Positions 1 to 64,000 of a stretch of DNA of 64,000 nt are shown piece by piece; position 1 is the stretch's first letter, and each line of letters begins with the position of its first letter. Under the pieces are notes generated by a model. It saw only the letters and a list, made by a program, of their open reading frames with translations, had not been told where the DNA came from and made no database searches. The stretch covers positions 18,668-82,667 of the forward strand of contig JBFWJC010000007.1 of NCBI GenBank assembly GCA_050253415.1. The letters run 5' to 3'. The position numbers and the translations under genes are program-made. This stretch comes from Pedobacter sp. (GTDB lineage Bacteria > Desulfobacterota > Desulfuromonadia > Desulfuromonadales > Syntrophotaleaceae).

Positions 1-414
1 ACGCATGGCAACCTCAAAACCTGTCTCCCGAAAGTAAGCAAAACGCTTGCGCGCTGCGACCAATAGTTGCGGATCATAAACTTCTACAAAGTCGATAGCC
101 AGATCAAACTGACGAATAAATTCCGCCGAGCAGGGTTTGCCCATAATCAGAACCTTTGCGCCATTCGGATTACGCTCTTCAACCTCGATGATAACAGGCT
201 CGTCCAAGCACTCAACGGCACCGTTGTCGTAGACGTGAGGGATGAACGCTCCTTTTTTCCAGGTCCACATGAAACGATCGAGGGTCACTCCCTGGTTGTC
301 ATCACACACCATAACGACAACCCGCTGACCTTGCATAAAAAAGTCCTCGGCAAAATCGCATAGATGTTTGGCTTTTTCAGGGCGCTTGATCTTAACGAAT
401 TCAACCCGCGTCAT
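1..414 (-). CDS. holC: DNA polymerase III chi subunit (HolC-like); 3' end runs off the window
   Basis: Not in the ORF track because there is no stop inside the window. My translation of the minus strand from the ATG at 414 gives MTRVEFVKIKRPEKAKHLCDFAEDFFMQGQRVVVMVCDDNQGVTLDRFMWTWKKGAFIPHVYDNG...RKRFAYFRETGFEVAMR. It is an open frame to base 1 and fits the chi-family pattern (F-x-PH core, R-x-R-F-x-Y-x-R-x-x-G-F tail). Confidence 0.6.
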   Translation of the reverse strand, partial: MTRVEFVKIKRPEKAKHLCDFAEDFFMQGQRVVVMVCDDNQGVTLDRFMWTWKKGAFIPHVYDNGAVECLDEPVIIEVEERNPNGAKVLIMGKPCSAEFIRQFDLAIDFVEVYDPQLLVAARKRFAYFRETGFEVAMR

Positions 415-453
415 GCTATCGATGCCTTGCATTTATTCAAAACGTTTTCAACT

Positions 454-1005
454 TCAGGCTACTGCCTTACGGGCGTATTCAGCACCACAATCCAAAGCCA
501 GAATGTTCCCAGGAATGAACCCTTTATTACGCTCGGGCAATATACTATCGAGTCCGGACTTCAAACTATCCATAGAAACCACACCGGTATGCGCGGCATA
601 AGCACCAAGAATGACCATGTTTACCAATCGCGCGTTACCGAGTTCAGCTGCCATCTCATTAGCCGGAATAGCAAGCTTTTGAATGTTCGCTTCAAGCTGT
701 GGCACCTCTTCGACAAGGCAGGAGTTATAGATGCAAAGACCGCCCGAGGCAATACGTTTAAAATATTTATCCATGGCAAGCTGATTAAAAAGCAGCATGG
801 AGTCGGGATGCCCCATAACCGGGGAACCGATTTCCTCCCCTGAAACGATCACGGTGCAAGTGGCAGCCCCCCCACGTTTTTCGGGGCCGTAAGCAGGAAA
901 ATAGGTTGCGTTTTTATTTTCCAGAATTGCAGCACACGCCAACAGGTTACCAATGAGCAAAATACCCTGCCCACCATACCCGGCCATAAAAACGTTATCG
1001 CTCAT
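454..1005 (-). CDS. 2-oxoacid:ferredoxin oxidoreductase, gamma subunit
   Basis: ORF track 454..1026 begins at a TTG. I trimmed it to the ATG at 1005 (MSDNVFMAGYGGQGILLIGNLLA...), the typical opening of the gamma family. It is the last gene of a delta-alpha-beta-gamma (OorDABC/KorDABC-like) order. Confidence 0.8.
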   Translation of the reverse strand: MSDNVFMAGYGGQGILLIGNLLACAAILENKNATYFPAYGPEKRGGAATCTVIVSGEEIGSPVMGHPDSMLLFNQLAMDKYFKRIASGGLCIYNSCLVEEVPQLEANIQKLAIPANEMAAELGNARLVNMVILGAYAAHTGVVSMDSLKSGLDSILPERNKGFIPGNILALDCGAEYARKAVA

Positions 1006-1058
1006 TACGTCAAGTCCATTTCGCAAACAGTTTTAAATTTAAAACCAGAAGCCGGATC

Positions 1059-1817
1059 TCACCCTGAAGTCGTGATGTCCTTATAAACGCCTAGCGGGAA
1101 GAAGTCCATCAATTCCTTACCGACACGTTTATTGGCTTCGATCGCGGACATGCCCCAGTTGGTCGGGCATGCACCCAAAACCTCCACAAAGGCAAACCCT
1201 TGTTTTTTGACTTGCATTTCAAAAGCCTTAAGAATCGTGCGTCCAGCCTCCATAACACGCTTAGGAGTATCGACGGCGACCCGGGCAGAGAAAGCCGTTC
1301 CGTCAAGCATGGCAAGCAATTCAGCCATACGAATGGGATGTCCCTCTTTAGCCACATCGCGACCATAAGGTGAAGTCGTGGTGACCTGTCCCGGCAGAGT
1401 CGTTGGAGCCATCTGTCCGCCAGTCATACCGTAGGTCGTGTTGTTAAGAAAAATGACCGTCAGCAACTCACCACGGTTGGCAGCATGAATGATCTCAGCG
1501 GTACCGATAGCTGCCAGGTCACCGTCGCCCTGATAGGTAAAAACAACGCTGTCCGGATGGACGCGTTTCACACCCGTACCAACGGCGGGAGCACGTCCAT
1601 GAGGGGCTTCCACGACATCGATATCGAAGTAGTCATAGAGCAAAACGCTGCAACCGACAGAACCGATACCGATAGTTTGCTGTTGCACATCGAGCAGGTC
1701 GATAGCTTCAGCAACCAGGCGATGCACGGTACCGTGATGACAGCCGGCACAATAGTGAGTAGGGACCTCTTTTAATGACGAGGGGCGCTGAAAAACCGTC
1801 TGGATGTTAGGAGCCAT
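1059..1817 (-). CDS. 2-oxoacid:ferredoxin oxidoreductase, beta (TPP-binding) subunit
   Basis: 252 aa. It has an N-terminal Cys motif (CAGCHHG) and a TPP-binding motif (YQGDGDLAAIG...FLNNTTYGMTGGQ). There is a 2-nt gap to the alpha subunit. Confidence 0.85.
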   Translation of the reverse strand: MAPNIQTVFQRPSSLKEVPTHYCAGCHHGTVHRLVAEAIDLLDVQQQTIGIGSVGCSVLLYDYFDIDVVEAPHGRAPAVGTGVKRVHPDSVVFTYQGDGDLAAIGTAEIIHAANRGELLTVIFLNNTTYGMTGGQMAPTTLPGQVTTTSPYGRDVAKEGHPIRMAELLAMLDGTAFSARVAVDTPKRVMEAGRTILKAFEMQVKKQGFAFVEVLGACPTNWGMSAIEANKRVGKELMDFFPLGVYKDITTSG

Positions 1818-1819
1818 GA

Positions 1820-2887
1820 TCAGTCCTTATAATGCTTGCAGATCTGTGCAAAAATTTCTTCGGGATCAGGCAATGAACCGGTACCGCCAGGACGGCCGTA
1901 AAACCTTACGTCCGCCATAGGATCCACGGAAAGACGAACATCTTCAACCATCTGGCCGTTATTCAACTCAACACAAAGCACCTTTGGTGTTTTTGCCGTT
2001 GCCGTGCGATAAATCTCTGCCGGAAAAGGGAAAACGGTAATTGGCCGGATCAAACCGACTTTAAGCCCTTCCTTACGCGCCATGGCAATAGCTGTCTTAA
2101 CGATACGCGCCGCACCGCCGAAGGCTGTCAGGATCAGCTCGGCATCGTCGAGTCCAACTGCTTCAAAACGGGTTTCGTTTTCTTTGAGTTGCGCGTATTT
2201 GGCATGCAGATGCCAGTTATGCGCTTCCAGTTCCCCATCGGCAAGGTACAAAGACTTAACGGCGTTACCTTTGGCGCGTCCCTGTTTGCCGGTTATGGCC
2301 CAATCTTTGGGGGGCAGATCTTCTGAAAGCTGGTGCGCATGGGGAATGAGTGCTTCTTTCATCTGTCCCAGCATGGCGTCCCCTAACACCATTGCAGGAA
2401 TACGATAACGATCGGCCAGATCGAAGGCCAGCATAGTTAGATCGTATAACTCCTGAACCGAATGAGGGGCAAGAACGATAAGGTGATATCCTCCGTGGCC
2501 CGCTCCTTTAACCGCCTGGAAGTAATCGGCCTGGGACACATCGATTCCTCCAAGACCAGGCCCGGGGCGCTGAATATTAACAATGACGGCCGGCACTTCA
2601 GAGCCTGCCATAAAAGACATACCCTCGGCTTTAAGAGAGATTCCCGGCCCTGACGAAGAGGTCATGACACGCCCGCCTGCAGCTGCTGCCCCTAGCACCA
2701 TATTGATGGCAGCTACTTCGCTCTCGGCCTGAACAAATGTGCCCCCAACCCTGGGCATTTCCCGGGACATAAATTCAGGGATATCATTTTGGGGAGTAAT
2801 GGGATAGCCAAAATAATAGCGGCATCCAGCCTCGATGGCTCCCATGGCAACGGCTTCGTTGCCTTTGACAAATAAACGTTTTTTCAA
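1820..2887 (-). CDS. 2-oxoacid:ferredoxin oxidoreductase, alpha subunit
   Basis: 355 aa. The opening MKKRLFVKGNEAVAMGAIEAGCRYYFGYPITPQ is canonical for alpha subunits of this enzyme family. The operon order resembles 2-oxoglutarate-type OorDABC, but substrate is not decidable from sequence alone. Confidence 0.85.
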   Translation of the reverse strand: MKKRLFVKGNEAVAMGAIEAGCRYYFGYPITPQNDIPEFMSREMPRVGGTFVQAESEVAAINMVLGAAAAGGRVMTSSSGPGISLKAEGMSFMAGSEVPAVIVNIQRPGPGLGGIDVSQADYFQAVKGAGHGGYHLIVLAPHSVQELYDLTMLAFDLADRYRIPAMVLGDAMLGQMKEALIPHAHQLSEDLPPKDWAITGKQGRAKGNAVKSLYLADGELEAHNWHLHAKYAQLKENETRFEAVGLDDAELILTAFGGAARIVKTAIAMARKEGLKVGLIRPITVFPFPAEIYRTATAKTPKVLCVELNNGQMVEDVRLSVDPMADVRFYGRPGGTGSLPDPEEIFAQICKHYKD

Positions 2888-2968
2888 AACAACCTCCTGG
2901 CTGCGTTGAAACAGGTATAAGAAAATTCGGAATTGCGAATGATAATCTGGGGATTTATCAAGACCTGA

Positions 2969-3205
2969 TTAATCGTCAGCCTTGGTAATTTTAAGTGCGA
3001 CATCCGGGCAAACCCGAGCGCACAAGGCACAGGAAATGCACTTTTCCTGGTCGGACGCACCTATTTCCACCAGCGGATACCCCTGTTTATTGAGCTTGTT
3101 GCCAATCTTCAATAATCGTTTGGGGCAGGCTTCAGCGCAAAGTCCACAACCCTTGCAGAACTCTTCATCGATAATAATTTTTTTCACTGACAACACCTTC
3201 TTCAA
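2969..3205 (-). CDS. 4Fe-4S dicluster ferredoxin (delta subunit of the oxidoreductase)
   Basis: 78 aa with two CxxCxxCxxxCP motifs (CKGCGLCAEACP, CISCALCARVCP). It is the first gene of the operon. Confidence 0.8.
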   Translation of the reverse strand: MKKVLSVKKIIIDEEFCKGCGLCAEACPKRLLKIGNKLNKQGYPLVEIGASDQEKCISCALCARVCPDVALKITKADD

Positions 3206-3510
3206 AACGTCCGACAGTTCAATGCGCCTCTATTTACATCGCAGTTGGCGAAACATATCAAATTGCCCGAATTTTGGCAACACTGAATGAAAGTTCCTGC
3301 TTTCTTAACAAATCTGTTTCGCAATCCGCATCGAATATATGTAAAACACGCGCACCTTCAGCGCGTACGCCTCAAATAAACGGGAAACAAATCCATCGAG
3401 TAAAACCATTACCATCAGACCATTTCTGTTTATTTTTACAAAATATGCAAAGCGGGTAAACCTTCCACAACAAAGTGCGTCTATAAAGCCAAACGAAAGG
3501 AGAAATAACC

Positions 3511-3978
3511 ATGAAAAAAAATACGTTCGTCCTTGCTTTATCCGCCGCGACCATAGGTATCGCCTGCCTGGTTGCATCACCAGCCTGGTCCGCCAGTCGC
3601 TACGACCAGTCCCAAATCAAGCAGCAAAAAAGAATCGAACAGGGTGTCCGATCCGGGGAACTTACACGTCACGAATTGGCACGTCTGCAAAATGAGCAGC
3701 GTCAAATCAAACATTTTGCTCACCGAGCCAAAGCTGATGGCCATGTCAATAAGTGGGAACGCAGGCAGCTAGCAAACATGAAGAAACAAGCAAGCAGACA
3801 TATCTACACGGCTAAACATAACCGCATGAACTCCAATTCATGCCGCCACGAATGGAACCAGCACTACGAGGGATATGACAACCGGCCACGCAGAACATCG
3901 TCGAGGCATAACGGATCATTCAGCGGCGCAGTTGTTCAACCCGGCTTATCCGTAGCGTGGAATGTTGGCCTTCACTAA
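3511..3978 (+). CDS. small secreted basic protein, function unknown
   Basis: The SD AAAGGAG lies 8 nt before the ATG. The N-terminal signal peptide is MKKNTFVLALSAATIGIACLVASPAWSA. The remainder is R/K/Q-rich and helical-looking. An intrinsic terminator follows. Confidence 0.6.
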   Translation: MKKNTFVLALSAATIGIACLVASPAWSASRYDQSQIKQQKRIEQGVRSGELTRHELARLQNEQRQIKHFAHRAKADGHVNKWERRQLANMKKQASRHIYTAKHNRMNSNSCRHEWNQHYEGYDNRPRRTSSRHNGSFSGAVVQPGLSVAWNVGLH

Positions 3979-3996
3979 AACCTGCCAGAAACAAAA

Positions 3997-4032
3997 AATG
4001 GCCCGTAGTTAATAGCTGCGGGCCATTTTTTT
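3997..4032 (+). terminator. rho-independent terminator
   Basis: The AATGGCCCG ... CGGGCCATT stem is followed by a T7 run, 19 nt after the stop of the 3511..3978 ORF. Confidence 0.8.
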
Positions 4033-4058
4033 GCCTCCTGCCCGCCTTCCGCTATAAT
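4031..4058 (+). promoter_or_regulatory. candidate sigma-70 promoter for the PPi-PFK gene
   Basis: TTGCCT (4031-4036), a 16-nt spacer, then a perfect TATAAT (4053-4058), about 60 nt upstream of the ATG at 4119. Confidence 0.45.
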
Positions 4059-4118
4059 CTACAAACATATGCCTTACAGGACACTTTCCCAGATCATTAC
4101 CAAAAAAAGGGGCTAATT

Positions 4119-5315
4119 ATGAGCTATCGTGGAACCATCGGAATCCTTACCGGAGGAGGCGATGTCCCAGGTTTGAATCCAGCGATCAGAGCTGTCACAT
4201 TCCGCGCCTTGCGTGAAGGCTACAGGGTCATCGGCATTCGCCGGGGATGGGGAGGCCTGGTAGATTATGAAGCCGATAGTCATACGGATAACAGCGCCCA
4301 TGTACAAATCCTCACCGAGGATATTGTCAATCGGGCGGGCCGTACGGGGGGCACCTTTTTGCATACCTCACGCACCCTGCCCGCGCGTCTTCCGCGCACC
4401 GCCTTGCCAGAACATCTGCGAACGCAATACAACAACGACATTAACGACGTTACCCCTCATATATTACGCGCTATCGAAACGATCGGTATCGATTATCTCA
4501 TCCCTATAGGCGGAGATGATACCTTGAGTTATGCGGAACGATTAAGCCGGGAGGGAGTGCCCGTCGTGGCCATTCCAAAAACCATGGACAACGACGTTAC
4601 CGGCACAGATTACTGTATCGGCTTCAGCACCTGCGTCACCCGCACCATCGAGTTGACCCACACCTTGCGCACGACCGCAGGTTCGCATGAACGGTTGCTG
4701 GTCATTGAAGTATTCGGACGCTATGCAGGATTTACAGCGATGCTGCCGACCGTGGCCGGCGCAGCAGACCGCTGCGTTATCCCTGAACAGCCTTTTGACA
4801 TGGAACATTTGACCAGACTGCTGGTTGAGGATCGCAACCGCCACCCCAGCGCCTATGCGGTAGTTCTGGTGTCCGAAGGTGCGACGATGATTGATGAGGA
4901 AAGCATGTCCTTTGAAAGTCTGGAAAGCGATCAATACGGTCACAGGAAATTAGGAGGCATCGGGGATAAAGTCGCCGCAAGACTTAAGGAATTATCACCT
5001 AAGTTCAATAATGGTAAGCGCATCAACATCGTTAATCAACGACTAGGATATCTTGTACGTTGCGGCAATCCTGATGCCATCGACTCTATCGTGCCTATGG
5101 CTTATGGCAATCTGGCTCTGGATCTAATCCTTGAAAAACGTACGGGGCAGTTGGTTGCACTGCGTAACGGTTGTTATGCGAGCGTACCGATTGACATGGT
5201 GACCAGCCGCAAGAAGATTGTCGCCGTCGACAGGCATTACAACAAAGAACGTCTCAGGCCAAAATACGAAACATTTCGGGATCAGCCCATGTTTATTATG
5301 ACCAGCGAAATTTAA
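4119..5315 (+). CDS. pfp: phosphofructokinase, predicted pyrophosphate-dependent type
   Basis: ORF track 3957..5315 was trimmed to the ATG at 4119, which has the SD AAAGGGG. The opening is MSYRGTIGILTGGGDVPGLNPAIR. It carries GGDDT (Asp where ATP-PFKs have Gly104) and PKTMDND (Lys where E. coli PfkA has Gly124). These two residues are the ones classically associated with PPi use. Confidence 0.75.
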   Translation: MSYRGTIGILTGGGDVPGLNPAIRAVTFRALREGYRVIGIRRGWGGLVDYEADSHTDNSAHVQILTEDIVNRAGRTGGTFLHTSRTLPARLPRTALPEHLRTQYNNDINDVTPHILRAIETIGIDYLIPIGGDDTLSYAERLSREGVPVVAIPKTMDNDVTGTDYCIGFSTCVTRTIELTHTLRTTAGSHERLLVIEVFGRYAGFTAMLPTVAGAADRCVIPEQPFDMEHLTRLLVEDRNRHPSAYAVVLVSEGATMIDEESMSFESLESDQYGHRKLGGIGDKVAARLKELSPKFNNGKRINIVNQRLGYLVRCGNPDAIDSIVPMAYGNLALDLILEKRTGQLVALRNGCYASVPIDMVTSRKKIVAVDRHYNKERLRPKYETFRDQPMFIMTSEI

Positions 5316-5427
5316 AAACTCCGATATCCATCTACAGGATTGTAAATAGTCGATTAAGAAATAGCCGATAGTTTTTCAGCTTACAACCATACTTTCGGAG
5401 TCATATTTTGCCGTTAGTACACCGAGT

Positions 5428-6672
5428 TGCCCACGAAAAGTGGACACCCTCATCAATGAGGTTACTCTAGATTAAGAGTGTCAACATGGCCAAGAAGAGA
5501 ACGAAGTCGTATCCAGAATCCTTCCGCCGCGAGGCCATCAGATTGGCCAATCAGTCGTATAAAACCGCAGCCGATGTGGCCTGGGAGCTGGGAATTCATG
5601 TCGGACAAATTTACAACTGGCGGACTCAGTTCAACAAGTTGTCCAAAAACCAGTTCATCGTGGTGGATGGCACGAATTACTCCAGGGAAGAAATTGCTGA
5701 AATCCGCCGCCTGAAGAAGGAGATCGCCGAGCTCAAAGAGGAGCGCGACTTCTAAAAAAAAAAAGCAACGGCATACTTCGCGAAGGTCGACAAGTAAAGT
5801 ATGCCCTGATAGCATCCTGTCGGCTTGAGTTCAGGGTGACGATGATGTCCGGGTTCGTGCGGTATCACGCTCTGGATTTTATGCCTGGTTGAAAAGATCG
5901 GTCAGCCAACGTGCTCAGCACAAAGCTACCGTCGCTGAGGCGGTTGAACAGACTTATCGTCAGTTCAAAAAACGCTACGGAGCGCCGCACTTGGCGGTTG
6001 AGTTGTCGAAACAGGGGATCGCCTGTAGCCGTAATCATGTAGCAAGGCTGTTGAAGGAACGCGGATTGCGGGCGCGAAACGGCAGAGGGTTTCGCCATTA
6101 CCCCCGCGCCGAGGCCATGACCAACGTCAACGCCAATGTGCTGAACCGGGATTTTACGGAGTCGGCACCCAATGTGAAGTGGGTGTCAGATATTACCTAC
6201 ATCAAAGTCAGCCCGTAAGCTTCCCTGGCAGCAATCCAGGATTTGTATTCACGGCGGGTTGTTGGCTGGGCGTTCGACACGCACATTCGTGAAAGCCTGA
6301 TTCTGGAAGCTCGTGATATGGCGGTATCAGGTCGGGATATTCAGGAAGGGGCCCTGCTGCATACGTATCGAGTTGTTCATTTTCGCGGGCACGAATACGA
6401 GGAAACCTTGAAGATGCGCGGTATTCGCAGCAGCATGAGCCGAAAGGGAACTGCTGGGACAATGCTGTGATGGAGTCGTTCTTCAGTCGCCTGAAGGTGG
6501 AACTCATCTATGCCGAGAACTACAGAACCATCGACGAGACGCGTGCCGGCATCTTTGAATACATCGAGATTTTCTACAACCGAAAACGCCGACATTCGGC
6601 CCTCGGCTATATCATCCCGCAAGCGCATGAGCGGGCATTTGAGCAGTTAACCGTGTCCACGATTCGTGGGTA
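5428..6672 (+). mobile_element. IS3-family insertion sequence, decayed
   Basis: Terminal inverted repeats are TGCCCACGAAAAGTGGACAC (5428-5447) and GTGTCCACGATTCGTGGGTA (6653-6672), 17/20 complementary. There is an HTH orfA, an A11 slippery run at 5754-5764, and fragmented DDE orfB. I could not find a clear target-site duplication. Confidence 0.8.
5486..5755 (+). CDS. IS3-family transposase OrfA (HTH)
   Basis: 89 aa, MAKKRTKSYPESFRREAIRLA...IYNWRTQF...EIAELKEERDF. This is the typical IS3/IS911 OrfA with a leucine-zipper tail, ending in the A-run frameshift site. Confidence 0.8.
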   Translation: MAKKRTKSYPESFRREAIRLANQSYKTAADVAWELGIHVGQIYNWRTQFNKLSKNQFIVVDGTNYSREEIAEIRRLKKEIAELKEERDF

Positions 6673-6673
6673 G
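5765..6673 (+). pseudogene. IS3-family transposase OrfB (DDE), disrupted
   Basis: Recognisable OrfB segments ([69 protein letters not shown]) lie in three frames. There is a frame break near 5850-5870, an in-frame TAA at 6216-6218, and a 1-nt loss in the AAGGGAAAC run near 6445-6452. HTYRVV replaces the expected H-x-D-R-G-S catalytic segment. Confidence 0.75.
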
Positions 6674-6713
6674 GACCATACAAACTACACAGGTTTCCTC
6701 TATATCCGGAACT

Positions 6714-9023
6714 TCACAATACCCCCTCGAGCAGATTCAACCGTTGTCGGGCTTCCTGGTTAGCCGGATTAAGAATAAGCACATCCTGATACACTTTTTT
6801 GGCCTTGAAGGTAATCCCCATTTCCTGATAAATTCGCCCTTTGGCCAGCAAAAAATCAAGGTCCTGAGGATACTTGGAACTAGCCACCATCAAAGTGTCC
6901 AGGGCATCATCGTATTCCTGATATTTTTCAAAAAAACGAGCCAAAGGCAGAAAAATCGACTTGTCGGGATACTCCTCCTGTCTGGCCAGTGCGAGTGATT
7001 TGCGAAAAACGACATTCGCTTTGGTGTTTTCGCCATGTTGTATAAGATATAAACCATAGTCGTGATAACTTCTGGAGAGATCCGGAAGAATTTCCATTCT
7101 ATGCGAATCATCAATACCATGGTTGGCTACTTGTTGAATCCAGAACAGGGTGTCGTCAGGCGAGGACTTTATAAAACTACGGATCAACGCCAGAGCCTTT
7201 GTGAGCTTTTGAGTGTTCACTAACTGCTCAATATAGGCAAGTTGAAATTCACGAGATGACGGATCGCTGTCCAGAGCAGCAAGAATTAGTTTTTCTGCTG
7301 TAACGTAATTTCCGACGCTGAAAAAGTACTGCCCTAGTCCATAAAAGGATCGACCGTCTAGAGGATCCAGACGCATCCCAGCGACAAAATATTTCAAAGC
7401 GCCATACTCATCATTCAAATCCACGGCCTGATATCCTCTAATATATCGATAACGAGGATTCAAAGGATCGAAAAAAGAAGCCAGCGCTATCAGGTCTCGA
7501 GAAGCTTCGCGCGCTTCGGTAGTCTCCGAGACCGAATTCCGCGCTACAGAATATAACTTTCGTCCAACCAAGTCCCCGATGTAAAAATAGCTGAAAAATA
7601 TGACCACAAGGATCGTCAGAATGCTCGTCAGTACCCACCTCAGACGATGAGGCTTGTTTTGAAGAGTTGATTGCACCGAAGATTCCGTAGCTGTCGCAAG
7701 TAGACCGAGTAACATAAAAAGCAGCAAGAAAAAACCACTAAAACCCTGCCCCCCCGTTGAAAAGTAACTGAGGATAAAAGCAAAAAAGCTCCCCATGCCT
7801 GCTGCATATAGATAAACAGAGAGTTTTTGTCGTCGATGCAACCAACGCCGAAAGGTCCAATTAATAAAAGAGAACAGAAACCATCCCGCCAATCCAAATC
7901 CAATCAGCCCCGCTTGACTTGCCAAACGAAAAATGCGCTGAACCGGCGCACCAAGAGCAATATTGTTTTCCTGTGATCGTCGGTAACGTTTGCCGATGGA
8001 GGAAAAAGAACCGTACCCGGCACCAGTTAGAGCAAAATCAGAAACAACCTGCCTTGAAACAAGAATTTCTGAGAATGGTTTCTCTTCCACAGCAGAGGTT
8101 TGTGCCGAGCCAGGTTGATCCGAACCAGCTAAAGGCAAAGAAATGGCCAGAATCAATATCATAAATAGATAGATAAACAAATATGGACTTTCCCGACGGC
8201 CACGACTTCGCAACCCTAAGAATATCAACATCAGGAAAATGGCAATAAAAAGTATTATCAACCCTTCCCACCAGTAGGTTGCCAAGGCCAAAGGAATTGC
8301 AACAGCCGGCAATCCGTAAATGAAATACCTGTGCTGCCCGAATGTAACGAAAAAATCACTTAGACGCTCTTTTAATGTTCCGTATCGAACCGAAGGCCTG
8401 TCTGTCAGAAAAAGAGCCAGCGACAATGGGCAAACCATCACCATGAAGGTTGTTACTATGGCCGTATGCTGCAATGAAAAGGCTAACTGGGTTCCATTAG
8501 GACTCGGGAAAACCAAAAAAACGATATTTATAACCCACAACGCAAGGATACCACCAGCAAGCCCTCCGGCTAGGCCGGCAAGGAAACCAACTGCTACTTT
8601 CAATTGTTTGCGCTGTGCCAATAGATTGGCAGTAACGATATAGGCAGCCCAGTAACTAATCAAATGGAAGAGGCTTTCCAGCGAAGCCTTGGTAGCCAAG
8701 GTTAACGGCAACCAGACTCCCCCCTGGAAAATACCAACGGTCTTCTGATGGATTGTCCACGCATTTGGAGATAAAAGACGCATTAATTGAGGTGGGATGG
8801 GTACAAGTTGTATCAGACCGAAAACGATAAGTGCCAAAAGAGCGTTAGAACCCGCAGGAATATGAATATTCGAGGGATCATGCCGGTGCTCATAATGCAG
8901 AATTAACAACGCAAGAAGTGGAAGCAGGCAAACCAAAAAATCGGACCACCATACATGGAAAAACTCGGAACACGGTGCCCAGAAAAACATCAAAAGAAGA
9001 AGAGAGAAACCGACCCTATTCAT
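6714..9023 (-). CDS. O-antigen ligase/polymerase-like polytopic membrane protein fused to C-terminal TPR repeats
   Basis: ORF track 6714..9158 was trimmed to the ATG at 9023 (MNRVGFSLLLLMFFW...), which overlaps the stop of the upstream phosphatase gene by 8 nt (ATGAATAG). The N-terminal ~480 aa contain many hydrophobic spans. The C-terminal ~290 aa form TPR-like repeats (e.g. YGLGQYFFSVGNYVTAEKLILAALDSDP). Confidence 0.65.
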   Translation of the reverse strand: MNRVGFSLLLLMFFWAPCSEFFHVWWSDFLVCLLPLLALLILHYEHRHDPSNIHIPAGSNALLALIVFGLIQLVPIPPQLMRLLSPNAWTIHQKTVGIFQGGVWLPLTLATKASLESLFHLISYWAAYIVTANLLAQRKQLKVAVGFLAGLAGGLAGGILALWVINIVFLVFPSPNGTQLAFSLQHTAIVTTFMVMVCPLSLALFLTDRPSVRYGTLKERLSDFFVTFGQHRYFIYGLPAVAIPLALATYWWEGLIILFIAIFLMLIFLGLRSRGRRESPYLFIYLFMILILAISLPLAGSDQPGSAQTSAVEEKPFSEILVSRQVVSDFALTGAGYGSFSSIGKRYRRSQENNIALGAPVQRIFRLASQAGLIGFGLAGWFLFSFINWTFRRWLHRRQKLSVYLYAAGMGSFFAFILSYFSTGGQGFSGFFLLLFMLLGLLATATESSVQSTLQNKPHRLRWVLTSILTILVVIFFSYFYIGDLVGRKLYSVARNSVSETTEAREASRDLIALASFFDPLNPRYRYIRGYQAVDLNDEYGALKYFVAGMRLDPLDGRSFYGLGQYFFSVGNYVTAEKLILAALDSDPSSREFQLAYIEQLVNTQKLTKALALIRSFIKSSPDDTLFWIQQVANHGIDDSHRMEILPDLSRSYHDYGLYLIQHGENTKANVVFRKSLALARQEEYPDKSIFLPLARFFEKYQEYDDALDTLMVASSKYPQDLDFLLAKGRIYQEMGITFKAKKVYQDVLILNPANQEARQRLNLLEGVL

Positions 9024-9720
9024 CAATAGGCCTCCCGGCAATGACAGCAAAAGGATTGGTAGTAACCAGATCAAGCGCAGCCGATGTCCCGATAATAGCT
9101 GCGGCTTCTTCAACCGCAGGAGAAAGAACGGGGAGCCGGTAGGTTGGAGAGTGTGCATCTGTAGCCAAAAAATGAACCCGATGTTTTTTCAGCAGGTAAA
9201 TCGCACAATCCCTGGCATCAGCACCAAAGTTTCCTGTCAGACTGCCGGCCGTTACCTGCACGAGACAACCCGCATCAACCAACCGGAACAACAGTTCCGG
9301 GTCCCGAACTATCGAAGGGTTCCGTTCCGGATGGGTAATGATAGGCTGAAGACCAGCAAGCAGGATCTTAAAAACGATTTCGTTCGCATTACGTGGTAAA
9401 TGACTGTGCGGAAATTCAAGCAGGAAATACGGACCATTGTTAATAGTGTAACAAGCTATCAATTTAGGCGGCAATACGGAACTCACATCAGCTCCCCTCA
9501 AAATCTGCGGGGAAACAAATTTGCCTTGTAACTTTTCGTTGAATTGCTGAACCTGCTCATCAAGAAATGCCGGTGAATGAATATCACCTTTAATATGCGG
9601 TGTAGCCACGATATGGGATATACCATCTTCCGCAGCTATACGAGCCATCTTTAATGAATCAGATAACGTTGCGGCCCCATCATCTATTCCAGGTAAGATG
9701 TGACAGTGGATATCAACCAT
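9016..9720 (-). CDS. PHP-family protein-tyrosine phosphatase (CpsB/CapC/YwqE type)
   Basis: 234 aa. The opening MVDIHCHILPGIDDGA is the signature of the manganese-dependent capsule tyrosine phosphatases. It sits directly downstream of the tyrosine autokinase gene. Confidence 0.85.
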   Translation of the reverse strand: MVDIHCHILPGIDDGAATLSDSLKMARIAAEDGISHIVATPHIKGDIHSPAFLDEQVQQFNEKLQGKFVSPQILRGADVSSVLPPKLIACYTINNGPYFLLEFPHSHLPRNANEIVFKILLAGLQPIITHPERNPSIVRDPELLFRLVDAGCLVQVTAGSLTGNFGADARDCAIYLLKKHRVHFLATDAHSPTYRLPVLSPAVEEAAAIIGTSAALDLVTTNPFAVIAGRPIDE

Positions 9721-9834
9721 AATATGGTAACACTAAGCCTCCTATTAGCCTACAAGAGTAACCTCACTACATGATTCATCGGTCGCAGGAAATGATTGAT
9801 GACGTTCCGAATAAAAACAGCGATCATCCAGAGT

Positions 9835-12054
9835 CTAATTCTTATTGTCTTGCGTCTGACATTTTGGCGATTCGTAATAATCATAGGAGCTTTGATGGTA
9901 ATAGCCGCTCTTTGCTGGATCATGGCGATTGATGACTATACCAAGTACCCTTGCACTAATATCTTGAAGCATTTTCAGGGACCGCTCCACAATATCAAAA
10001 GTGGTCTGCCCAGCATTACTCACCAAGATGACACCATCAAATAACCGACCCAGTATACGCGTATCAGCGACAGGCAAAAGCGGTGGGGCATCACAAATAA
10101 TAAAATCGAAGTCATGACTAGCCGTTTCCAACAAGGTTTGCAAACGTTTTGAAGTTAACAGCTCTGAAGGATTAGGTGGAATAGGACCAGCCGGTATAAT
10201 TGCCATGTGAGGCAGCGGTCCCTTATGCATAATCGGCGCATCCACATCCCCTGCAAGAAAATTACTGAGTCCTTTAACATTGCTGATCTTGAAAATTTTA
10301 TGGAAACGAGGTCTGCGCAGGTCTCCTTCAATGAGTAGAACCCGATGATTTGACTGTGCTGTACTCAAAGCTAGATTGGCGGCGGTTGTGGTCTTCCCCT
10401 CCCCCATAACAGAACTAGTTATAAGAATCTTCTTGGGGGGATTATCCGGAAAAGATAGTTGGATGGCCGTTCGAATACTACGGAAACTTTCCGCCAAGGC
10501 AGACTGCGGTTCGGTAACGACCATATTTTCCAAATGATCAGCATTCCTTTTGCGTTGGATCACTCCGATGACAGGCACTCCTAGCACAGCTTCTACGTCC
10601 TCAGGGTCCTTGATTGTATTGTCCAGATATTCCAGGAAGAACACCAGGGCGATACCGCCAAGCACTCCAAGTAAAATCCCGATCTGAAGATTTAAAGCAA
10701 CCCATGGTTTAGAAGGTTTAAGGGGTACCGTAGCTTTTTCCACCAGCCAGAGGTTAACCGGTTGGGTTTCTTCGGTAATACTTTGTTCTCTTAGTTTTAG
10801 CAACAGGGCATCGTATAAGGTCCGATTGGTATCGATAACTCTTTTCAGTTGCCCATATTGAATAAATTTCTCATTTAGCACCAAGGCTTCCGTTTTACTG
10901 TTTTCCAGTTTTTGACGGAGACTTCTTTCATTAGAAAACGCAAGTTCGTATTCGTTTTTGATGGATTCGACAATACGCTCGATTTCTTGATTGCGCTTTC
11001 TCTGCAAAATCTGAAGATCCCCCCGGGTTTTAACCATCAGAGGGTGTTTGGGACCGAACTTATTCCCCAACTCCATCATCGATTTTTCGGTTTCCACAAT
11101 TTGGGCACGAAGGGCTTGCAATGCAGGATCTGAAGCAATCGCAGAAATAGTCTGGGCAGACTGGTAATTCCTGCCGACAGACCGAACCTTACTGTAAAGT
11201 GCCTCAAGTTCCTTGCGTCGCGATTCGGCACGCAATAACTGGATATTGATTTCCGACAACCTTTCGGGAGTGACGGTCATGCGATTCTCAATCGTCACCA
11301 TATTATTGGCTTTCATATAATCTTGCAGGGCCTGCTCCGACTCTTGGAGTTTAATCGCCTCAGCCTCAGCCTTTTGCGTCATCCAATCTAGACGTCTTCG
11401 CGTAGAGTCCAGTTTCATTTCGAGGATTTCCTCGATATAAGCCTTCGCCGTCGTATTAGCGATAAGAGCTGCCAACTCCGGATTCGGAGAGAAAAAATTA
11501 ATATTAATTATGCGACTTTCCAAGACAGGACGAACCTGTATTTCTTCGCTGATCTCAATAGCAATTTTTTCGGCATCCGACAATTGTCCCCGTTCTTGTT
11601 CCTCTGGAGCCTGCCGTCTCATAAATAAGTTTCGGACGTTTATATAAAAGTTTTTTATTTTCGGCAGGATAATACCCAGAGATGAGTTACGCCCGGAATG
11701 TTTGCCATAAAAAGCTTCGGGATTCTTATCCAGACCCAACGTTTGTACGACTCGCCGTGCTACGGCGCGACTTTTAATCAACTGAAACTGGGTTCCGTAA
11801 AACTCGGGATCTGTACTTCTACTGACGTATCTCCCGGTCAGGTTATCGCCTTCCGCTTTCTCGATCATGATTTTGGTGTTTCCCTCGTACAGGGGGGTAG
11901 AAGCAAACGTATAGAGCAACACCAGGGAGAAAATGGTAATGAAAAATCCGACCAGGACATTCCTGCGCTTTTTTAATACCCTGAAAATGTCTCTTAAATG
12001 AAGGTATTGATGTTTGATCAGCATAGAGATATCACCTTCCTGACTATCAATCAT
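9835..12054 (-). CDS. polysaccharide co-polymerase / BY-tyrosine autokinase (Wzc/EpsG-like)
   Basis: 739 aa with an N-terminal TM, a long coiled-coil periplasmic region and a second TM. Motifs: Walker A SVMGEGKTTTAANLA, Walker A' LLIEGDLRRP, Walker B DFIICDAPPLL, and a C-terminal Tyr cluster SGYYHQSSYDYYESP. Confidence 0.9.
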   Translation of the reverse strand: MIDSQEGDISMLIKHQYLHLRDIFRVLKKRRNVLVGFFITIFSLVLLYTFASTPLYEGNTKIMIEKAEGDNLTGRYVSRSTDPEFYGTQFQLIKSRAVARRVVQTLGLDKNPEAFYGKHSGRNSSLGIILPKIKNFYINVRNLFMRRQAPEEQERGQLSDAEKIAIEISEEIQVRPVLESRIININFFSPNPELAALIANTTAKAYIEEILEMKLDSTRRRLDWMTQKAEAEAIKLQESEQALQDYMKANNMVTIENRMTVTPERLSEINIQLLRAESRRKELEALYSKVRSVGRNYQSAQTISAIASDPALQALRAQIVETEKSMMELGNKFGPKHPLMVKTRGDLQILQRKRNQEIERIVESIKNEYELAFSNERSLRQKLENSKTEALVLNEKFIQYGQLKRVIDTNRTLYDALLLKLREQSITEETQPVNLWLVEKATVPLKPSKPWVALNLQIGILLGVLGGIALVFFLEYLDNTIKDPEDVEAVLGVPVIGVIQRKRNADHLENMVVTEPQSALAESFRSIRTAIQLSFPDNPPKKILITSSVMGEGKTTTAANLALSTAQSNHRVLLIEGDLRRPRFHKIFKISNVKGLSNFLAGDVDAPIMHKGPLPHMAIIPAGPIPPNPSELLTSKRLQTLLETASHDFDFIICDAPPLLPVADTRILGRLFDGVILVSNAGQTTFDIVERSLKMLQDISARVLGIVINRHDPAKSGYYHQSSYDYYESPKCQTQDNKN

Positions 12055-12085
12055 TCAGCACTAGAATTCTCACAATCATAAACGA

Positions 12086-12892
12086 TCAGAAAAAACTTTC
12101 AGGAACCAAAATAACGTCATCCGGTTTAACCGGCGTGTGAAGCGGCACCTTTTCCAGAACGCGCTCGCTGCCGTTGACCTGGCGAATGATCTGGATCCGT
12201 TTTTGGGAGGCCAGTTCGGTAAATCCACCGGCCATGGTAACGGCTTTTATAACGGAGGTACCCGTCTCGAATTTATAGGCATCGGGCTTTTTAACCTGCC
12301 CCGTCACATAAAACACGCCGGCTTTTGAAACGAAGATACTGTCGCCACCGCGGATGGTAAGTTTTGAATTTGCCCCGGTTCTTTCCATAAGATTTTTTAA
12401 ATTCACCGTAATGGTGTCGTCCTGGTCGGGGTTGGCAGGATTCTTTCGTTTGATGGTCACATCATCCCCGGCCTCATCGGTCAACCCTCCGGCTTTGGAA
12501 ATCAACTCCATAAGTGTAGTGGCCCCGCTCAATTCATAAAGACCGGGAACAACCACCTCGCCCATAATGGTGGCTTTCTGACTGCCGAATTTTTCTACAA
12601 AGACCGAAACCTGCGGATCGAGGATATAGCCCTGAGCCAGCTTGGAAGCTATTTTCTGGGCCACCTCGGATATGGACAGGCCATCGATTGCAATTTCTCC
12701 AACCAGGGGAAACAGGATAACCCCCTTGCCACTGACCCGAGTGGTTGTATTCAAATCCGGGCTGTCGTATACCATGACCTTGAGGACATCTCCTTCCCCC
12801 ACCCGATAATCCAATTCTTCCGCTGTGGCAGTATTTCCACAAAGGACTATCAGCAACAGGATTAAAACTAATCTGGAAATCTGCCTTGTCAT
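12086..12892 (-). CDS. periplasmic/outer-membrane polysaccharide export protein (Wza-like, Poly_export + SLBB)
   Basis: 268 aa with a signal peptide. YRVGEGDVLKVMVYDSPDL is the Poly_export motif, and SLBB-like repeats follow. Confidence 0.85.
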   Translation of the reverse strand: MTRQISRLVLILLLIVLCGNTATAEELDYRVGEGDVLKVMVYDSPDLNTTTRVSGKGVILFPLVGEIAIDGLSISEVAQKIASKLAQGYILDPQVSVFVEKFGSQKATIMGEVVVPGLYELSGATTLMELISKAGGLTDEAGDDVTIKRKNPANPDQDDTITVNLKNLMERTGANSKLTIRGGDSIFVSKAGVFYVTGQVKKPDAYKFETGTSVIKAVTMAGGFTELASQKRIQIIRQVNGSERVLEKVPLHTPVKPDDVILVPESFF

Positions 12893-12949
12893 GACTATCT
12901 CCTCATTGGCTATCGTGTTTTATGGAACCAGAATCGCCAGATAGGTTTA

Positions 12950-14287
12950 CTAAAGTGAAAAAATGAAGTTGATATAGACATTATTCTTATCGTATTCAGA
13001 TGTCTTGATATTGGAGTCGCGTTTAACAAAGGAATAACCGCCGGACAAGGCCAACCAGTTGGTCAAAGTGTATTTTACATCGAATCCAACCGTCCCGCGG
13101 TTATCTTCACGATCAAATCCACCTTCATATTTTGTATTTTCATAAGTTGCGATTACAGATCCTAAAAGCTTGGTTGTAAAACGCTGGTAATAACGAAATA
13201 GCATTCTGTGGGAAATCGTATAATCGGCACCAGAACTGTCGGTTTCACCGGTCGTGCGCGAGGCACGCAGTTCCATATAGGTTTTGGGCGTAAACCGGTG
13301 CAAGAACTGAAGCTCTGCCAGTATATTAGTGACATTGTCCAGTCCGGATTGATCATAATCCTTTTCGCCCACACCGGCCATCAACCGCCAGCGTGACTTG
13401 CGGGTTTGTTCCCACTGCAGGCCCAGATAAACACGGTTTTCGTCACTATCGGATTGTTCTGCTTTATCGTAATCGATTGTGATGAAATTATATTCGAAAA
13501 GCGCAGAGGTTTTAGGCAGGAACCGATAGAACCCTCGCCACATAAAACTGTGATCGTCGCGATCACGAAACTGATTTTTGGTTTGATCATAGCTCAGGCT
13601 GTAAAAGCCATACTCGGCTTCCATAGAGGTCTTTGAACTTATTTCATAACCGATTACCGCATTTATAAGATTGGATTTGAACTTATCCAGGGTGTCGCTG
13701 GATCCGGTGTTGTAAGCGTCGTGATTCAACTCATAGATGTCCAACAATTCGATGGATAACCCGCCACGGAAATTGTAGCGGAGGTATCCTTCTGCTCTTT
13801 GATTAACGTGATCCTCCGATGTGAATCGGCTGTGTCGCAGAATATCCGCCTGATAACTGCCGTAGCCTTGAAGGCGAGATTTAGCCTTGGAGCGAAAACG
13901 ACTCAGGGATAGGCCTCCCGGTGCGGTATTGAGGGTGCGAAGTTGACGAATCGGATATTTGCTGGCAGGTAGTGTCATCCAGATTCCCGGTGTGATTCGG
14001 GTAAAAAAATCGCTTTTGCGATTGTACTCATCACTGAAAAGGTTATCTGTAAAATATTCGCCAATCGCCAGATAAGGATGAACATATCCGGTTTTTGATC
14101 CGAGGATTTCGCCAATCCTATTGGTCGTAGTGCCTTGTTCAAAAGGACTTTCGCTATAAGCCAGGGCTGGCATTTCAATAGCAGGACTTACCTCCATCTC
14201 ACCGGTTTCAACAACCCCTTCCTCTGCTAAGGCCGGTTGACAAGTGAGAAACACCAACATAAAAAACCACACCATTCTGCATTTCAT
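12950..14287 (-). CDS. outer-membrane beta-barrel protein of the EPS locus (EpsL-like)
   Basis: ORF track 12950..14326 was trimmed to the ATG at 14287, which has the SD GGGAGAG. The signal peptide is MKCRMVWFFMLVFLTCQPALA. The body is a long series of alternating amphipathic strands (YLRYNFRGGLSIELL, VIGYEISSKTSMEAEYGFYSL, TVGFDVKYTLTNWLALSGGYSF). Confidence 0.6.
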   Translation of the reverse strand: MKCRMVWFFMLVFLTCQPALAEEGVVETGEMEVSPAIEMPALAYSESPFEQGTTTNRIGEILGSKTGYVHPYLAIGEYFTDNLFSDEYNRKSDFFTRITPGIWMTLPASKYPIRQLRTLNTAPGGLSLSRFRSKAKSRLQGYGSYQADILRHSRFTSEDHVNQRAEGYLRYNFRGGLSIELLDIYELNHDAYNTGSSDTLDKFKSNLINAVIGYEISSKTSMEAEYGFYSLSYDQTKNQFRDRDDHSFMWRGFYRFLPKTSALFEYNFITIDYDKAEQSDSDENRVYLGLQWEQTRKSRWRLMAGVGEKDYDQSGLDNVTNILAELQFLHRFTPKTYMELRASRTTGETDSSGADYTISHRMLFRYYQRFTTKLLGSVIATYENTKYEGGFDREDNRGTVGFDVKYTLTNWLALSGGYSFVKRDSNIKTSEYDKNNVYINFIFSL

Positions 14288-14390
14288 AGCACTCTCCCGG
14301 TTAAAAATTACTATTTGTTGCTGCAACGGCCAACGTCCATGTGAGCAATCATTCCGCCAAATTGATTTTTCGTGATTTATTTGAAAAATA

Positions 14391-16334
14391 TTAACCGGTA
14401 AAATTTATACTCTTCCCGACTCCCTCTTCAGGCTTGGATTCCAAGTGTGTCGCTACCTGACTTGTATGAAATTCCGGCACCATATTTTTAAGAAGGTTGA
14501 TAATTTCTGTCTGATCACCACGCCGTATCGCCTTGAACAGCAACTCTGTTTCCTCCTTCACCAATCCGTTGGGAGAACTGGTAGCTTCCACTACGCGAAT
14601 TTTTTCATGCATCGTAGGTTTGATACCTTCTCCGTCGATCAGCAATTCCTCAAATAACTTTTCACCGGCTCGCAACCCCGTGAAAGTAATTTCGATATCT
14701 TCGTATGGCCGCCTCCCAGAAAGACGAATCATTTCTTCCGCCAGACGAATGATTTTTACCGGCTCACCCATATCGAGAAGAAAAATTTCCCCCCCGTATC
14801 CCATGCACCCAGCCTGAAGTACCAACTGAACTGCTTCTGGAATGGTCATGAAAAAGCGCGTTATTTCGGGATGGGTTACTGTAACCGGCCCACCTTTTAA
14901 TATTTGCTCCCTAAAAATAGGAATGACACTACCATGACTGCCTAACACATTACCGAACCGAACCGTTGTTGCCTTGGTGGAACCGTTGCGCGGCAGACTC
15001 TGAGCGTAGATCTCTGCCACCCGTTTAGTCGTGCCCATGATATTGGTCGGGTTGACTGCCTTGTCAGTGGAAATCAGTACAAAGTGCTCAGCGCCATTCT
15101 CGAAGCTTGCGTCGATGATATTGCGTGTTCCCAGAACATTATTTTTTACCACCTGAACCGGATTGATTTCCGACATGGGCACATGCTTGTAAGCCGCCGC
15201 ATGAAAAACCACTTGTGGCTTGTATTTTTCAAACACTTGGGAAACGCGCGTCTTGTCCCGTATGTCGCTGAGACTGGGAACGAGAATTATACTTGGAAAT
15301 TTTTCCCGCAATTCATTTTCTAGGTGAAACAGCGGTGTTTCGGCATTTTCAAACATCACCAGATTTTCCGGACCAAACTGAGCCACCTGACGACAGATCT
15401 CGCTGCCGATACTTCCAGCGGCCCCGGTGACCAACACACGTTTACCGTGCAGATACTTTTTGATTTCCTCGACATCTAAACGAATCGGTGATCTCCCCAA
15501 GAGATCCTCAAGTCTAACTTCCCGGCAGTGTTGCAGAGATACCTGGCCCGTGATGATGTCCCCCATTGCCGGTAGTATCTTGGATTCGATCTTGTTTTCC
15601 TTGCAAAAAGCTACAATGTTTCGCAATTCTTTTGGCTGGACTGATGACTCGGCAACAATAATCAGATCGATATCATTTTTACCGCAGATTTTTGACATAT
15701 CTTCCAAGGTACCAAGCACCGGTATACCGTTGAAGACTTTCCCCTTGCGTTCCTGGTCTCTATCAATGAACCCCAATACTGCTTTCAGCATCTTGGGATT
15801 CTCGCGCATCTCTTTAACAATGCTCTGGGCAACAATGCCGGACCCAACAACCAATACGCTTTTTTTCTTCTTTCGATAATTCTTGGAAAGCTGCCTTCTT
15901 TGCTCCCGGAGTATGCGAACCGAAACCCGCACGCCGATCATGGTCATGAAACATATAAGGAAATCGAGAACAATAACCGATCGCGGCAAGTTATCCATTT
16001 CTCGAACGAATACGGCATACAGAACGACACCAAAAGAAGCCACCACATTGGCTTTTAAAATCTGCAACAAATCCGGAATTGAAACGTAGCGCCACCAGCC
16101 ATCGGCCATCCCCATTGTTCGAAAAACCAAAAGCTTCAATAGCAATACGACAGGAAGCATTTCCAAAATCGATGGCCATAATTTAGATGGGACCTGCAGA
16201 TCGTAACGCAGCGAGAAGGCAAAAATCAGTGAAGAAGTGGTGACTAAAAGATGAAATAATAGGATAAAGGTCCTGCGAACCCTGTTATCTAGAACCAGAC
16301 TCCAAGGATTTGGGGCTGTTTTTTCCTTTGACAT
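14391..16334 (-). CDS. membrane-anchored nucleotide-sugar 4,6-dehydratase (CapD/WbpM/PglF family)
   Basis: 647 aa with four N-terminal TM spans followed by two Rossmann folds (VLVVGSGIVAQ; VLVTGAAGSIGSE). The rest shows typical CapD-family conservation (FHAAAYKHVP, STDKAVNPTNIMGTTKR). Confidence 0.85.
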   Translation of the reverse strand: MSKEKTAPNPWSLVLDNRVRRTFILLFHLLVTTSSLIFAFSLRYDLQVPSKLWPSILEMLPVVLLLKLLVFRTMGMADGWWRYVSIPDLLQILKANVVASFGVVLYAVFVREMDNLPRSVIVLDFLICFMTMIGVRVSVRILREQRRQLSKNYRKKKKSVLVVGSGIVAQSIVKEMRENPKMLKAVLGFIDRDQERKGKVFNGIPVLGTLEDMSKICGKNDIDLIIVAESSVQPKELRNIVAFCKENKIESKILPAMGDIITGQVSLQHCREVRLEDLLGRSPIRLDVEEIKKYLHGKRVLVTGAAGSIGSEICRQVAQFGPENLVMFENAETPLFHLENELREKFPSIILVPSLSDIRDKTRVSQVFEKYKPQVVFHAAAYKHVPMSEINPVQVVKNNVLGTRNIIDASFENGAEHFVLISTDKAVNPTNIMGTTKRVAEIYAQSLPRNGSTKATTVRFGNVLGSHGSVIPIFREQILKGGPVTVTHPEITRFFMTIPEAVQLVLQAGCMGYGGEIFLLDMGEPVKIIRLAEEMIRLSGRRPYEDIEITFTGLRAGEKLFEELLIDGEGIKPTMHEKIRVVEATSSPNGLVKEETELLFKAIRRGDQTEIINLLKNMVPEFHTSQVATHLESKPEEGVGKSINFTG

Positions 16335-16867
16335 GTAAAACCTCCCTTTCCATCCGATACTAGAGCTTGGATATCCCCCAAACAGGGCTGCTCCGATGTC
16401 ACTTAATATGTTTAATTGATAACATGACTGATCGGGTTGTCAACATAAGCCGCAGAATGCTTTTTACCGTTGTGGTGGCTTGACTCGATGAAACCTATTC
16501 CCAAGTTGGCAAATCAAAGAAGGAGTAAAGAGTAAAAATGCTAGATAAAAGGTTTTCTGCTCGGAGTTTTCATATGATTTAAACGAGTGGATCATGTGGG
16601 AAATAATATCGAGTAAGTGCCAAAAAAACATGATAAACAAGGCACATAAATTAAAGCCTTTACGGGTATTAAGTTGAATCGAGGCTAACCTTAAGAGAGT
16701 CTTATTCAAAATACAGGAGCAGCAGGGATAATAAAGTGGAGTCAATCAGACATTGCAATCAATCGCCAATCAATGCTTTTATAAAAAGATCTAAAAGGTA
16801 AGAACCACTTTCAAAACTTGAAAGAAAACTTTAGATGCTCAATAAATCTGACACTAGCGCCGATGTT

Positions 16868-18082
16868 TTACCGGCATGCCATAAAAAGAACTTTTCTGAT
16901 GCGGTCCGCCATAATGTAAATATCATCACTTTTAAGGGTGGGATGAACGTGAAACATTACACTTGTATCATTTAGATGGCGCGCATTTGGTAATCGTTCA
17001 AGCGGTCCCAGCCCTGCATCCTTAAAAGCCTTTTCAAGATAAATTTCACCACAGATTCCAGTCATCCCGGGCACTCCGAGCTTTTCGAATGATTGCAGGA
17101 TACGCTGTCTATTCCAAGCAGGCTGCAAATAATCAGGGCATAAAAATCCGTAATATTTGTAGTAGGCATGCTCCATATGGGGGGGGGGTTGGGGCAGCCG
17201 CAAAACCGGAATACCATGCAATGCTTCCGTCAGAAGACGAGCATTTCGACGCCTTATACTTAACCATTCATCAAGTTTTATCAGAGCCATACAGCCTAAG
17301 GCGGCCTGCATCTCAGTCATGCGCCAATTTGTTCCGAAAGTATCGTATAACCAATGAAACCCAAGTTTTTTGTTTAGAGTGTGGGCAGCCGCATAATTTC
17401 TCCCATGGTCTTTATATGCCCAGGCCCTCTTCCACAAAGCCTTATCATTGGTAATCAGCATACCACCTTCGCCGCCAGTGGGCATGATTTTATCCGTGCA
17501 GAAAGAAAAAGCTCCAACATCACCAATGCTTCCCACCGATTTACCACGATAAGTCGCACCATGCGCTTGGGCGCAGTCCTCGATAACCTTCAAGGAATGT
17601 TTTCGGGCCAATTCCATGATGGGGTCCATTTCACAAGGACAACCGGCAAGATGAACAACTATAATCGCACGGGTACGTGGGGTAAGAACCTTGGCTACTG
17701 TGTCTGCGGTAATATTCTGACTATCCGTATCAACATCGGCGAAGATGGGTATAGCACCACACATCACCACCGCACTTGCTGAAGCAATAAAGCTTCGGCA
17801 GGTAGTTATCACTTCGTCGCCTGGGCCGATACCAAGGGCATGCAGAGAAAGTTCCAGGGCAACCGTTCCATTCGCCAAGGCAACGGCATAGCGGGCACCA
17901 AATCGTTTGGCAAATTCAACCTCGAACCTGTTCACATTCTCACCGGTCCAGTAATTAACCTTACCTGACTGCAAAACCCGGGTAACAGCCTTGATGTCAT
18001 CCTCATCAAAGACTGGCCATGGCGGCATCAACCAATCATCAGCGTCTATATTTGCCACGTTATTCACATTACACTTCGTCAT
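16868..18082 (-). CDS. DegT/DnrJ/EryC1/StrS-family sugar aminotransferase (PglE-like)
   Basis: 404 aa. It has the family architecture with the PLP-lysine region FSFCTDKIMPTGGEGGMLITND. It overlaps the upstream sugar-transferase gene by 14 nt. Confidence 0.85.
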   Translation of the reverse strand: MTKCNVNNVANIDADDWLMPPWPVFDEDDIKAVTRVLQSGKVNYWTGENVNRFEVEFAKRFGARYAVALANGTVALELSLHALGIGPGDEVITTCRSFIASASAVVMCGAIPIFADVDTDSQNITADTVAKVLTPRTRAIIVVHLAGCPCEMDPIMELARKHSLKVIEDCAQAHGATYRGKSVGSIGDVGAFSFCTDKIMPTGGEGGMLITNDKALWKRAWAYKDHGRNYAAAHTLNKKLGFHWLYDTFGTNWRMTEMQAALGCMALIKLDEWLSIRRRNARLLTEALHGIPVLRLPQPPPHMEHAYYKYYGFLCPDYLQPAWNRQRILQSFEKLGVPGMTGICGEIYLEKAFKDAGLGPLERLPNARHLNDTSVMFHVHPTLKSDDIYIMADRIRKVLFMACR

Positions 18083-18758
18083 GATTTCCTCTGGGAATCA
18101 TATGCTGCCTGGTTCCTCTATGTATTCCACCAGTTGAAGTCTCGCACCTTTCGATATCCAGGTCAGTTTCCACTAGGTCCGGATCGGCAGATACTCCTTG
18201 ACGATTCAGGACAAACAAGACAGTCTTCAATAAAATTCTACCATCCAGAAGCAAGGACCAGTTTTCGACATACCAAACATCCATTGCCAATCGCCTGTCC
18301 CACGGCAAACAGTTCCGCCCGTGAATCTGGGCCCAGCCGGTAATACCTGGACGTACCGTATGTCTTAGCCGTTCACGCTGACTGTACCAAGGCAGATAAT
18401 GACTATACAAAGGCCGAGGCCCCACTAGGCTCATATCACCCTTAAGAACATTGAACAACTCGGGCAATTCATCCAAACTGGTATTGCGCAAAATGCGGCC
18501 TAAAGAAGTCAGACGCACCCCATCGGGCAACAGATTACCGTCTTTGTCACGATCCATGCTCATGGTGCGAAATTTGTACAAAGTGAAGGGACGTTCATTC
18601 AACCCTGGTCGTACCTGTCGGAAAAAAACAGGTTTGCCTATTTTCCAACGCACCAAAAGCGACACCCCCAACAACAGGGGCAACAACAGCATTAATATGG
18701 TCCCCGCAAATAGAAGATCCAGACAACGTTTCAAAAGCATATTGCACTTAAGCTCCAT
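18069..18758 (-). CDS. small bacterial sugar transferase, initiating phosphoglycosyltransferase (PglC/WbaP C-terminal type), copy 1
   Basis: 229 aa with a single re-entrant N-terminal helix (KRCLDLLFAGTILMLLLPLLL). Motifs: FRQVRPG, YKFRTM, DELPELFNVLKGDMSLVGPRP. Confidence 0.85.
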   Translation of the reverse strand: MELKCNMLLKRCLDLLFAGTILMLLLPLLLGVSLLVRWKIGKPVFFRQVRPGLNERPFTLYKFRTMSMDRDKDGNLLPDGVRLTSLGRILRNTSLDELPELFNVLKGDMSLVGPRPLYSHYLPWYSQRERLRHTVRPGITGWAQIHGRNCLPWDRRLAMDVWYVENWSLLLDGRILLKTVLFVLNRQGVSADPDLVETDLDIERCETSTGGIHRGTRQHMIPRGNHDEV

Positions 18759-19057
18759 CCGTGGCTTTCCTATTCTTGGACGCTGCCCCGGCTAACAAAG
18801 CGATGGGACTTAATCACTCTAATTCCGTAAGGACATGATCGTCGCCCGGCGCTCCTTCTCTCCGAAATATCCCTTTATTGGGATAAGATCTTACGATGTC
18901 TTTTACATTTTACCAGATCAAGATAAACCTTTGTCTTATGCGCCATACGTGCGATGAATTTTAAGGCTTCAATATGACGACAAAAAGATTCTTACCATCA
19001 AAAAATAGTGAAATGATATCAAATCCATATCTCATACTTAACCTCCAGAAATGCATC

Positions 19058-20119
19058 TTATTCAATTGTTTTTTCGTACATTCTGTAGAGTGGGAAAAAA
19101 TTTGGTTTATTCCCATATAGGCCGGTCTGCTTTTTCCAGGTTGTGCATAATAAGGAATACAGGTTTTGATTCAAAACCAGACGAAAGGTATGGAATGGGG
19201 TTAAACGGGAGGAAAAACCTGCCTTAAACGCGAATAAAGAATCGTTACGACCACCAACCCCCCCCCCAAGATGAAAATACCGTGCCCCTTGTACCCGCCC
19301 CCAAATACGCATAAAATCGAACATCATTTTGGAAGGAGCAAAGTCAAGGTAGTCGTCCCGACTGCCGCCAAGATGATACTCCAGAATACCGTCTACCACA
19401 GTGAACAATCCGGCAGCCGCAAGCTCGCCATTAGGGGAAAGAACACTGCACAGATGGAGGTCAGATTTGAGAACTTTACGCAAATCCTCAAAATAGCGTC
19501 CTTTGAAAAAATAAAACTCGTCGGCATCCACCCTCGCCATGGTTTGACGGTAGATGCGAACAAAATCGGGATAATACTCCCAGGCATCCAACACAGCATG
19601 AAATCCAGCCTTAAACAGTTTACGAATACCCCTGCGGTGATTATTACTTATCTCTCTGTATAATTCTTCCGGGGACCGTCGCAGATCGATACTCACTGTA
19701 TTTCCATGTTCGACAAGATTTCCCATACTGGACAGTGTCTGGAAAAGACCATCGAGCAGAGGATGCAAACGTAAAAACAAAGTAATAAACCCCTGATCGC
19801 GAACAACCTGGATGAATACCTCCATAAGCCTGCGGCACGCATCCGAACAATCCGGTCGAGAAAACAGTGGTGATGCATAGCCATAAGGACTTACAGCATC
19901 CCATAATTCGCCCTCGTGACACAAACCTTGCGGCACCCTGCGCAACAATAGAGGTACAAGCATGGCGTCTTCACCGTCACACTCATAAAATGCGACGGGC
20001 GTCCCTCCTTCGCAACGAGCTGCAAGAGCGACATAACCAGGCAAGTGATACACATCATGGCGAACTCCACGAAGAAAATCGGACCATCGATTATCCCCGG
20101 GATACAGAAACACCCCCAT
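19058..20119 (-). CDS. FemAB-family / GNAT-fold (Acetyltransf_6-like) protein
   Basis: ORF track 19058..20188 was trimmed to the ATG at 20119, which has the SD GGGAAAGG. Length is ~353 aa. The overall pattern (HLPGY..., NHRRGIRKL, LEYHLGGS, FKAGFS) is typical of FemAB-like/BioF2-like acyl(aminoacyl)transferases found in EPS loci. Confidence 0.6.
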   Translation of the reverse strand: MGVFLYPGDNRWSDFLRGVRHDVYHLPGYVALAARCEGGTPVAFYECDGEDAMLVPLLLRRVPQGLCHEGELWDAVSPYGYASPLFSRPDCSDACRRLMEVFIQVVRDQGFITLFLRLHPLLDGLFQTLSSMGNLVEHGNTVSIDLRRSPEELYREISNNHRRGIRKLFKAGFHAVLDAWEYYPDFVRIYRQTMARVDADEFYFFKGRYFEDLRKVLKSDLHLCSVLSPNGELAAAGLFTVVDGILEYHLGGSRDDYLDFAPSKMMFDFMRIWGRVQGARYFHLGGGVGGRNDSLFAFKAGFSSRLTPFHTFRLVLNQNLYSLLCTTWKKQTGLYGNKPNFFPLYRMYEKTIE

Positions 20120-20235
20120 TATAAAACCTTTCCCTGGTGCTACGGTTTGATCGTTTTCAGGAACCTGTAAAGCTATGAATACCCGCACAAATAAAGGCAG
20201 GACATCGCGACACCGGACAGGTCATTAATGAGTAA

Positions 20236-21351
20236 TCAAAGTCCCAAGTTTTCGAAAATCATGTTATTAACTTTGCACACATCGTATATTTGAACAGCCC
20301 TTTCTCTACCAGCGGCGCCCATTTCCTCCCGTTCCCGTCTGCTATCGATCAAACGTTTCATCGCAGCCACCAATGACTCCACATTACGCGGTGTCACCAG
20401 CAAACCGCTCCTGCCATCGACTACAGCCTCCCTGCAACCGGCGGTATTCGTGGTAATCACGGCTCGCCCCATAGCCATGGCTTCAAGCACCGTGCGCGGG
20501 ATACCCTCGCCACCATGAGTGGGTAGCACATACACCGAACAATCAGCTATCGCATGGCGAACATCTTTCAGTTTGCCAAGGTATTCCACGATACCCGCCC
20601 TATTGGCTTCGGCAAGATCGTCCTCCGAAATGTACGAAGTCCCCTTCCCAGTAAAACCAGCCAGGCGAAAGTGGACCATGGGATAATCAGGCCTCAACAA
20701 TTTTGCCGCTTCCAAATATTCGAAAACTCCTTTTTCCCTCACCAGACGTGCAATCATTAAAAAGGCGATCTGACCAGGGTAAGTCGCTGGAGAGAAATGC
20801 TTCACATTAACTCCAGAGCCAGGAATCACAACGGAATGAACATTCGATGGCAAAAGATTAAATTTGGTAAAAACTTTTAGGTCATCGTGATTCTGAAAAA
20901 AAACAACGTTGTTATGACGAATGGAGATTTTGTACAGATAAACAGCTAGTGTGCCCAAGGCTCTGGCCAAAAGCGTATTGCCGGAAAAGGTGTAACCAAG
21001 GCCGGTTATCATGGAAGAAATATAAGGTATTCCCGCAAGTCTGGCGGCAATAGATACGAAAATAACCGGCTTGATCGTGTAACTCAAAACAAGATCCGGT
21101 TGAATAGATAGAAACAAGCGAAAAAGCCGCCAAAGATAGATTAAATCCCTTAAGGGATTCAAGCCCCTTCGTTGCAGAGGAATATCGAAATAGACAACCC
21201 CCATGCCTTTAAGGAGGGCTGCTATATCTTTGGAGGCAGACGGGGCAACCGCACCGACTTTATGCCCCCTGCGTATCAAACCCTCGATCAAATCTCCTCG
21301 AAAGTTGATTAGGGAAAAGGCAGAACTGCCAATAAGAACCACATGCGCCAT
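20236..21351 (-). CDS. GT4-family glycosyltransferase (PglA/EpsD-like), copy 1
   Basis: 371 aa with the GT-B fold signature GGEGIPRTVLEAMAMGRAVITT. It is homologous along its full length to the low-GC copy at 27023..28132. Confidence 0.8.
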   Translation of the reverse strand: MAHVVLIGSSAFSLINFRGDLIEGLIRRGHKVGAVAPSASKDIAALLKGMGVVYFDIPLQRRGLNPLRDLIYLWRLFRLFLSIQPDLVLSYTIKPVIFVSIAARLAGIPYISSMITGLGYTFSGNTLLARALGTLAVYLYKISIRHNNVVFFQNHDDLKVFTKFNLLPSNVHSVVIPGSGVNVKHFSPATYPGQIAFLMIARLVREKGVFEYLEAAKLLRPDYPMVHFRLAGFTGKGTSYISEDDLAEANRAGIVEYLGKLKDVRHAIADCSVYVLPTHGGEGIPRTVLEAMAMGRAVITTNTAGCREAVVDGRSGLLVTPRNVESLVAAMKRLIDSRREREEMGAAGRERAVQIYDVCKVNNMIFENLGL

Positions 21352-21438
21352 AAAAGCCCCTCTCCATTATCCTGGATTAAACTTTACAACCAAAAGGTTC
21401 CCATTTTGCGTATAATAATCCAAGCTTCCCTCGGCGAA

Positions 21439-22548
21439 TCACCCTCCCCTTAATAGTTTCAAATAGGACCGGACCGCCTGCTCCTTTTGAAAACGGCCGA
21501 GATCAAGATCACTGGGATAACGCGCCTTTCCTTCAAGTACTCCAAGAATAACTTCGGTCAAGGCAGACAAGTCTCCCACGGGCACCAGTGGGCCGAGTTC
21601 CCCACCTTTGAGAACTTCAAAAGGGCCATTCGGGCAGTCCGTGGAAACCACCGGCATCCCAACAGCCATGGCTTCGATGAGCACCATGGACAACCCCTCC
21701 CATCGCGACGACAGGACAAACATGGCTGCATGTCGCATGTAAGCATAGGGATTAGATACAAAGCCTGGCAGAGCAATGCTGTCCTGAAGATCAAGGTCCA
21801 CAATAAGCTGCTCCAGAGCTGAACGCTCTTCCCCTTCCCCAAGGATAATTAAGCGAACAGGCAAGGATTCACGTACCCGTTTTACTGCTCGAATAAGCAA
21901 ACCATAATCCTTTTGCTCAGTTAAACGCCCAACCGACAGAAGGACTGGTGGCTCTCCACTTTTAAACCATGGGTGTTCCAGGGGCTCCGAAGCCCTGGTA
22001 AGCAATTCAGGAGTAATAGCCGGGTTATAAATTACCTCTATACGCTCGCGTGGAAACCCTGTAACTTTTGCAGCATCATCTGCCACTCCTTGAGATACGG
22101 CAACCACGGCTGAAGCTCTTCGGTAGGCCCCTTTCAGAATACGTGGAACCAACATGCGACGCCAAACAGGCAAGTCTTTCATTTTAATGGACATGGTATT
22201 ATGCAAAGTTGCCACTATACGGGTCGGTACTCGAGCCATCCTGCGAGCAACCAGGGCGGCCACATTGGTATGATCCATAGACGAGATCAACCCCATGGGA
22301 CTCTTGTGGCCCAGGTAAGATTTGAGCCCCCCAATGGCGTATCGTATCCGCGAGGCCTGAAGGTCAATCACCGATACGCCTGGAGGAACGTGCTGGAGAT
22401 AAGGACCTTCCTTTTGCGCCAACACCAAATCAACCTTTAACCCCTCTTCAAGAAAACCCTCGGCGAGATTGAGCATGGCACGTTCTGCGCCACCACCACG
22501 CAAAGAAGGCAGGAACACCGCGACGAGTTCGGCTTTGGCATTCATCAT
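21439..22548 (-). CDS. GT4-family glycosyltransferase
   Basis: 369 aa. Motifs: SLRGGGAERAMLNLA near the N-terminus and SRWEGLSMVLIEAMAVGMPVVSTD (the E-x7-E region). Confidence 0.8.
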   Translation of the reverse strand: MMNAKAELVAVFLPSLRGGGAERAMLNLAEGFLEEGLKVDLVLAQKEGPYLQHVPPGVSVIDLQASRIRYAIGGLKSYLGHKSPMGLISSMDHTNVAALVARRMARVPTRIVATLHNTMSIKMKDLPVWRRMLVPRILKGAYRRASAVVAVSQGVADDAAKVTGFPRERIEVIYNPAITPELLTRASEPLEHPWFKSGEPPVLLSVGRLTEQKDYGLLIRAVKRVRESLPVRLIILGEGEERSALEQLIVDLDLQDSIALPGFVSNPYAYMRHAAMFVLSSRWEGLSMVLIEAMAVGMPVVSTDCPNGPFEVLKGGELGPLVPVGDLSALTEVILGVLEGKARYPSDLDLGRFQKEQAVRSYLKLLRGG

Positions 22549-22613
22549 ATGGCTTCCTTTCTATCTATGAATGGGGCTGAAGAGATCCCATCTCATGAGA
22601 AAATTGCTGCAAC

Positions 22614-22633
22614 TTAATTACTTAAGTAATTAA
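22614..22633. promoter_or_regulatory. perfect 20-bp palindrome, candidate operator
   Basis: TTAATTACTTAAGTAATTAA equals its own reverse complement. It lies in the 252-bp gap between wzx and the next GT4 gene, about 65 nt upstream of the ATG at 22548. Confidence 0.35.
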
Positions 22634-22800
22634 CGGAAAACAAACAGCCCCTTTAGTATATGCCACCATAAATAAGGAGATATCTAAGAACAGAACATAT
22701 CAACCCCAACTTCACGAGCCTCACATCCATTGTATCATCGTACTATTCTTCTACAGATATTTGTCGGTTACCATTTGAACGTGGAATTTTTTTGACACCA

Positions 22801-24228
22801 TCAAAGATTCTCCCTTCCCTTACAGAGGAGCATTAATTTTCCGCGGGTATTCGCTACATTTAAAACAACCACCATGATGGCATATACAACAGCGCTCATT
22901 ATGATCTGCGCGGAAAACCCTAATAGCCCGGTGACACCACGCAAAGGCCATAAAAAAAGGGCCATACAAAAAGAGGCAATCAATATTTTGAGCATTTCTA
23001 AAAGAGGCAACGGCAGGGGGAAATATTTCCTACCTGCGATGGCACTAAGAATCATAGAGGAGACATATGCCAAAACCGTGGCATATGCGGCACCGACAAT
23101 TCCAAAAACAGGAATAAACAGAATGTTCAAGATGACGTTTAATAGTGCAGCAAACCCAATGACAAACACCTGTACAAGAGTATGTCGCCCCAGTTGAAAA
23201 GCGAGATCGAAATAATATGCTCTAATCCCTGAAATCAAGGAAGCCACTGCAACCCATGGAATAAGAGGGATGGCCTGACTGCGAAAAGCCTCCCCTAAAA
23301 AAAGGCCTCCTATGTTAGGCGCAAGAATCACCGCACCTACAGAAGCTGGCAAAGCTACCGAGAACAGCAAAACAGCATTTTGTCTTAACTGCCCACGAGC
23401 GGCCTCGACACCATTCTGCTCAAATGCGCGCACCGCTAATGGATAAGCAGCCAGATTCACGAACATCATTAAGGTAATAAGTGGATGACGAGTAATATCG
23501 TATCCTGCGGCATAAACACCCGTGGCCTTATCATCAATGAGCCAGGCAATAAGAAAACGATCCGAACTGCCGACCACAAAGCTTAATGCGAAAGCGGCGG
23601 TAAGCGGTAGCCCATAACGTAGCAATTCTTTCATCAGGAAATCGGTATTGCTTGGGAAAACCCCTCGCCACTCTTTCCTTGGAACCCACACGCCGGCTAC
23701 AAGCAAACCAATCAGGATACCCAACAAGGGTCCGTAAACACCAAATCCCAAAAACAGGAAAAGAACACCGAAACAAAGCGCCAGAGAAGCCCTGGTACCT
23801 GATAGCAAGCCGTACCGAGCGGGATTGAGCTTGCTACGCACAAGCTCCAGATTTAATTCGAACCACGCCTGGGCCCAAAGCAAAGGTACCGCAACTCCTA
23901 TCAAACCACGCCACGTGGGATCAGGCCACAGTAATGCCAGTAAAAGCCCGATGCTTCCGGTTGTGATTACCAACAAACTGAATCCTGCGAGGATTGAAGA
24001 CAGAAAACCTTTAGGGTTGCCTTGATGGGAGGGTAAAAAACGTAATAGAGAGAGGCGAAGCCATTGGAAAAAAATAACATTAAATAAACCGACACCGGCA
24101 ATGACTAAAGCATACCTTCCATAGCTATCCGGCGACAATAAGCGCGTATAAACGGCAATGGCCACAAAATTCAAGGCCCCTGGGAGTCCCCTGCAAACGG
24201 CATAAGCCGCGGTATGACGAAGAAGCAT
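22801..24228 (-). CDS. Wzx-type oligosaccharide flippase (MOP/polysaccharide biosynthesis protein family)
   Basis: 475 aa with ~12-14 hydrophobic spans. The N-terminus (LNFVAIAVYTRLLSPDSYGRYALVIAG) is typical of this family. Confidence 0.75.
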   Translation of the reverse strand: MLLRHTAAYAVCRGLPGALNFVAIAVYTRLLSPDSYGRYALVIAGVGLFNVIFFQWLRLSLLRFLPSHQGNPKGFLSSILAGFSLLVITTGSIGLLLALLWPDPTWRGLIGVAVPLLWAQAWFELNLELVRSKLNPARYGLLSGTRASLALCFGVLFLFLGFGVYGPLLGILIGLLVAGVWVPRKEWRGVFPSNTDFLMKELLRYGLPLTAAFALSFVVGSSDRFLIAWLIDDKATGVYAAGYDITRHPLITLMMFVNLAAYPLAVRAFEQNGVEAARGQLRQNAVLLFSVALPASVGAVILAPNIGGLFLGEAFRSQAIPLIPWVAVASLISGIRAYYFDLAFQLGRHTLVQVFVIGFAALLNVILNILFIPVFGIVGAAYATVLAYVSSMILSAIAGRKYFPLPLPLLEMLKILIASFCMALFLWPLRGVTGLLGFSAQIIMSAVVYAIMVVVLNVANTRGKLMLLCKGRENL

Positions 24229-24360
24229 AAAGCCCCCGGCAAGGCAAGAGGATATCCCCCCGCATCATCAGACGAATAATAGAACCACCAGTGCGACTGC
24301 TTCGCTAAAGTTTTCAACATTCGGAGGCGGCCATTTTAGCCTCTCGAAATAATCTGCATA

Positions 24361-25545
24361 CTATTTTAGAATATCCTTTATTGATGAGCAGATAAACTCC
24401 AGTTCTTTCTCGTTAAGAGACGGATAAATGGGCAGAGAAACACAACCTCGCCAGATTTTTTCCGCATTCGGAAAATCATCTGGATCCAGCGAGTAACGAT
24501 TTTGGTAATAGGACATCCTGTGCAACGGTTTATAATGAACCGAGGTACCAATGCCCCTGGTTGCCATCTGTTCGATAAAATCTTTTCTATGAACCAATGA
24601 TTCATCCTTCAAAATAATGGGGAACAGATGCCAGGCATGACTTTCATAATTTCCCATAATTACAGGGAGATCGACACTTTCAAGGCTCTGCAATTTATCA
24701 AAATAGAAACGTGCGCATCGCTCTCTGTTCTGGCGTAACAGATATGCCCGCTCCAGTTGCGCCAATCCGATGGCGGCATTAATATCGGGCATATTGTACT
24801 TAAACCCTGGCGCAAGAACGTCATATTCCCAAGATGGATTTTCCGAAGTATAGCGATTCCAGATATCGCGGTCGATGCCATGCAGGCGCATAAGTCTCAT
24901 CCGGTCGGCAAGACCAGGATCATTGGTTGTAACCATGCCGCCCTCACCGGTTGTAATGGGCTTATTGGCATAAAAGCTGAAACAGGTTATATCGCCGATA
25001 CTACCAACCATCTTTTCCTTTTGCTGTGCAGGAAAAGCGTGGGCGGCATCTTCAATGACCCGAATGCCATTTTCCCGACAAATGTCAATAAGGCCAGGAC
25101 CGTGTTCCCCGATCATGTCGGCAACCTGTCCTCCAAAATGGACCACAATCAAGGCCCTTGCTCCTGGATAGTCCGCAATCGCTTTTTTCAATATGGCCGC
25201 GGTAATCAAACTAGTTCCATATTCCACATCAAGAAAGATCGGATCGGCGCCCAGATATCTCACAACCTCAGCTGTTGCGGTAAACGTCATGGTTGGAACG
25301 AAAATTTTATCGCCAGGGCCAATTCCTAAAGATTCCAAGGCCAGATGTAATGCTGCCGTACAAGAATTGACTGCGCAGGCGAATTCGGCGTTAACGATAG
25401 CAGCGAACTTTTCCTCAAATAGCGCACACTTCCCGGCAGTCGTTAACCAACCGCTTTCCAGAACCTCCCGGATGAGCTCAAGCTCCTGGCCGTCACAAAT
25501 AACGCGCGAATAAGGTATTTGGATGGAATTTTCGGAATCATTCAT
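24361..25545 (-). CDS. DegT/DnrJ/EryC1/StrS-family sugar aminotransferase, copy 2
   Basis: ORF track 24361..25704. I place the start at the ATG at 25545 (MNDSENSIQIPYSRVICDGQELELIREVLESGWLTTAGK). An in-frame alternative ATG at 25590 was created by a 45-bp tandem duplication. The PLP-lysine region is FSFYANKPITTGEGGMVTTND. Confidence 0.8.
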   Translation of the reverse strand: MNDSENSIQIPYSRVICDGQELELIREVLESGWLTTAGKCALFEEKFAAIVNAEFACAVNSCTAALHLALESLGIGPGDKIFVPTMTFTATAEVVRYLGADPIFLDVEYGTSLITAAILKKAIADYPGARALIVVHFGGQVADMIGEHGPGLIDICRENGIRVIEDAAHAFPAQQKEKMVGSIGDITCFSFYANKPITTGEGGMVTTNDPGLADRMRLMRLHGIDRDIWNRYTSENPSWEYDVLAPGFKYNMPDINAAIGLAQLERAYLLRQNRERCARFYFDKLQSLESVDLPVIMGNYESHAWHLFPIILKDESLVHRKDFIEQMATRGIGTSVHYKPLHRMSYYQNRYSLDPDDFPNAEKIWRGCVSLPIYPSLNEKELEFICSSIKDILK

Positions 25546-25630
25546 AGTTGCTGAGATACTCCTTGTATGGGATGCACAAGTAACATTCATAGTTGCGGAG
25601 ATACTCCTAGTATGGGATTTACTCAGTAAC
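25539..25630. repeat. 45-bp tandem duplication (2 copies) spanning the 5' end of the aminotransferase gene
   Basis: CATTCATAGTTGCTGAGATACTCCTTGTATGGGA (25539-25572) recurs at 25584-25617 with 2 mismatches, and both units end in AGTAAC. In protein terms SHTRSISATMN appears twice. Confidence 0.85.
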
Positions 25631-25639
25631 GTGCTATTT

Positions 25640-26803
25640 TCAGCTGTTAGATTCCATTTTCGGACAAAGGATATCGGAATATATTTTTTCGTACTGCCTA
25701 ACAATTTTATCGAGCGAGAACCTGTCCTGTATCCGTTGTCGACCGAGGGCGCCTAATGTGGCACGACCATTCTGCCCAAGATCGATCAACTCCTGCCAGG
25801 CACGGCACAATTCCTCAGGCTGTCCTGGGGATACAATCCTACCGGTTTCCCCCACTATATAAGCCGAATCTCCGACATCCGTCACCACAACAGGCACACC
25901 ACACGCCATCGCCTCCCCGATCGTATTGGAGAAGGCTTCTCCACAACGTGAAGAGGAAGTAGCGATATCAAAAGCTGCCGTAATTGCTGGGATATCCTTA
26001 CGCAGACCAAGCAAATGTACAGAGCCGTCAAGATTCTTACCATTTATAGAACGAAGAAGATCAGGATTTTCATGAGCAATATCATAACCACAAAGAACAA
26101 AATGGACACGAGGATAGAGTCGTTTAAGCAGTTCCGCAGCTTTAAAAAAGGTAGCGTGGTCTTTTTGAAGATGGTATCTAGCCACTAACCCGATAACGAT
26201 TGAATCGTCAGGAATGGATAATTCCGCCCTAATTTGACTTTTGGCGTGGGAGTCGGGGGAAAATTGAGTCAAATCAAAACCATTAGGGATGACAACAATC
26301 TTCTTAGGGTCATAGCCCAGATTTACATGAATGTTTTTAGCCTTTTCCGCACAACAGATGATTTTATGAGGCAATACGGATGAAATAAGACTACATACCT
26401 CGGCCGTCCAGACAGTTGTTTTTTTATCAACCTGAGGATCGAGATTACTATGACGGATATTCCATACAACCGGAATGTTTCCCGCCAGTTTAGCTGCTAA
26501 TCCGCCAGCAAGATCAGCATGATACATCCACGTCTGGACCAGTTGAGTTTTATCCTTCCTAAAGATGCGTATCAATTTAAAAAGACCTCTTGGATCAGGT
26601 ATTCCAGGCTTCAACCCGAGAATAGTTACAGGTATCCCGATCCTCTCAAATTTTTCACATAGAGTAGTGTAAGAAAGCAAGGAGGTGACTTTAGGTGAGA
26701 AAACATCCCGATTGATATTAGACAACAACTTCAATAGCATCATTTCGGCGCCATTGGAGCCCAAACCGGTAATAACAAAATTAATACGTAGTTTTTTTTT
26801 CAT
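25640..26803 (-). CDS. GT4-family glycosyltransferase
   Basis: 387 aa. Motifs: GSNGAEMMLLKLL near the N-terminus and SSRCGEAFSNTIGEAMACGVPVVVTDVGD. GC is intermediate (~40% in sampled lines). Confidence 0.8.
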   Translation of the reverse strand: MKKKLRINFVITGLGSNGAEMMLLKLLSNINRDVFSPKVTSLLSYTTLCEKFERIGIPVTILGLKPGIPDPRGLFKLIRIFRKDKTQLVQTWMYHADLAGGLAAKLAGNIPVVWNIRHSNLDPQVDKKTTVWTAEVCSLISSVLPHKIICCAEKAKNIHVNLGYDPKKIVVIPNGFDLTQFSPDSHAKSQIRAELSIPDDSIVIGLVARYHLQKDHATFFKAAELLKRLYPRVHFVLCGYDIAHENPDLLRSINGKNLDGSVHLLGLRKDIPAITAAFDIATSSSRCGEAFSNTIGEAMACGVPVVVTDVGDSAYIVGETGRIVSPGQPEELCRAWQELIDLGQNGRATLGALGRQRIQDRFSLDKIVRQYEKIYSDILCPKMESNS

Positions 26804-26983
26804 AAAGGCCTACAATTTCATCCTGAGTTTGATTCATAAGAACAGCTTAGTACGGGCGACCTAAGTTAGAAGGACGGGAAAGAATTTTTTCATCATCCTA
26901 TCGTGTCATCTTATTGAATCAAGGGCACAACCAACAAAAACTCTTTTGTGTGTTGAGTCAATTTTTTGAAAAAAAGGGTGTTT

Positions 26984-27011
26984 AAAAAATCGTTTAAAAT
27001 AGAATAACGAT
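26984..27011 (-). terminator. weak candidate terminator after the low-GC cassette
   Basis: On the minus strand ATCGTT-N11-AACGAT is followed by TTTTTT, 12 nt after the stop at 27023. The stem is only 6 bp. Confidence 0.3.
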
Positions 27012-27022
27012 CATATAGATAA

Positions 27023-28132
27023 TTAAATACCCATCAAATCGGTCATTATTTTATTGACGACATTTACATCAAATTTTTTTTCACAGTATTTTCTACTTTC
27101 ATGCCCCATTATTTTGGCTTTTTCAGGATTCTCAATCATCCAACACATTTTCTCGGCTAAAATTTCTGCGTCTTTAGGCGGGACCAAAAATCCATTTATA
27201 TAATTGTTAACAGTTTCCTTACATCCAGGAGTGTCAGTAGTAATAATGGGCCTACCAGTAGCCATGGCTTCTAAAATAGTTCTTGGAACTCCCTCTCCAT
27301 AGAAACTAGGCAAAACATAACATGTACACAAATTATAATATTTGTGAACATTTTGGCTTACACCTTTATATTCAATAGTACCCTGTTTTATATATTTTTC
27401 TAAGTCCTTTTCTTTCATAGCACTAATAGCTTCATCAAAGGGACCTAACAATAAGAATCTTGCTTCAGAAAATTTCCTTTTTACGATTATAGCAGCATCA
27501 ATATATTCTTTTATTCCCTTCGCCCAAATTAACCTGGAAACTAATAAAAAAACGGGGTGTGATGGCATGTCAACTTCTGAAAATTTTTCCAGATTAACAC
27601 CCGATCCATTCACAACCTTACACTTACAATCATTTATAAGTTTCAATCTACTAAACAAGGCAAAATCATCATAATTTTGAAAAAATATGATATTGCATCG
27701 TTTAAAGACAATTTTCATTAGGGGAAATATGATTGTTTTAACGACACTTGATTTCGCACCTCTCATTTGAAATAAAGCCCCCCTACCATTTATAATAGGG
27801 AATATTTTCTTCACCCCGGCAAGGGTCGCAGCCATACTTCCATAAAATGCCATTTTTATTCCATATGTGATAATCAAATCAGGTGATTCACGTTTAAAGT
27901 TATCTTTTAGCTCTAAAATCAATTTTAATTCGGAAAAAGGATTCATGCCAATTCTGTCTAATTTTACTCCAAGGTATCTAACTCCCAGAGAAGCAAAATT
28001 ATTTACACATTCAGTTTCATGCCTTGGTCCAATAAAGACGAGATCGTGCCCTTTGCTTTTAATAAGATCTATCAACTCTTCTCTAGAAACATGCATTCGC
28101 TTGGCACTAACGCTTAATATCGCTATTTTCAC
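27023..28132 (-). CDS. GT4-family glycosyltransferase (PglA/EpsD-like), copy 2, low GC
   Basis: 369 aa, colinear with the 20236..21351 product (for example FFQNYDD vs FFQNHDD, GSGVNLEKF vs GSGVNVKHF, YGEGVPRTILEAMATGRPIITTDTPGC vs GGEGIPRTVLEAMAMGRAVITTNTAGC). Confidence 0.8.
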   Translation of the reverse strand: MKIAILSVSAKRMHVSREELIDLIKSKGHDLVFIGPRHETECVNNFASLGVRYLGVKLDRIGMNPFSELKLILELKDNFKRESPDLIITYGIKMAFYGSMAATLAGVKKIFPIINGRGALFQMRGAKSSVVKTIIFPLMKIVFKRCNIIFFQNYDDFALFSRLKLINDCKCKVVNGSGVNLEKFSEVDMPSHPVFLLVSRLIWAKGIKEYIDAAIIVKRKFSEARFLLLGPFDEAISAMKEKDLEKYIKQGTIEYKGVSQNVHKYYNLCTCYVLPSFYGEGVPRTILEAMATGRPIITTDTPGCKETVNNYINGFLVPPKDAEILAEKMCWMIENPEKAKIMGHESRKYCEKKFDVNVVNKIMTDLMGI

Positions 28133-28712
28133 GATACAAATCCTCTCGCCTGAATACTTTATAAAATGTCAAAAATATAATTTTTACATCAAGCATCATT
28201 GTTAAATTATCAACGTAAAACAGATCATTTTTTTGTCTTTCTTCAATGGTACAATTATTTCTAAAATACACCTGGGTATACCCTGTTACCCCGGGTCTAA
28301 CAGAAAACTTTCTTAAATAATCTTTTGAATATAAGTGTTCGTTTCCTGTTGGACTTGGTCTTGGACCTACAAAACTCATTTCCCCTTTTAGTACATTAAT
28401 AATCTGAGGTATTTCGTCAATACTTGACTCTCTAATATATTTTCCAATCTTTGTGACTCTATGATCGTCTTTGGCATTATATGTACTTCCATCTTTATTT
28501 CGAATATCCTTCGAATTAATTTTCATAGAACGGAATTTATACATTTTAAATTTTTTTTGATTTTTACCAAGACGTTCTCCTGCAAAAATAACACTTCCAC
28601 CATCTTCCAATTTAATGCCAATACCTACTATTAAATACAGGAAAACAAATATTGGTAATAACAATATAGACAGCAAAATATCAAAAAATCTTTTGAGGTA
28701 TTTACTATACAT
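28107..28712 (-). CDS. small bacterial sugar transferase, initiating phosphoglycosyltransferase (PglC type), copy 2, low GC
   Basis: 201 aa. Motifs: KRFFDILLSILLLPIFVFLYLIV, YKFRSM, DEIPQIINVLKGEMSFVGPRP. It overlaps the downstream GT4 gene by 26 nt. Confidence 0.85.
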   Translation of the reverse strand: MYSKYLKRFFDILLSILLLPIFVFLYLIVGIGIKLEDGGSVIFAGERLGKNQKKFKMYKFRSMKINSKDIRNKDGSTYNAKDDHRVTKIGKYIRESSIDEIPQIINVLKGEMSFVGPRPSPTGNEHLYSKDYLRKFSVRPGVTGYTQVYFRNNCTIEERQKNDLFYVDNLTMMLDVKIIFLTFYKVFRREDLYRENSDIKR

Positions 28713-28836
28713 AACAACACCCTAATCGATACTCAACCGTGTAATTAACTAAATACAATTTTTTTAACTCGGAAACAATATTTGTAAATATATGTTAGTG
28801 GTAGACGGCGTCTGGCTATTATCAAAGGATCTTACC

Positions 28837-29952
28837 CTATAATTCTGTGCGAGATTCCAACGCCTTATTATTCCCAAATACTTCTTCAAGGACCTCATCC
28901 GTCAACTCACCAAATAAAGGTCCATTATTAAGCTGATGAATACCTAAATCACCCAATCGGAGATTGGCTTCAATCAAGATAGGCTCTCCATCTTCTCCGA
29001 TGGCGATATCCCACGATATCAGTCTAAAATGGGCCATCTTTTCTTGTTGTTTTTTAACAATTTCTTTTATTTTATCAAATGAAGGAATAATACACTCTGT
29101 AAAATTAAATCCTTGAGGGTGCCTCTCATATTTAATGCCGTACTTAGAGTAAGCAACATCTTTTAACTGTCCACTTTCTTTTATCCCACACGTAATTCCT
29201 CCTACACTAGCATTATCTACCCTACTTCCATTAACGCCCATTCTTAAAATGGATGATAAAATATGGACTTTCCCTTTAAACAATAGTGTTACTATTCTAA
29301 TTGTATTAACTGAGCTTGGATGTATTCGTTTTATTTCACAATGCTGCACTATTATTTTTTGAACAACAAAGTTTTGAAAGTCGGACAAAAGATACTTTTC
29401 TAGTGCTTCCAACCCATCTGTTTCACTCCAAAATTTAATCCCTTTGGCACCTCCTGTTCCAACGGAAGGTTTTATAATCAGACTTTTGTTTTCGTCACAT
29501 AAATCCATGACTTTTTTTACTGATATTATGTTGTAGTTTTTATCATGAAAAAAACCATTAATTTTTCTGACTACAATTGATGGTTGCCTTACGTCATAAA
29601 ACAACAAAGAAAAATAGTTTTTATCCATCATTCCGAAGCTATGTTTTCTATTATTGAAGTGTTGATCAATAATTGTATAATACAAGTCATCTGGCATATA
29701 TCTAGCATCAAAATTATTGTTTCTTGATGAGTAATATTTATGCCAATGAGGTTTGACTTTTTTTGTATATTTACTCCAATACGATAATACTTCTTTTTTA
29801 AAGCTTGGTGATAATGAATCAGTTTTTAAAGAGTAATTATGTTTCAATCTCCAATTATATAATATTTTAATTGCAAGGTTTATGGTACAGATTTCACTTC
29901 TATCAAAAAAACCATATATGAAATTTTTTGCATTATCTTTGAGCTTCATCAC
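28837..29952 (-). CDS. ATP-grasp fold protein of the polysaccharide-associated type
   Basis: 371 aa. Motifs: LIIKPSVGTGGAKGIKFW (phosphate-binding loop), VDNASVGGITCGI, and ISWDIAIGEDGEPILIEANL (Mg/ATP site). It resembles the sugar-transfer-associated / TupA-like ATP-grasp groups. I cannot assign the subfamily by eye. Confidence 0.6.
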   Translation of the reverse strand: MMKLKDNAKNFIYGFFDRSEICTINLAIKILYNWRLKHNYSLKTDSLSPSFKKEVLSYWSKYTKKVKPHWHKYYSSRNNNFDARYMPDDLYYTIIDQHFNNRKHSFGMMDKNYFSLLFYDVRQPSIVVRKINGFFHDKNYNIISVKKVMDLCDENKSLIIKPSVGTGGAKGIKFWSETDGLEALEKYLLSDFQNFVVQKIIVQHCEIKRIHPSSVNTIRIVTLLFKGKVHILSSILRMGVNGSRVDNASVGGITCGIKESGQLKDVAYSKYGIKYERHPQGFNFTECIIPSFDKIKEIVKKQQEKMAHFRLISWDIAIGEDGEPILIEANLRLGDLGIHQLNNGPLFGELTDEVLEEVFGNNKALESRTEL

Positions 29953-30091
29953 TAAACCCTTATCTCAAATGTTCAAATATAATAATTAAAGAACTATACA
30001 TGCAGTTATATAGGAAACATTTTATAAAATGGTCGATTTAATTACTATATTCTTTATTTAAAGCATTTATATAGATGCGGTTGGTTCATAT

Positions 30092-31204
30092 CTAGGTGTT
30101 TTTTGTAATAAAGTATCCTATTTTCTCGAATCTATTATTTATTGGCCTTACAATTTGATCTTCTTTATAATATGTTGAATAACACAATGAATTTTCTGGA
30201 ACCTTATACTTCCCATAGTCCACTTTAGAATTTGGATATGCACATAAAAATTCTAACATGTATCTATCTTTTGATTTTTTGTAGTTTCTTATTTCACTGG
30301 TATTATTATATAGCAAATGTTCAAACAACAACTTTATAATATTTACCCCAGTATAATGCAATAGAACCTTCCACATATGGCAACCATCCAACCGTGGTGT
30401 TACTTCTATAATTATTGGTTTATTTTCTAAAAGTTTTATTTGAAAGTACATAGGACCGTTATAAATATTAAGTTTTTTAGATACACGTTCCACCAACTCA
30501 AGGAGCTCAAATTCAAGTTCCTTGTTTATTATTTTTGATGGAACAATATGTTTGTGAATTAGTCCGCCTTGAAATTGTTGCCAACACACTCTATCTGACG
30601 GAACTAATAATGCTATTTTTCCGTCAATCATATAAACATTAACTGATAATTCAGGGCCGCTTATATATTCCTCAATAATAACAAAACCTGACCTAGAGTA
30701 ATTTTTACTAACCATAAACTTTTCTTTAAAATCAACCTCATTATGTATAAGTTGAACTCCCCTTTGTCCTTGAGAGTCTGCGGGTTTCATAATAAAAGGA
30801 AAGTTAAGGTAAATATCCTCATATTTATTATCCAATACTTGGTAATTTAGATTACCTTTAAAATCTTTTCCAAGGAATGCTCTCATTTCATTTTTGTTGT
30901 TGCATATTCGTGCTGTTTCCCCTGAGACAAAACCAGGTAAATTGATTTTTTCGCTAATTTCTGAATAAATTCTTGTGGCTATATCAGAGCCAACTGAATA
31001 TACACAATCAATTTGATTGTTTTTAATATAGTCAATCACCTTATCAATGTAAGTAAAATCCAATATTTCATAATTATCGGCTTCTTTACTTCCTGGTCCA
31101 TCATCACTCTTTGAGCACGCATAGGTTTCAATACCCATTTCTTTCAATATACGAATCGCGTCTGCTTGAACCTCAGATACACCTAAAATCAAAACTTTTT
31201 TCAT
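30092..31204 (-). CDS. ATP-grasp ligase (carboxylate-amine ligase type)
   Basis: ORF track starts at a TTG at 31207. The ATG at 31204 has the SD AGGGGGA 6 nt upstream. Features: a pre-ATP-grasp Rossmann opening MKKVLILGVSEVQADAI, FIMKPADSQGQRGVQLI, IIEEYISGPELSVNVY, and IIIEVTPRLDG. Confidence 0.8.
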   Translation of the reverse strand: MKKVLILGVSEVQADAIRILKEMGIETYACSKSDDGPGSKEADNYEILDFTYIDKVIDYIKNNQIDCVYSVGSDIATRIYSEISEKINLPGFVSGETARICNNKNEMRAFLGKDFKGNLNYQVLDNKYEDIYLNFPFIMKPADSQGQRGVQLIHNEVDFKEKFMVSKNYSRSGFVIIEEYISGPELSVNVYMIDGKIALLVPSDRVCWQQFQGGLIHKHIVPSKIINKELEFELLELVERVSKKLNIYNGPMYFQIKLLENKPIIIEVTPRLDGCHMWKVLLHYTGVNIIKLLFEHLLYNNTSEIRNYKKSKDRYMLEFLCAYPNSKVDYGKYKVPENSLCYSTYYKEDQIVRPINNRFEKIGYFITKNT

Positions 31205-31440
31205 CAATTATCCCCCTATTTAGAATATTTGTTACTACAAAGCTTTGATTTTCGAATGGGTTTTCCGAACCGACAGAAGCAGATCTGTGCACAAAAATGG
31301 TTCAGAGCTGAGTCTTTACTTTCATTAGAGCCATAGGTGGTATTAATGTTTACACAATCGGCATCTCGCAGATTTCCTTCATCGGCTAAGGTTTGCATAC
31401 AAGAAAACTCTTTCTGCGATACCCAATACACTTATCCTTT

Positions 31441-32835
31441 TCAGCCGGAAATAGTTGTTAGACATTGAGATCCGTGCCGCCTGATAAGGAGTAACAAAAA
31501 CGTACCCATCACCAGATAAAATCCGATTTTCAGAGAAATAACTGGGCCGCCATACATGATGCGGAACCCCAGAAAAATCATCCAAGCTACTCTGAATACT
31601 TCAATAATCGTTTCATTGTCACCAGAGAATAAACGGTCAGCCATCCTAAGCGTTGCTCCAAACGCAAGCAGAAGAAGCACCACTCCGATAGCTCCGCCGC
31701 TGTAGTATCCGAAAGAAATCAGATCAATAGGTATGGGACCGTTAAACTGTATAAAATTAAAGCTATCAGCGGTCTCCGGTAGATTGACATGAAATATTCG
31801 CTTTGGAATCAGATAAGCAATCGCTAATGGAAAATCAACAAACAGGTGGTATGGAACCTCGTAAGGGACAGCAAAACAAACCGTGTTGGCTATAGTCCCC
31901 AAGGGGAAAGCAAATTCGCTCAGTATAGACACCAGAACAGAAAAATTTTCAGACTCAAGCAATACAATTTTGCGAGAAAATGCACCTGGATCGATAATAA
32001 TGTGCGCAAACTGTTTACCGAAAAGGATCACAAACACGGCCAAACAGAGTCCGAAAATAAGGGGCCGAATTTTTAAACGCCCGCGAATCATCATACTGAC
32101 TAACGGAAAAGTAATGAGGTAAGAAACGAATCCCAAGCGACCAGCCATATGAAACAATTGAACCAATGACAGCAGGAAAGTTACAAAAAACAGAGAGCAA
32201 TAAAGCCAGGTTCGATGATGTTTCTTAAAATCTTTCCACAAGGCATAATAAAAAAAGGATGAGGATAAAAGCAGTGGGGAGATATTTTTCAAAAAGGCAT
32301 AAGGGGTTATAATCGGAGGGTTATCCGATCTCATAGGCCCAGCTAATCTGATCAGTTCAATAAAGCCACCAAGCTCCCGAGCGTAAATGAGCAAAGATGA
32401 TCCACCTACGACGGCAAGTAATGTACCGGATATAAACAGTGCCTTTTCAGAATACGTACGAGGACCGTGTATTTCTGCCACGATAGGTACTCGGCCTACT
32501 CCATTACAAAGGGAAGAAACAATCCCCCCGGAACCACTATAACCGAAAAACAGGAGTAAATAACCGGCCAAGGCATAAAGCTCACCGTAAACTAAAGAAA
32601 TCGGCTCCAAGGTATGAAACTTCAACCAACTGAACCCCGAGTCGGCAAGACCTGTGTGACTAGAGTAGTCGATCATGATCGGGCAAACGACAAAAACGAT
32701 GAAGTAGAGCACACTTAAAAACCCGAAAAAGTCCAAAAGTCGGTGATTTTTAGGCCGGACTACCTCGATCACAATGATCAACAATCCAAGAGTGGCAGCG
32801 ATAAGGGTCAGCATTTTTGCTCTTGGCACCCCCAT
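31441..32835 (-). CDS. Wzy-like oligosaccharide repeat-unit polymerase
   Basis: 464 aa with 10 or more hydrophobic spans and no soluble domain. It sits at the head of the glycosyltransferase block. The assignment rests on topology and context only. Confidence 0.55.
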   Translation of the reverse strand: MGVPRAKMLTLIAATLGLLIIVIEVVRPKNHRLLDFFGFLSVLYFIVFVVCPIMIDYSSHTGLADSGFSWLKFHTLEPISLVYGELYALAGYLLLFFGYSGSGGIVSSLCNGVGRVPIVAEIHGPRTYSEKALFISGTLLAVVGGSSLLIYARELGGFIELIRLAGPMRSDNPPIITPYAFLKNISPLLLSSSFFYYALWKDFKKHHRTWLYCSLFFVTFLLSLVQLFHMAGRLGFVSYLITFPLVSMMIRGRLKIRPLIFGLCLAVFVILFGKQFAHIIIDPGAFSRKIVLLESENFSVLVSILSEFAFPLGTIANTVCFAVPYEVPYHLFVDFPLAIAYLIPKRIFHVNLPETADSFNFIQFNGPIPIDLISFGYYSGGAIGVVLLLLAFGATLRMADRLFSGDNETIIEVFRVAWMIFLGFRIMYGGPVISLKIGFYLVMGTFLLLLIRRHGSQCLTTISG

Positions 32836-33222
32836 AAAAACATGGCTGAATATACGTTAAGTTAGCAATTCGGCGGTGAGCGAATCTGTCGCCAAAACGC
32901 ACTGTCGAAACACCGTTGAATGTGGTGATCAAATTTTATTACAGCATAACAAAAACCACACACCCCGCAAGGCCCACAGACAAACACCACACCCCTGGAG
33001 TATAGTCCCTACAGACCGATCTTTACAGCCCCCGCCCGCTGCACATGTTCAGAATGACAAAAAATAAAAGCAAAGCTGAAAAGCCCAACAGAGTGGACAC
33101 CAATATCGATAGAGAACGTCGTACAAGAACAGGTATGTTGGTGAAATAGGATGTCTATATTCAGGATAGTCGCAATCAGCTGACCACCGAGTAGAAACAA
33201 GCGAGAGATATGTCAGAGATGT

Positions 33223-34458
33223 TTATTCAACAGCGGCGGCCATCTGGTGCAATACTTCTTCTATATTTGTGTAGCCGTCACCGTCGTCGTCGCCGTTGGG
33301 ATTGGACGGGGCAACAAATTGCCGGATGTTTTTGGCATAAGTCGGCCATCCGCCACCCTGTACAGGGGTGTCGATAATGTCCCCACTGCCATTCCAGACG
33401 TCATTTACCACCCGCTCGTCGAGACTGTCGCCATTACTCGTCCCGCGTTCGGCAGGCCGTGCACCGCAGCTTTGCAGCACATAACTTTTAACGCTGCTCG
33501 TCGGAAGAATGGTGATGTTATCGTAGGGCACCGGAGGCGTCCCCACCTGCGGATTACCCCACGACGGAGGATCCATCAGCGGAACAGAAGCACCCGACTC
33601 ATCAAGCCGCAAAATCAGATTGTCCGATGTGTAGACTTGCGAACCGACCTTGGTATTGTCGGCCCACCACAGGGGCGCCTTGGTCGCATATTCAGGGCCA
33701 TCTCTGAAAACATTGCCGATGGTCGACTGAAAAAGGGTCCCGGCATTGTAGGAATCGCTGTAGTGCATGCGGCCACTTCTGCCGCCATTGTAAACGTAGT
33801 TATTGATCACCACCGAGGTGGTCCCACCCTTGGCGTTCGGGCCGTTACGATCGTCACTTGATGAAATCAGGTTACGCAGCACGGTTATTTTCTTGGCATA
33901 GTCACCGATGAGGAAGCCCTTGGAATGGGCACCTTCCGGGTGAATCGAGTTATCCAGACCTTCGCTGACAATGCAGTTGGAAATGGTGATATTGTCCAGA
34001 CGACTGTCTTTATAGCCCCAAAGTCCTATGACCTCGTCAACCGCCCACTGGAAGGAACAGTGGTCAACAACAACATTGTAGATGTCCGAATGACCGACAA
34101 TCCCCAAACAATCCCGCTCCCCCTCTTCGGAGGTGTTGTAGGACCGCTCATCACCCGGACGCACCCGGATATGCTGTATCAACACATCGTGCGCGGAGAT
34201 TTTAAGCCGCCGATTTTTCAACATGATGCCAGGGGCCGGAGCAGTCTGACCGGCGATAGTGATATATGGGTTGGTAATGATCAGCTCGCTCTGCAGGTTA
34301 ATGATCCCGGATACTTCAAACACGACAATCCTGGAGCCGCAGGCCTGCACAGCAGCGCGCAACGACCCTGTCCCGCTGTCATTCAGGTTGGTAACCTTAA
34401 TGATCTGCCCGCCTCGACCGCCAGCCGTTTCAGTACCGAAACCTTCTGCACCGGGAAA
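33223..34458. repeat. direct repeat copy 1 (lyase-domain duplication)
   Basis: It aligns with 34762..35997 at a constant offset of 1539 nt. In 33563-34458 I found only 2 mismatches by eye. The 3' 340 nt differ at roughly 10% of positions. Antisense ORF-track translations (33925.. vs 35464..; 33247.. vs 35176..) are near-identical. Confidence 0.9.
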
Positions 34459-34575
34459 TATTTTCAACTCACCCAGTTGCGAGGTAATTCTATTGTAGCT
34501 GCAGGTATTTAATGTGCAGCACATAACGACCATGGCGGATAAAGTCCAGATGTAGAAAAATATGGTACGGGCCAT
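33223..34575 (-). CDS. secreted pectate-lyase-like (PL1-type right-handed beta-helix) protein, short paralogue
   Basis: 450 aa. The SD AGGAG lies 7 nt before the ATG, and the N-terminus is hydrophobic. FPGAEGFGTETAGGRGGQIIKVTNLNDSGTGSLRAAVQ is the characteristic PL1 N-terminal motif. The C-terminus has the acidic Ca-binding-like tail NPNGDDDGDGYTNIEE. Confidence 0.75.
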   Translation of the reverse strand: MARTIFFYIWTLSAMVVMCCTLNTCSYNRITSQLGELKIFPGAEGFGTETAGGRGGQIIKVTNLNDSGTGSLRAAVQACGSRIVVFEVSGIINLQSELIITNPYITIAGQTAPAPGIMLKNRRLKISAHDVLIQHIRVRPGDERSYNTSEEGERDCLGIVGHSDIYNVVVDHCSFQWAVDEVIGLWGYKDSRLDNITISNCIVSEGLDNSIHPEGAHSKGFLIGDYAKKITVLRNLISSSDDRNGPNAKGGTTSVVINNYVYNGGRSGRMHYSDSYNAGTLFQSTIGNVFRDGPEYATKAPLWWADNTKVGSQVYTSDNLILRLDESGASVPLMDPPSWGNPQVGTPPVPYDNITILPTSSVKSYVLQSCGARPAERGTSNGDSLDERVVNDVWNGSGDIIDTPVQGGGWPTYAKNIRQFVAPSNPNGDDDGDGYTNIEEVLHQMAAAVE

Positions 34576-34607
34576 GGTTTTGCTCCTCTTATGGAAGTAG
34601 GGTAATA

Positions 34608-34613
34608 ATTATA
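34608..34613 (-). promoter_or_regulatory. candidate -10 box for the short lyase paralogue
   Basis: On the minus strand there is a perfect TATAAT about 33 nt upstream of the ATG at 34575, just downstream of the terminator of the preceding gene. The -35 is weak. Confidence 0.35.
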
Positions 34614-34687
34614 CACTACATCATAACACCATAACTAGTTAATATCTAATGACAATAACCCAACTTTACGAACGTTTTGCCCGGCGT

Positions 34688-34718
34688 AAAAAAAAGGGAT
34701 CGTCCAAAGGACGACCCC
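34688..34718 (-). terminator. rho-independent terminator of the long lyase gene
   Basis: On the minus strand GGGGTCGTCC-TTT-GGACGATCCC is followed by T8, 44 nt after the stop at 34762. Confidence 0.8.
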
Positions 34719-34761
34719 GCGCATAGCATATGCATAATATTTGTAGTAACGTTATCCGTCG

Positions 34762-35997
34762 TTATTCGACAGCGGCAGCCATCTGATGCAATACTTCTTC
34801 TATATTTGTGTAGCCATCACCGTCGTCATCACCATTTGGGTTGGATGGTACGACAAACTGGCGAGTGTTCTTGGCATACGTCGGCCAACCACCACCCTGA
34901 ACAGGGGTATCGATCATAGCCCCACTGCCATTCCACACATCGTTTATCACCCTTTCATCCAGACGATCGCCATTGGACGTCCCGCGCTCGCCGGGACGTG
35001 CTCCGCTATGTTGCAGCACGTAACTTTTAACGCTGCTTGTGGGAAGAATGGTGATGTTATCGTAGGGCACCGGAGGCGTCATCACCTGCGGATTGCCCCA
35101 TGACGGAGGATCCATCAGCGGAACAGAAGCACCCGACTCATCAAGCCGCAAAATCAGATTGTCCGATGTGTAGACTTGCGAACCGACCTTGGTATTGTCG
35201 GCCCACCACAGGGGCGCCTTGGTCGCATATTCAGGGCCATCTCTGAAAACATTGCCGATGGTCGACTGAAAAAGGGTCCCGGCATTGTAGGAATCGCTGT
35301 AGTGCATGCGGCCACTTCTGCCGCCATTGTAAACGTAGTTATTGATCACCACCGAGGTGGTCCCACCCTTGGCGTTCGGGCCGTTACGATCGTCACTTGA
35401 TGAAATCAGGTTACGCAGCACGGTTATTTTCTTGGCATAGTCACCGATGAGGAAGCCCTTGGAATGGGCACCTTCCGGGTGAATCGAGTTATCCAGACCT
35501 TCGCTGACAATGCAGTTGGAAATGGTGATATTGTCCAGACGACTGTCTTTATAGCCCCAAAGTCCTATGACCTCGTCAACCGCCCACTGGAAGGAACAGT
35601 GGTCAACAACAACATTGTAGATGTCCGAATGACCGACAATCCCCAAACAATCCCGCTCCCCCTCTTCGGAGGTGTTGTAGGACCGCTCATCACCCGGACG
35701 CACCCGGATATGCTGTATCAACACATCGTGCGCGGAGATTTTAAGCCGCCGATTTTTCAACATGATGCCAGGGGCCGGAGCAGTCTGACCGGCGATAGTG
35801 ATATATGGGTTGGTAATGATCAGCTCGCTCTGCAGGTTAATGATCCCGGATACTTCAAACACGACAATCCTGGAGCCGCTGGCCTGCACAGCAGCGCGCA
35901 ACGACCCTGTCCCGCTGTCATTCAGGTTGGTAACCTTAATGATCTGTCCGCCTCGACCGCCAGCCGTTTCAGTACCGAAACCTTCTGCACCGGGAAA
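34762..35997. repeat. direct repeat copy 2 (lyase-domain duplication)
   Basis: See copy 1; the offset is 1539 nt. Confidence 0.9.
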
Positions 35998-37509
35998 AGC
36001 AGGGAGATAATTTAGGTTAGAGGTTCCCCCTGTGTTAGCGTCAACCGAACTGGAATCGGCATCGTTATCGACGATGGTTACGGTCGAGGTGGTCACGGTA
36101 CCCAAGGCGGTGCCACCCGTAGGGTTCTGCAGCAAAACCGTAAAGGTTTCACTTCCTTCTACTGCCGCATCGTCGGTGATAGCGATGCTGATGGTTTTCT
36201 GGGTCTGGCCGTCGGCAAAATTTACCGTAGTCCAGGAAAAGCTGGTGTAATCCGAGGCATAATCGGCGGTCACGCCCAAGGTACGTACCTCAACGGTCGC
36301 CGCACCGCTACTGCCATCAACTCGCTTTAGCAGCACATCGATTTTACCGGTCCCTTCGTTGACGGAATAATTGGCAGCGCCGAACTCGAAACTTCCCGGG
36401 GTGGTCGAGACGGGTGCTATATCCACGACTACGGCTACAGCCGGAGAAGTGGTTTTGTTGCCGGCCGCATCATAAGCGACCACTGTAAGGTTATGCGTGC
36501 CATTGTCCGTTTCGCTTATGGGTAGACTTGCAGAATAGGTGTTGGTGGTATCGGTGGCGATAAGCTTGCTGCCGTCGTAAAACTCGACCTTGCTGACACC
36601 TACATTGTCGCTGGCCTGAGCCACGATGGTCAACGTCTGGGTGCTGGTTACCGCAAGGTTCCCGGAAGGGCTGATAATGGCCGCGACAGGAGCCGCAGTA
36701 TCGCCTACAACCGCCTCATCGTTGTCAACGATGGTCACCGTCGAGCTGGTCACGGCACCCAGGGCGGTGCCGCCGGTGGGGTTCTGCAACAAAACGGTGA
36801 AGGTTTCACTTCCTTCAACCTCCGTATCGTCGGTGATAGCAATGCTGATGGTTTTCTGGGTCTGGCCGTCGGCAAAATTCACCGTAGTCCAGGAAAAGCT
36901 GTTGTAATCCGAGGTATAATCGGCGGTCACGCCCAAAGTACGTACCTCGACGGTCGCCGCACCAGAAGTTCCACCGACCCGCTGGAGCAAAACGTCGATT
37001 TTGCCAGAACCTTCATTCACGGAATACGCCGAAGCTCCCAGCTGGAAACTGCCGGGTTGCGAATCATTATCCTCAATCGTTATTTCCGAGCTGGTAATAC
37101 TGCCAAGTGTTGTGCCATTGGTCGGTTTGCGCAGAAGGACATTAAAGGTTTCGCTCGATTCCTTGGCCGTATCGTCGGTAATGCCGAGGCTCAGATTCAT
37201 CTGGTTTTGCCCGTTAGCAAATTTGACAGTCGTCCAGGTCATGCTTTCATAATCCGTCTTATAATCGGCAGTATCGCCCAAGGTGCGCACTTGAACTGTG
37301 GCGGCGCCGGAAACGGAACCAGTCCGCTTCAAAAGCACATTAACCTTGCCTCCACCTTCATTGACCGAATATTTGGCGGAACTAAACTCAAAGCTGCCGG
37401 ACGCTGCGGCAACGTTCCCAGGAAGAACCATTTGCATAGTAAGTAACAACACACAAATCAGCCCCCCTATGGATTGTTTCAGATGCGTCATAATAAATGT
37501 TTGTCTCAT
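34762..37509 (-). CDS. secreted Calx-beta x3 / Ig-like / pectate-lyase-like (PL1-type) protein, long paralogue
   Basis: ORF track 34762..37632 was trimmed to the ATG at 37509 (SD AGGGAG; MRQTFIMTHLKQSIGGLICVLLLTMQMVLPGNVAAASG is a signal peptide). Three ~112-aa Calx-beta modules follow (F-x-x-x-x-YSVNEG-G-K..., TV-V-RTLG-TADY, ITDD...E-SETF). An Ig-like module sits between modules 2 and 3. The C-terminal 412 aa are homologous to the short paralogue: near-identical over most of the domain and about 87% identical in the last ~115 aa. Confidence 0.8.
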   Translation of the reverse strand: MRQTFIMTHLKQSIGGLICVLLLTMQMVLPGNVAAASGSFEFSSAKYSVNEGGGKVNVLLKRTGSVSGAATVQVRTLGDTADYKTDYESMTWTTVKFANGQNQMNLSLGITDDTAKESSETFNVLLRKPTNGTTLGSITSSEITIEDNDSQPGSFQLGASAYSVNEGSGKIDVLLQRVGGTSGAATVEVRTLGVTADYTSDYNSFSWTTVNFADGQTQKTISIAITDDTEVEGSETFTVLLQNPTGGTALGAVTSSTVTIVDNDEAVVGDTAAPVAAIISPSGNLAVTSTQTLTIVAQASDNVGVSKVEFYDGSKLIATDTTNTYSASLPISETDNGTHNLTVVAYDAAGNKTTSPAVAVVVDIAPVSTTPGSFEFGAANYSVNEGTGKIDVLLKRVDGSSGAATVEVRTLGVTADYASDYTSFSWTTVNFADGQTQKTISIAITDDAAVEGSETFTVLLQNPTGGTALGTVTTSTVTIVDNDADSSSVDANTGGTSNLNYLPAFPGAEGFGTETAGGRGGQIIKVTNLNDSGTGSLRAAVQASGSRIVVFEVSGIINLQSELIITNPYITIAGQTAPAPGIMLKNRRLKISAHDVLIQHIRVRPGDERSYNTSEEGERDCLGIVGHSDIYNVVVDHCSFQWAVDEVIGLWGYKDSRLDNITISNCIVSEGLDNSIHPEGAHSKGFLIGDYAKKITVLRNLISSSDDRNGPNAKGGTTSVVINNYVYNGGRSGRMHYSDSYNAGTLFQSTIGNVFRDGPEYATKAPLWWADNTKVGSQVYTSDNLILRLDESGASVPLMDPPSWGNPQVMTPPVPYDNITILPTSSVKSYVLQHSGARPGERGTSNGDRLDERVINDVWNGSGAMIDTPVQGGGWPTYAKNTRQFVVPSNPNGDDDGDGYTNIEEVLHQMAAAVE
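36061..36399. repeat. Calx-beta module 3 coding repeat
   Basis: About 90% identical at DNA level to 36718..37056 (offset 657 nt). The protein segments PGSFEFGAANYSVNEGTGKIDVLLKRVDG... and PGSFQLGASAYSVNEGSGKIDVLLQRVGG... correspond. Confidence 0.85.
36718..37056. repeat. Calx-beta module 2 coding repeat
   Basis: This is the partner of 36061..36399. Confidence 0.85.
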
Positions 37510-37585
37510 AAACTCCCTCTTTGTTGGTGTGATCTGGCACCGGTTTTTCCGATGCCACCAAATCTTGTTTGCGCCTTGGAGGCGC

Positions 37586-37627
37586 AAAAAAAAAAGCGCT
37601 GCTCTTGGAGATCCCAAAGCAAAGCGC
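37586..37627 (-). terminator. intrinsic terminator inside the 5' leader (probable riboswitch expression platform)
   Basis: On the minus strand GCGCUUUGCUUUGG-GAUCU-CCAAGAGCAGCGC (about 12 bp with small bulges) is followed by U10. It lies 44 nt downstream of the aptamer and 77 nt upstream of the ATG at 37509. Confidence 0.7.
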
Positions 37628-37671
37628 CGCACATGTACCTACTAACCTCGAGGTGCTTCCAGGTTTTGAGG

Positions 37672-37767
37672 ATTTTCGGCAACCCGGCTATCCACCTTAT
37701 TTTTTGACGTCGGTGGACCCGTAGCTTTGCGTGGCCAGATCTCTCTGACTTTGCCCTGAACGAAAAC
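37672..37767 (-). promoter_or_regulatory. GEMM-I (c-di-GMP-I class) riboswitch aptamer
   Basis: Minus-strand RNA: GUUUUCG-UUC-AGGGCAAAG-UCAGA-GAGA-UCUGG-CC-ACGCAAAGC-UACGGGUCCACC-GACGUCAAAAAAUAA-GGUGGAUAGCCGGGUUGC-CGAAAAU. It has a closing P1 helix (GUUUUCG/CGAAAAU), the CAGGGCAAA junction, a GNRA-capped hairpin, the ACGCAAAGC junction, a second hairpin (CCACC/GGUGG) and a GGGUUNCCGA 3' strand. All are colinear with the V. cholerae Vc2 aptamer as I remember it. Confidence 0.8.
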
Positions 37768-38603
37768 TTTTCCCCTAGACCATGACCATCGGCATACCCT
37801 CCTACCCCGTAGTGGTTACATTGCCCATAGTAACGATCCGTCGAATTGTGACGGCTATCACAATGGGTGCGTCAGTCGTTCTGCGGGACATGTAAGAGCA
37901 AGCCACATGCCAAGTTTTCTTTTATAATTCGGCAACTTAAAAGACCTACATATACGCTTTATGATAATGAAAAAACTGTCGTTAAATTAACTTTGGCACA
38001 TGATTTATATTCAACGAAATCTAGAAAATGGACAAAAATATACTTTGAAAAAGTTAAGTCATGTCGGGATGTTACTAATTGTAACCATCCGTAAAGGGGA
38101 TAACAGTTAACTTTATGAGAAATTTTGGGGATACAAATGTCGAGAAAAGACGGTTTTGAATTTCAATAATTTGCTTGACCAAGCGTGAGTTTTCACCAAT
38201 TCAATGAGAAAACGTGACGTACTCGCTACATATGTCTTTTGGCATCAACACGTTGCCCTGTCACTTTACGGCGACAACAGCAGAATTCATTCAATCTGGC
38301 ATGCATCCATCTCTACATACGTGATTTCAATAAGTTGCGGTACTACTGAAAAATTCAATAGTCATTGCGGTGACAAAATTACCCCCGATATGGAATTTGT
38401 CGCCATAACATGACGCACCTACCATACACAGCTGAATTCCTCGTTGTCGGGATCGCGAAGATATAAAAATAGCACCGAACGCATACCGGTTTTCTCTATA
38501 TCCCCGACTGGATCAATGTAATTTCAATTAGTTGGGTATGACTATCATGGATATCGAATAAATTCGAAAGTATGCGATTTTTCCGTTCTCGGCGGATGTA
38601 TCA

Positions 38604-38640
38604 ACAAAAAATGGCTGACCGGTTTATCCGGTCAGCCATT
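38604..38640 (-). terminator. rho-independent terminator of the apgM-family gene / housekeeping operon
   Basis: A perfect 13-bp stem AATGGCTGACCGG / CCGGTCAGCCATT with a 5-nt loop. On the minus strand it is followed by TTTTTTG. It lies 143 nt after the stop at 38783. Confidence 0.85.
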
Positions 38641-38782
38641 TGGCGTCATATTCCTGTTTTAAAAAAAAGCTTTTCTGTATGTGTGGTTAGACTGTGTTCC
38701 TTACCCGAGTCGTTAAAATTATTTCCAGGATCTACTTTTCGTTGCCTCGCCATCACCTGTTCCGCAATGGCAAGGTACCATG

Positions 38783-39994
38783 TCAAGCAGAGGCAGCCAA
38801 TAATCTATCCATGAGTTCATGGCCATGTGCCAGAAAAACACCGCTCGATGCTGCAGCCGCCTCATCGTATCCGGAAACAGGCTGCTGCGAAACGAACTCT
38901 CCCCCCGAACCATACAGAATAAAAGGAACCGGCTCGGATGTATGCGTCATGAGCCTCACAGGGGTGGGATGATCGGGAGCAACCAGCAACCGGAACGCTC
39001 CCATGGATTGCAACCCATTGAAGACCGTACCCACCACCAGCTCGTCAAAGGCTTCGATGGCGCGAATTTTCTCCTGCAATAAACCTGCGTGCGAAGCCTC
39101 GTCGGGTGCTTCGACATGGATATAAACATAGTCGCGGGTTTGCAAAGCTTCCAGAGCATATTCCGCCTTGCCCCGGTAATTGGTATCGATGAAACCGGTG
39201 GCACCAGGAACTTCGATGACATCAAGACCGGCATAAATACCGATCCCCTTGATCAGGTCGACAGCAGAAATAACGGCGCCGCTCAGGCCGAAACGCTCCT
39301 GCATGGTCGGCATATGCGGCGCGCGACCCTGCCCCCACAACCATGCGGCATTGGCGGGACGTTTGCCCTCAGCCTGCCGTTGCCGGTTAACGGGATGCGT
39401 CGCCAGAATGGTACGCGCCCGCTGCATAAGATCCCGTAAGCAGTCAGCTCCTTCACCGCGGGGCAGCTGCCCCTTGATAGGCTGGCCGGTAATATCGTGT
39501 GGTGGCGTGAACATCATGGTATCGACACCGCCACGCCAGACCAGAAGGTGCCGGTATGATACGCCCGGATAAAACTGAAACCGATCCGTGCCAAGCTCCT
39601 CCTGCAAGGTCAAAACGATGGCACGCGCCTCCTCGGTCGAAATATGCCCGGCCGAAAAGTCTTCCATGATTTCCTGGCCATCTATCTGCCCGAGAGTAAC
39701 CAGATTGAGCCGAAAAGAAACATCCTCAGGATTGAGATGAACTCCCATGCTGGCTGCCTCAAGAGGCGACCGACCGCTATAACAGCTGGCAGGATCGTAT
39801 CCGAACACAGATAGATTGGCGACATCACTCCCGGGAGGAAACCCCTCGGGGATTGTCTGGGCAAGACCGACCTGCCCTTCGCGAGCCAGGCGATCCATGT
39901 AAGGGGTATGAGCACATTGCAGTGGGGTTTTCCCCCCGAGTTCGGCCATAGGCTCATCAGCCATGCCGTCTCCTAATAAAACTACATACTTCAT
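38783..39994 (-). CDS. apgM: cofactor-independent phosphoglycerate mutase family protein (archaeal ApgM type; family also proposed as a homoserine kinase)
   Basis: 403 aa. The opening MKYVVLLGDGMADEPMAELGGKTPLQCAHTPYMDRLA and the metal-site segments (HVEAPDEASHAG, VAPDHPTP) are typical of the alkaline-phosphatase-superfamily ApgM group. Confidence 0.75.
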   Translation of the reverse strand: MKYVVLLGDGMADEPMAELGGKTPLQCAHTPYMDRLAREGQVGLAQTIPEGFPPGSDVANLSVFGYDPASCYSGRSPLEAASMGVHLNPEDVSFRLNLVTLGQIDGQEIMEDFSAGHISTEEARAIVLTLQEELGTDRFQFYPGVSYRHLLVWRGGVDTMMFTPPHDITGQPIKGQLPRGEGADCLRDLMQRARTILATHPVNRQRQAEGKRPANAAWLWGQGRAPHMPTMQERFGLSGAVISAVDLIKGIGIYAGLDVIEVPGATGFIDTNYRGKAEYALEALQTRDYVYIHVEAPDEASHAGLLQEKIRAIEAFDELVVGTVFNGLQSMGAFRLLVAPDHPTPVRLMTHTSEPVPFILYGSGGEFVSQQPVSGYDEAAAASSGVFLAHGHELMDRLLAASA

Positions 39995-40051
39995 CGTATC
40001 CTCTGTATCGCTATCCGGTAATCGTCGCCGAATAGGCGACGGCCCTGCACA

Positions 40052-40939
40052 TCACCCTCGCGGATGGTGCTGTTGGTGAATGTTTTTTAGTCGTTCCCGT
40101 GTTACATGGGTGTAAATCTGAGTGGTGGAAATATCGGCATGCCCAAGCATCGCCTGCACGGCCCTGAGATCGGCTCCGTTATCCAACAGGTGCGTCGCAA
40201 ACGAATGACGCAAGGAATGAGGCGTGATGTTTTTAGCAATCCCCGCCTGCAAGGCCCGACGCTTAATCATCTTCCAGAAACCCTGTCGTGTCAACCCGTT
40301 ACCGGACCTGTTTAAAAACAGGAAAACAGGACAACCGTCCCCGGCCAATTCACCACGACCACAGGCCAGGTAGTCCAGCACGGCATCTCGCGCGGAATCA
40401 CCCAGTGGCACGATGCGCTGCTTGCGGCGCTTACCAAAAGCGGTAACATAACCGACATCCAGTTGGAGATCCTGAAGGGTCAGGCCTACCAATTCCGATA
40501 CGCGAAGTCCCGTCGCGTAAAGCAGTTCAAGCATGGCCCTGTCCCGCAGATCGTAGCAACTGCCGGATTGCGGCACACTGAGTAACAGATCGACTTCGTC
40601 GGGAGACAAGGTATGCGGCAGCGTTGCAAGGCTTTTAGGCGCCGCCACCTGCGCCGCGGGATTGTTCTCGGCAAGGCCTTCGGCAAGCAGAAAGCGGTGG
40701 AACATTCGTAGCGAGACAAGTTTGCGCGCGCGACTGCGCGGCGACAGACCGCGATCCTTCAAAACAGAAAGAAAAGCAACCACGACAGGTGGAGCTATCT
40801 GTGCGGGAGAGTCTATGCTCTGGTCGCCAAGAAACTCAAGATAATGCGCGAGGTCTCGACCATAGGCGTCCAGGGTATTTTTTGATAACCCTTTTTCAAC
40901 CACGAGATAGTTAAGAAACAGATCGAGATAATGATCCAT
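40052..40939 (-). CDS. xerD: site-specific tyrosine recombinase XerD
   Basis: 295 aa. Motifs: LVVEKGLSKNTLDAYGRDL, RDRAMLELLYATGLRVSELVGL, HSLRHSFATHLL, and LGHADISTTQIYTHV...HQQHHPRG (an XerD-type C-terminus). Confidence 0.85.
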   Translation of the reverse strand: MDHYLDLFLNYLVVEKGLSKNTLDAYGRDLAHYLEFLGDQSIDSPAQIAPPVVVAFLSVLKDRGLSPRSRARKLVSLRMFHRFLLAEGLAENNPAAQVAAPKSLATLPHTLSPDEVDLLLSVPQSGSCYDLRDRAMLELLYATGLRVSELVGLTLQDLQLDVGYVTAFGKRRKQRIVPLGDSARDAVLDYLACGRGELAGDGCPVFLFLNRSGNGLTRQGFWKMIKRRALQAGIAKNITPHSLRHSFATHLLDNGADLRAVQAMLGHADISTTQIYTHVTRERLKNIHQQHHPRG

Positions 40940-41006
40940 AAACCTCTATAATTTAATATATTCTCAAGACTCAAGAGAGCTCAACGCCACGGCACTCCAT
41001 CTGCGT

Positions 41007-43727
41007 TCAGATTTTTTCATCATCCAGACAGGATAACAACTTTAACCGCAGCTCCTCAAGACGCTCCGGATCGCGAATTTTCTGGCTGAAAATATCCTTG
41101 ACGTAAAAGGTGTCTGCCACCTGGTCAACCTTGGTTGAGATCTTGGCCACGCCCAGATACAGACCAAGGTCGCGCAAGGTTCTGCAAATGCGATACAACA
41201 CACCGACTTCGTCGTGGGTGTAGATGTCAAGCACGGTGTACTCCTGGGAGACTTCATTGTCGACATCCACGCGACTGGGAACTTTGGGATGCCCCGGGTC
41301 CCCCCATGATACAGGGCGGTGACGCTTGCGGATCAATTCTTCAACCTTGAGCCGCCCTTCGATAACCGCCAGCAGCGATTCTTCCACGGCCTGCCACTTT
41401 TCGCTGCCCGCATCGCTGAAACCTGAAGGACCCTTGACCTGAAGCATGTCAAAAGCTGTTCCATCGCGCTGGGTAAAGATCTGCGCACCGAAAATATTAA
41501 TCCCGTAGGCCGCCATGACCCCGGTGATCATGGTGAACAATCCAGGCATATCGTGAGTAACAATAGTTAACTGCGTGTAGGAGCCATCTGGTCCGTTGGC
41601 CACAAAAAACCCGAGACGCTTGTCGCGAGTACCCAAAATCAAGCGAATATGCTCGGCAATCGCCTGACTGCGAAACGACAGCAGATAGCGGGTGCTGGCT
41701 TTGCGAAGCCGTTCAGTCACGACTTTGGAATCGAATTCATCCTCGAGCAGTGCCTGCACTTTGCGTCTGCGATTGCGCAGTTTCTCGGAACGGGTATCCA
41801 ACAGGAAGTTACCCCGTTCAAGAACGCCATGGGTCTTGTCAAAAAGTTCCTGCAGCAGGACCGATTTCCAACCGGTCCAGACATCCGGCCCTACCGCCCG
41901 CAAGTCCGCAAAGGTCAAAAGATAAAGCATCTTGAGGTTTTCGCTCATCCCCATGGTGCGGGCAAAATCAACGATAAGGCGATCATCATGCATATCCCGT
42001 CGCTGGGAAATATGTGCCATCAGCAAATGATTGCGCACCAGAAATTCAAGCCGCTGGCTGTCTTCCTTGTTGAGACCAAGGCGCCGGGCTACGGTCGGCA
42101 TCATATCCGCGCCCTTGTTGCAATGATCGCGGCCCTCCCCTTTACCCACATCGTGCAGCAACATGGCGAGCAACAAGAGTTCGCGTTTTTCGATATCGTT
42201 GGCCACGCCGGTAACCCGCGGCAACTCTTCGGCATAGTCCCCATGCCAGAGCTTAATCAATTCGCCGACGGCAAACAATGAATGGGTATCGACGGTGAAC
42301 ACGTGATACGCATCATGTTGCACCTTGCAATAGATGCGACCGAACTCGGGGATGAAATGGTTAAGGAACCGCAGATAATGCATATCCTGCAAAGCCTGAA
42401 GAACACCACGGTGATAACGCAGGATCTCCATGAAAGTATCAACCATGGCCTTCGAGCGCCGAACCGTATTGTTGATGCGATGCAGGTTTTCCCGGATATG
42501 ATTTTTAACCTGGGGACTCAGAGCCACTTCATGCAACTGAGCCAGGCGAAAGGCCAGCATCATACGCTCCGGATATTCTTCAAATAGGTTACCCTGGGCC
42601 ATGCGCAACTCGCCATAAAGGGTATAGAACCCATCTCCGACCGAACGCTTCAGGATCGTATTGTGACTGGGAGTCGGTGAAGACTGATCGTGCAGGCGCA
42701 CTTTATCGATCAAACGCGTGGAGATTTCCTCGACATGCACGGCATGCGCATAATAATCCTGCATGAATTGTTCGACCGCCAACGCGCGATTATCGTCTTC
42801 GTACCCTAGAAACCGGGCAATCTTTTCCTGGTGGTCAAAACGGATCTGTTCGTTTTTACCGGTGGAAAGAAAATGCAGTTCATTGCGAATGCGCCAAAGA
42901 TAATCGAACGCCCGATAGAGTTCGTCGTACTCCCTTTCGGTCATGATCCCCTTAAGAACCAGTTCGGACATGGAACGGGCTTTGAATTTTACCTGGGCCA
43001 ACCACAAAGCGGTATGCAGATCCCGAAGCCCCCCTTCTCCCTCCTTGATATTGGGTTCCAGCAAATAAACAGATGAACCGTATTTACCGAGACGTCGGTT
43101 GCTCTCCTCGATTTTCTGGGTGATGTACCCTTTGCTGTTCCAGTTCAGAACTTTATCCAGGACGGTCCGCTCGTACTCGCCAAAACATTCGCGATTGCCA
43201 CACAAATAACGCGAATCGAGCAATGCGGTTCTGGCCGTGATATCCTTCTCCGCCATTTCCAGGCAATGCCGTGCGTTCCGGATGCTATAGCCGACATCAA
43301 GTCCCAGATCCCACAACAGGTAAAGCATGCGCTCTGAAACCTGTTCGGCAAACTTTTTCCCTTTTCCGTTGTGAAAAAACATGATGTCGATATCGGAGCG
43401 GGGGTTTTGCTGTCGACGACCGTAGCCTCCGAGTGCCACCACAGCGCATCCGGCCTGCCCCTTTTCAGGCAAATCGGATGAGGCAGCCTCATACAGAGCA
43501 CTCATCAACGCATCCGCCGCCTCGGTAAGCAGTTCAACCACTTCATGACCGCTTGCACCACTGCGATGGTACGCCATGATGACATCCCGGCAGTGATTCC
43601 AGTAATTGCAGGCCGCAGCAAGCAATTCCGGGCGCCGCTCGGCATAGGGGAGAGAGGTATCGCAACACAAGTGTCGGAGCGCATCGGGAATCGCGAGTTT
43701 TTCGGAGAGATCGGATAAAGAATTCAT
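41007..43727 (-). CDS. glnD: [protein-PII] uridylyltransferase / uridylyl-removing enzyme
   Basis: 906 aa with a nucleotidyltransferase domain (GGYGRRQQNPRSDIDIMF), an HD domain (LLAMLLHDVGKG) and two C-terminal ACT domains. Confidence 0.9.
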   Translation of the reverse strand: MNSLSDLSEKLAIPDALRHLCCDTSLPYAERRPELLAAACNYWNHCRDVIMAYHRSGASGHEVVELLTEAADALMSALYEAASSDLPEKGQAGCAVVALGGYGRRQQNPRSDIDIMFFHNGKGKKFAEQVSERMLYLLWDLGLDVGYSIRNARHCLEMAEKDITARTALLDSRYLCGNRECFGEYERTVLDKVLNWNSKGYITQKIEESNRRLGKYGSSVYLLEPNIKEGEGGLRDLHTALWLAQVKFKARSMSELVLKGIMTEREYDELYRAFDYLWRIRNELHFLSTGKNEQIRFDHQEKIARFLGYEDDNRALAVEQFMQDYYAHAVHVEEISTRLIDKVRLHDQSSPTPSHNTILKRSVGDGFYTLYGELRMAQGNLFEEYPERMMLAFRLAQLHEVALSPQVKNHIRENLHRINNTVRRSKAMVDTFMEILRYHRGVLQALQDMHYLRFLNHFIPEFGRIYCKVQHDAYHVFTVDTHSLFAVGELIKLWHGDYAEELPRVTGVANDIEKRELLLLAMLLHDVGKGEGRDHCNKGADMMPTVARRLGLNKEDSQRLEFLVRNHLLMAHISQRRDMHDDRLIVDFARTMGMSENLKMLYLLTFADLRAVGPDVWTGWKSVLLQELFDKTHGVLERGNFLLDTRSEKLRNRRRKVQALLEDEFDSKVVTERLRKASTRYLLSFRSQAIAEHIRLILGTRDKRLGFFVANGPDGSYTQLTIVTHDMPGLFTMITGVMAAYGINIFGAQIFTQRDGTAFDMLQVKGPSGFSDAGSEKWQAVEESLLAVIEGRLKVEELIRKRHRPVSWGDPGHPKVPSRVDVDNEVSQEYTVLDIYTHDEVGVLYRICRTLRDLGLYLGVAKISTKVDQVADTFYVKDIFSQKIRDPERLEELRLKLLSCLDDEKI

Positions 43728-45451
43728 TTATTTGCTATGGTTTTGGAATCCTGGCTAAAGGTACGTACGGCGCGGGCAATGGCCGTAGCGGCATGGTCCT
43801 GATATTTTGAACTACCCAGTCGACTTTCCTCGGTTTTGTTACTGATAAACGCAGATTCAACCAGGACCGAGGGCATATTGGCTCCCAATAAAACATAAAA
43901 CGGCCCTTGGCGCACCCCATGATTTTTGACGTTGGAATAGTGCCGCCCGAGGTGGTCTACCAGGGACTTTTGTATTTCAGCGGCCAACCGGCTTGACTCA
44001 TTAATTTTGGCATTGGCCATAAGATCAAACAGAATAAGTTCCAGGTCACCTACTTCCTTGAGAGAGGTGCCGTTTTCCCTGGCTGCCACAGCAGCAGCCT
44101 TGTCGTTTTTTGAAAAATTAAGGTAATAGGTTTCTATGCCCTGCGCATTACGGTTATTGCTCGCATTGGCATGCACCGATATGAACAAATCGGCACCAAC
44201 CCTGTTCGCAATGGCGGTTCGTTCTTCCAGCGGCAGGAAAATATCCCTGTCACGGGTAAGTACCACCTGACAACCCAATTCATTTTCCAGACGAACCGCT
44301 AGCCGCTTTGCCATGGCGAGGGTAACATCTTTTTCCAAAACGCCACTGGGCCCAATGGCCCCCGGATCCTTGCCTCCATGTCCGGCATCAACCACAATGC
44401 GCCGCAAGTTCCCTGGCCGCGTGGCTGTCGGCAGGGTAACCTTCAAGGATTTCTCTTCCGGGGTTTTTTCCAGCACTTTAGCAATGGCGTCCCCGGAACC
44501 GGCAACCGGCGCATGCAATTCAGGTTTTGCCGCCTGCAAGGTAGTCGTCTGTTCCCCAGAAACATCTATAACGATACGCTGTGGATTTTCGAGAGCAAAT
44601 ACCTTGTAATCCTTGAAGGTTTCGAGATCGAGAACGACGCGGACCATATCTTTGGCGGGGGTTCCGACCCTTATGCTTTGCAGCAAACCATCGGCAACCT
44701 TGGTGGTAGCAGGGACCTGTTCTGCTATCAATCCGGCCTTAATATCGACATAAAGACGCGGCTGTTGACCTTTTTCGGCACCCAGCAGATGCACCGAGTA
44801 ACCGGCCGGGCTAGATAATTCGACAACCACCCGGGTATACCCCGGGCTTGACCAGGAGCGAACCTGACTGACTTCGCCCGCCCGCGAAGACGTACGCACG
44901 ACAGAAGTCGATGCGGGTTGGCTTGCAACCACATTTTTGGGCGCATGAGCCCTTAAGCGCTGTTCGCCTTGACGACACAGAGACACCATATCGCCCTGCG
45001 GGTACTTGTCGACGACCTGCTTGTAGCGCACATAGGCGCCAGATCGGTCCTCAAGACTTCGCTCCAGAATCAATCCGGCCAAGTAGCCGGCATCGTCCGC
45101 CAAATTACTTGCCGGATAACGGCTGACCAAGCGATCATAAAACTCCACAGCCTGTTGCGCATCGGCCTTACGCCTGGAAATAGCAAACAATCCTTCGGAG
45201 GCTTTCCCTCCGAGATACATGCTGTCGACCGCCCTGGCATGCCCTGAATAATCCTGGACAAACCCCTCGAATCCGTTAATCACCCGAACCCAATTCTCGC
45301 GATAAAGTTTGTTTTTGGATGAATTCTGCAACTGCTGATAGGCTGATTTGGCGCGGAAAAAAGCTTGATCACCAGCATCTGCAGCAGCGGATACTGGCAG
45401 TACATGCATCAGAATAAGGAAAATTCCAAACAAAAATCGCAAAGGCATCAT
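43724..45451 (-). CDS. N-acetylmuramoyl-L-alanine amidase with N-terminal TPR-like and AMIN domains
   Basis: 575 aa with a signal peptide. The AMIN-like segment is RVVVELSSPAGYSV...RLYVDI. The Amidase_3 core is IVVDAGHGGKDPGAIG...FISVHANA...ESAFISN. Its stop overlaps the glnD start by 4 nt. Confidence 0.85.
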   Translation of the reverse strand: MMPLRFLFGIFLILMHVLPVSAAADAGDQAFFRAKSAYQQLQNSSKNKLYRENWVRVINGFEGFVQDYSGHARAVDSMYLGGKASEGLFAISRRKADAQQAVEFYDRLVSRYPASNLADDAGYLAGLILERSLEDRSGAYVRYKQVVDKYPQGDMVSLCRQGEQRLRAHAPKNVVASQPASTSVVRTSSRAGEVSQVRSWSSPGYTRVVVELSSPAGYSVHLLGAEKGQQPRLYVDIKAGLIAEQVPATTKVADGLLQSIRVGTPAKDMVRVVLDLETFKDYKVFALENPQRIVIDVSGEQTTTLQAAKPELHAPVAGSGDAIAKVLEKTPEEKSLKVTLPTATRPGNLRRIVVDAGHGGKDPGAIGPSGVLEKDVTLAMAKRLAVRLENELGCQVVLTRDRDIFLPLEERTAIANRVGADLFISVHANASNNRNAQGIETYYLNFSKNDKAAAVAARENGTSLKEVGDLELILFDLMANAKINESSRLAAEIQKSLVDHLGRHYSNVKNHGVRQGPFYVLLGANMPSVLVESAFISNKTEESRLGSSKYQDHAATAIARAVRTFSQDSKTIANK

Positions 45452-45454
45452 TCG

Positions 45455-48067
45455 TCAGACCATTTTTTGAAGTTCATGGAGGAAATTGAGTCCCTCAAGG
45501 GGTGAAATAACCGAGATATCAAGATCGGTTAATCGTTGCCGAATCGGGTCGGGCGCTGCATCGAATAGCGACATCTGGGGATTCGGCCTGAGTTTATTAC
45601 CGCTTGCGCGTTGCGCCAGTCGCGGCTGCCCCTCTGCCATCAGTTCGCCGGATTCAAGATTGGCCAGGATTTCCTTGGCCCGATCGATAACGGCCACAGG
45701 TAAACCTGCCAGGCGGGCAACCTGAATACCGTAAGAATGACTGGCTGGACCCTTAACGATTTTGCGAAGAAAGATAATTTGCTCATTCCATTCCCGCACC
45801 GCGATATTGAGGTTTTTCACCCGATTGCAGGTTAATATCAAGTCGGTAAGCTCATGATAGTGGGTAGCAAAAAGGGTCTTGGCCGCCACATGTCCATTGT
45901 CGTGCAGATACTCGGCCACCGCCCAGGCGATACTGATCCCGTCAAAAGTCGAGGTGCCGCGACCAATTTCATCGAGCACGATAAGGCTGCGGGCCGTGGC
46001 ATGATTAAGAATATGCGCTGCTTCGGTCATTTCAACCATAAAGGTCGATTGCCCCTGTGCCAGGTTGTCGCTGGCCCCGACACGGGTGAAAATCCGGTCG
46101 ATCAAACCGATATGGGCGGAGCGCGCCGGCACCAGGCTGCCCATGTGTGCCATCAGGGTGATCAGTGCCACCTGCCGCATAAAAGTCGACTTGCCGGCCA
46201 TATTGGGTCCGGTGATAACCATGATCTGGTTTTCCGTGCAATCCATCTCTACATCGTTGGGCACGAAATGCTCACCGAGATTCATGGCTTCGATAACCGG
46301 ATGGCGCCCATCGCGGATTTCAAGCCGGTCGCTGTTATCCATAACCGGACAAACATAATCCCGGCTATGCGCCACATCCGCCAGGGATAAGATAACATCC
46401 AGCTCCGCCAGGGCATCGGCCGTCTTCTGCACGCGCGCGCCCTGACCGGCAACCTGTTCGCGGACAGACTGGAAAAGCTCGAATTCCAGATCGAAAAGCC
46501 GATCCTCGGCCCCCAGCACCTTCTCTTCGTATTCCTTCAGTTGCGGAGTGAAAAACCGCTCCGCATTGGCCAGGGTCTGCTTGCGCTGATAATCATCGGG
46601 CACCCGACCCAGATGAGAGCGCGTGACTTCGATGTAATAACCAAACACCTTGTTGAATCGGACTTTAAGTGAACCTATACCGGTACGTTCGCGCTCATCA
46701 GCTTCAAGTCGGGCAATATAGGCCTTTCCATTGCGGCGAATATCCCTCAGTTCGTCAAGTTCGGGATGGTAACCATCGCGCATCAAGCCGCCTTCACGCA
46801 ACACGAATGGCGGATCATCGACGACGGCACGGGCAATCAGCTCGGCCACATCGGTCAGCGGGTCGATACGGGCGATGAAATCAGCGATCAGCGGTGTGGT
46901 AAGTTCGCCAAGGCGCTGCAGAATAGAAGGAAGTTGCTCGAAGGACTTACGCAGGGCGACCAGATCCTTGGCATTGGCATGCCCCATTACAATTTTACTG
47001 TTCAAACGTTCCAGATCATATACGCCGTCGAGGTCACTGCGAAGATCAGCGCGCAACAGACTATGGGTAACCAGCTCCTGCACCGTAGCATGGCGCCGAC
47101 GTATCGCCTCCACCTCGACCAGCGGATGATGAATCCACTGGCGTATCTTTCTTCCGCCCATGGCTGTCACGGTGCGATCAAGCACTCCCAGCAACGAACC
47201 GCGACGTCCGCCATCCTGCAAGGTAGCGGTCAACTCCAAATTGCGGCGGGTACTGTTATCCAGCACCATGTAATCGCGACTGTGATACGTCACCAGAGGA
47301 CGAATGTGGCCGGCCACGCCTTTTTGGGTCTGCTCTACGTAATACAATACCGCACCGGCCGCGCGAACAGCTTCAGGCAGCGAGGCACAGCCGAAACTTT
47401 CAAGTGAGCCGCAGTTGAAAAATGCCTGCAAACGCTGTCCGGAAGGCTCCACATCGCAAACCCAATCCGGCACTGAATTAATAAGCCAATCTCCGTAGCA
47501 ACCTTTCAAAAGTTGCTCAAGAGACGGTTGCGAATCTTCAGCCACAAGGATCTCGCGCGGCTGCAACGATACCAGTTCACTTCGTGCGGCCTCGCCCCCC
47601 TCAACCTGGGTGACACGAAATTCGCCGGTGGTAATATCCAGCACCGCAACACCGCAAACACCTTCGGAGGATAAAGCCACCGCAGCCAGAAAATTATTTT
47701 CCTTGGGAACCAGGGTGTCGGTGTCGACCACCAGGCCAGGCGTAACAACCCGCACGACTTCGCGCTTGACGATCCCTTTGGCCTGTTTAGGGTCTTCGAC
47801 CTGCTCACAAATGGCAACCTTGTGTCCGGCTTCCACCAACCGCGCCACGTAAGTCTGGCAACTGTGGTACGGAATGCCGCACAAGGGAACCTCCTCGGCG
47901 GCGCCTTTATTGCGGCATGTCAGGGTAATGTCGAGAATCCGCGAAGCGGTAACGGCATCCTCCATGAACATCTCGTAAAAATCGCCAAGACGAAAAAACA
48001 GGATGGCATCGGGATATTGCGCCTTTATTTCCATATACTGGCGCATCATGGGGGTCAACTGACTCAT
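45455..48067 (-). CDS. mutS: DNA mismatch repair protein MutS
   Basis: 870 aa. Motifs: [34 protein letters not shown], Walker [14 protein letters not shown], and STFMVEM...[12 protein letters not shown]. Confidence 0.95.
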
Positions 48068-48680
48068 AGGGCTTTATAATTCCTGCTACTTTCGGCCGAT
48101 TCCTGCACCGAATGGAAAATGGTTTAAAATAACGGTGATGTTAACAAACCACAGGAATTATGTAAATATGGATGACCGTCTTTCCTGTCCAACAGCACAA
48201 CCGTTTGGCTCTCATCCTGAAAACGTATGAAACCCAATCTTTTATCTGCAGATGCCAACGAATAAAAGCAGGGTTACCGCAAAGCTCGCTGAGACCGCAA
48301 AGTTAAACCAGCGGGACATCCAGGTTATCGCACCTGACTCCGCGTGTTTGGCGGTGAATATCCAGAAATACCATTCTTGTCAGACACATGCATAATGCAT
48401 GTAACTTCATTACTCCTTCAAAAAGCACGGGCTGCTTTTAAGGAGCTTGCTCTTCGCGTAAAAATGTTATTTCACTTCGGGTAAGGATATCGGCTAAATT
48501 TGTTCAATCTATCACTACGGGCGCCCTGCTGAGCAATTTGATTAATAGTTACCCGCATAGAAATCGCGAGCTCGATTTTCTATGCCATTTATGCTAACTT
48601 TCGGCGCAATGGTGACACCAACAAAATTCTAATCTTATCCCGGATCAGTTTTCCGATACCGATCCCGCTGAATTTAAATT

Positions 48681-49625
48681 ATGCAAACTACATCGAAACG
48701 CAAAATCCGCGCAGCGCGAATCTCCATGGCCACGGCCACCTGTCTTACGCTGCTGAAACTTGTCACCGGCCTCATGACCGGCTCCATGGCGGTACTGTCC
48801 TCGGCCATCGACTCACTGCTTGACATCGTCATGTCCGTGGCCAATTTTCTGGCTATTCGCCAGGCGGAACAACCACCGGACACCAAACATCCATTCGGGC
48901 ATGGAAAATTCGAAACCATAGCCACCATCGTCCAGGCCCTGGCCATCGGGCTTTCTGGAGGATGGGTCTGCTACGAGTCGGTGCGTCGCCTGCTGACAGG
49001 CGTTACCCTCGGAAAACTGGAAGGCGGCATGGCGGTGCTGGCATTCAGCGCTCTGGTCTCCTGGAAGATAGGTCGCTTTTTGGTCCACACCGCTCGCGAA
49101 ACAGAATCGACCGCTCTTAAAGCCGACTCCCTGCACTTTTCCATGGATGTCTACACCAACCTCGCCCTGCTGGCAGGTTTGGTCGCTATTCGCGTATTTA
49201 ATCTCGCGTGGCTCGATCCTGCACTATCGATTGTCGTAGCTCTGTATATTTTTTACCAGGCGTTCGGTCTGTTTCGATATGGATTGCGGGACATCCTTGA
49301 CGAGCGGTTGCCTGAAACTATCCGCGAGGAAATAGCCACCATCCTCGAACAACATCGCGGCAAACTACTTGGCTACCACCGCCTGCGTACCCGAAGAGCC
49401 GGTTCACAAAAGCTTATCGATTTTCACCTTACCCTGTGTAAATACCTGTCGGTCGAAGAGGCTCATGATATCGCCGATCACCTCGAAACACACATGAAGG
49501 AAAAGATCGGACGCGCCGATATCACCATCCATGTGGAACCCTGCCCGTTTGAAACCTGCCCGGGACGCCACAAATGTCCTGGTGATTTCCCCTTCAACAA
49601 AGAAACACCCAAATCCACCCAATAA
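48681..49625 (+). CDS. cation diffusion facilitator (CDF) family metal efflux transporter
   Basis: 314 aa with six TM spans. Conserved residues include SAIDSLLD and HFSMDVYTN (the TM2/TM5 metal site), plus a C-terminal cytoplasmic domain (RTRRAGSQKLIDFHL...ITIHVEP). Confidence 0.85.
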   Translation: MQTTSKRKIRAARISMATATCLTLLKLVTGLMTGSMAVLSSAIDSLLDIVMSVANFLAIRQAEQPPDTKHPFGHGKFETIATIVQALAIGLSGGWVCYESVRRLLTGVTLGKLEGGMAVLAFSALVSWKIGRFLVHTARETESTALKADSLHFSMDVYTNLALLAGLVAIRVFNLAWLDPALSIVVALYIFYQAFGLFRYGLRDILDERLPETIREEIATILEQHRGKLLGYHRLRTRRAGSQKLIDFHLTLCKYLSVEEAHDIADHLETHMKEKIGRADITIHVEPCPFETCPGRHKCPGDFPFNKETPKSTQ

Positions 49626-49628
49626 AAA

Positions 49629-49650
49629 AGAGGCGCTTAACAGCGCCTCT
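49629..49650. terminator. hairpin after the CDF gene (probable terminator)
   Basis: AGAGGCGC-TTAACA-GCGCCTCT begins 4 nt after the stop. It is preceded by A6 and followed only by TCGGTC, so the U-tract is better on the opposite strand. Confidence 0.45.
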
Positions 49651-49821
49651 TCGGTCTGCCCTGAAAACCCTTTTATGAATTATATTTTTTTGCAATGAAT
49701 CACTGTTCCCCGGTAAAATCCCGTAAGGATTTTGCCTTGCATATCTGAAAGGTACCTATCACTTCCTTTTATCATGTAAATTCCCTTGCTATATCCGGAA
49801 AAACGGATTAAGTTTTCAAGT

Positions 49822-50160
49822 ATGAAAAAAGAAACAAATCTCTTCAAGGCATTAGCTCACCAGACACGTCTGCAGATCCTTTGCCTGCTGCTCGAGGGGG
49901 AAGTGTGTGTCTGCAAAATCATGGCTATCCTTGAACTGCCGCAATCAACGGCGTCTCGCCATTTGGGCATCCTGAAAAACGCTCGACTGGTGGAAGATCG
50001 CCGCGACGGAACCTGGGCACACTATTCTCTTGCAAAGGGTCAAAACGTCCTAACCGACCAACTTCTGGAAGTGCTGCGGGAGCATCTGCCACACACCAAA
50101 GAGGGTATCAGGGATCGCCAAAGGCTCTTGGCCATTTTGCAAAAACGAAATTGCGCCTGA
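49822..50160 (+). CDS. ArsR/SmtB-family metalloregulator
   Basis: ORF track 49786..50160 begins at a TTG. The ATG at 49822 gives MKKETNLFKALAHQTRLQILCLLLEGEVCVCKI..., a winged HTH with the CVC metal/metalloid-sensing motif. Confidence 0.85.
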   Translation: MKKETNLFKALAHQTRLQILCLLLEGEVCVCKIMAILELPQSTASRHLGILKNARLVEDRRDGTWAHYSLAKGQNVLTDQLLEVLREHLPHTKEGIRDRQRLLAILQKRNCA

Positions 50161-50242
50161 TTTTTTTATCGGATGCATCTGCAATTCCGGATACATGGAT
50201 ATACTTCAGGGGTGATCATTTCTTACCCCCAGGGAGAGATGT

Positions 50243-50446
50243 ATGGATAAAAAAACCTTGGAGTTGATCGCCATTGGGGCTTCGGTGGCTTCCGGCTGCA
50301 TTCCCTGCCTGGAATACCACGTCAAAGCGGCAAGTGAGGCGGGGGCCAGTCATGCAGATTTGGCCACAGCGGTCAAAATAGGGAAAAAGGTTCGACAAGC
50401 GCCCATGGACAAAATGGATCAGAAATGTGAAGAGCTCGATATTTGA
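50243..50446 (+). CDS. carboxymuconolactone decarboxylase (AhpD-like) family small protein
   Basis: 67 aa with the SD GGGAGAG. It carries the CxxC-containing AhpD-like motif GCIPCLEYH. Confidence 0.7.
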   Translation: MDKKTLELIAIGASVASGCIPCLEYHVKAASEAGASHADLATAVKIGKKVRQAPMDKMDQKCEELDI

Positions 50447-50609
50447 AAACTGTGTTCCCTGGTCCACAACAAAAATTCAGCTACCGTCGCATATTTTTAA
50501 ATGGAGTGTCTGACTGACGAATCAGACCGGCGTCCTCATTCAAATTGCGTACTACTGACGATTCGACACCTATAAGCAAAGTGGATTCCAGGAAAAGGAA
50601 GGTGAAACG

Positions 50610-52007
50610 ATGGATCGACCGCATGACCAGAAAGAAAAGACACCGCAGGAAATTCTTCGGAACGTTATGCAATTGTGTGCCGACTGTGATACCTGTCGCA
50701 CCATGATGGAGGAGGATTGCGCCTTTTTCATCGAACTCTATCGGCTTGTCGACCAGGAACAGGAAGAAGGCGTCCCGATCAGCGAATCGCAACTTCGCTA
50801 TCTGACCGAACTTTGCACCCTCTGCGGTTTGTGCCCTTGCCCGAAAGTTCCCATGGATGTGATGGAGGCCAAGGCCCGCTATATTGAGAAAGAAGGGATG
50901 CCCCTTGCGACCCGCCTGCTCAACGATGTTCCGCGCATGGCCCGACTGTGCGGAACATTTCCCCGTCTGGTCAAGGCCATGCAGTCGAACAGTGTCCTCG
51001 GCCCGCTGCTGCGCAAAGCGACCCGTATCCATCCCGAACGGCAATTGCCCTCTTTTCCCAAACAAAATTTCTTCCAGTGGGCGTCACGTCAGGGCCTCGA
51101 CCAACGCCAAGAAGGTGAAAATCAGGTTGCCTACTTCGCAGGCTGCACCGCTGGATACCTGTTCCCCCAGATCGGGCGAAGCGTGGTAGAGATTCTGCAG
51201 CACAATGGCGCATCGGTTTACGTACCACCACAGCAGTGTTGCGGAATGCCTTATCTGGTGGAGGGTGACCGGGAACGTACCCTGCAATTGGCACAAACCA
51301 ACATGCAACATCTGCTCGAAACGGTTCGCGCCGGCGATGACCTTATCTATTCCTGCCCCACCTGTGGTTTTTTCCTGAAAAAACTGCTTAAGGACAGAGC
51401 TTATTATTCCGACGCGTTCCAGAAGTCGGTCAACGCCGCAGAGGGTGAATTAAAGGTTCCCGCACCCGAAAAAGGCGAGAACCAATTCTGGCACCTTAAA
51501 AAATTAATGTATCACGGCATCCTGAAAGACGATGGATACTTTGCTTCTATCGATCCCATGGACCGAATCCATCTATCTGATCATCTTTTCGATTTCGGTT
51601 TTTACCTTTCACGCCTTCATGCACAAGGACAACTCGTTACCGACTTTAAGCCTGTACCTGAACGCATGGCCTATTTTGCCCCCTGCCACCTGCGAGAGCA
51701 AAAAATGGGACGTCCTTATCTCGACCTGCTGAAGCTGATTCCAGGATTGGACATCGAATCGGTCGGCAGCGATTACGACTGTTGCGGAATGGGAGGAATC
51801 TTTGGATTCAAGGATCATTTTCACCAAAAGTCCATGGATCTGGGAGAGCCTCTGATGAAAAAGTTTCGTGCTTTTAACCCGCAGGCCATCGTCACCGACT
51901 GCATGAGTTGCCGCCTGCAGTTTAATCACTGCCTGCCCTATCCTGTTTATCATCCGGTTGAAGTGCTTGCCATGGCGTATAAGGGTGACGCATCCCAAAA
52001 AAAATAA
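50610..52007 (+). CDS. (Fe-S)-binding oxidoreductase with two CCG domains (HdrD/GlpC/LutA-like)
   Basis: 465 aa with the SD AAGGAAGG. N-terminal ferredoxin-like Cys clusters are CADCDTCRTMMEEDC and CTLCGLCPC. The two CCG-type motifs are YFAGC...PPQQCCGMPY and YFAPCH...DYDCCGMGG. Confidence 0.75.
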   Translation: MDRPHDQKEKTPQEILRNVMQLCADCDTCRTMMEEDCAFFIELYRLVDQEQEEGVPISESQLRYLTELCTLCGLCPCPKVPMDVMEAKARYIEKEGMPLATRLLNDVPRMARLCGTFPRLVKAMQSNSVLGPLLRKATRIHPERQLPSFPKQNFFQWASRQGLDQRQEGENQVAYFAGCTAGYLFPQIGRSVVEILQHNGASVYVPPQQCCGMPYLVEGDRERTLQLAQTNMQHLLETVRAGDDLIYSCPTCGFFLKKLLKDRAYYSDAFQKSVNAAEGELKVPAPEKGENQFWHLKKLMYHGILKDDGYFASIDPMDRIHLSDHLFDFGFYLSRLHAQGQLVTDFKPVPERMAYFAPCHLREQKMGRPYLDLLKLIPGLDIESVGSDYDCCGMGGIFGFKDHFHQKSMDLGEPLMKKFRAFNPQAIVTDCMSCRLQFNHCLPYPVYHPVEVLAMAYKGDASQKK

Positions 52008-52104
52008 TCGCCGGAAATGTAAAAGAAGACCGGGATGAACTGAAACTATCTGTTTTTCTCTAACAGAGCAGGTCCCGGTGTTAAAATTCGAAGGAGCACC
52101 ACCC

Positions 52105-53166
52105 ATGGACAACCAAACCTGCGCAACCCCGGAGTCAGAAAGCACTACCCGTAAAACTTTTATAGGCATCCGGTTCGGCCTGTTCCTGACCGCATGGTTC
52201 ATGCTTTACCAGCAGCTGCTAACCCTGTCTCGGTTTATCACTTATGATCTCATACAGCTGAGAGCGGATTCACACCTTGGGTCAGCGGTGGAATTCTTCT
52301 TGTATGACACACCCAAGGTATTAATGTTGCTGATACTTGTGGTGTTCGGGGTCGGTATCTTGCGCAGCTTTATTACTCCGGAGCTGACCCGTAAAATCCT
52401 TGCCGGGCGACGGGAAACCACCGGCAATGTACTGGCCGCACTGCTCGGTGTGGTAACCCCCTTCTGTTCCTGCTCGGCGGTCCCCCTGTTTATCGGGTTC
52501 GTCACGGCCGGCATACCGTTGGGCGTAACCTTCTCTTTCCTCATCTCGGCCCCCATGGTCAATGAAATAGCCTTGGTTCTGCTGTTCGGAATGTTAGGTT
52601 GGAAAGTTGCCGCGCTCTATTTTATTACCGGAATTCTTATCGCCACTGTGGCCGGTTGGACTATCGGCCGCTTAAAACTCGAGAATCATGTGGAAGACTG
52701 GGTGAGGGAAATGCAGGTCAACCAGGCAGCCATGCCTGACAACGCTCTGTCGTGGGAAGAACGTATCAGCTTCGGCATCGATGCGGTACGGGATATTGTC
52801 GGCAGGGTGTGGCTTTACGTCATCATCGGCATTCTGGTTGGAGCGGCCATACACGGATTCGTACCGGAGAATTTCATGGCCGGCATCATGGGCAAGAGCG
52901 CCTGGTGGTCGGTACCCGTCTCGGTGCTGATCGGCATCCCCATGTATACCAACGCCGCCGGCATGATCCCTGTGGTGGAGGCACTGCTTGGTAAAGGCGC
53001 CGCATTGGGCACCGTACTGGCATTCATGATGAGCGTTATCGCTCTGTCCTTTCCGGAGATGGTCATTTTACGCAAAGTGCTCAAGCCGAAGCTCATTGCA
53101 ACGTTTATCGCAGTGGTCGGAACAGGCATTCTGATTGTCGGCTACCTGTTCAATCTTGTCATTTAA
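52105..53166 (+). CDS. permease of the DUF318/ArsP_1 family
   Basis: ORF track 52078 (GTG) was trimmed to the ATG at 52105, which has the SD AAGGAG 8 nt upstream. It is polytopic, with the family-typical VTPFCSCSAVPLF Cys motif. Confidence 0.75.
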   Translation: MDNQTCATPESESTTRKTFIGIRFGLFLTAWFMLYQQLLTLSRFITYDLIQLRADSHLGSAVEFFLYDTPKVLMLLILVVFGVGILRSFITPELTRKILAGRRETTGNVLAALLGVVTPFCSCSAVPLFIGFVTAGIPLGVTFSFLISAPMVNEIALVLLFGMLGWKVAALYFITGILIATVAGWTIGRLKLENHVEDWVREMQVNQAAMPDNALSWEERISFGIDAVRDIVGRVWLYVIIGILVGAAIHGFVPENFMAGIMGKSAWWSVPVSVLIGIPMYTNAAGMIPVVEALLGKGAALGTVLAFMMSVIALSFPEMVILRKVLKPKLIATFIAVVGTGILIVGYLFNLVI

Positions 53167-53184
53167 AGGAAAAAGGAGATGGTC

Positions 53185-53418
53185 ATGAAAATTCAGATTC
53201 TGGGTACCGGATGCGCCAAATGCCAGAAACTGGCCAAGCACGCCGAAGCTGCCGCGCAGGAACTGCAACTGGATTATGAGCTGTCAAAGATCACCGATAT
53301 CAAGCAGATAGCCGGCTTCGGGGTCATGATGACACCGGCTCTGGCCATAGACGGGCAAGTCAAACTGTCAGGGAAAGTCCCCTCGGTCGATGAGCTCAAA
53401 CGCATATTGACGGCCTGA
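53185..53418 (+). CDS. thioredoxin-fold small protein (redox-active disulfide protein 2 type)
   Basis: 77 aa, MKIQILGTGCAKCQKL... with a CxxC. The SD AAGGAG lies 6 nt before the second ATG. This protein is a classic partner of DUF318 permeases. Confidence 0.8.
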   Translation: MKIQILGTGCAKCQKLAKHAEAAAQELQLDYELSKITDIKQIAGFGVMMTPALAIDGQVKLSGKVPSVDELKRILTA

Positions 53419-53455
53419 ACTTTCGAATTTTATATTTTACCAACGAGGCTTTTTC

Positions 53456-53935
53456 ATGAAATTCACCGCCATTCTGAAAAAACATTGCCTTTGTTTCAGC
53501 GTTGCCGTACTTTTCGGATTGGGCATTCAGTCCATTGCCTGCGCCGCGCAGGCGGTACATACCAATGCCCCACAAGCTGCTACCCTTCCGCAGCAACGGA
53601 TCAAAACCGTAGTCTACTACTTTCACGGCAACATGCGATGCTCTTCCTGCAAAAAAATCGAAGCCTACACCAGGGAGGCTATCCAATCCGGCTTTGCCGA
53701 AGCATTGAAGAATGGCAACCTGGAATTGAAAGTGATCAACGTGGAAGAGTCCGGCAATGACCATTACGTAGAAGATTTCCAGCTGTATAGCCGTTCGGTG
53801 GTTCTGGAAAGGCGGTCGGGAAACAAGCAGCAAGAGTGGAAGAATCTCGATCAGGTCTGGAGTCTTATCCGCAACAAAACGGCCTTTATGCAGTATATCC
53901 AGGAACAAACCCTTGCCATGATAAAAGGGGGCTGA
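53456..53935 (+). CDS. secreted thioredoxin-like CxxC protein (ArsF-like by recollection)
   Basis: 159 aa with a signal peptide ending IACAAQA, then VVYYFHGNMRCSSCKKIE in a thioredoxin-like beta-alpha context. I recall that NCBI names similar proteins as nitrophenyl-compound nitroreductase subunit ArsF family; I could not verify this here. Confidence 0.5.
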   Translation: MKFTAILKKHCLCFSVAVLFGLGIQSIACAAQAVHTNAPQAATLPQQRIKTVVYYFHGNMRCSSCKKIEAYTREAIQSGFAEALKNGNLELKVINVEESGNDHYVEDFQLYSRSVVLERRSGNKQQEWKNLDQVWSLIRNKTAFMQYIQEQTLAMIKGG

Positions 53936-53937
53936 GC

Positions 53938-54630
53938 ATGCACGAGTATGGCATTGCCATCGCCTCGGCCTTCTGGTTTGGCGTGCTAACCTCCATCAGC
54001 CCCTGTCCTCTGGCCACCAACATCGTTGCCATCTCTTTCGTCGGGCGACGTGTGGACAACCCACGGCAGGTTTTTTCCGCAGGACTGCTCTACACATCAG
54101 GCCGCAGCCTGGCCTATCTGGCACTGGGTTGTCTACTGGTGTCAAGCGTGCTTTCCGCCCCCTTCTTAGCCCATGCCCTGCAGAAATATATGAATCGCGC
54201 CCTGGGTCCGATTCTTATTCTGGTGGGACTGATCTTATTGGGAGTTGTCTCTTTCAGTTTTCCCGTTACCGGTTTTGGCGACAGGCTTCTAAAACGGGCC
54301 GAAGCAATGGGCGTCTGGGGGGCTGGTCTTCTTGGAATTCTGTTCGCCCTGTCCTTCTGTCCAACTTCGGCAGCGCTGTTTTTCGGAAGTCTTCTACCCT
54401 TGGCTCTACATCAAAAATCCGGGCTGTTACTGCCGGGGGTTTACGGAATCGCCACCGGCCTGCCCGTACTGTTCTTCGCAGTATTGATTGCCCTGGGTGC
54501 CAACAGGGTCGGTATGGCCTTCAATCGCATTCAGGTGTTTGAACGCTGGGCAAGACGGGTTACCGGTACATTGTTCATATTGATAGGTGGGTATTATTGT
54601 CTGGCTACTTTCTGGGGTATTTCATTATGA
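53938..54630 (+). CDS. CcdA/DsbD-family thiol-disulfide transmembrane protein (ArsG-like by recollection)
   Basis: ORF track 53836 was trimmed to the ATG at 53938, 2 nt after the upstream stop, with the SD AAGGGGG. It has six TM spans and the SPCPL motif in TM1, characteristic of the CcdA/DsbD core. Confidence 0.7.
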   Translation: MHEYGIAIASAFWFGVLTSISPCPLATNIVAISFVGRRVDNPRQVFSAGLLYTSGRSLAYLALGCLLVSSVLSAPFLAHALQKYMNRALGPILILVGLILLGVVSFSFPVTGFGDRLLKRAEAMGVWGAGLLGILFALSFCPTSAALFFGSLLPLALHQKSGLLLPGVYGIATGLPVLFFAVLIALGANRVGMAFNRIQVFERWARRVTGTLFILIGGYYCLATFWGISL

Positions 54631-54713
54631 CTTTTCCAAAAGAATAAAAGACATTCGACCGGGAAAAGTTCCTGACTGTTTGTGCCTTGGTTTCTGCTCT
54701 AACCACATTCTGA

Positions 54714-54956
54714 TCACGTCCCCTTCCATACGATTTTTTTTCTGGATACAATCAATCCGCATCGGTTACAGAAAAACCCACTCACGCATTTTCCGCACAC
54801 CTGCAATGCATTCCCGCACTTGGGGCAATAAGGCTCCATATCAAATTCGTCAAAGAGGGTGTATCCGTCACAGTCCTTACAGAAAAACCGGGGACCTTCC
54901 GGGGTTAACTCCTTGATCATTTCAAAACCGCAATTCCGACACAGTCTTCGGATCAT
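54714..54956 (-). CDS. small multi-zinc-ribbon protein
   Basis: 80 aa with a strong SD (GGGGAGG) 5 nt before the ATG. It has five CxxC pairs (CRNC, CKDC, CPKC, CGKC, CNRC). Confidence 0.6.
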   Translation of the reverse strand: MIRRLCRNCGFEMIKELTPEGPRFFCKDCDGYTLFDEFDMEPYCPKCGNALQVCGKCVSGFFCNRCGLIVSRKKIVWKGT

Positions 54957-55154
54957 GAGTACCTCCCCTAATTGTTCGCAGTATTTCGGTCATCCTCCAA
55001 ACGTTGGATCACTACCGCGTACCGTCCCTCCCTTCTTACATTCTTGCCTCGTCAGGAAATTTTGCAAGGATATAAATACCAGGTTTAGCGCAGCCATTTT
55101 CCATGCGGACTGGATTAACATTTAAATGAAACGCGCGAAATGAGCATTTTAGAC

Positions 55155-55192
55155 AAAAAAAAATCCCGCTCCATTTTGAGACGAAGGGGATT
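55155..55192 (-). terminator. candidate terminator after pfk
   Basis: On the minus strand AATCCC...GGGATT (an imperfect hairpin with a large loop) is followed by T9, 128 nt after the stop at 55320. Confidence 0.4.
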
Positions 55193-55319
55193 GCGGAACA
55201 TTTATGGCGCTTTCGACACCCATAACTAAAAAGCTTCATAACGCTTTTTTTTAAATAATCATCAATCGTTGATCACTGGCTTATCCAAATGACGAATAAC
55301 AAGGGACAAATGACGATTT

Positions 55320-56426
55320 TCATCGCCCCAACATAATACCGAGCTGTTCTGCAGTCCACACCAGGTTACCGGCAGGATCAACCAGATTCTGTCCATTTAC
55401 AGCATGGTCAATGGGGACGGAAACGACATTGCGACCATGTAGCGCGACCATGTGGCCATACTCCTCCCTCTCAATGAGTTCCACAGCACGCACTCCGAAG
55501 CGGCTGGCCAAAATACGGTCAAACGGTGATGGCGTACCGCCTCGCTGGGTATGCCCCAACACGACAACCCGGGTCTCCAGGCCCTTGCGCCGTTCGATCT
55601 CACCTGCCACATAATGGCCAATGCCGCCAAGACGCTCAAGGCCATGAGTTTGTTCGGCCGAGGCCTGAACAACCTTGCGGCCACCAACCGGAAAAGCACC
55701 TTCCGCTACAACAATGATGGAAAAACGGCTCCCTTGCTCGCGTCGTTGCATGATGTGGTCACATACCAGATCCAGGTCGAAAGGAATTTCCGGCAACAGT
55801 ATCACCTCTGCGGACCCGGCAATCCCCGATTCGAGGGCGATCCAGCCGGCATCCCTCCCCATAACCTCCACCACCATAACGCGATGATGGCTTTCCGCTG
55901 TGGTCTGCAACCGATCGAGAGCTTCGGTAACGATGCCGACAGCAGTATTGTAGCCAAAAGTAACGTCCGTTTCCTGCAGATCGTTATCGATGGTTTTGGG
56001 CACCCCAATCACAGGCATCCCCAAATGACTCATCCGCTGGGCGATCTTAAGGGTTCCGTCGCCACCGACCGCAACAAGAGCCTCGGCACCGAGACGACGA
56101 AAATTATCCACCACCCGTTGCGACACATCTGACAAAACCATCGTCCCATCAGCCTGGGTCACCGGATACCGAAAGGGATTCCCCCGGTTACTGGTTCCCA
56201 GAATCGTACCGCCGAGCGGCAGGATGCCGCGTACCGACTTAAGATCGAGTTCGCGACAGCGTGGGCCATCAGCCAAGCCGTCAAACCCGTCTTCAATTCC
56301 CAATACACGCCAACCACGCTGCAATACGGCAGCACGCACCACGCCACGGATAACACCATTCAGGCCAGGGCAATCTCCTCCACCATTCAGTATCGCAATG
56401 CATCGACTCATAAAGTTAATTCCCAT
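55320..56426 (-). CDS. pfkA: 6-phosphofructokinase, ATP-dependent-like
   Basis: 368 aa. The start could also be the ATG at 56411 (MSRCIAILNGGGDCPGLN). Motifs: GGDGT (Gly at the position that is Asp in PPi enzymes), PKTIDND, EVMGRDAGW. Confidence 0.8.
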   Translation of the reverse strand: MGINFMSRCIAILNGGGDCPGLNGVIRGVVRAAVLQRGWRVLGIEDGFDGLADGPRCRELDLKSVRGILPLGGTILGTSNRGNPFRYPVTQADGTMVLSDVSQRVVDNFRRLGAEALVAVGGDGTLKIAQRMSHLGMPVIGVPKTIDNDLQETDVTFGYNTAVGIVTEALDRLQTTAESHHRVMVVEVMGRDAGWIALESGIAGSAEVILLPEIPFDLDLVCDHIMQRREQGSRFSIIVVAEGAFPVGGRKVVQASAEQTHGLERLGGIGHYVAGEIERRKGLETRVVVLGHTQRGGTPSPFDRILASRFGVRAVELIEREEYGHMVALHGRNVVSVPIDHAVNGQNLVDPAGNLVWTAEQLGIMLGR

Positions 56427-56582
56427 CAGGATGAGTGCTAAAAGTGATATCGGAGAGATACGTCAACATCGATCTCTAAACGTCAAGAAAGCTGAATCGA
56501 TAAAAAAACCACCAATAAACAGGTAAGCCCATATCTGCAGCCCCTATGTGATCAGAGATAAATCAAAGGCCTTTTTTTAACG

Positions 56583-57545
56583 TCATGCGGGCTCTATAAA
56601 CATCTCGCGTACAGCATGAGCGGCACCAAGTATCCCGGCCCTGTCCCCCAGAGCGGCCGGCACCAATTTCATCCGGCGAGCAGGCACCGCAAAAGCACGC
56701 TTATCAATCTCTTCACGAAGAGACGGCATGATCAGCTCAAGATTTGCGCTAACGCCCCCACCGATGACAGCCCCCTCAAGATTAAGCAGGTTTGCTATGC
56801 CGGCAAGGACCTGACCGAGATAGCGTCCGGCAGACGCATAAGCGCCCAGTGCGGCAGGATGGCCATTCAGAGCAGCAACCGCCACCTCTTCAGCGGTACG
56901 GGGCTTATTCGAAGCATAGCTACTCTGCTCATTGTACTGGTCCCACAGCTCCAGACATGTCCTGACCAACGCCGGACCGGAAGCATACTGTTCCAAACAT
57001 CCATAGGCACCACAACCACAAAGACGACCTACCGGCTCAACAGCAATATGTCCCAACTCACCTGCAGCACCATCAGCTCCACTCCAGATCTGACGATTAA
57101 TAATCAAACCTCCACCAACACCGGTACCCAGGGTAACCATGACGAAACTGGAGAATTCCAGGCCGGCACCCCACCGGGCTTCCCCCAAGGCTATGGCATT
57201 GGCATCATTAACAACCCGAACAGGCAACTGCAACTGACTGACAAGCCGATCCGCCAGGGCGAAACCATTTAATGGCGGAAGATTCGGTGACACACGCACA
57301 AAACCTTCCTTTGCCACAATTCCGGGGAAACCAAGCCCCAGTCCTTTAAGATCATAGCCCTGTTGTATGCCTTCATCTATCAATGCCCGGCAAAAACAGA
57401 GAAACCGCATCCAGAAGCTATCGAAACCCGCATCGATCTCGGTTTTGATGCTACGCTGAAAAAAAAGCTGCCCATCATCACCCACCAAGGCTCCCCGGCA
57501 ATTGGTCCCACCCAGGTCTATTCCGATAACGGCTGGACGTTTCAT
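56583..57545 (-). CDS. ROK-family glucokinase
   Basis: 320 aa. Motifs: IGIDLGGTNCRGALV (ATP site), GELGH, and the ROK zinc motif CGCGAYGCLE. Its start overlaps the exbD-like stop (ATGA). Confidence 0.8.
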   Translation of the reverse strand: MKRPAVIGIDLGGTNCRGALVGDDGQLFFQRSIKTEIDAGFDSFWMRFLCFCRALIDEGIQQGYDLKGLGLGFPGIVAKEGFVRVSPNLPPLNGFALADRLVSQLQLPVRVVNDANAIALGEARWGAGLEFSSFVMVTLGTGVGGGLIINRQIWSGADGAAGELGHIAVEPVGRLCGCGAYGCLEQYASGPALVRTCLELWDQYNEQSSYASNKPRTAEEVAVAALNGHPAALGAYASAGRYLGQVLAGIANLLNLEGAVIGGGVSANLELIMPSLREEIDKRAFAVPARRMKLVPAALGDRAGILGAAHAVREMFIEPA

Positions 57546-57952
57546 GGCGTTTTCGCGTATTCCGTAGCGATGGCAAGGGTTTTGAACTGTGCCGCTTTGG
57601 CCATATCCATCAGACGCACCACCTCACCGTGGCGGGCATCACGATCAGCCAGCAACACAAAGGTCATTTGCCTGGCTTCGGATCCATAGGCGCGCAGACG
57701 ATATTCAAGTTCCTCGCGGGTGACCTTATCCTTACCGATGGATATTTCACCGGTTTTCGACAAATAAACTTTTATTTCCTGCACTTCAGGCTTTGACGCC
57801 TGCGAAGAAGATTCGGGTAATTTAACATCGATGCCGGGCGCTTCGACAAAGGTGGTGGAAATCATGAAAAAAATCAGCAGGAGAAAAACCACATCGACCA
57901 TAGAAGTCAGGTCAACCCGTGGTTCTTCGCGTTTTTTACGCAAAAAGGCCAT
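57542..57952 (-). CDS. ExbD/TolR-family biopolymer transport protein
   Basis: 136 aa. The segment LTSMVDVVFLLLIFFMISTTF is typical of the ExbD/TolR N-terminal TM. Confidence 0.85.
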   Translation of the reverse strand: MAFLRKKREEPRVDLTSMVDVVFLLLIFFMISTTFVEAPGIDVKLPESSSQASKPEVQEIKVYLSKTGEISIGKDKVTREELEYRLRAYGSEARQMTFVLLADRDARHGEVVRLMDMAKAAQFKTLAIATEYAKTP

Positions 57953-57955
57953 GGA

Positions 57956-58555
57956 TTATTCCCCCAGAAGATCGACAAGATGCAGGGAGCTTTCCTCCAT
58001 TTTGAGCACCATGTGATCAAGCCGACTGGTCAGGTACTTATGAAGAAGAATGGTCGGAATCGCTACGGACAAACCGGCGGCCGTGGTAATCAAGGCTTCG
58101 GAAATACCGCCACCAAGCGTTTCCGGCGTTCCCGTTCCTGCGGTGGCGATAACAGTAAAGGCCCGAATCATACCAAGTACGGTTCCAAGCAACCCGAGCA
58201 ATGGCGAAATAGTAGCCATAGTGCCAAGCAACCCAAGGAAACGTTCCAAGGGAGCGGCCTCCCGGCTACCTGTTTCTTCAACAACGGTTTTGATCTGATC
58301 GCGCGAGCGGCCGTGAGCGCGCAAAGCCGACAGTAATATGCGCGACAGGGGAGTATCGCTTCGCTGGCAAACAACTATCGCCTCTTCGATGCGACCTTTC
58401 ATGACCAGTTGTTCAACCTCGCGGACCAGCTCATCACGACCCCGTCCTACGCGAAAAAAAGTCCATAAACGTTCGAAAAAGATGGCCATCGCCATAATCG
58501 AACAAAGAAGAATGGGATACATGAGGGGGCCACCCTTTTGAAAAATCTCCAGCAT
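57956..58555 (-). CDS. MotA/TolQ/ExbB-family proton channel protein
   Basis: ORF track 58591 (GTG) was trimmed to the ATG at 58555 (MLEIFQKGGPLMYPILLCSIMAMAIFFER). The conserved C-terminal TM pair is PLLGLLGTVLGMI...ALITTAAGL. Confidence 0.85.
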   Translation of the reverse strand: MLEIFQKGGPLMYPILLCSIMAMAIFFERLWTFFRVGRGRDELVREVEQLVMKGRIEEAIVVCQRSDTPLSRILLSALRAHGRSRDQIKTVVEETGSREAAPLERFLGLLGTMATISPLLGLLGTVLGMIRAFTVIATAGTGTPETLGGGISEALITTAAGLSVAIPTILLHKYLTSRLDHMVLKMEESSLHLVDLLGE

Positions 58556-58768
58556 GGTTGACGCGTTCCTTTCAGAATAAAAATAAAGCACGTAAAGTAA
58601 GCTAACTAGCAGAAAGGTACATTTACCGCTGAGTCCGCAAAGAAAACCTATTGCGTTGAACAGGCCTTACGTTGTGATCTGAGGAGTGAGTGCTTAATAC
58701 CTGCAAAGCGGCTAAAATACTTAACAAGCCACATGAAGTAGAATTACCCATCCTACTGAATCAATGAC

Positions 58769-59272
58769 CTATTCTTCCAAATTTACTGAATTAAAACCGT
58801 CAAGCAGAATCCCGTAAGTTTCTTCCAGGTGCTGCGGTATGACTCGCACATCGGCGAAGACCGGCATAAAATTGGTGTCGCCGGTCCAGCGCGGCACAAT
58901 ATGCATATGCAGATGGTCGGCAAGGCCGGCACCGGCAATCTTGCCAAGGTTGATCCCAACATTAAATCCCTGAGGCTTCAGACATTCCTGCATGACAATG
59001 CGACACTTTCGCAACAACTGGAACATTTCGGCCTGCTCCTCCGGTTCCAGGTCAAGAATATCAGGGATATGCCGATAGGGAGCGATAAGCAGATGACCAT
59101 TTGTGTATGGATATTTATTCATAACCACGAAGGCATGCTGGCCGCGCCAAAGGATCAATCTCTGAGCATCCTGGCCCTCGATATCGCGCACACAGAAGAC
59201 ACAACAGTCTGTGGCCTGCTTATCCTTGCATTCAAGATAGGTCATGCGCCAGGGCGCCCAGAGATGCTTCAT
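58769..59272 (-). CDS. HIT-family nucleotide hydrolase/transferase (Ap4A phosphorylase-like branch)
   Basis: 167 aa. The opening is MKHLWAPWRMTYLE, and the histidine triad is HLHMHIVPRW. Confidence 0.8.
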   Translation of the reverse strand: MKHLWAPWRMTYLECKDKQATDCCVFCVRDIEGQDAQRLILWRGQHAFVVMNKYPYTNGHLLIAPYRHIPDILDLEPEEQAEMFQLLRKCRIVMQECLKPQGFNVGINLGKIAGAGLADHLHMHIVPRWTGDTNFMPVFADVRVIPQHLEETYGILLDGFNSVNLEE

Positions 59273-59281
59273 AGTTACCCC

Positions 59282-59803
59282 TTATCCAATGTTTGACCCG
59301 AAGTTTTCGCCTTCAAGGGATAAAATACTCCCCCGAATGCCGGTTTCGTCAACCTCCAACAACCCCACACTTGGGGAATACCCACCGCGCGGACTGGTTG
59401 CACTGCCGGGATTGAACAGCAACAGACCCTCATAACGACAACAATCGGGCAGATGAGAATGTCCATAGACGAGGCAGTCAAGGTCATCTGTAGCGAATTC
59501 TGCTGCCATGCGTGGACCGAGGCCTTCTGGAGGCCCCCAACCATGTATCAGCCCGATTCTATACACCTCCACCTCCAACACCTTGCGTGACGGAAAGCTT
59601 ACACTCGGAGGATCCATATTACCCCGCACGGCATGGATAATGCGCGGCTCAAAGATATACAACAGCTCCTGATCTACCAGGTCACCGGCATGCAGAATCA
59701 TATCCACATGGCGAAATACCTTACGATCAAGCACCTCAAGAAAGCCGACATAATTGATGACATGGCGAATATGCGTATCTGAAATCACGCCAATCTTGAG
59801 CAT
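59282..59803 (-). CDS. YfcE/MJ0936-family metallophosphoesterase
   Basis: ORF track 59836 (TTG) was trimmed to the ATG at 59803. Motifs: MLKIGVISDTH, HAGD, GNMD, GHSH. Confidence 0.8.
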   Translation of the reverse strand: MLKIGVISDTHIRHVINYVGFLEVLDRKVFRHVDMILHAGDLVDQELLYIFEPRIIHAVRGNMDPPSVSFPSRKVLEVEVYRIGLIHGWGPPEGLGPRMAAEFATDDLDCLVYGHSHLPDCCRYEGLLLFNPGSATSPRGGYSPSVGLLEVDETGIRGSILSLEGENFGSNIG

Positions 59804-60153
59804 AGCATCATAACCTTCATCGTCAGAAAGTGCCAAAACTCATATTGGCACCAGGACTGAAATGATAAGAACATGACCTTTTCTACAGCCTGAATTGAAG
59901 GCTGTCAATCCCAATGCGGGTATGGAGCATAGGTAAAAGCCATATCTACCCGAGACCGCAACCCACTTGAGCATACACCGAGTCAAGGAAAATGGGACAT
60001 CGTATTTTCCCCCTCACCTCTTTTTTTTTCAACTCTTTGCTGGTATAGTTGGCAGGCCATTTTCAATGGCGCTCATCTGATTTCTACCCACTTATATGTT
60101 GCCGCTGATCAGAGGCCTTACCCCCTGTATCAGCATGAAGGAGCCATTGACCA

Positions 60154-61545
60154 ATGCAATACATGAGCACTCGCGGCAAGACAAGCGGATTAACTTTCAA
60201 GGATGCTGTCATGATGGGCCTGGCCGACGACGGCGGCCTATTGTTGCCCGAATCTATTCCGACCCTCTCCCGGGGCGATATCGCCGCACTTTCCAAAATG
60301 GCCTATCCGGAACTGGCGTTTCGCATCATCTCCCTGTTTTCCGGGAATATCCCCGCAGGGGATTTAAAACACCTCATCGATAAATCCTACCAGACCTTTA
60401 ATCATCCGGAAGTAACTCCGGTCGTGCATAAGGACGGAATCTATATCCTTGAGCTATTTCATGGCCCGACTTTGGCTTTTAAAGATGTCGCTTTGCAGTT
60501 TCTGGGCAACATGTTCGAATATCTGCTTAAAGAAAGCGGCGCCCACATGAATATTCTTGGCGCAACCTCCGGCGACACCGGAAGTGCCGCCATTTACGGT
60601 GTACGCGGTAAGGAGAATATCAATATATTCATTCTTCACCCAGACCAGAGGGTTTCACCGATACAAAAACTGCAGATGACCACGGTGACGGATCCAAACG
60701 TCTTCAATCTGGCCATACGTGGAACGTTTGACGACGGGCAACGTATCGTCAAGGAGATTTTCGGAGATCTTGAGTATAAAGGAAAAATGTCCCTTGGCGC
60801 CGTTAATTCCATCAACTGGGCCCGGGTCCTCGCACAAGTGGTCTATTATTTTTACGCATTTGGACGAGTCCAGCGTGAAACCAACTGCACCGAAGCCTAT
60901 TTTTCGGTACCTACCGGTAATTTTGGGGATATTTTTGCCGGCTATGTTGCCAAACGCATGGGGTTGCCAATCCGTCGCTTGATTCTTGCCACCAACGAAA
61001 ATGACATTCTTTCACGGTTTATTACCCATGGTGACTATTCAACAGCAAACGTTGTACCGACCCCATCTCCATCCATGGACATCCAATTGGCAAGCAACTT
61101 CGAACGGTACCTTTTCTACCTTTTCGATCAGGACGCCAGCAAGGTTAGCAAAACCATGGAGGAGCTTGCAGCTACAGGACAACTGAAGTTTGGCCCCGAA
61201 GATATGAACCGTGTCGCTAAAGACTTTCTTGCAGGCTCTGCAACCCGGCAGGAAACCCTCGACACGATCAGCGCTTTTCACAAAGCTACCGGCTATACCC
61301 TTGATCCGCACACGGCTGTCGGGGTTAAAGTTGGCAAGGAACTGACCGGCGGAGAATGCCCGCTTATTTGCCTGGCAACCGCCCATCCGGCAAAATTCGG
61401 TGAAGCGGTACAACAGGCTATCGGTCAGGACCCCATCTTACCGCGCGAATTCCAGGGTATTGAAAACAAAGAACAACGATGCGAAATCATCGATGCCGAT
61501 ACCCAGGCAATCAAAGACTACCTGGCAAAACACGCGCTGCTGTAG
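60154..61545 (+). CDS. thrC: threonine synthase
   Basis: 463 aa. Motifs: MQYMSTRGK, the PLP-lysine region FHGPTLAFKDVALQ, and GATSGDTGSAA. Confidence 0.9.
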   Translation: MQYMSTRGKTSGLTFKDAVMMGLADDGGLLLPESIPTLSRGDIAALSKMAYPELAFRIISLFSGNIPAGDLKHLIDKSYQTFNHPEVTPVVHKDGIYILELFHGPTLAFKDVALQFLGNMFEYLLKESGAHMNILGATSGDTGSAAIYGVRGKENINIFILHPDQRVSPIQKLQMTTVTDPNVFNLAIRGTFDDGQRIVKEIFGDLEYKGKMSLGAVNSINWARVLAQVVYYFYAFGRVQRETNCTEAYFSVPTGNFGDIFAGYVAKRMGLPIRRLILATNENDILSRFITHGDYSTANVVPTPSPSMDIQLASNFERYLFYLFDQDASKVSKTMEELAATGQLKFGPEDMNRVAKDFLAGSATRQETLDTISAFHKATGYTLDPHTAVGVKVGKELTGGECPLICLATAHPAKFGEAVQQAIGQDPILPREFQGIENKEQRCEIIDADTQAIKDYLAKHALL

Positions 61546-61569
61546 TTTTGACCTCCATACAAAACAAAA

Positions 61570-61602
61570 GGCCCCCAGCGCTTGTCGTTGGGGGCCTTTT
61601 TG
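61570..61602 (+). terminator. rho-independent terminator of thrC
   Basis: The GGCCCCC-N13-GGGGGCC stem is followed by TTTTTG, 25 nt after the thrC stop. Confidence 0.85.
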
Positions 61603-61663
61603 TTATCGAAATACGTGGAACAAGTGATTCGTGATTGGTGAATAGTTGGAAACCGAAAAAGCA

Positions 61664-61843
61664 GTCACCAAGCACCAGTCACCAAGCACCAGTCACCAGT
61701 CACCAGTCACCAGTCACCAGTCACCAGTCACCAGTCACCAGTCACCAGTCACCAGTCACCAGTCACCAGTCACCAGTCACCAGTCACCAGTCACCAGTCA
61801 CCAGTCACCAGCCACCAGCCACCAGTCACCAGTCACCAGTCAC
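61664..61843. repeat. heptanucleotide tandem array, 25 complete copies of GTCACCA (TGGTGAC on the other strand)
   Basis: Counted by hand at period 7 from 61664: 21 x GTCACCA, 2 x AGCACCA (copies 2 and 4), 2 x GCCACCA (copies 22 and 23), plus a partial 26th unit. It is bounded by the thrC terminator and the glnA terminator. Confidence 0.95.
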
Positions 61844-61876
61844 AAAAAAAGCCCCCGGCATTGCCGGGGGCTTTTT
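61844..61876 (-). terminator. rho-independent (bidirectional-looking) terminator of glnA
   Basis: A7-GCCCCCGGC-ATT-GCCGGGGGC-T5. On the minus strand the stem is followed by T7, 19 nt after the glnA stop. Confidence 0.85.
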
Positions 61877-61894
61877 AATGGATCACTTAAAAAC

Positions 61895-63304
61895 TTAGCA
61901 GTCGTAGTACAGAGCGAATTCGAGGGGAACCGGACGCATGCGAACGGGATCCACTTCGGCTTCGGTCTTGTACTCGATCCACTTTTCAATAACGTCTTCA
62001 GTAAAGACATCACCTTTAAGCAGGAAGGCATGATCTTCTTTGAGAGCTTCAAGAGCCTCAATCAAGCTGCCGGCAACGCTGGGGATAGTTGCCAGTTCTT
62101 CGGGGGGAAGACCGTAGATGTCTTTATCCAAAGGCTCGCCCGGATCAATCTTGTTTTCGATACCGTCAAGTCCAGCCATCAGGATAGCTGAGAAGCACAG
62201 GTAGCCGTTAGCCGAGGGATCAGGCGTACGGTATTCAACGCGCTTGGCTTTGGGGCTGTTACCCTGGGGGATACGCAGTGCAGCAGAACGGTTACGACCC
62301 GAATAAGCCAGGTTAACCGGCGCTTCGTAACCGGGCACCAGACGCTTGTAGGAGTTAGTGCTGGGGTTGGTGAAAGCGCACAGAGCTTTGGCATGCTTGA
62401 TGATACCGCCGATGAAGTACAGAGCGGTCTTGGACAAACCGGCATAGCCGTCGCCAGCAAAGGTGTTAACGCCGTCTTTCCAGATGGAAACGTGACAGTG
62501 CATCCCGCTTCCGTTATCACCGAAGAGAGGCTTCGGCATAAAGGTTACGGTTTTGCCATTGCGAACCGCAACGTTCTTGATAACGTATTTGAACCACTGC
62601 AGAGTATCGCCTGCGTTGAGAAGGGTATCAAATTTAAAGTCGATCTCACACTGGCCGCCGGTAGCAACTTCATGGTGTTGAGCTTCGATGTGAATGCCAA
62701 CTTCCTGGCAAACCTGAACCATCTCGTTACGCAGATCCACCAGGGAGTCGGTGGGAGCGCAAGGGAAGTAACCTTCCTTGTGACGGGGTTTGTAACCGAG
62801 GTTGGGGAACTCTTCACGGCCGGTGTTCCAGATACCTTCGCTGGAATCAACGCTGTAAAAAGACTCATTACAGGTGGAGCTGTAACGAACATCATCAAAG
62901 ATGAAGAATTCAGGCTCAGGACCGTAGAAAGCGGTGTCGCCGATACCGGTGGACTTAAGGTAGGCTTCAGCCTTTTGAGCAATGAAGCGGGGGTCGCGGC
63001 TGTAACCTTCTTTGGTAATGGGATCATAAATGTTACAGATCAGGCTCAGGGTCGGAACCTTGATAAAAGGATCGAGTCTGGCGCTGTTGGGGTCAGGAAT
63101 AATGGCCATGTCGCTGTTGTGAATGGGCTGCCAGCCACGAATGGAGGAACCGTCAAAGCCAAGACCTTCTTCGAAAGTATCTTCACTGAATTCACAAATA
63201 GGTACGGAAACATGCTGCCAGATACCAACGAAGTCGAGGAACTTGTAATCCACCATCTGGATATTCTTTTCCTTGACAAACTCCATTACCTCTTTAGGTG
63301 TCAT
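61895..63304 (-). CDS. glnA: glutamine synthetase, type I
   Basis: 469 aa. Motifs: [40 protein letters not shown], the ATP-site region [14 protein letters not shown], and an NLYDLPPEE-like adenylylation-loop region (DIYGLPPEE). Confidence 0.95.
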
Positions 63305-63372
63305 TGCGATTACTCCTTTTGACTAACCTCGGTTGAAATGATAGTAAACGTAAGATTCGGCAAATAGCCGGC

Positions 63373-63777
<405 letters not shown>

Positions 63778-63846
63778 CTAAACAATGCCGGTCACCAAAA
63801 TAGATAACTGGTAGCGGTTTTCTACTTCCTTCGGCCGCATTAACAA

Positions 63847-63862
63847 GCAAATTAATTGCCAA
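63847..63862 (-). promoter_or_regulatory. sigma-54 (-24/-12) promoter for glnB-glnA
   Basis: The minus strand reads TTGGCAATTAATTTGCT, which is TGGCA-N6-TTGC with GG-N10-GC spacing, about 135 nt upstream of the glnB ATG. A TGCACC half-site (63948-63953) and AT-rich DNA lie further upstream. Confidence 0.6.
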
Positions 63863-64000
63863 CACCACGTAGAGAATACAATGTTTTTATAACTATCTAT
63901 TTTTAAAAATATTTTCCATGCAAAACCAACAACGATCATGCACCTTACTTTAGTTGACTATACAATGACTGCTTATTTTATAAACACAAACGAGAAGAAA

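Follow-up and report, generated by a model that had tools for sequence, protein, structure and literature searches.

At the head of an exopolysaccharide (EPS) locus of an uncultured Desulfuromonadales bacterium lies a gene for a 915-aa predicted polysaccharide lyase with a long 5' leader, and this arrangement raises the question of whether the leader contains a riboswitch, which second messenger it senses and in which direction it switches the gene. The window, i.e., the whole stretch of DNA that was analyzed, comprises 64 kb. A sequence-only reading of this DNA had proposed a c-di-GMP-I aptamer with a terminator platform acting as an OFF switch. We assign a probability of roughly 0.65 to the reading that this is a functional c-di-GMP-I riboswitch, working as an OFF switch in the long leader that precedes a gene for a Calx-beta/PL1-like lyase, secreted or displayed on the surface. 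The features on which this reading is based are collected in Table 1.

Table 1. Features of the leader, the regulated gene and its downstream neighbor, given in window positions in the order of transcription.
Feature	Position	Strand	Basis and remarks
Sigma-54-type promoter-like box TGGCAT-N5-TTGCT (-24/-12)	37897..37912	-	pattern match and conservation
Conserved 5' leader segment, box to aptamer	37768..37896	-	88-90% identical to L082 and L084 vs 71% further upstream
c-di-GMP-I (GEMM-I) aptamer with P1	37672..37767	-	RF01051, isolated fold, covariation; G20, A47, C92, GAGA on P2
Predicted antiterminator 5' strand UUCAGGGCAAAGU	37748..37760	-	unconstrained MFE; overlaps ligand-binding junction including G20
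Linker, 44 nt	37628..37671	-	own small hairpin AACCU 37665-37661 / AGGUU 37648-37644
Intrinsic terminator stem-loop (expression platform)	37596..37627	-	folding
Predicted antiterminator 3' strand GCUUUGCUUUGGG	37613..37625	-	MFE; doubles as terminator 5' arm
Terminator U10 tract	37586..37595	-	read from sequence; directly after hairpin
Hairpin UUUGCGCCU/AGGCGCAAA	37568..37588	-	folding; overlaps end of U tract
Hairpin UGGCAUCGG/CCGGUGCCA	37535..37557	-	folding; -16.1 kcal/mol in 56-nt context, z -2.4
Shine-Dalgarno GAGGGAG	37513..37519	-	read from sequence; invariant in L081, L082, L084
Regulated gene, 915 aa	34762..37509	-	signal peptide, three Calx-beta, Big_7, C-terminal PL1-like lyase domain (predicted)
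Strong intrinsic terminator directly after 915-aa gene	34688..34718	-	stem 34718-34696, 10 bp with 7 G-C pairs, T8
Stand-alone lyase-domain paralogue, 450 aa	33223..34575	-	96% identity over 420 aa

Identity and ligand of the aptamer

The element in the leader is, with near certainty, a genuine class I c-di-GMP riboswitch (GEMM-I, RF01051). Using cmscan at the gathering thresholds, RF01051 was found as the sole Rfam match in the window, at positions 37675-37765 of the minus strand, with 60.6 bits compared to a gathering threshold of 35, an E-value of 2.3e-9 and an alignment covering model positions 1-87 of 87. The sequence that the sequence-only reading had quoted was found on the minus strand from 37767 to 37672, and its assignment to the GEMM-I family is borne out by this score, which lies far above the threshold. 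The aptamer ends 162 nt upstream of the ATG at position 37509 on the same strand, with the terminator lying in between.

Folding the aptamer alone recovered the Rfam architecture, including an outer P1 of 7 bp formed by GUUUUCG (37767-37761) and CGAAAAU (37678-37672). The closing helix, the GNRA-capped hairpin, the second hairpin and the junctions recognized earlier from the letters correspond to the P1/P2/P3 architecture obtained from both the Rfam model and the folding. Compared to Vc2 of Vibrio cholerae and to RF01051, the RNA shares the full-length model match, P1, the GNRA-capped P2, P3, the GGCAAA and ACGCAAAGC junctions and the residues G20, A47 and C92; it differs in lacking the 11-nt tetraloop-receptor segment in P3, where the RF01051 alignment has gaps at CUAA and uAu of the model, and in its P2 loop, which is GAGA and not GAAA. 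In the original GEMM description the tetraloop-receptor is not needed for membership in the family overall. The homologues carry GUAA, GUGA or GCAA at this loop, and all 11 related aptamers have a GNRA loop.

The homologous leaders were taken from contigs encoding metagenome homologues of the protein; a scan of genome contigs by protein alignment gave only distant relatives of the lyase domain with at most 49% identity, none of them with the full architecture, and yielded no useful leaders. Conservation of the fold was assessed by counting the canonical pairs of P2, P3 and G21-C46/C22-G45 in the 11 related aptamers. For these 21 pairs, 98.7% of the cells were paired and two-sided changes were present in nine pairs. 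For four of the five measures of pairing none of 500 shuffles reached the observed value, and for the fifth, further pair types, 8 of 500 did so; sliding the partners against each other reduced the pairing to 20-42%. The RNAalifold consensus pairs GGC (columns 18-20) with GCC (columns 94-96) instead of forming the canonical pairs of the junction, and the canonical structure was therefore counted explicitly. As to P1 of the homologues, CG:CG-anchored helices can be drawn if two CG:CG pairs are enforced, L091 having only 2 bp.

In the model alignment the ligand-contact positions G20, A47 and C92 (Vc2 numbering) are the canonical c-di-GMP set. Position 20 is a G in the window, as noticed in the sequence-only reading, and in 10 of the 11 related aptamers. 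At position 47, the residue that intercalates in the ligand pocket in the Vc2 structures, the window reads ACGC-A-AAGC, i.e., an A and not a G. [quoted passage not shown] Since the G20 equivalent is a G and both A47 and C92 are canonical, c-di-GMP is very likely the ligand and is favored over 3'3'-cGAMP by the position-20 rule. For the window aptamer the GEMM-Ib/3'3'-cGAMP class was rejected on the same base. The c-di-GMP-I-GGC family (RF03167), whose model is similar in the compactness of P3 and the register of P1, was rejected for the window RNA as well: it scores 56.7 bits, below the gathering threshold of 59, and the window and all homologues have an A and not the variant G after ACGC. Several homologous leaders score slightly better with RF03167 than with RF01051. 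A change of ligand class was rejected for these homologues, A being present at position 47 in all of them, so that what they share with RF03167 is the overall shape, not the diagnostic base.

Two alternatives concern the aptamer itself. That the match is a functionless GEMM-like sequence, due to chance or in decay, is extremely improbable and effectively refuted already by the score of 25 bits over the threshold, the compensatory changes that keep P2 and P3, the intactness of all ligand contacts and the recurrence of the aptamer before the orthologous gene. It is found there in L081, L082, L083, L084, L086-L089, L091, L092 and L093 and not in L090; of the homologous loci with enough upstream sequence, 10 of 11 have it. 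That the aptamer senses 3'3'-cGAMP, or both dinucleotides, like many GEMM-I RNAs of the Desulfuromonadales, is very unlikely. The host belongs to this order, whose GEMM-I RNAs are commonly variants of the cGAMP type (PMC8835794), and one homologous leader, L093, contains three complete aptamer-terminator units in series, the first of the A20 type and the other two of the G20 type. Against this reading stands the G at position 20 of the window and of nearly all related aptamers, where cGAMP-type switches have an A, and the discrimination of Vc2 with its G20 against cGAMP by many orders of magnitude: wild-type Vc2 binds cGAMP only at 10 uM, compared to a picomolar affinity for c-di-GMP (PMC6140456).

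Putative promoter, terminator and predicted direction of the switch

The likely promoter of the leader is a sigma-54-type box about 120 nt upstream of the aptamer. The box TGGCATGTGGCTTGCT at 37912-37897 fits the consensus TGGCAC-N5-TTGCW with GG at -24, GC at -12 and the exact spacing, and the pattern TGGCAYN5TTGCW has this one match in the 64 kb compared to 0.17 expected by chance. The box is conserved at 15 of 16 positions in L082 and at all 16 in L084, and the identity to these two loci, about 71% in front of the box, jumps to 88-100% in the box and the sequence after it. A promoter scan gave no sigma-70-like site on this strand in 37300-38300. The transcription start predicted from the box lies near 37886; the sequence-only reading had named a start downstream of 37672 as evidence against its proposal, and the predicted position is compatible with a riboswitch in this respect. 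Searched for further RNA elements, the conserved 5' part of the leader and the 1-kb intergenic region gave none that was credible at E<=5, and no Rfam family matches the segment between box and aptamer even at this limit.

The hairpin of the expression platform starts 44 nt after P1 and consists of 12 pairs, with a GCGCU/AGCGC base, a UU bulge, GCUUU/AGAGC, a G.A mismatch, GG/CC and the loop AUCU; its energy is -13.4 kcal/mol in a 45-nt context and -18.3 in a 53-nt fold. With a G+C-rich stem-loop and a U tract immediately after it, it has the marks of an intrinsic terminator, and the hairpin of about 12 bp with U10 described from the letters (37627-37586) is confirmed by both sequence and folding. 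It is not listed by a simple terminator scanner, in our opinion because of the bulge and the mismatch. The linker in front of it shows complementarity to the 3' strand of the aptamer as well (CCGGGUU:AACCUGG). The two further hairpins, the Shine-Dalgarno (SD) sequence and the ATG proposed for the remainder of the leader were all found, and the stem of the hairpin 37568-37588 is kept in L081, L082 and L084 while its loop varies.

In the unconstrained minimum free energy (MFE) fold, 37760-37748 pairs with 37625-37613. The basal GCGCU:AGCGC pairs of the terminator have a probability of 0.87-0.97 if the aptamer is locked vs 0.11 if it is free, and before the 3' arm of the terminator is transcribed, the antiterminator fold is better by 13.9 kcal/mol than any fold keeping the aptamer, a value reached by 4 of 300 dinucleotide-shuffled arms. 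Two other controls were not significant: 537 of 2000 and 293 of 2000 shuffles gave a duplex energy between arm and aptamer as good as the best one, and 72 of 300 aptamer shuffles matched the free-state terminator probability. No compensatory changes were found in the antiterminator, a region without variation among the close relatives. The 3' strand of P1 is not part of any terminator stem, as it would be in the usual ON design, and nothing in the linker competes with the terminator when the aptamer is locked. The sequence-only reading had suggested GCAAAGC:GCUUUGC as the antiterminator, a pairing which occurs as the free MFE of the near-identical leader L082; in the window itself the 5' junction UUCAGGGCAAAGU together with GCUUUGCUUUGGG is favored instead. 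Its proposal that ligand binding is an OFF signal agrees with the folding and stands as a computational prediction, two of the three shuffle controls being not significant. On balance, the modeling makes it probable that the ligand promotes termination, i.e., that the switch direction is OFF.

L083, L086, L091, L093b and L093c likewise have a self-contained terminator, placed 55-80 nt behind the aptamer. In these independent lineages shuffling of the arm gave no significant result (combined p 0.11), and for L086, L091 and L093b the terminator is predicted at equilibrium with the aptamer locked or not. A generalization of the OFF design to the independent lineages was rejected, terminators being present there and the switch statistics not being significant.

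Among class I switches, OFF control by termination is established in Clostridioides difficile, where in the Cd1 (flgB) and zmpI/PPEP-1 switches a class I aptamer is followed by a terminator and the ligand causes premature termination (PMC6366702). The zmpI switch represses a surface- or matrix-removing enzyme at high c-di-GMP, a protease releasing c-di-GMP-induced adhesins (PMC6366702), and is similar in this respect to the OFF logic predicted for the window. The two systems differ in phylum and enzyme, C. difficile belonging to the Firmicutes and using a protease acting on adhesins, the window belonging to the Desulfuromonadales and encoding a predicted polysaccharide lyase; moreover, OFF control is demonstrated in C. 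difficile and predicted here.

An ON switch, in which c-di-GMP would prevent termination and the lyase would be made together with the matrix, e.g., for processing during EPS export like AlgL or PelA, is rather unlikely. In many EPS operons synthesis depends on a lyase or hydrolase encoded among their genes, which counts for this alternative, as do the two non-significant shuffle controls, which give no support for a designed antiterminator. It is also supported by the class I switch Bc2 of Bacillus thuringiensis, which is ON (PMC6366702), and by the GEMM-I-type switches of the cGAMP class in Geobacter, which raise transcripts with ligand and for which transcripts fall 2- to 16-fold on deletion of the GacA cyclase (PMC8835794). 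The Geobacter GEMM-Ib RNAs (Gs1761, Gm0970) share with the window the fold, the bacterial order, the arrangement as a transcriptional switch in a long leader and genes of extracellular function (PMC8835794, PMC6140456); they differ by an A at the G20 equivalent and by being ON, compared to G20 and the predicted OFF platform of the window. The folding itself argues against an ON switch, with a highly probable terminator and no linker competitor once the aptamer is locked, a self-contained terminator 44 nt from P1 that does not share the P1 3' strand, and a free-state MFE that destroys the terminator and not the reverse, accompanied by the low frequency of equally good shuffled arms. Alternatively, c-di-GMP might be bound and act by another route, i.e., via Rho, RNA stability or translation, the latter using the two hairpins and pairing of the U tract beside the SD, with the hairpin and U10 being a constitutive attenuator. 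This is quite improbable. It would be in line with the V. cholerae class I switches, which do not act by termination (PMC6366702) and from which the window with its intrinsic terminator platform differs, and with the full-leader MFE, in which CUUUUU (37596-37591) pairs with AAAGAG beside the SD; the two conserved hairpins between terminator and SD point the same way. The SD, however, is 150 nt away from the aptamer and not directly complementary to it, the combination of aptamer and terminator is found again in independent lineages, and linker and terminator are conserved as much as the aptamer.

Under the favored OFF reading, transcription would probably start at the sigma-54-type box and the aptamer would bind c-di-GMP via the pocket formed by G20, A47 and C92, the identity of these residues being directly visible and binding being predicted from it. 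Ligand binding would lock P1 and the junction with CAGGGCAAAG, so that the hairpin 37627-37596 with U10 could form and transcription would stop before the gene. At low c-di-GMP, 37760-37748 or alternatively GCAAAGC (37730-37724) would pair with the terminator 5' arm at 37625-37613, and the polymerase would read into the lyase gene.

Regulated gene and homologous loci

The product of the regulated gene is a predicted secreted or surface-displayed Calx-beta/PL1-like polysaccharide lyase. Pfam identified Calx-beta (7e-57, in three stretches) and Big_7, and the N-terminus, read by eye, is hydrophobic and ends in AAA-S. The lyase domain has no Pfam match; the PL1-like assignment of the C-terminal domain was made through the stand-alone paralogue (96% identity), for which the solved structure of a pectate lyase, 9buj_A, gave an E-value of 5.2e-29 over residues 39-322, VexL (6fi2) following at 5e-4. 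The description of the product as a secreted Calx-beta/pectate-lyase-like protein thus holds, with Calx-beta identified by Pfam and the C-terminal domain related to 9buj_A. The observation that the near-identical downstream paralogue lacks the leader is likewise upheld: no riboswitch precedes it, RF01051 matching only once in the window, and it has its own promoter-like region with sigma-70-like sites at 34655-34620.

Because a strong terminator directly follows the 915-aa gene, the regulated unit is probably monocistronic, and the switch would gate the lyase and not the biosynthesis genes of the 30-kb EPS locus. An equivalent terminator follows the L082 orthologue at 5807-5842. The position of the gene in the locus is the only indication that the cell's own EPS would be the substrate of the lyase. 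If so, a drop in c-di-GMP would lead to synthesis of an enzyme cutting the cell's own exopolysaccharide for dispersal or remodeling, and the enzyme would be repressed in the matrix-building state of high c-di-GMP.

In the close relatives, identity amounts to 95% for the flanking apgM and to only 58-60% for the lyase protein; the DNA of aptamer, linker and terminator is 90-95% identical, and the linker by itself, with 93-95% in L081, L082 and L084, equals the aptamer in conservation. The catalytic domain at the C-terminus resembles PL1 in the window and Pel9A in L092, and a stand-alone lyase paralogue lies immediately downstream in the window, L082 and L092. Tentatively, the riboswitch might be the conserved regulatory front part of a modular 'self-depolymerase', in which the OFF leader and the display module of signal peptide, Calx-beta and Big_7 would be kept while the catalytic C-terminus would be exchanged to match the exopolysaccharide of each strain, being copied from or to the stand-alone downstream paralogue as present in the three loci. 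Low c-di-GMP would then trigger strain-specific digestion of the matrix and dispersal, under additional control by sigma-54.

The element is one more case of a familiar type of RNA switch and does not alter the understanding of its mechanism; with it, an uncultured lineage of the Desulfuromonadales gains a well-supported c-di-GMP-I riboswitch. In the literature searched, no c-di-GMP-I riboswitch tied to a displayed polysaccharide lyase encoded in an EPS locus was found. If the OFF logic holds, a fall in c-di-GMP would lead to degradation of the matrix directly, with no protein in between, in parallel to zmpI of C. difficile. Furthermore, a conserved leader over a variable polysaccharide locus would be a convenient c-di-GMP reporter module in these electroactive, biofilm-forming bacteria.

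No description was found of a tandem mixing A20- and G20-type units as present in L093. The series of three aptamer-terminator units resembles the triple tandem Bc3-5 of B. thuringiensis (PMC4759541); L093 differs from it in its first unit being of the A20 type, and the window has a single unit.

Identity, conservation and expected ligand of the aptamer

The covariance model RF01051 (c-di-GMP-I) matched the leader with 60.6 bits, well above the gathering score of 35 (E 2.3e-9), spanning model positions 1-87 of 87, and this was the sole Rfam match in the whole 64-kb window (Rfam 15, gathering thresholds). The minus-strand sequence that the sequence-only reading had quoted for 37767-37672 was read back from the DNA as stated. 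Folding of the aptamer by itself recovered the Rfam architecture and added P1; P2 is capped by the loop GAGA. At the positions of Vc2 G20, A47 and C92 the model alignment has G (preceding the GC pair of GGCAAA), A (following ACGC) and C (preceding the P1 3' strand). Unlike in Vc2-like members, the P3 stretch that bears the 11-nt tetraloop receptor is gapped. All criteria of sequence and structure that this analysis could apply place the element in the c-di-GMP-I family.

Features of the leader, the regulated gene and its paralogue (window positions)
Feature	Position	Strand	Remarks
Sigma-54-type -24/-12 box TGGCATGTGGCTTGCT	37912-37897	-	only TGGCAYN5TTGCW match in window
RF01051 match	37675-37765	-	
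P1	GUUUUCG 37767-37761 with CGAAAAU 37678-37672	-	7 bp, added by fold of aptamer alone
Terminator hairpin	37627-37596	-	44 nt past P1; from sequence and folding
T10 tract	37595-37586	-	directly 3' of terminator hairpin
Further hairpin 1	37588-37568	-	folding
Further hairpin 2	37557-37535	-	folding
Shine-Dalgarno GAGGGAG and ATG	ATG at 37509	-	3' of the two further hairpins
Strong intrinsic terminator	34688-34718 (stem 34718-34696)	-	10 pairs, 7 G-C, then T8; right after stop of regulated gene
Paralogue, 450 aa	33223-34575	-	96% identical over 420 aa

Contigs encoding relatives of the downstream protein were collected and scanned with Rfam. A GEMM-I aptamer was present upstream of the homologous gene in L081, L082, L083, L084, L086, L087, L088, L089, L091, L092 and L093, the last carrying three; among the loci scanned only L090, with a truncated homologue in a different context, was without one. 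In an alignment of 11 distinct aptamers, in which the canonical P2, P3 and junction pairs were counted, 98.7% of the cells were paired and 9 of the 21 pairs varied on both sides. For four of five measures the observed value was reached in none of 500 column shuffles (8/500 for the fifth), and pairing fell to 20-42% when the 3' partners were shifted by 1-3 columns. We conclude that the aptamer is a genuine, conserved element subject to selection on its structure.

The tandem of L093 (L093:1524-2259; ENA ERZ25039549 contig_40681) precedes an 807-aa Calx-beta gene and has a terminator-like hairpin after each aptamer; the G20 position is A (cGAMP-type) in the first aptamer and G in the other two, making a mixed two-messenger arrangement possible. 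Unrelated riboswitches lie in neighboring leaders of two homologous loci, i.e., a TPP riboswitch before thiS/thiG (L086:2191-2295, minus strand) and a SAM riboswitch before a Cys/Met metabolism gene (L090:4698-4825, plus strand).

The distinction between c-di-GMP and cGAMP matters because the host order, Desulfuromonadales, is rich in cGAMP-type GEMM-I variants (PMC8835794). Metagenome sequences match the host's apgM product at 95% identity, and named Syntrophotalea and Desulfuromonas proteins match it at 67-69%. Relatives of the cGAMP type carry A in place of G20, and the affinity of wild-type G20 Vc2 is picomolar for c-di-GMP but no better than about 10 uM for cGAMP (PMC6140456). The G at this position, which the sequence-only reading had taken to favor c-di-GMP, was borne out along with canonical A47 and C92, and given these three bases c-di-GMP is the expected ligand. 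For RF03167 (c-di-GMP-I-GGC) the window aptamer scores 56.7 bits, under the gathering score of 59, and several homologous leaders score marginally higher with this model than with RF01051. This class was rejected, as the alignments have A after ACGC in every one of these RNAs and not the variant's G; the RF03167 assignments therefore mirror the compact P3, not the diagnostic base.

Terminator and predicted switch

The hairpin with U10 proposed downstream of the aptamer was found (37627-37586). Its stem consists of a GCGCU/AGCGC base, a UU bulge, GCUUU/AGAGC, a G.A mismatch and GG/CC, closed by the loop AUCU; a consensus terminator scanner did not report it, in our opinion due to the bulge and the mismatch. 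It was also absent from the unconstrained minimum free energy (MFE) structure of the transcript spanning P1 to the terminator, in which UUCAGGGCAAAGU (37760-37748) of the ligand-binding junction pairs with GCUUUGCUUUGGG (37625-37613) of the terminator 5' arm and shorter helices connect 37735-37721 with 37642-37626. With the aptamer enforced, the linker makes a small hairpin of its own and the terminator forms, its basal pairs having an ensemble probability of 0.87-0.97 compared to 0.11 in the free state. For transcripts ending at 37612-37607, which contain the 5' arm only, the antiterminator beats the best aptamer-keeping fold by 13.9 kcal/mol, a difference that shrinks to 3.8 kcal/mol when the 3' arm has been added. 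The antiterminator GCAAAGC:GCUUUGC, suggested earlier, is found together with GAGAUC:GAUCUC in the free MFE of the near-identical leader of L082, but the window's own MFE uses the junction pairing instead; in these models two antiterminators would both be available.

Folding thus agrees with ligand binding as an OFF signal, as the sequence-only reading had inferred, and we still infer this direction, the best supported one, with a probability of roughly 60%. The controls for direction are mixed: the preference of 13.9 kcal/mol was matched by only 4/300 dinucleotide shuffles of the terminator arm, whereas the low free-state terminator probability was also reached by 72/300 aptamer shuffles and the best duplex energy between terminator arm and aptamer did not stand out (equaled in 537/2000 and 293/2000 shuffles). 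Self-contained terminators lie 55-80 nt past the aptamer in the independent lineages L083, L086, L091, L093b and L093c; in truncated transcripts the pairing partner of their 5' arm is the region of the P1 3' strand, except in L093c, where it is a broad aptamer stretch, and the shuffle statistics for a switch were not significant in these five. No stem overlapping the P1 3' strand in the manner typical of ON designs was observed. Transcription-terminating class I OFF switches are established in C. difficile, where one controls zmpI, whose protease releases c-di-GMP-induced adhesins (PMC6366702); this is the closest functional analog. In the literature searched, no paper joined c-di-GMP riboswitches with polysaccharide lyases or connected GEMM RNAs with Calx-beta proteins, which is weak evidence for novelty, and of the gene association only. 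Overall the earlier observation was confirmed and its interpretation supported, and the latter was refined as to which antiterminator is favored, how large the regulated unit is and where the probable promoter lies.

Probable promoter and remaining leader

The sigma-54-type box stands against 0.17 matches expected by chance in the window and is kept in L082 and L084, two relatives of the window. Identity to both is about 71% upstream of the box and rises to 88-100% from there on, as far as the start codon; the 44-nt linker, with 93-95%, equals the aptamer in conservation. No sigma-70-like sites lie nearby on the riboswitch strand, and no other Rfam family matched the leader even at E<=5. The two further hairpins and the strong Shine-Dalgarno sequence noted earlier are all present.

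The 129-nt segment 5' of the aptamer (37768-37896, minus strand) is 88-90% conserved and contains a hairpin of AUUGUGAU (37864-37857) with GUCACAAU (37852-37845); its GAACGA (37881-37876) is able to pair with UCGUUC (37763-37758) of the P1 5' strand. When the full leader is folded, its MFE structure pairs the beginning of the U-tract, CUUUUU (37591-37596), with AAAGAG (37517-37522) adjoining the Shine-Dalgarno sequence (minus strand), possibly a link between read-through and translation, or possibly chance.

Regulated gene and exopolysaccharide locus

Pfam assigned three Calx-beta domains and one Big_7 domain to the 915-aa product, whose N-terminus is hydrophobic and ends in AAA-S, but nothing to its C-terminal 420 residues. 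For the stand-alone paralogue, which is 96% identical, an alignment was obtained with the solved pectate lyase 9buj_A (E 5.2e-29) and a weak one with VexL (6fi2), in line with the Calx-beta/pectate-lyase-like description given before. As had also been stated, this paralogue lacks a riboswitch leader, the window holding no second RF01051 match; it is preceded by sigma-70-like sites. The strong terminator after the regulated gene, with an equivalent behind the orthologue in L082, implies a monocistronic unit, and the riboswitch most likely gates only the first gene of the exopolysaccharide (EPS) locus. Its position at the head of such a locus holds: genes of a Wzx/Wzy-type EPS pathway occupy the rest of this strand as far as about 6714, with a putative polymerase-like membrane protein, ATP-grasp enzymes, sugar transferases, GT4 glycosyltransferases, a flippase, aminotransferases, a CapD-like enzyme, a beta-barrel porin, a Wza-like exporter and a Wzc-like kinase.

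Between L082 and the window the flanking apgM is 95% identical and the lyase protein just 58-60%; the leader thus resembles core genome bordering a variable locus. L092:2246-6752 (NCBI GCA_002452265.1), compared to 33223-37509, has the same riboswitch leader and 72% identity over the N-terminal 483 residues, whereas its catalytic domain is an unrelated Pel9A-like beta-helix and not PL1-like. In the window (96% identity), L092 (82%) and L082 (50%) the next gene downstream is a stand-alone paralogue of the fused catalytic domain. Control and display may thus be the task of a conserved module, joined to an exchangeable catalytic domain that would be matched to the local polysaccharide.

A perfect 33-nt palindrome 3' of apgM (38609-38641), which aligns with itself in reverse and is kept in L082 and L084, is probably the apgM terminator. 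Within the EPS locus the G+C content drops to about 0.30 at 27000-31000 compared to 0.45-0.55 around; this block, which contains the ATP-grasp, sugar-transferase and GT4 genes, has the look of a cassette gained by horizontal transfer.
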